DNA of 19,482 nt from the NCBI GenBank assembly GCA_039802605.1, contig JBDRWW010000017.1, forward strand, positions 1-19,482. Direction: 5' to 3'. The notes beneath the pieces were generated by a model, which saw only the letters and a program-made list of their open reading frames with translations, was not told where the DNA came from and made no database searches. Below are positions 1-19,482 of the stretch, in pieces (within the stretch, counting starts at the first letter, position 1; the number at the start of each line of letters is the position of its first letter). The translations under genes were made by a program, and so were the position numbers. Source of the DNA: a candidate division WOR-3 bacterium. Its GTDB lineage: Bacteria; Hydrothermota; Hydrothermia; LBFQ01.

Positions 1-1
1 C

Positions 2-622
2 AGTTCAAGCGTTTATTGGAATTTGGGACCCCCTTTTTATTTTGATACAACCCTTAAAACAAACCTTTACTCGGTAAAGGCGAGTAGAAACCTATCCGTT
101 CAGATATTCGGCAATGTTTATGATAGGGGTAATCGCTTTGGGTATATATCCCCCGTTATAGATTTACCCTATAACATGTCCCTTGTGGGGTTTTATTTGT
201 TTGGGGATTTTGCCGGGCAAACCGTTAAGGTTTTTGCAAGGAGGTTTTATTCCGGCTCTTGGGATAGATGGGTGGAAATAAACGACAGTGTTGTTAATTC
301 TCCTTATTTATCGTCTGGCAACAAGTTTCAGTATAGGATTGATGTTATTACAAACTTTGCGGGGACATCAAGGTTTAAAATAGACAGCGTAAAATTGGAA
401 TTTTTAAATACGCTTGTTATTGGGGAAGGTGAGTGCAATTTCAAAATGGGGGGTTATAAAAACGGTATAAGATTATACGGGGATGGGGAGTTTATGGTAT
501 TTGATGTTGCCGGCAGAATTGTGTCAAAAGGTAAGGGCGATATAAACCTTAAAAAGGGGATTTATTGGATTTTCTTTAAAGGTGAGGGTTGTTCAAATGT
601 CAAAAGGGTAATCGTAAAATAG
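2..622 (+). CDS. Secreted protein with T9SS (Por) type-A C-terminal sorting domain, 5'-truncated by the window edge
   Basis: The frame is open from position 2 (SSSVYWNLGPP...). The C-terminus FMVFDVAGRIV...LKKGIYWI...VKRVIVK matches the T9SS CTD pattern (DxxGR...GxY...K). Confidence 0.7.
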   Translation, partial: SSSVYWNLGPPFYFDTTLKTNLYSVKASRNLSVQIFGNVYDRGNRFGYISPVIDLPYNMSLVGFYLFGDFAGQTVKVFARRFYSGSWDRWVEINDSVVNSPYLSSGNKFQYRIDVITNFAGTSRFKIDSVKLEFLNTLVIGEGECNFKMGGYKNGIRLYGDGEFMVFDVAGRIVSKGKGDINLKKGIYWIFFKGEGCSNVKRVIVK

Positions 623-1172
623 CAAAAAATGTAAAACTTGATACGATTCCGAGGGTTAAGTTTTCAAGAGGTGGTGATAGGGATTCAAAGAGCGAGGTTA
701 TAACTCCCGCTATCAAAACATAAAAAAACAATTCCCCGCTAAATAATGCTATTATGAGAACCCAGAGGTTAAAAGCCAAAAAACCCTCTAAGGATTTCCC
801 GTTTTTAAATCTAACTCTACCGAAAAACTTCCCAACCAACGATGCAAAGGCATCCCCAACAATTGATATTGCCAAACCCACGAGGGAATACTTTCCAAAT
901 ATCAAAACGCTCAACCACACCCCTATTGCCATAACCGTTGCATCGCTTAAATTCCTCCTCTCATAAGTTCTTATTGAATAACCCCAAAGTAGGAATACAA
1001 TTCTGTTAAGGGGTTTAAAGAACAACCTCAAAGCATCTAAAAAGACTATAATCGCCGGAAATCCCAAAAAGACTATTAAATCATCCCTGCAAGAATACAA
1101 AACCACCGCATACAAATATGCCAAAATGTGTATAGTTTTCCTAAAAATTTCTCCCTTTAAGGCCTTTTCCAA
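600..1172 (-). CDS. CTP-dependent polyprenol/phytol/dolichol (diacylglycerol) kinase family membrane protein
   Basis: EIFRKTIH near the N-terminus, the GDAFASLVGKFFG...GKSLEG motif, and multiple hydrophobic helices. Confidence 0.8.
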   Translation of the reverse strand: MEKALKGEIFRKTIHILAYLYAVVLYSCRDDLIVFLGFPAIIVFLDALRLFFKPLNRIVFLLWGYSIRTYERRNLSDATVMAIGVWLSVLIFGKYSLVGLAISIVGDAFASLVGKFFGRVRFKNGKSLEGFLAFNLWVLIIALFSGELFFYVLIAGVITSLFESLSPPLENLTLGIVSSFTFFAILRLPF

Positions 1173-1915
1173 CCTATGAGGTGGGTTATAAGGTTGTTTG
1201 GGTATCCGAGGGCATCGTTTTTAACCGGTCCTATACCACTCTTCCACCATATCGTTAGCAATACAACTTCCAAAGGTATCGCGCACATGTTGGTTTTTAC
1301 CTTGTACTCCACCTTTAATGCCTTCTCAAAAACCAAACTATCCCCTTTGTATAAAGCCGTATCGCCCTTAAACCTTTTATTCAGGGGTTTATATACGACA
1401 TCCTCATAACCCACGGCTTCTGCATCTATGGTTATACTCATGGGACAGTCCAAACTCCCGTATATAACCCTTCCGGAACCCCTTGCCATAACCCATTTAT
1501 CCCCAGCTTTAACCCTTAAAGGTAGCCAAACGACTATAACGCTATCATCGTTATAAACGAATTTTACCCATTGTCCGCTATACAGTATGCTATCGGGGAA
1601 TAAACCTTCAACCGGTAAAACTTCCATTATCGCGTTTTTATAGATAAAGGTTGTGTTTGTATCTATTATCAAACCTTGTGAAGCGCTCTCGTGCGATTTC
1701 TGAACCCTCCAAGCGGGAACCTTATTGCCTTCATAAGTATAAACCGTATCCCTTAAAACCACAACGGAATCCACCACCGATAAAGTGTCCCCAACATTTT
1801 CCTCGTAATACCAAATATCGCCTTGTTGAATTGGATATATAAAGATTTCCTCGGGCAAACCCCTATACCTGCAACTCAGGGCCATTAAGGATAATATTAC
1901 CAACCACCTCCGCAT
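1157..1915 (-). CDS. Hypothetical beta-rich lipoprotein (YPxxxGxxWxY ... WWxxGIGPVK type)
   Basis: Lipoprotein signal MRRWLVILSLMALSC. Terminal motifs are shared with ORF 16349-17167. Confidence 0.65.
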   Translation of the reverse strand: MRRWLVILSLMALSCRYRGLPEEIFIYPIQQGDIWYYEENVGDTLSVVDSVVVLRDTVYTYEGNKVPAWRVQKSHESASQGLIIDTNTTFIYKNAIMEVLPVEGLFPDSILYSGQWVKFVYNDDSVIVVWLPLRVKAGDKWVMARGSGRVIYGSLDCPMSITIDAEAVGYEDVVYKPLNKRFKGDTALYKGDSLVFEKALKVEYKVKTNMCAIPLEVVLLTIWWKSGIGPVKNDALGYPNNLITHLIGWKRP

Positions 1916-1924
1916 GGATAAAAA

Positions 1925-1939
1925 ATTCTAAGGTAGAAT
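1925..1939. promoter_or_regulatory. Back-to-back -10 boxes (ATTCTA-agg-TAGAAT), bidirectional promoter
   Basis: TAGAAT on - (1925-1930) lies 9 nt before the ATG at 1915. TAGAAT on + (1934-1939) lies 8 nt before the ATG at 1948. No Shine-Dalgarno on either side. Confidence 0.6.
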
Positions 1940-1947
1940 AAACGCTT

Positions 1948-3252
1948 ATGGGGAAAATATCCGTAATAGGAACGGGGTATGTTGGCCTTGTTAGCGCCGT
2001 GGGTTTTGCATCCTTGGGGCATAAGGTTGTTGGAATGGATAGGGATAAAAACAAGGTTGAGAAGCTCAAAAAGGGTGAAATGCCGTTTTTTGAAGAGGGG
2101 ATGGAAGAGTACCTAAAAAAGGCTTTGGAAAACGGGAACTTAGAATTCACGGATGATGTGGCTTATGCCGTTAGGGATAGCAAGTATATATTCATAGCGG
2201 TTAATACACCAATGGATGAGGATGGCAGTGCGGATTTAAGCCAGTTGTTGGAAGCAGGGAGAAATATAGGGAGGTTTTTAAACAGCTTCGCCATTGTTAC
2301 GGTTAGGAGTACCGCACCGGTTGGGAGTTTGGAGGCTTTGGAAAAGGTTTTAGAGGGTGAGGGTAGGGTAAGGGGTAGGGATTACGAATTGGCTTATAAC
2401 CCCGAGTTTTTAAGGGAGGGAAGCGGAATATACGATTTCTTTAATCCAACCAGAATAGTGGTGGGTGCTGATAAAAGGGAGATAGCGGAGGAGATAATGA
2501 AACTATACGAGGGGATAAATGCCCCAAAGCTTATAACATCAATAAAGGATGCCCAGTTGATAAAGTATGCATCAAATGCATTTTTGGCGGCAAGGGTGTC
2601 ATTTATTAATGAAATAGCGGCGATTTGTGAGGCTATGGGGGCGGATGTTTTTGCGGTTGCGGAGGGCATGGGTCTGGACCCCAGGATAGGAAGGCAATAT
2701 TTACAACCCGGGCCGGGTTATGGCGGCCCCTGCCTGCCAAAGGATTTAATGGCTTTAATAAGGATGGCCGAGGAAAACCATTACGGTGCCGAGTTCTTGG
2801 AGGCGATACACAAGAGAAACGAAGCCCAAAAGAGGAAAATAATATGGAAGGTCAAAGAAGCCTTGGGAGGCGTTTTAATAGAAAAAACCGTAGGGGTTTT
2901 GGGCCTAACATTTAAGCCCAATACAGACGATGTAAGGAATTCCATATCAATACCTATAATTACGAAGCTTGCAAAAATGGGTGCCAGGATTAAGGCTTAT
3001 GACCCAATGGGTGGAGAAAATGCTAAAACGATCTTTGAAGGATATGCGGAAATTTATGAAGACCCCTACAAAGCCCTTGAAGGTGTGGATGTAATTCTCA
3101 TATTAACCGCTTGGAATGAGTTTGTAAAACTTGATTGGGAAAGGATAAAAAGGGAGGTTAAAAACCCTATTATTATAGATTCGGTCGGGATTTTGAGGAA
3201 TAACAGGTTAGACGGTTGGAAGGTTTGGATGGTTGGGAGGGGTTATCTATGA
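1948..3252 (+). CDS. ugd: UDP-glucose/GDP-mannose 6-dehydrogenase
   Basis: GTGYVG Rossmann motif, NPEFLREG, KYASNAFLA, catalytic GYGGPCLPKD and GLTFKPNTDDVR. Confidence 0.92.
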   Translation: MGKISVIGTGYVGLVSAVGFASLGHKVVGMDRDKNKVEKLKKGEMPFFEEGMEEYLKKALENGNLEFTDDVAYAVRDSKYIFIAVNTPMDEDGSADLSQLLEAGRNIGRFLNSFAIVTVRSTAPVGSLEALEKVLEGEGRVRGRDYELAYNPEFLREGSGIYDFFNPTRIVVGADKREIAEEIMKLYEGINAPKLITSIKDAQLIKYASNAFLAARVSFINEIAAICEAMGADVFAVAEGMGLDPRIGRQYLQPGPGYGGPCLPKDLMALIRMAEENHYGAEFLEAIHKRNEAQKRKIIWKVKEALGGVLIEKTVGVLGLTFKPNTDDVRNSISIPIITKLAKMGARIKAYDPMGGENAKTIFEGYAEIYEDPYKALEGVDVILILTAWNEFVKLDWERIKREVKNPIIIDSVGILRNNRLDGWKVWMVGRGYL

Positions 3253-3653
3253 GTTTGCTTTCGGCTTTATTCGTTTGCTCAACGGATGGGGGTTGTAAAA
3301 ACGCCCTTTTAAACGCTTCAAAAAACGATCCGGAAGCCCTATTCCTTTACAAAATCTGGGATGAGATACCCGATCAAAAAAGGTTTGCCAGCATATACCT
3401 TTCAATACTAACAAACAGGAATGTCCTAATTGAGGAGAAAAACCTCTACGATACATACCTTTTGGCGGTTTTCCTTGAAAATAAGGGCTTAAAAGGCGAT
3501 GCATCAAACAAATATTACGAGATATGCCAAAAGGGTGAAGGCTTATTTGCCGCCGAGTGTTGTTATAGGTCGTATAAGTTGGGTAAGAAAGAGGCCAAAG
3601 GGGTTTTAAAGGATAGGTTTAAGGATAAGTATTACATATACTTTTTGGAATGA
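3249..3653 (+). CDS. Hypothetical helical (TPR-like) protein
   Basis: The ATG at 3249 overlaps the ugd stop (ATGA) and is preferred over the TTG at 3216. The C-terminal half has a TPR-like pattern (ASNKYYEI...AAECCYR...LKDRF). Confidence 0.55.
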   Translation: MSLLSALFVCSTDGGCKNALLNASKNDPEALFLYKIWDEIPDQKRFASIYLSILTNRNVLIEEKNLYDTYLLAVFLENKGLKGDASNKYYEICQKGEGLFAAECCYRSYKLGKKEAKGVLKDRFKDKYYIYFLE

Positions 3654-3683
3654 TTGCACCAACAAACAAAACGGGGATACAAT
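3654..3683 (+). promoter_or_regulatory. Sigma70-like promoter TTGCAC-18-TACAAT
   Basis: -35 at 3654-3659 and -10 at 3678-3683, 8 nt upstream of the ATG at 3692. Confidence 0.5.
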
Positions 3684-3691
3684 TCCCACCT

Positions 3692-4306
3692 ATGCTAATA
3701 CTCATAAGCGTTTACGGTTATGGCGGTTTTGGGCATTATTCCGTTGGGATCGCGAGACCCGACATATCAAAGTTAAAAGACTTCCTAAAACAAAGGGGTT
3801 ATTCCGATTTTGATAATACCTTCATAACTACGGGTGGTTCGGGGTATGCCGTATTTAAAAGGTTTGTTATAGGTGGGGAAAGCAATTCCTTAAAGACGAT
3901 AACCACTTCAAACGATTCTTCAACGGCATACATTTCGGGAGGATATTGGCAGTTTAGTTTAGGTTATCTCCTTTACTCAAACAAAAAGTTTAACTCTTAT
4001 GCGATTTTCGGAGTGGGTGAGGACAAATTGGAAATAATCACCGTTGAAGGCTTCTCCGGAAGCTTTGAAAATATCTTTGACAATCCCCCGAAATCGGCAA
4101 AGTATTCAACCGAAGGGTTTTTCTTTACGGCATCTTTACAGGGTGATGTATCCCTATACGGGTTAAACATAGGTTTAAGGGTTGGTTATGGTTATTCCTT
4201 AAAGGGAGGTTGGAAGGTTTGGGATAAGGATGTATCCGGAGGCCCAAAGGTGGGTCTTGATGGGCCTTTCATAAGGTTGATAATAGGGGGTGGAATTATT
4301 ATATGA
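3692..4306 (+). CDS. Hypothetical outer-membrane beta-barrel-like protein
   Basis: Gly/aromatic-rich alternating strands (GGYWQFSLGYLL, IGLRVGYGY, GPFIRLIIGGG). The start at 3692 was chosen from the promoter position; 3650 is the alternative. Confidence 0.55.
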   Translation: MLILISVYGYGGFGHYSVGIARPDISKLKDFLKQRGYSDFDNTFITTGGSGYAVFKRFVIGGESNSLKTITTSNDSSTAYISGGYWQFSLGYLLYSNKKFNSYAIFGVGEDKLEIITVEGFSGSFENIFDNPPKSAKYSTEGFFFTASLQGDVSLYGLNIGLRVGYGYSLKGGWKVWDKDVSGGPKVGLDGPFIRLIIGGGIII

Positions 4307-5676
4307 GGTTTTACCCTAGGATAGGTTTGGAGGTTCATGTTGAGTTAAAAACGAAGAGCAAAATGTTTTGTCCATGTCCCGTGGGCGAATGGGAAGAACC
4401 CAACACCGCCGTATGTCCCATATGTTTGGCGCATCCCGGAACCCTCCCATTGCCCAATAGGCAAGCGGTTGTTTTTGCCGTTGCCCTCGGTTTGGCTTTA
4501 AACGGGGAGATTTCAAGGGTTTCCCAGTTTTACAGGAAAAATTACTTTTATCCGGACCTCCCAAAGGGGTATCAGATAACCCAATATTCCGTACCAATAA
4601 TAAAAAACGCCTATATCCTCGGCAAAAGGATAGAGAGGATAAACTTGGAAGAAGAAACGGCAAAATCCTTACACTTGGCGGACGGAAGCGTCTTACTCGA
4701 CTTTAACAGGGCCGGAATACCACTTTTGGAAATCGTATCGGCACCGGATATAAAATCACCCGAGGAGGCAAAGGAATATTTGAGGGCTTTGCAGAGCGCT
4801 TTAAGGTATCTCGGCATATCCGATGCGGACATGGAAAAGGGACAGTTTAGGGTTGATGTAAACGTTTCCATAAGTACCGTTGAGGGTGGTTTTGGTACAA
4901 AGGTTGAGGTAAAAAACATAAACTCCTTTAAGGCGATAGCAGACGCAATAGAATACGAAATAGAGAGGCAAAAAGAAATTATATCAAGTGGTGGAGAGGT
5001 TATTCGGGAAACGAGGATGTTGAACGGAAAGGAAACGGAACCTATGAGGACAAAGGAAACGGAAAGCGATTACAGATATTTCCCGGAACCCGACATTCCA
5101 CCCCTTTATGTTGACGATGAAATCCTTCAAGAGGCGAAAACATTATTGGTTGAAATGCCTTGGGAAAAGGAAAAAAGATATATATCCTTAGGGGTTCCCG
5201 AACACCTTGCGGGCATAATAGCATACGACAGGGATTTATCACAAACCTTTGAAAGGATTTCACACATAGACCCAAAGGAGGTTGCGGAATACCTGGTGAA
5301 TGTTATATTTGGAAGGTTAAATAGGGCCAATAAGGATTTAAAGGATTTTGATATAGAAGGCTTTGGCGCGCTTTTGGAAAGGGTAAAAAGGGGTGAAATA
5401 CTTCCGGAATATGTAAAGATTGCCGTTCAAAAAAATATATTTGAGGGTATCCCCTTTGACGAACTGATAAGAAACGCCCCCAAACCCGTTGAGATAGACC
5501 TTGAAGGGATAGTGGAAAATCTCATAAAGAACAACCCCGCCCAGGTGGAAAAGTATAAAAAAGGACAAAAGGGAGTTATCGGGTTTTTTGTGGGTCAAAT
5601 TATGAAGGAGTATAGGGGAAAGGTTGATCCAAAAAGGGTAAATGAAGTCGTCGTTAAAAAACTTGAAGAGGTTTAG
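4303..5676 (+). CDS. gatB: Asp-tRNA(Asn)/Glu-tRNA(Gln) amidotransferase subunit B
   Basis: IGLEVHVEL, RKNYFYPDLPKGYQITQ, DFNRAGIPLLEIVS, YRYFPEPD and a C-terminal Yqey-like GFFVGQIMK. The CxC...CxxC zinc site is retained. Confidence 0.96.
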   Translation: MRFYPRIGLEVHVELKTKSKMFCPCPVGEWEEPNTAVCPICLAHPGTLPLPNRQAVVFAVALGLALNGEISRVSQFYRKNYFYPDLPKGYQITQYSVPIIKNAYILGKRIERINLEEETAKSLHLADGSVLLDFNRAGIPLLEIVSAPDIKSPEEAKEYLRALQSALRYLGISDADMEKGQFRVDVNVSISTVEGGFGTKVEVKNINSFKAIADAIEYEIERQKEIISSGGEVIRETRMLNGKETEPMRTKETESDYRYFPEPDIPPLYVDDEILQEAKTLLVEMPWEKEKRYISLGVPEHLAGIIAYDRDLSQTFERISHIDPKEVAEYLVNVIFGRLNRANKDLKDFDIEGFGALLERVKRGEILPEYVKIAVQKNIFEGIPFDELIRNAPKPVEIDLEGIVENLIKNNPAQVEKYKKGQKGVIGFFVGQIMKEYRGKVDPKRVNEVVVKKLEEV

Positions 5677-6610
5677 CCTATTATCCCTTTTGCTTTTGGG
5701 GTGTGTTGAAAGGTTTCGCGTTGAAGAGGGGAAGGGTGTTGTTATTGAAGGGGGTAAGGGTGTTTGGGTTTTAACGACTTTATCTCCAGAGGTTTGGTAT
5801 ATTAAGGATTCCGCTCAAAGGGTTATATTCGCATCCCTTTGGGCTAACGATATGTTAAAGGTTGGGGATACCCTGTTTATTGTAAATTCCGGTACAAACT
5901 ATGTTTATAGGTTTATAACGACAACCGGAGAGGTGGAAACCCTAAGGGTAGGGTATGGTAGAAACCCTTATGCCCTGGCATATTCCAAGATTAGTAATAC
6001 CTTGTTTGTTAGCAACTTCTTAACGGGCACCATAACAGCATTCCGGGGGAATGTTTTACTCGGGGAATTCCCAACATGCGGAAATCCGGAAGGTATGAAT
6101 ACGGTAGGTGGGAAGCTGTATGTGGCATGTACGAATTATTATTCGGATAGAAGGGGGGAGGTTTGGGTTCATAGCGTTTTTAACTTTGATACTATAAGGA
6201 CATATGAAACGGGCATAAATTCACAGATGGTTATAAGCGATGGCGAAGGTGATGTTTATGTTATATCAACCGGTGATTATTCTTCCGTTCAAACAAGCCT
6301 TTTTAGGATTTCCCAAAATGGGGTTGACAGTTTTTACATAGGGGGATACCTCGGAAATGCTTGTATATCCGATAAGGGTTATCTCTTTTTGGTGGGTTGG
6401 TACGGTGGGGTTTATAGGTTTAACTGGGTTGAAGAAAGGGGGGAAGGGTTTATAATTACGGACATTTCCGCCTCTTCCTGCGATGTTAAAGGGGATACCC
6501 TTGTGGTTTCCGACTTCAACAACGATAGGGTTGTATATTACGACTTTTCCGGAAAAATTATAAAATACTTTTATGTAGGGGATGGACCCATAGATGTTGA
6601 GGCGGAATAG
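5663..6610 (+). CDS. YncE/YVTN-like beta-propeller lipoprotein
   Basis: Lipobox LLLGC and blade repeats (VGYGRNPYALA, TCGNPEGM, LYVAC, VGDGP). The TTG at 5663 gives MKRFSLL...; the ATG at 5642 is the alternative start. Confidence 0.72.
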   Translation: MKRFSLLSLLLLGCVERFRVEEGKGVVIEGGKGVWVLTTLSPEVWYIKDSAQRVIFASLWANDMLKVGDTLFIVNSGTNYVYRFITTTGEVETLRVGYGRNPYALAYSKISNTLFVSNFLTGTITAFRGNVLLGEFPTCGNPEGMNTVGGKLYVACTNYYSDRRGEVWVHSVFNFDTIRTYETGINSQMVISDGEGDVYVISTGDYSSVQTSLFRISQNGVDSFYIGGYLGNACISDKGYLFLVGWYGGVYRFNWVEERGEGFIITDISASSCDVKGDTLVVSDFNNDRVVYYDFSGKIIKYFYVGDGPIDVEAE

Positions 6611-7190
6611 GTACAGTTTCCGTTGGAAGTTTGCCCATTGTGTATTAAAATTCCTCTTTAAGGTTTTAACCGGCGGGAAGGTTGTGGGTAAGGAGAAACT
6701 CAAAATACCCGATAAACCCGTTATTATCGTTGCAAATCACTCATCGTATATGGATCCCCCTTTGATAATCGCCTTTTGGGAAAGGGAAATATACTTTTTA
6801 GGTCATGAGGGGCTTTTCAAAAATTCCATATTTGGTGGTTTCTTAAAGTTTTTCAACGGATTACCCTTACCGTCTGGATTTAAAAAATCTTATGAGCTTT
6901 TGGATGTGGGATACGATATCGGAATATTTCCTGAGGGAGGAAGGAATAAGTTGCCCAATGTGAAAATCGGGGCCTTCAAACTCTCAAAGGATAAGAATGT
7001 TCCGGTTATTATTTTTGGTATTTATGGGAATAGGGGGAGGGTTTTTAAAAAGGTTTTGAGGTGGGTTTTTAAAAGGGGACTTTATCTCGTATATCTAAAA
7101 ACCCTATACCCGGAAAATTTTAGCGATGCGGAAGAAATGGCAAAGGAGTTTAGGAAAACCGTTATGGAATTCATTGAGAAATACCAATAG
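6594..7190 (+). CDS. 1-acyl-sn-glycerol-3-phosphate / lysophospholipid acyltransferase (PlsC family)
   Basis: NHSSYMD (HxxxxD) and IFPEGGR motifs. Confidence 0.88.
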   Translation: MLRRNRYSFRWKFAHCVLKFLFKVLTGGKVVGKEKLKIPDKPVIIVANHSSYMDPPLIIAFWEREIYFLGHEGLFKNSIFGGFLKFFNGLPLPSGFKKSYELLDVGYDIGIFPEGGRNKLPNVKIGAFKLSKDKNVPVIIFGIYGNRGRVFKKVLRWVFKRGLYLVYLKTLYPENFSDAEEMAKEFRKTVMEFIEKYQ

Positions 7191-8235
7191 ATATTCCAAA
7201 AAGCCTGTTCTTACTTACAAAGGCGTTTAATCCCTTGAAGTTGATGTATAACCCATAGGTGCTTGTTGGTTCATACACCTTTGTGAATAAAACATCAAAG
7301 AAAACCCCCGCTTTTGCAACCCCCCTATAAATCGGTATATTCACATTTATAACCAAAAAGTTATCCGCCAAAGAGTTCAATATTGGAACTTCCCTATAAC
7401 CGTCAAAACCCCCATAAGGCTTTTTGAGACCCCAAAACCCCTTAAAACCCTTTACACTTACAATACCAAGCTTTCCAAAAACCTCAACCCCCACATCCCC
7501 ATAACCCATAAAAACCTTAGTGATCACCTCGGGTTTTAAGTTTATATACCTAAGGATACCTAAGGGTTTATAGAATTCCCCTATACCAAAACCCAAATTG
7601 CTTTTACCAAACCAACGATGAACTCCACCGTAATACATAACCTGCCCGTTCTCGGTATAAAGGTTGAACTCGGAAAATATCCCGATGGGAATATAAGCGT
7701 TTTCGGGTATATCAAGCTCCCCTTCGGAATACGCCCTTGTGCTATCAAACTGCCCGGATATACCCACCTTCATAGGTGTGGAAAAGATGTTATAAACATA
7801 AAGATCCACATCCCCAATGATGCCCCCATTCCCAAAGATATTAAACCGTACTTCCGAATTTGAAAGGGTTGAAAACTTAAAAACAACCCTTTGGTTTTCC
7901 CTAAAAACATCAAACTTTAAATTGTAGAAACTTGCCAATGGTTGCATTGATATAATTTCCGAATAGTTAAAGGGCTTACCCGAAAGACCCTTAAACATCC
8001 ACAAAACGTTTTCCCCTTTGAAATCCCCAATTACCAAAGGGTTTTTAAAGACGACAAACTTACCCTTATCCAAAACCGCTATGTATTCCCTTTCATTAAA
8101 ATAAACATCCGCCTTTGCAAGAGGATAACCCATATCTGCCAAATCCTTTAAAATCTGTAATGTTATGCTGTCCCCCTTTTGCTTATCCCCGTAAAGCAAC
8201 CAAAACCTTTCACCAAGCACTATAAGGATTTCCAT
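7171..8235 (-). CDS. Hypothetical outer-membrane protein, possibly a reduced Omp85/TamA-like protein
   Basis: N-terminal LADMGYPLA resembles a POTRA helix-GY motif. The remainder is amphipathic beta-strands (GVFFDV, YGLYINF). Family assignment is tentative. Confidence 0.4.
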   Translation of the reverse strand: MEILIVLGERFWLLYGDKQKGDSITLQILKDLADMGYPLAKADVYFNEREYIAVLDKGKFVVFKNPLVIGDFKGENVLWMFKGLSGKPFNYSEIISMQPLASFYNLKFDVFRENQRVVFKFSTLSNSEVRFNIFGNGGIIGDVDLYVYNIFSTPMKVGISGQFDSTRAYSEGELDIPENAYIPIGIFSEFNLYTENGQVMYYGGVHRWFGKSNLGFGIGEFYKPLGILRYINLKPEVITKVFMGYGDVGVEVFGKLGIVSVKGFKGFWGLKKPYGGFDGYREVPILNSLADNFLVINVNIPIYRGVAKAGVFFDVLFTKVYEPTSTYGLYINFKGLNAFVSKNRLFGISIGISQ

Positions 8236-8237
8236 TT

Positions 8238-8795
8238 TTATTTGAAAACCTCCTCTAAATCAATTTCTAAACCCTCCAAAACTTTACTTTTAACTTTACC
8301 CTTGCCTTCCGCAAAGGAGTAAAGTTCATAATTTCCTTTATCATCCAAAACCCACACCTCTATCGCCTTTTCATAGGGATAAACAATCCAACACTCCTTA
8401 ACCCCAAACTCCTGATAAATCCCCTTTTTGACAACCGTATCCCTCCTCGTTGTTGATGGCGAAATTATCTCTATCACCAAGTCCGGCAAACCAAACATAC
8501 GGCCTTCCTTTATGTTTTTTAAACTCCCCTTTGAAATATACACTATATCCGGTTGAACCACAACGGTTTTGGATAATATAACATCAAAAGGTGCGGGAAT
8601 TACCTCACCCAACGATTCCCCACTTTCCACAAATTTAACCAAAAGAATTAGCAGCCTTTTCAGGATTTTCTGATGTTCAAAGTTTGGTGCGGGCATTTCT
8701 ACCAACCTCCCGTTAATAACCTCATAGCGCTTATCGTCTTCAAGTTTCAAATAATCCTCATAGGTCCAAATCCTTTCCTTAACCATCTCCTTCAT
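8238..8795 (-). CDS. Uma2 family (DUF820) PD-(D/E)XK endonuclease, copy B
   Basis: WTYEDY...RYEVINGRL...HQ...VQPDIVY...PDLVIEIISPST...K..IY..FGVKE.WIV. Confidence 0.92.
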   Translation of the reverse strand: MKEMVKERIWTYEDYLKLEDDKRYEVINGRLVEMPAPNFEHQKILKRLLILLVKFVESGESLGEVIPAPFDVILSKTVVVQPDIVYISKGSLKNIKEGRMFGLPDLVIEIISPSTTRRDTVVKKGIYQEFGVKECWIVYPYEKAIEVWVLDDKGNYELYSFAEGKGKVKSKVLEGLEIDLEEVFK

Positions 8796-9346
8796 CCGAA
8801 CACCTCCTTTAAATCAACCTCTAAGCCTTCCAAAACCTTGCTTTTAACTTTCCCCTCTTTTTCTGCAAAGGAGTAAATTTCATAATTTCCTTTATCATCC
8901 AAAACCCATACCTCTATCGCCTTTTCTTCGGGATAAACAATCCAATACTCCTTAACGCCAAAATTTTCATATATCCCCTTCTTGACAACCGTATCCCTCC
9001 TAATCGTTGATGGCGAAACTATTTCTACAACCAAATCCGGAGAGCCCATTATAGCCTTCTCCCCTATTACGCCTAGTCTTTCCTTTGAAATATAAACTAT
9101 ATCGGGCTGCAATACAACATTGTCATCCAACACTACATCTAAAGGGGATGGTAAAACTTCCCCTTTATTTTTTACTTTCACAAACTCCCTTATAAGCGTA
9201 GCGAGTTCCATTAATATGCGCTGATGCCAAGGGGTAGGAGATGGCATTTCCATTAACCTCCCTTTGATAACCTCATATCGTTCTTCATCTTCTAATTTCA
9301 AATAATCCTCATATGTCCAAATCCTTTCCTTAACGATTCCCTTCAT
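8792..9346 (-). CDS. Uma2 family (DUF820) PD-(D/E)XK endonuclease, copy A
   Basis: Same motifs (LQPDIVY, PDLVVEIVSPST, GVKEYWIV). ATGA overlap with copy B and a strong SD AAGGAGGTG. Confidence 0.92.
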   Translation of the reverse strand: MKGIVKERIWTYEDYLKLEDEERYEVIKGRLMEMPSPTPWHQRILMELATLIREFVKVKNKGEVLPSPLDVVLDDNVVLQPDIVYISKERLGVIGEKAIMGSPDLVVEIVSPSTIRRDTVVKKGIYENFGVKEYWIVYPEEKAIEVWVLDDKGNYEIYSFAEKEGKVKSKVLEGLEVDLKEVFG

Positions 9347-9375
9347 CCGAACACCTCCTTTATATCAACCTTCAT
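9343..9375 (-). pseudogene. Remnant 3' end of a third Uma2 gene, now a 10-codon minigene MKVDIKEVFG*
   Basis: Matches the C-terminus of copy A (LEVDLKEVFG*) and makes the same ATGA junction. Confidence 0.6.
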
Positions 9376-9417
9376 ACTTTTTAAAAGCCAAATCGGGTAC
9401 GGTTATGTACAACACAA

Positions 9418-9449
9418 ATTCTAAGGTGGAAAACTATCGCCCTTATAAT
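9418..9449. promoter_or_regulatory. Divergent -10 boxes: TAGAAT (- strand, 9418-9423, toward Uma2) and TATAAT (+ strand, 9444-9449, tRNA promoter)
   Basis: Both hexamers are preceded by CCT. The TATAAT lies 10 nt upstream of tRNA position 1. Confidence 0.55.
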
Positions 9450-9459
9450 ACCCACTTCT

Positions 9460-9534
9460 GCCCCCATCGTCTAGCCAGGTCCAGGACGCGTGGTTCTCAG
9501 CCACGAAACCCGGGTTCAAATCCCGGTGGGGGCG
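9460..9534 (+). tRNA. tRNA-Glu (anticodon CTC), CCA not encoded
   Basis: Acceptor stem GCCCCCA/TGGGGGC, anticodon arm CGTGG-TTCTCAG-CCACG (CTC at 9496-9498), T arm CCGGG-TTCAAAT-CCCGG and discriminator G9534. Confidence 0.96.
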
Positions 9535-9536
9535 TT

Positions 9537-10985
9537 TTGCTTGAAAAAGTTTTAAGGGATTATGAGGGTTTTCGAGAGGAAATACTAAGGGAAAGCTATC
9601 TACTAGGTGCCGGTTTAAAGGAAAAAGCCGAATACGATTCAATATTTCAAAGATATGCCGAGTTATTCACTTTGGAAACGGTGGGGAAGGTTATAAAGGA
9701 GAAAAACAATTTACCCGAAGATGCACCAAGCGAGGAATTTGAGGCCTTTGATAGGGTAATTTTTGCTTTGTTGGAAAACTTTTTATTTCTAAAAACCGTA
9801 AAGGATATTCAAAAACTTCAAGAGTTGGAAATTTCAAAAACCTTGGATTTTAACGGCAAAAGAATACCTTTCAGAATGTTGGCCAATATAATTGAAAGGG
9901 AAGAAAGCAGGGATATGAGGAGGTCTCTAAGCGAAAGGGCCATACCTATAATTGAGGAATTGAGCAAATATAAGGTTGAAATAGCGAGGAAGAGGTTAAA
10001 CATAATTAGGAAAGAGTTCGGATACCCAAGCATATTATCCTATGAAAGCGACAGGTTGAATGAAGATATAAAGGGTTATGCAAATTCTTTATCGGGTTTT
10101 TTAAAGGAAACGGAAAGGGAGTATAGGGATTTGGCCGGGTGGGTTTTTAAGGAATTCTTGGGGTTGGATTGGGGTGAGGTTCAGACATACGATATAAACT
10201 TCCTTTTATCCGGTTATCATTTCCGGGATTTTAAAACGGATGATTACAAGTATATTTTGGACGAAACATTAAAAGGCATGGGTTTAAACCTGCAAGAAAT
10301 AAAAAATCTAAAAATAGACGATGAGAATAGGCCTACCAAATCCCCAAGGGCCTTTTGCGCCCCAATAAGGATACCCGATGAGGTTATCGTGGTTATAAAG
10401 CCTTCCGGATACTTCAAGGATATATCCACACTTTTCCACGAGATGGGGCACGCTTTACACTTTGCGCATACCGATAAGGGTTTGCCTGCAATTTACAGAT
10501 TAATAGGCAGGTCTGGAACATCGGAGGTTTTCGCCTTTAACCTTCAATATATTACCGATTCAAAACCTTGGATTGAAAGGTTTTTTGGGAAAAACGAAAG
10601 ATTGGAAAGTTTTGTGAATTACAGAAAATTCGCATATTTATATTTGAGGCGGAGATATGCGGCCAAGGTCGTATATGAAACCAGGCTGTTTTCCGGGGAT
10701 AATTGGGAAGACATAGGCCCAAAGTTATATTCACAAATACTTACGGATGCCACGGGTGTATTTCACCCCCCGTATAACTATTTTTGGGATTTGGATTTCG
10801 GTTTTTACAGCGTTGATTACTCACAGGCTTGGGAAGTCGAATACGCTTTAAGGGAATATTTGAAGGGTGAGTTTGGTGATGATTGGTATTTTAACGGAGA
10901 GAGTGGAGAATTTTTGAAGGGTTTGTGGGGTTTGGGGCTCAGGTATTCCCCCCTTCAACTCGCAAAAAAGTTAAGGCTTTGGTAG
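9537..10985 (+). CDS. Gluzincin zinc metallopeptidase (M3/oligoendopeptidase F-like)
   Basis: LFHEMGHALH (HExxH), downstream SEVFA third ligand and RPTKSPRAFC. The start was moved to the TTG at 9537 because the 9405 extension runs through the tRNA. Confidence 0.8.
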   Translation: MLEKVLRDYEGFREEILRESYLLGAGLKEKAEYDSIFQRYAELFTLETVGKVIKEKNNLPEDAPSEEFEAFDRVIFALLENFLFLKTVKDIQKLQELEISKTLDFNGKRIPFRMLANIIEREESRDMRRSLSERAIPIIEELSKYKVEIARKRLNIIRKEFGYPSILSYESDRLNEDIKGYANSLSGFLKETEREYRDLAGWVFKEFLGLDWGEVQTYDINFLLSGYHFRDFKTDDYKYILDETLKGMGLNLQEIKNLKIDDENRPTKSPRAFCAPIRIPDEVIVVIKPSGYFKDISTLFHEMGHALHFAHTDKGLPAIYRLIGRSGTSEVFAFNLQYITDSKPWIERFFGKNERLESFVNYRKFAYLYLRRRYAAKVVYETRLFSGDNWEDIGPKLYSQILTDATGVFHPPYNYFWDLDFGFYSVDYSQAWEVEYALREYLKGEFGDDWYFNGESGEFLKGLWGLGLRYSPLQLAKKLRLW

Positions 10986-12122
10986 TTTTAGAATATCGAG
11001 GCATTTGAGGTATAAACTCTCCGGGAAATGGGGAATGTATGGGTGATCCTTTGGTTGGGTTCTTATTGATAATACGGCTACCGGTATTCCCGTATCAAAG
11101 CTCGCCAACCTTATCTGGCTTAGCATATCCTTAATATCCATCTGATAAGTGCAAGAACATATAAAAAGTCTCCCGTAATCCTTCAACCTCTTCAAGGATA
11201 AAACGGTAAGCTTCCATATAGCCCACTTAATACTTTCCTTTTCGGACTTCTTCTTTGAGATGGCGGGAGGGTCCGCTATAATTAGGTCGTAAAGTTCATT
11301 TTCCGCTTTTAAAAACTCAAAGGCATCAAAGTTTATGAGATTTACATTTTTGCATCCGTTCAGTCTCAAATTTTCTTTCGCAATTTCAAGGGCATTATCG
11401 TTTATATCAACCGCAACTATTTCCCTTGCCTTTTTTGATAGATATACGGAAAAGGCACCGGTATAACAAAAGAGATCCAAAACCCTTTCACCACCCCTTA
11501 AACTCTCAAAAAGGTACTTCCTGTTATCCCTTTGATCCAAGTAAAAACCCGTTTTTAAACCTCCAACTATATCCACCAAGAAGTTAAACCCGTTTTCTTC
11601 AATTATTAAACTTTCGGGAATTCTACCGTATAACAACCCCTTAAAGGGTTTCAATCCTTCATCTTTACGGGATGTCATATCACTCCTCTCGTATATGAAT
11701 TCCGGTGAGAAGGATTTTTTTAACCCTTCAACCACAAAGTTTTTAAAAACTTCCATAGGCTTAGACCTTATTTGTATAACAAATCCGTCTTTATACCTAT
11801 CAACTATTAACCCCCCTAGGAAATCGCTTTCCGAAAACACCAAACGGTAGGCGTTTGAATCAATGCCTTCCCTTATATTTAATGCCCTAACGAACCTCCT
11901 TTCAAAGAAATCCCCGTTTATTCTTTCCCTCTCAAACCCTAAGAACCTAAACCTAATCCTTGAATTTGGGGAATAGGTTCCAAATGCTACAAAACCCCTT
12001 TTATCATATACCTCCGCCTCATAACCCTCACCCTCAACCCTTATTATCTCATCCGCAAAAACCCAAGGGTATAACCTTTTAACCTTCCTTGAAACCTTAT
12101 CCCCTACGAGGATTTTAACCAA
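10971..12122 (-). CDS. Class I SAM-dependent rRNA m5C methyltransferase, RlmI/YccW family
   Basis: PUA-like YPWVF, RLVFSESDFLGGLIVD, KTGFYLDQRDNR, VLDLFCYTGAF, DPP, CSC and YLK. Confidence 0.88.
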   Translation of the reverse strand: MVKILVGDKVSRKVKRLYPWVFADEIIRVEGEGYEAEVYDKRGFVAFGTYSPNSRIRFRFLGFERERINGDFFERRFVRALNIREGIDSNAYRLVFSESDFLGGLIVDRYKDGFVIQIRSKPMEVFKNFVVEGLKKSFSPEFIYERSDMTSRKDEGLKPFKGLLYGRIPESLIIEENGFNFLVDIVGGLKTGFYLDQRDNRKYLFESLRGGERVLDLFCYTGAFSVYLSKKAREIVAVDINDNALEIAKENLRLNGCKNVNLINFDAFEFLKAENELYDLIIADPPAISKKKSEKESIKWAIWKLTVLSLKRLKDYGRLFICSCTYQMDIKDMLSQIRLASFDTGIPVAVLSIRTQPKDHPYIPHFPESLYLKCLDILKLPKP

Positions 12123-12503
12123 CTATGCGGATTTCGGTCTTGCCTTATACCCCGCCTTTTTTATTGCACTTATAACCTTATCCATAACCACATTATCCCC
12201 CCATACCTTCAAAGTCTTCGTATCCCATATGTATTCCATAGCGACAACGCCTTTAACCCCTTTGAGATTGGTCTCTATCTTCTCTACACAATGTTCGCAC
12301 ATAACCCCATTTACGGTAAGTTCATAAACCTTATAATTGGATAAATCGGCATTCTCAACGAATACGGCTTTGTAGGGTTTTAGAGATTCTTCATCCTCGT
12401 TTATGTATTGGGCCTTCGCCTTTCCATCCCCCGGGCACGCCCAAAGGCTTGTATAATATCCCGCTATCAAACCGGCCGCCAAAATCAAAATCATCCTTTT
12501 CAT
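12123..12503 (-). CDS. Exported heavy-metal-associated (HMA, CopZ/MerP-like) protein
   Basis: N-terminal signal peptide, GVMCEHC metal-binding motif and C-terminal AIKKAGY. Confidence 0.82.
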   Translation of the reverse strand: MKRMILILAAGLIAGYYTSLWACPGDGKAKAQYINEDEESLKPYKAVFVENADLSNYKVYELTVNGVMCEHCVEKIETNLKGVKGVVAMEYIWDTKTLKVWGDNVVMDKVISAIKKAGYKARPKSA

Positions 12504-12512
12504 AGTATGGAA

Positions 12513-12521
12513 ATTATAAGG
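12513..12521 (-). promoter_or_regulatory. CCT-TATAAT -10 element
   Basis: 9 nt upstream of the ATG at 12503, in a 26-nt intergenic gap with no SD. Confidence 0.55.
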
Positions 12522-12529
12522 GTGAAAAA

Positions 12530-12973
12530 TTAATCCCCTTTCAACCTCTTTTTTCCGAAGTATTCCTCCATCAGAGTTTTAACCCTTTCTCCAAAGGGGC
12601 CTTTACGCACTACAACCCTATGGTTTAACCTTGTATCCAAAGGAATCTGGTATAGGGTATATGTTCCACCGAATTTTTCGTTCGGTATGGAGAAAATCAC
12701 CTCTTTTACCTTCGCCAAAACCAACGCCCCGCTGCACATAATACAAGGCTCAACGGTTACATAAACACTTGAATCCCTTAAATCTTTTGTGTCCGCCTTC
12801 AACATCGCCAAAATCTCGGCGTGAAATAAGGGGTTTTTTGAAGTCAAATTGTGCGCCTTGGAAACCAACCTATCTCCTTTTACGATAACCGCACCAACGG
12901 GTACTTCACCCTTCCGCAAAGCCTTCTCGGATTCGCATATTGCAAGGGACATCCAAAACTCATCTTTCCCCAT
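12530..12973 (-). CDS. tadA: tRNA adenosine(34) deaminase
   Basis: GEVPVGAVIV, HAE, EPCIMC and RLNHR motifs of TadA. Confidence 0.85.
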   Translation of the reverse strand: MGKDEFWMSLAICESEKALRKGEVPVGAVIVKGDRLVSKAHNLTSKNPLFHAEILAMLKADTKDLRDSSVYVTVEPCIMCSGALVLAKVKEVIFSIPNEKFGGTYTLYQIPLDTRLNHRVVVRKGPFGERVKTLMEEYFGKKRLKGD

Positions 12974-13955
12974 TAACCTCTTCTGCTTTAAGAACCTTAT
13001 ACCTGCTTACAGCAGCCAACCTAACGGCTTTGTCGTATGTTATCCAGTAAAATGTATCGTTTTTTACAGTCCCCGCAAGGAACCTCTTATCCCCAAAATC
13101 AATGGCGTATATTAGCTTCCCGTCGTAGTAATACCGAATATCCTTCAAAGTTAAAACCCAAAGTGTATCGCCCTTGGTACCCACCGACATGACACGGTTT
13201 AAAATAACGGCCTTACCCGGTCCCTTGGGAATTATTTGGGGTTTTCCTAGATAAACCTTTGAAATTAAACTCTCGTTTTCAATATCGTAAATTTCCATCG
13301 TATCCAACGCTTCGGAAAGGTAGTACATCTTTCCGTCCGATACGGCTACAAATTTTCGGAAATTATATGCCGAAGAATACTTTTTAAACTCGTTGTAATA
13401 ATCCCTTAAACTCTTAAACTTTGGGGCCGCTTTTATTAAATCGCCCAAACGGGAGCATGCACCGAAGTACAGCGCCGGAGAAACGGGTTTCCCTATAAAC
13501 ATATCCTTTGTAACCACAAATGAATACCAATCGGTATAAATTGTATCCGGAATATCAACGGAGGTTGTGTTTTTCCCTTCTACAATTTTCAAAAGTTTAA
13601 AATCCCTAACCCTTCTCCTACCCTCCGTTTTCCAATCCTCAACAAAAACCCAAACCCCACCCTCCGGATCCGGTGCTACATCTTTTACGGTTTGATTGGT
13701 AATACTGTATTCCCACAACTTCTGACCCAAGGGCATGCTAATCGCGAGTAATCTCATCTCGTTGACGCCCCCTCCCCTCCCCATCAATATAACCATTTCG
13801 TTATTTTTCTTGTTATCAAATACCACCTTCAAGGGGAAAAATCCCCGCATATATTCCGAGGGTTCCGGTATGTTCATAAAATCGCTTGGACCCTGTGGTG
13901 CGCACCCGAAAATTATCCCCAAAACCGTCAATAAGGAAAACAACCTTTTACCCAT
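12960..13955 (-). CDS. Hypothetical lipoprotein, probably a beta-propeller
   Basis: Lipobox IFGC and short beta-strand blades (DVAPDPEGGVWVF, VAVSDGKMYYL). The ATG at 13955 lies 8 nt after TATAAT (13964-13969). Confidence 0.6.
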   Translation of the reverse strand: MGKRLFSLLTVLGIIFGCAPQGPSDFMNIPEPSEYMRGFFPLKVVFDNKKNNEMVILMGRGGGVNEMRLLAISMPLGQKLWEYSITNQTVKDVAPDPEGGVWVFVEDWKTEGRRRVRDFKLLKIVEGKNTTSVDIPDTIYTDWYSFVVTKDMFIGKPVSPALYFGACSRLGDLIKAAPKFKSLRDYYNEFKKYSSAYNFRKFVAVSDGKMYYLSEALDTMEIYDIENESLISKVYLGKPQIIPKGPGKAVILNRVMSVGTKGDTLWVLTLKDIRYYYDGKLIYAIDFGDKRFLAGTVKNDTFYWITYDKAVRLAAVSRYKVLKAEEVNGER

Positions 13956-14003
13956 CAACGGGTATTATAAGAGGGGAAGATTTATCTGTGGGAATTTTTC
14001 GCC

Positions 14004-14032
14004 TTGAAATTATAACCTTACAACCTTAAAAT
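14004..14032 (+). promoter_or_regulatory. Near-consensus sigma70 promoter TTGAAA-17-TAAAAT
   Basis: -35 at 14004-14009, -10 at 14027-14032, and the ATG at 14041 follows 8 nt later with no SD. Confidence 0.65.
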
Positions 14033-14040
14033 ACCCACCG

Positions 14041-14292
14041 ATGGAGAGGAGGAAATTTTTAAAGCTACTTGCGCTGTTGGGTATTGGATTTTTGCCCTTT
14101 ACAAAACTCTCCGCCGGTAGGGAAACCCTAATACTCAACTCTACGGGCTATAAGGTTTTGAAAATGCACGGGATGGGTTTAACCCCCGAGGAAATAGCGA
14201 GAAAACTAACGCAAGAATACGAGGTTGATTACGAAACCGCTTATAGGGATGTTTTGGATTTCTTAAAGGAGGTTAAGGGGTTTAAACTTTAA
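14041..14292 (+). CDS. PqqD/RRE-family small protein with an N-terminal twin-arginine-like signal
   Basis: LNSTG...T.EEIARKL.QEYEVD.ETA..DV.DFL.E is the PqqD helical signature. The N-terminus is MERRKFLKLLALLGIG. Confidence 0.75.
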   Translation: MERRKFLKLLALLGIGFLPFTKLSAGRETLILNSTGYKVLKMHGMGLTPEEIARKLTQEYEVDYETAYRDVLDFLKEVKGFKL

Positions 14293-14960
14293 TGACCGTT
14301 ATCTCCATTAGTGATGTTTATAAGTCTTACAACGGTTTGGAAGTTTTAAAAGGGGTTAATTTACGGGTTAATAAAGGGGATTTTATAATAATATTCGGTG
14401 AAATAGGGGCGGGCAAGAGTACCCTTATAAGGATGATGTACTTTCAGGAATTCCCCGATAAAGGTTCCGTTGAGGTTTTGGGGTTATCTTCGGATGAGGC
14501 TAAGAAAAAAAAGAATAAAGTTCAGGAAATAAGGAAAAGGATAGGGGTTATAACCCAAGAGCCGGTTTTCCTAAACGAGATGACCTGTTTGGAAAACATA
14601 ACCTTTGTTTTGGAATCGTTGGGCTTTAATAAAAAATTGGCGGAGAATAGGGCAAAGGAAGCCTTAGAGAGGGTGGGTATGGCGGATTATATGAACAAGT
14701 ACCCTTATGAGCTTTCCGCGGGACAGAAACAGAAAATTTCAATAGCAAGGGCAATATCAAGGGATCCCATTATCCTTTTGGCGGACGATCCGACTTTGGG
14801 ATTGGATGATAAATCCACTTATGATATTGAGCATTTATTCCTGTCGTTAAACGAAATGGGTGCAACCATAGTATGGGGGGCAAACCGTATTCCGCAAACC
14901 ATTGGGAAAATATTAAAGGTTTATCATCTACAAGGTGGTTTGTTGGCAAGTATTAGATGA
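14292..14960 (+). CDS. FtsE/LolD-like ABC ATP-binding protein with degenerate catalytic motifs
   Basis: Walker A GEIGAGKST, Q-loop RKRIGVITQ, signature LSAGQKQ, Walker B LLADDP, and FtsE-like NEMGATIV. Confidence 0.8.
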   Translation: MTVISISDVYKSYNGLEVLKGVNLRVNKGDFIIIFGEIGAGKSTLIRMMYFQEFPDKGSVEVLGLSSDEAKKKKNKVQEIRKRIGVITQEPVFLNEMTCLENITFVLESLGFNKKLAENRAKEALERVGMADYMNKYPYELSAGQKQKISIARAISRDPIILLADDPTLGLDDKSTYDIEHLFLSLNEMGATIVWGANRIPQTIGKILKVYHLQGGLLASIR

Positions 14961-15442
14961 ATAGATTTCTAATACTTTTACTCCTTTCGGGGTGCAGTAA
15001 GGTGGTTTTTGAGCATAGGTGTAAGGATATTGATACATTAAAGGTGTTTGAGGATAGCGCGGTTATAAACCTTCGGGATAGATGTTTTTATGTGGAAATA
15101 GGTGAAGGGAAAAGTTTAAAGGATATATCCGTAGATTTGGGTAAGGTGGTTAATTACGGGAATGTGGAGGGTATAGAGCTAGGGGTAGGGGAGATAAAAA
15201 ACTATGGGTACATACAACGGATAAATTTGGGAATAGGGGACTTTGATAATCTCGGTAAGGCAGATAGTGTTGGTATAGGCATTGGTAAAACGGTTAACAG
15301 GGGTGTTATGGAAAAGGTGTCCATAGGTATAGGTGAAGTGGAAAATTATGGTAAGATTTTAAAGGAAGTTGAGGTGGGCGTAGGGAGAATTAAGGACAAT
15401 GGGGAAATATCGGGAAAAAGAAAGGTGGGCTTGGGTTTATAA
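14957..15442 (+). CDS. Small lipoprotein with 16-aa tandem repeats (predicted beta-solenoid)
   Basis: Signal MNRFLILLLLSGC followed by six repeats of [IV]x[LIV]G[IV]GxxxNxG. Confidence 0.65.
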   Translation: MNRFLILLLLSGCSKVVFEHRCKDIDTLKVFEDSAVINLRDRCFYVEIGEGKSLKDISVDLGKVVNYGNVEGIELGVGEIKNYGYIQRINLGIGDFDNLGKADSVGIGIGKTVNRGVMEKVSIGIGEVENYGKILKEVEVGVGRIKDNGEISGKRKVGLGL

Positions 15443-15448
15443 ACCCAA
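15431..15448. repeat. Perfect 18-bp palindrome TTGGGTTTATAAACCCAA spanning two convergent stop codons
   Basis: The sequence is its own reverse complement and encodes L-G-L-stop on both strands. Confidence 0.9.
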
Positions 15449-16336
15449 TTCCAATTCCCTTATAAATCCCAAGTTTTCGCGCCAATTTTTCTTAACCTTG
15501 ACCCAAAGTTCTAAATAAACCTTTCTACCCAATAGGGCCTCCAATTCTTTCCTCGCCTGTGTTCCCACCTTTTTCAAGGCTTGTCCCCCCTTACCTATCA
15601 ATATCCCCTTTTGGGAATCCCTTTCAACATAAATGGTTGCCCTTATGTATATCGGGTCGTTTTCTCCCTTTGGTTCCCTAAACTCCTCAACTTTCACGGC
15701 CGTCGAGTAGGGTATCTCCTGACGATAATAAAGGAATATCTTTTCCCTTATTATTTCCGCAACTATGAACCTTAAAGGCTTATCCGTTATCTCATCCGTT
15801 GGATAAAAGGGTTCCCCCTCGGGTAAATGTTTCTTTATTTCCTCCAAAAGTATATCAAGGCCATCACCCTTTAACGCGCTTATAGGTACATAAGCCGCGA
15901 AATCGTAGAGTTTTGAGTATGTATCCATTATCGGCAATAAAGCGTTTTTATGAACGGTATCAATCTTGTTTATTACGAGTATAACGGGCGTGTTCTTTTC
16001 CTTTGCAATGGTTTTTAACTCATCCGCGATACTCTCTTCCAAATCCGTTGGCATCACGGGTTCAACAACCCATAAAACCACATCCGCATCCCTCATAGAT
16101 TCCTTAGCCTCTTTTAGCATATAGTCGTGCAGGGCATACATACTTTTTTTGAATATTCCCGGTGTGTCCAAGATTAGTATTTGGGCGTCCGCTTCGTTTA
16201 TTATTCCGAGGATTTTATACCTCGTGGTTTGGGGTTTTGGACTGACAGCCGCAAGTTTAAACTTTAAAAGCGCATTTACCAAAGTGGATTTACCCACATT
16301 CGGCCTACCTATTACCGCAACATAACCAACTTTCAC
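15437..16336 (-). CDS. era: GTPase Era
   Basis: GRPNVGKSTL, PQTTR, DTPG, NKID and KH-domain SQKGILIGKGG. GTG start 9 nt after TAAAAT (16346-16351). Confidence 0.97.
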   Translation of the reverse strand: MKVGYVAVIGRPNVGKSTLVNALLKFKLAAVSPKPQTTRYKILGIINEADAQILILDTPGIFKKSMYALHDYMLKEAKESMRDADVVLWVVEPVMPTDLEESIADELKTIAKEKNTPVILVINKIDTVHKNALLPIMDTYSKLYDFAAYVPISALKGDGLDILLEEIKKHLPEGEPFYPTDEITDKPLRFIVAEIIREKIFLYYRQEIPYSTAVKVEEFREPKGENDPIYIRATIYVERDSQKGILIGKGGQALKKVGTQARKELEALLGRKVYLELWVKVKKNWRENLGFIRELELGL

Positions 16337-16348
16337 AAGTTGTGAATT

Positions 16349-17167
16349 TTAAGGTCGAATGTAATAATCCGTTAAATTTTTCTGCAACCACTTGTTTGGA
16401 AAGCCTCCCGTGGTATCCCTTAGGTCTATTTCAAGCCTCCTTCCTATTCCCTTATACGGTATCCAAAACATAAAGGAAGGTAATTTTAGTGTCGAACCGC
16501 TACCGTATCCATCGGTGTATATTATATGAACATGCGTACTATATTCAACCTTTTGGGCGCATAGGTTTTCGCTACCCAAGATTATGGTTAGCGTATCGTT
16601 CTTTACCAAGGCCGATAATTTGTATGCTATCGTATCCGGATTTGAACCGCCTATATAGTTGGCGGGAGGCAATGTATCCCAAGCGCTCTCCCATCGCATT
16701 GGGGGAATTAAGGGATATATGCCAAAGGGCGCATCAAGGTTTATAGGTATTGTTGTGGTATCAAGGGGGGGTTTGAAGATATACTTTACCTTTAAGAATA
16801 TCGTATCCTCCCTCATATAAACATAGAAGGTATCCTGAAATCCGTTATAAGGGCCACCGTAATATGTGTTTATCCAAGTGCTATCATCCACAACCCTCGT
16901 GGTTTCCGCCCACATTTGAAGGGTGTCGGATACACCCGTGCTGTCGGGGTTCAAGGAGGAACCCTTTATGGTTTGGTAAGCCCACCAGGAGCCCACACTA
17001 GTGGGGAAATAACCGGTTCTACCGGTATCGGAGCAGTAGAAATATACCGTATCCGTTGAACAGGTATCGCAAGGGGGGTTTTGGTTATCGTTTAAAGGTG
17101 GAAGTTTTTTCGTACAAGAACCAACAACAACCGCGATTATAAATACCAAAACGCTTATCCAACGCAT
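16349..17167 (-). CDS. Hypothetical beta-rich lipoprotein (YFPxxVGxxWxY type)
   Basis: Lipobox VGSC, YFPTSVGSWWAY and FWIPYKGIGR. TAAAAT lies 7 nt upstream (17175-17180). Confidence 0.65.
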   Translation of the reverse strand: MRWISVLVFIIAVVVGSCTKKLPPLNDNQNPPCDTCSTDTVYFYCSDTGRTGYFPTSVGSWWAYQTIKGSSLNPDSTGVSDTLQMWAETTRVVDDSTWINTYYGGPYNGFQDTFYVYMREDTIFLKVKYIFKPPLDTTTIPINLDAPFGIYPLIPPMRWESAWDTLPPANYIGGSNPDTIAYKLSALVKNDTLTIILGSENLCAQKVEYSTHVHIIYTDGYGSGSTLKLPSFMFWIPYKGIGRRLEIDLRDTTGGFPNKWLQKNLTDYYIRP

Positions 17168-17170
17168 ACT

Positions 17171-17839
17171 TTAAATTTTAAGGATGAAAAACAGAATACC
17201 CACCAACTCGTTTATATACCTCATGTTTTCGTAAAATTTACCGTATGTGGGTAGGAATTTGAGAAAGGGATCTTCCCGTTCCGGCAACGATACACCCACC
17301 ACATAAGCCTTTAACCCCTCTTTTTTCAGCAGAAACTTAATCCTCTTGATGTGATAATCCGAGCTGACTATAACCAATTTGTCCGCATGATTTAAAATGT
17401 TTTTTACAAACTTAACATTCTCGTATGTGTTTTTACTCGTGGTATCCACAAAAGGAACACTGCACCCGAGGTTTTCGGCCATATCTTTCATAAAAATACC
17501 CTCATATTTATGGCCACTTGGAATGATGGGACATTTATAAGTTTTTGATATTTCACAGCCCTTTATAACCCTCCTTATACTCTCATCCGAAACCCCAGAG
17601 CCGAAAACAACGACATAAGAACAGCCTTTTATATTGTCGCTTTTCTCCTCAACCAAATGTTTTAAGGTGCTTTCCCCGATCTCCGATGAAAGAACATAAA
17701 GCATAAGCGCCCCGAGGAAAGAAACCCACCTTATAAATCTCTCCTTTGTGATTATACCTATGAGCATTAACAAAAGTATGTAAATACCGGGTGGAAACAA
17801 CAACGATTTAAGGGTTTTGTAAAAATAAAAGAAAATCAA
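17171..17839 (-). CDS. YdcF/DUF218 (ElyC/SanA-like) membrane-anchored protein
   Basis: LLFPPG after the first helix, SKNTYEN and VSSDYHIKR. The TTG at 17839 is preferred because it lies 6 nt after TATAAT; the ORF track starts at 17869. Confidence 0.82.
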   Translation of the reverse strand: MIFFYFYKTLKSLLFPPGIYILLLMLIGIITKERFIRWVSFLGALMLYVLSSEIGESTLKHLVEEKSDNIKGCSYVVVFGSGVSDESIRRVIKGCEISKTYKCPIIPSGHKYEGIFMKDMAENLGCSVPFVDTTSKNTYENVKFVKNILNHADKLVIVSSDYHIKRIKFLLKKEGLKAYVVGVSLPEREDPFLKFLPTYGKFYENMRYINELVGILFFILKI

Positions 17840-17845
17840 GAGGGG

Positions 17846-17863
17846 ATTATACAACCGTATAAT
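17846..17863. promoter_or_regulatory. Bidirectional promoter ATTATA-caaccg-TATAAT
   Basis: A perfect TATAAT on each strand sits between the divergent YdcF and YceI genes. Confidence 0.65.
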
Positions 17864-17873
17864 TCTCAATGCT

Positions 17874-18407
17874 ATGTTTTTATCCTTTTACCTTGTAGGT
17901 GGTTTTGTCCAATACAAGGCCGTCGTAAAAACCCTTGGGGCATTACCAGATCCAATAGTTGGTAAGAATAAAGAGGTTGAACTTGTATCCGCAAACATAA
18001 AGGCCGATTCAAGCGTGGAATTCCAATTGAAAATACCGGTAAGCGCTTTTAGGTCCGGAAACAGGCAAAGGGATGTTGATGTTGCGAAAATTTTGGGTTA
18101 TCCGGAACACCGGTTTATAACCTTTGAACTTATAGATATAAAAAGGTGGGAAGTAAATAAATTCTTAACCGAAAAAGAGGGGGATATATACGCAAATTGC
18201 AAATTAACGATTAAGGGGAATCCTAAGGATTACAATTTCAAAATACGCTTCAAATGGTTGGACGACGAAACGGTTAAATTAACAACGGAAAAAACGGTTA
18301 AATTTACCGACTTTGGAATAGACCCCCCGACGCTTATGGGCTTTGTTAAAAGGGCGGAGGATCGCCTTGATATTTCGGGGGAAATTGTTTTAAAGGTTAG
18401 GAAATGA
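17874..18407 (+). CDS. YceI family (polyisoprenoid/lipid-binding) protein
   Basis: IPVSAFRSGNRQRD, FITF, LTIKG and FTDFGIDPP motifs. Confidence 0.85.
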   Translation: MFLSFYLVGGFVQYKAVVKTLGALPDPIVGKNKEVELVSANIKADSSVEFQLKIPVSAFRSGNRQRDVDVAKILGYPEHRFITFELIDIKRWEVNKFLTEKEGDIYANCKLTIKGNPKDYNFKIRFKWLDDETVKLTTEKTVKFTDFGIDPPTLMGFVKRAEDRLDISGEIVLKVRK

Positions 18408-18859
18408 TGGGGATACTTTTTAACATAATTTTGGCGCATGAGGGGGGACATGAGGAGTATTTGAAGGAAACCCCCACATTTACCTTGCACAGGTATATGG
18501 GATACGCCATAATAATAGGCAGCGCCATAAATGTGGGGACGGGTTTATACCTTTTGAACCAATATGAAAACGGCAAGGTCCCACCGGATTACATAAGGAT
18601 TCCCCATAGGGCAATGGGATATACGGTCTTCACGTTATCAACGATACAAACGGCCCTTGGAACATACAACAACTTTAAACTATGGAAGGAGGAAGGTAGG
18701 TTAAAAAGGTTAATCCACGGAGCATTGGCATATGCCGCAACGGGTAGTTATCTGTATGCGGGATATAAGGCTTATAAGGGGGATTTTGAATCGCACCGGA
18801 ACTTTATGCTTTTGGCATCGGGATTATCGGCGATTACCGGAATTTGGATAATATTTTGA
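18404..18859 (+). CDS. Four-helix membrane protein with a His at the start of each helix (cytochrome b561-like, tentative)
   Basis: LHRYMGY, PHRAMGY, IHGALAY and SHRNFML each precede a hydrophobic segment. ATGA-coupled to the YceI gene. Confidence 0.5.
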   Translation: MMGILFNIILAHEGGHEEYLKETPTFTLHRYMGYAIIIGSAINVGTGLYLLNQYENGKVPPDYIRIPHRAMGYTVFTLSTIQTALGTYNNFKLWKEEGRLKRLIHGALAYAATGSYLYAGYKAYKGDFESHRNFMLLASGLSAITGIWIIF

Positions 18860-18906
18860 AATATGAAAAGGTTAGGTTTTGTTGGGGATACCACCTCCCG
18901 CCACAA

Positions 18907-18922
18907 AGCCGTAGGAACGGCT
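18907..18922. other. GC-rich hairpin AGCCGT-AGGA-ACGGCT (possible terminator or RNA-stability element)
   Basis: 6-bp perfect stem 47 nt after the stop at 18859, with no clear U-tract. Confidence 0.3.
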
Positions 18923-19026
18923 GGCAAATGTTATATATTTACATAGCAAACGGTAATTCCACGCAACACCTTAACACCGGATAAAGGGCAGGTAGTAAAA
19001 CTTTTCAACATTAAAATGCTTTTCTT

Positions 19027-19482
19027 ATGGTAATGTTAGCATTAATAACATCTTTGCCGCTGGAAGGCATAACCCCAAAGCCCGACAAAAGGGCTGGGAA
19101 GATATACGAGGAAGGGATAAGGATGATCTTCACACAGAATGTAGGGCAAATACCAAACGATGAAGTGGTCTTCTACACAATACACCCAAGCGTTGTGTAT
19201 GTTCTAAGGAACGGGAAAATAAACATAAACGGGACAACAATAGACTTTGGTAAGGAGCCGAGGTTTATAACCGGAGATATGGAACAGATAACGAGGGTAT
19301 CGTACTTTGGGAACAACAAGAGCATAAGCGGGATAGCCACATACAAGAGGGTTGTGTTAAAAGAGGTATATCCGAATGTGGATGTTATACTAACGGCGGA
19401 TGGAAAAGGGGTAATAGAGTTCCAGTATATAGTAAAGCCTGGTGGCAATGTTAAGGACATAAGGGTTAAAGTTGAAGGGGAG
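19027..19482 (+). CDS. N-terminus of a large secreted SBBP-repeat-type surface protein, 3'-truncated and absent from the ORF track
   Basis: Open frame MVMLALITSLPLEG...FTQNVGQ...YKRVVLKEVYPNVDV...EFQYIVKPGGNVKDIRV, resembling the conserved N-terminal domain of SBBP/T9SS proteins. TAAAAT (19012-19017) lies 9 nt upstream. Confidence 0.75.
   Translation, partial: MVMLALITSLPLEGITPKPDKRAGKIYEEGIRMIFTQNVGQIPNDEVVFYTIHPSVVYVLRNGKININGTTIDFGKEPRFITGDMEQITRVSYFGNNKSISGIATYKRVVLKEVYPNVDVILTADGKGVIEFQYIVKPGGNVKDIRVKVEGE

Follow-up and report, generated by a model that had tools for sequence, protein, structure and literature searches.

The DNA examined here, referred to as the window throughout, is a stretch of 19,482 nucleotides from a candidate division WOR-3 bacterium, a member of an uncultured lineage of hot springs or sediment whose genome in this assembly comprises 1.65 Mb in 23 contigs and is 90% complete. 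Within it lies a small gene for a protein that joins a Tat-type N-terminus to a shortened PqqD domain, which we call a mini-RRE, and this gene stands at the head of an apparent operon with an ABC ATPase and a predicted lipoprotein (Table 1). The translation of the ORF begins MERRKFLKLLALLGIGFLPFTKLSAGRETLILNSTGYKV (83 aa). Upstream extension of the reading frame is impossible because of an in-frame TGA at 14005–14007. The divergent upstream neighbour gene starts at 13958, and the intergenic space between the two genes is 82 nt.

Table 1. Coordinates of the features at the Tat-PqqD locus, numbered from the first letter of the window.
Feature	Residues	Position	Strand	Remarks
Promoter-like site TTGAAA-17-TAAAAT		14004..14032	+	10/12 positions match; ends 9 nt before ATG
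Tat-signal mini-PqqD pre-protein ORF (group A, window type)		14041..14292	+	83 aa plus stop
Twin-arginine motif RRKFLK	3–8	14047..14064	+	R3, R4, F6 and L7 invariant in 16 rows
Uncharged h-region LLALLGIGFLPFT	9–21	14065..14103	+	Length class kept in 32 sequences
c-region KLSA	22–25	14104..14115	+	Candidate signal-peptidase site L-x-A; 58-aa mature protein
Mini-RRE	26–83	14116..14289	+	beta3-equivalent TLILN plus three helices of the PqqD fold
FtsE-like ABC ATPase		14292..14960	+	222 aa; degenerate catalytic motifs; start overlaps PqqD stop by 1 nt
Predicted lipoprotein (LLSGC)		14957..15442	+	161 aa; G-x-G-rich repeats; third gene of the apparent operon

The promoter-like site lies very close to the ATG, and no obvious Shine-Dalgarno sequence is found between its end and the start codon; the mRNA could therefore be leaderless or carry a very short leader. 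The promoter scan returned 6 such sites in the region with 5.2 expected by chance, so that the site is only a hint. Assembled RNA-library contigs also map to the locus. Two metatranscriptome contigs, with 100% identity to the window, cover 14084–14350 (depth 37.7) and 14094–14332 (depth 4.5), and separate contigs lie over the ATPase gene at 14453–14673 (depth 4.9) and 14488–14711 (depth 2.5); the highest depth is thus found over the Tat-PqqD gene. The matching contigs come from two metatranscriptome runs of a single study. The same search gave no contig over 13700–14065, a stretch that includes the divergent upstream gene, and zero matching reads were found in the roughly 3% that was searched of each of two raw-read metatranscriptome runs. 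The RNA contigs are compatible with transcription that continues from the Tat-PqqD gene into the ATPase gene; because carry-over of DNA is possible, they are no proof of transcription or of a single transcript.

The shortened PqqD domain and its Tat-type N-terminus

The initial annotation of this DNA had proposed a PqqD/RRE-like domain that has lost its first strands and keeps only the last. Both parts of that reading were borne out. The Pfam PqqD profile (PF05402) matches the window protein with an E value of 2.9e-10 and 40.7 bits, against a gathering cut-off of 23.4, and the alignment pairs protein residues 30–79 (14128–14277) with profile positions 13–62 of 67. Because it starts only at profile position 13, beta1 and beta2 have no counterpart in the window protein. 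An AlphaFold2 model built from the 16-row family alignment contains helices at residues 34–44, 49–60 and 64–80 with pLDDT above 90, and no beta1 or beta2. The beta3-equivalent residues align, but the model draws no strand there. Residues 1–28 have a pLDDT below 50 and include a low-confidence helix at residues 4–13.

Structure comparison with Foldseek places the three helices on the RREs of the lasso-peptide B1 proteins. The top match is TfuB1 (6jx3_B; rmsd 0.7 Å over 49 columns), followed by TbiB1 (5v1u; rmsd 1.1 Å over 52 columns), both at a probability of 1.00 and at an E value that reaches only about 0.015 because the domain is small. PqqD itself appears at ranks 6–7 as a weaker fold match. 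The 16-member family profile likewise matches TfuB1 at 3e-9, from residue 37 of that protein, and TbiB1 at 7.5e-8, from residue 24, and the first two strands of these proteins therefore have no counterpart in the window family. The window protein accordingly falls short of a complete winged helix-turn-helix: the three helices are there and beta1–beta2 are absent. Scores against the more specific NCBIfam models lie below their cut-offs, both for the lasso-peptide B1 chaperones (NF033530, 35.2 with a cut-off of 70; NF033536, 19.9 with a cut-off of 80) and for PqqD of PQQ biosynthesis (TIGR03859, 13.6 with a cut-off of 46). All 16 aligned family members match the lasso PqqD models at E<=1.

The Tat consensus is (S/T)RRxFLK near the N-terminus, and the window protein, with ERRKFLK at residues 2–8, conforms to it. 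Among the 32 unique full-length family sequences, 31 carry RR, and the remaining one (P0032), a variant of the paralogue described below with 3 member sequences, carries RG. The layout of this N-terminus is the same in all 32: M-x, then R[R/G]xFL[K/R/M], then 12–17 uncharged residues, followed directly by K/R. The hydrophobic core varies in sequence among the members and keeps its character, which is the behaviour of signal peptides. In the segment that separates the h-region from beta3, 29 sequences contain L-x-A, one contains A-x-A and two contain L-x-G/S. Because such a three-letter motif is weak, we treat cleavage at L-x-A as a prediction, and the segment may alternatively serve as an uncleaved N-terminal anchor.

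Profile searches for the signal itself gave borderline scores. Residues 2–19 of the window protein score 15.0 bits against the TAT_signal model of NCBIfam (TIGR01409), with a cut-off of 16.7; 12 of 16 family members match this model at E<=1 (best 4.3e-4) and the other four give no match even at that level. Typical Tat signals have an n-region longer than two residues, and that of the window protein has only two. The motif is nevertheless rare in this organism. A six-frame scan of the 1.65-Mb genome for the strict pattern xRRxFLK near an ORF start returned only three ORFs, which encode a 171-aa Rieske protein (Pfam Rieske, 51.4 bits), the window protein and its 86-aa paralogue. A looser Tat pattern gave 14 rows in all, the additions being ordinary membrane or internal segments. 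RRxFLK at the N-terminus of the window protein is more than chance, and the Tat-like motif that had been noted in front of the domain thus withstood both the comparison with homologues and the genome scan. The genome also encodes the translocase, with a TatC (193.3 bits) and two TatA/B/E genes (71.8 and 70.5 bits). TatC is present in 12/12 genomes of the organism's own taxonomic family (f1), that is, in all of those that carry the Tat-PqqD family.

Relatives of the window protein

Relatives were gathered in three ways: from whole genomes of related species, by HMMER on cluster representatives, and by a profile search of a larger cluster collection. The exhaustive HMMER search of 1.84 billion cluster representatives gave 20 matches at E<=1e-3. 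The profile search of the 5.8-billion-cluster collection gave 162, among which 28 clusters scored 84–132 bits and the next one 54 bits. Profile searching was needed because a word-index search with the single protein matched almost nothing, returning only the protein itself and one 88%-identical protein. Six likely short gene calls that start in or after the hydrophobic stretch, as well as one partial sequence, were excluded from the set of 32. Public databases name the members only 'PqqD family protein' or 'PqqD family peptide modification chaperone', and the genomes from which these come are MAGs labelled Thermotogota/Thermotogae or candidate division WOR-3.

Across the 61 related genomes searched, full-length matches occur in 12/12 genomes of f1, which comprises two genera, and 10 of these 12 hold both of two paralogues. 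The window type (group A) is conserved in 10 genomes of f1. The family members are 40–90% identical across the two genera, with 13 invariant columns in the 16-row alignment. The other 49 genomes gave three matches to the window query, namely a canonical PqqD without Tat signal (G016), a weak match that also has no Tat signal (G059) and one full-length Tat form (G021). In the organism's own genome the second paralogue (group B) encodes 86 aa on another contig, has the same layout as the window protein and is preceded by about 50 nt of intergenic space. A third PqqD gene, again on a separate contig, encodes a normal cytoplasmic form with all three strands.

A second family of the same class, f5, encodes a Tat-signal PqqD protein in 3/3 of its genomes (64 genomes searched). 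AlphaFold2 models this protein with strands at 41–45, 48–53 and 56–60 and three helices at a pLDDT of about 90, the signal being of low confidence. Because f5 combines a Tat signal with a complete fold, the Tat signal on PqqD is not peculiar to the shortened form; the shortening of the domain is specific to f1. Homologues with a normal beta-stranded N-terminus would count against the idea, put forward in the initial annotation, that a signal peptide has replaced the first strands. The window protein's own family contains none; the distant Tat homologues of f5 do have these strands.

In other phyla, a small number of PqqD proteins have signals of the lipoprotein type. We do not take their family to be exported in general, since most of its members, at about 95–105 aa, have no signal. 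PqqD clusters of 139–147 aa in the ESM Atlas, with scores of 0.85–0.87 that lie under the 0.9 level, are leads only. A domain tree of 50 rows and 58 columns, in which some rows were mis-cut, did not resolve and did not group the paralogues as one clade; after the rows were re-cut, an AU test did not reject a single clade of both paralogue groups (p 0.468).

Operon neighbours and RiPP context

The ATPase gene of the window matches ABC_tran at 107.5 bits, and its best NCBIfam match is FtsE (TIGR02673) at 165.5 with a cut-off of 264.85. Its catalytic motifs depart from those of canonical ABC ATPases: it has LSAGQ in place of LSGGQ, LADDPT, in which the catalytic Glu is Asp, W-x-x-N, and no H-loop His, all of which are invariant in 10 aligned orthologues. 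By score, Walker B Glu and H-loop His alike, the protein falls outside FtsE proper. Orthologues at 349–433 bits are found in 12/12 f1 genomes, and outside f1 the best match reaches at most 186 bits. In the sister family, the best match has the canonical motifs (DEPT, THD) and is not preceded by a PqqD gene. The FtsX gene of the organism's own genome (276 aa) adjoins ftsA-ftsZ with no ATPase beside it, and the window ATPase may therefore be the FtsE of this lineage. As an operon partner it is of a cytoplasmic type, which in itself is no argument for a periplasmic role of the PqqD protein.

An ATPase of 221–227 aa lies directly 3' of the group A gene in 10/10 group A loci, with a 1-nt overlap or a gap of a few bases. 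Seen from the other side, 10 of the 12 ATPase loci have a Tat-PqqD gene in front of the ATPase. In G001 (57% complete) and G004 (89% complete), both from the window's genus, the ATPase, the lipoprotein and the flanking genes are retained and the locus has no PqqD gene; the pairing is thus frequent and not obligate. The 161-aa lipoprotein occurs only in the window's genus, where its homologues follow the ATPase in the g1 loci, and it matches no Pfam or NCBIfam family. The group B paralogue is followed by an LptE-like lipoprotein in 7/7 loci read; with a cut-off of 23, the LptE model scores 30.8 bits at one of these loci (L031) and 21.8 in the organism's own genome. IspDF comes next after LptE in six of the seven, and the seventh reaches a contig edge. 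Conservation of the neighbours, which had been suggested as a check on the gene, therefore holds for the ATPase in group A and for LptE in group B, and breaks down in the two genomes that have lost or lack the pairing. In f5, two species from a single genus have L31 and a SPOR-domain protein encoded downstream of the Tat-PqqD gene. Judged by sequence, the operon partners are predicted envelope or division genes: the FtsE-like ATPase, LptE, and the SPOR protein near the f5 gene.

The surroundings hold no sign of RiPP biosynthesis. A Pfam scan of the 25 window ORFs gave no RiPP maturase and only housekeeping or unknown families, among them UDP-glucose dehydrogenase, GatB, an acyltransferase, two Uma2 proteins, a methyltransferase, a deaminase, HMA, Era, DUF218, YceI and unknowns. 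Neither a RiPP maturase nor a precursor was found near the Tat-PqqD gene, in agreement with what had been read from the window at the outset, and the f5 Tat-PqqD genes again have no RiPP genes nearby. The genome, at 90% completeness, gave no SPASM match. The single Transglut_core3 match of the genome is a lipoprotein beside a Memo-like gene. Together with a weak PqqD match on the same contig it had made a candidate lasso cluster, which we rejected, as the two genes encode the transglutaminase lipoprotein and the Memo-like protein. Calling the gene an orphan, as the initial annotation did, is therefore apt as far as RiPP partners nearby are concerned; it does not fit the finding that the gene has a paralogue and that both copies lie in conserved operons.

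A possible extracytoplasmic role, its alternatives and known systems

We favour, with moderate confidence, a model in which the protein is a Tat-exported mini-RRE that binds a peptide segment of an envelope protein and serves envelope biogenesis or division, not RiPP maturation. The pre-protein would consist of a Tat signal of roughly 25 residues (M-E, RRKFLK, a 13-residue uncharged core and KLSA) and the 58-residue mini-RRE. The small helical domain would fold in the cytoplasm, the RR motif would be recognised by TatC/TatA, and the folded domain would cross the inner membrane, to be released by signal peptidase at L-x-A or held by a signal that is kept as an anchor. Outside the cytoplasm, the exposed beta3/helix-3 face would bind an extended peptide segment of an envelope protein, and the outcome would be envelope biogenesis or division. 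Export, whether the signal is cleaved or retained, would explain most simply why an invariant RRxFLK is combined with a short uncharged core, a basic c-region, a fast-folding helical cargo and, in the same genome, a translocase. We infer the remaining steps as well: the binding of an extended peptide because leader peptides in solved lasso RREs are held by the beta3/helix-3 face, which is kept here, and the role in the envelope or in division because of the operon partners. The initial annotation had envisaged an exported or membrane-tethered RRE, perhaps a periplasmic chaperone or sensor; the sequence supports its reading of the signal and the domain, whose export and role are conjectures.

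The same binding face lends itself to a different use of the Tat pathway, in which the mini-RRE would bind a signal-less peptide or small protein while still in the cytoplasm and Tat would carry the pair out. The Tat system transports proteins and complexes that have already folded, and there are established cases of small subunits with a Tat signal that escort partners lacking one. The part of the fold that is retained is what binds leader peptides in TfuB1 and TbiB1, and the loss of beta1–beta2 would leave one edge of the sheet free to pair with a strand of the cargo. We nevertheless consider such an escort unlikely: the intergenic spaces of 82 nt and about 50 nt leave no candidate cargo gene beside either paralogue, RiPP enzymes were not found in the searches described above, and both LptE and the lipoprotein encoded downstream already carry a signal peptide. 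It is also conceivable that the protein is not exported, and that its N-terminus is a membrane or docking helix that tethers a cytoplasmic mini-RRE to the inner membrane face or to the degenerate ATPase; it could then, for example, act as an adaptor of the ATPase in place of a permease. Translational coupling to an ABC ATPase with no adjacent permease at 10/10 group A loci speaks for this arrangement, as does the ATPase itself, which looks like a switch and not a motor because the catalytic Glu and the H-loop His are lost, and all characterised RREs known to us are cytoplasmic. However, RRxFLK together with a short uncharged core and a basic c-region is a Tat signature, for whose conservation a docking helix gives no reason, and membrane spans are usually longer than 12–17 uncharged residues. 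The paralogue and the full-length form of f5 share the signal with no ATPase adjacent to it, and two genomes keep the ATPase and have no PqqD gene. On these grounds a tethered cytoplasmic protein appears improbable.

RREs bind extended peptides next to beta3, and here a hydrophobic segment of similar length stands in the place of the lost strands. The initial annotation had accordingly suggested that the protein might carry its own leader-like peptide in cis, and binding of this kind could bring about autoinhibition or substitute for a strand. The model speaks against it, in that residues 1–28, at their low pLDDT, are not packed on the domain. The segment also has none of the alternating or charged pattern of beta1–beta2 in the canonical PqqD of the genome, and self-binding would leave the conserved RRxFLK unexplained; we regard it as very unlikely. 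The small size of the protein, the absence of part of its fold and the lack of a RiPP context might finally suggest a decaying PqqD remnant or a mis-called ORF with no function. This explanation is scarcely credible in view of the identity and invariant columns kept across two genera, the presence of two paralogues in conserved operons, the confidence with which the domain is modelled and the depth of the RNA-library contigs, which peaks over this gene.

In general practice, and in genome-mining tools, an RRE/PqqD domain counts as a cytoplasmic marker of a RiPP cluster. If the mini-RRE is exported, the PqqD/RRE fold would have been recruited to cell-envelope biology, and some 'orphan RRE' matches would not be cryptic natural-product clusters. 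Furthermore, the 58-residue piece of one strand and three helices may then be a minimal functional RRE, and its export would help to explain why Tat is retained in a 1.65-Mb genome with only three strict-motif ORFs. We have also considered, as a more speculative and on the whole doubtful idea, that there are RREs with an extracytoplasmic life, acting either as a periplasmic strand-binding adaptor for FtsEX/LptDE or as a portable Tat tag for signal-less peptides. The latter, if true, would be a route of peptide export that needs no ABC pump or leader protease. On either version, the mini-RRE would count among only about three Tat clients of this lineage. If the same held for the Tat-bearing complete RREs of f5 and for the PqqD forms with lipoprotein signals, these would make up a general class that RiPP-centred mining has misread as 'orphan chaperones'.

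In full-text searches of the main text of freely accessible articles, none of the matches listed described a PqqD or RRE protein with a Tat signal. Within two papers on RRE-Finder and the survey of RREs, a search by terms found signal peptides mentioned only on precursor peptides. Both halves of the window protein are of known kinds; for their combination, the shortened fold and the conserved non-RiPP context, the full-text searches yielded no description.

Among known proteins, the lasso B1 RREs TfuB1 (6jx3) and TbiB1 (5v1u) are the best matches in both sequence and structure, with 33–35% identity to the mini-RRE. Like the window protein they have beta3 and the three helices, the region by which the leader peptide is held in the two structures. 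The B1 proteins, however, possess beta1–beta2, have no signal peptide and are encoded beside a B2 protease, a cyclase and a precursor, whereas the window protein lacks beta1–beta2, bears a Tat signal and has no B2, cyclase or precursor gene that we could find. PqqD of PQQ biosynthesis (PF05402, TIGR03859; 3g2b, 5sxy) belongs to the same Pfam family; unlike it, the window protein is truncated and signal-bearing and has no SPASM/PqqE-type partner in the genome. The Tat-PqqD proteins of f5 (P0214, P0182 and P0016) come from the same class of bacteria and share the xRRxFLK signal and the PqqD domain. They differ in length (104–123 aa), in having a linker and a complete three-stranded sheet with three helices, and in their neighbours, L31 and the SPOR protein, and are only about 33% identical to the window protein in the shared part. 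The ATPase encoded downstream resembles FtsE in length (222 aa) and has FtsE as its best NCBIfam match, yet it stays below the cut-off of that model.

The N-terminus of the window protein resembles the Tat signals described by TIGR01409 in its RRxFLK, in an uncharged core that is short and rich in Gly/Ala, and in its basic c-region; in the Rieske protein encoded by the same genome, the Tat motif reads KRREFLK. The passenger in the window protein is a 58-residue, cofactor-less helical domain and not a redox enzyme.

Coordinates, strands and salient features of the genes considered (window, unless another contig of the same genome, G000, is named)
Feature	Position	Strand	Remarks
First ORF	2-622	+	
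Two Uma2-family (putative restriction endonuclease) paralogues, 185 and 184 aa	8238-8795 and 8792-9346	-	tandem
Longest ORF call	9405-10985	+	HEMGH-type motif
tRNA-Glu (CTC)	9459-9535	+	inside the ORF call above, at its 5' end
FtsE-like ABC ATPase	14292-14960	+	catalytic motifs degenerate yet conserved
Predicted lipoprotein, 161 aa, LLSGC	14957-15442	+	repeated G-x-G...N-x-G units
FtsX-like gene, 276 aa	G000:C1, locus L026 3085-3915	+	immediately after ftsA and ftsZ
Memo-like protein, 383 aa	G000:C1, locus L067, within 4743-7299	-	N-terminal PqqD-like domain, weak (E 0.052)
Tat-PqqD paralogue, 86 aa, MTRREFLK...	G000:C5:27925-28167; locus L003 1495-1755	-	adjoins LptE-like lipoprotein gene

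The paralogue and other PqqD-like domains

The 3' end of the Tat-PqqD paralogue overlaps the longest ORF of the neighboring lipoprotein gene by roughly 70 nt, an arrangement that is the same in the other genus of the lineage. A natural variant of this paralogue, P0032, carries RG in place of RR. In other lineages, PqqD-domain proteins of 137–191 aa (P0013, P0017, P0021, P0136, P0137 and P0011) bear lipoprotein-type or other signals at their N-termini; most members of their family are signal-less and about 95–105 aa long. Export signals may have recurred on PqqD domains in other lineages. The Memo-like gene adjoins one for a lipoprotein of 460 aa whose C-terminal part matches the transglutaminase core; the pair is not a lasso cluster.

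Upstream genes and the rest of the window

In the second genus (loci L011, L021 and L032), large proteins of 430–813 aa end a few bases 5' of the Tat-PqqD gene of the window type. These are secreted-looking and have no Pfam match, and by eye the C-terminus of the window's first ORF looks similar to theirs. Elsewhere in the window, the two Uma2-family genes overlap each other. The first ~45 codons of the longest ORF call are spurious because a tRNA gene lies inside its 5' end, and despite its motif the ORF matches no Pfam family at 1e-5.

The downstream ATPase and lipoprotein

No FtsE gene was found beside the FtsX-like gene of the window's own genome, and FtsE and FtsX genes appear unlinked in this taxonomic order. 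The lipoprotein gene that follows the FtsE-like ATPase is found there in the window's genus only, and its product has neither Pfam nor NCBIfam matches. In the ATPase itself, the signature motif reads LSAGQ, the sequence LADDPT places Asp at the position of the catalytic Glu, and W-x-x-N replaces the H-loop His. All three motifs are invariant across 10 orthologues and are also present in G004, a genome of the window's genus that lacks the PqqD gene at the syntenic locus. This degenerate form is limited to the family-level lineage that carries Tat-PqqD genes; unlike it, the best match to the window ATPase in the sister family has canonical motifs.
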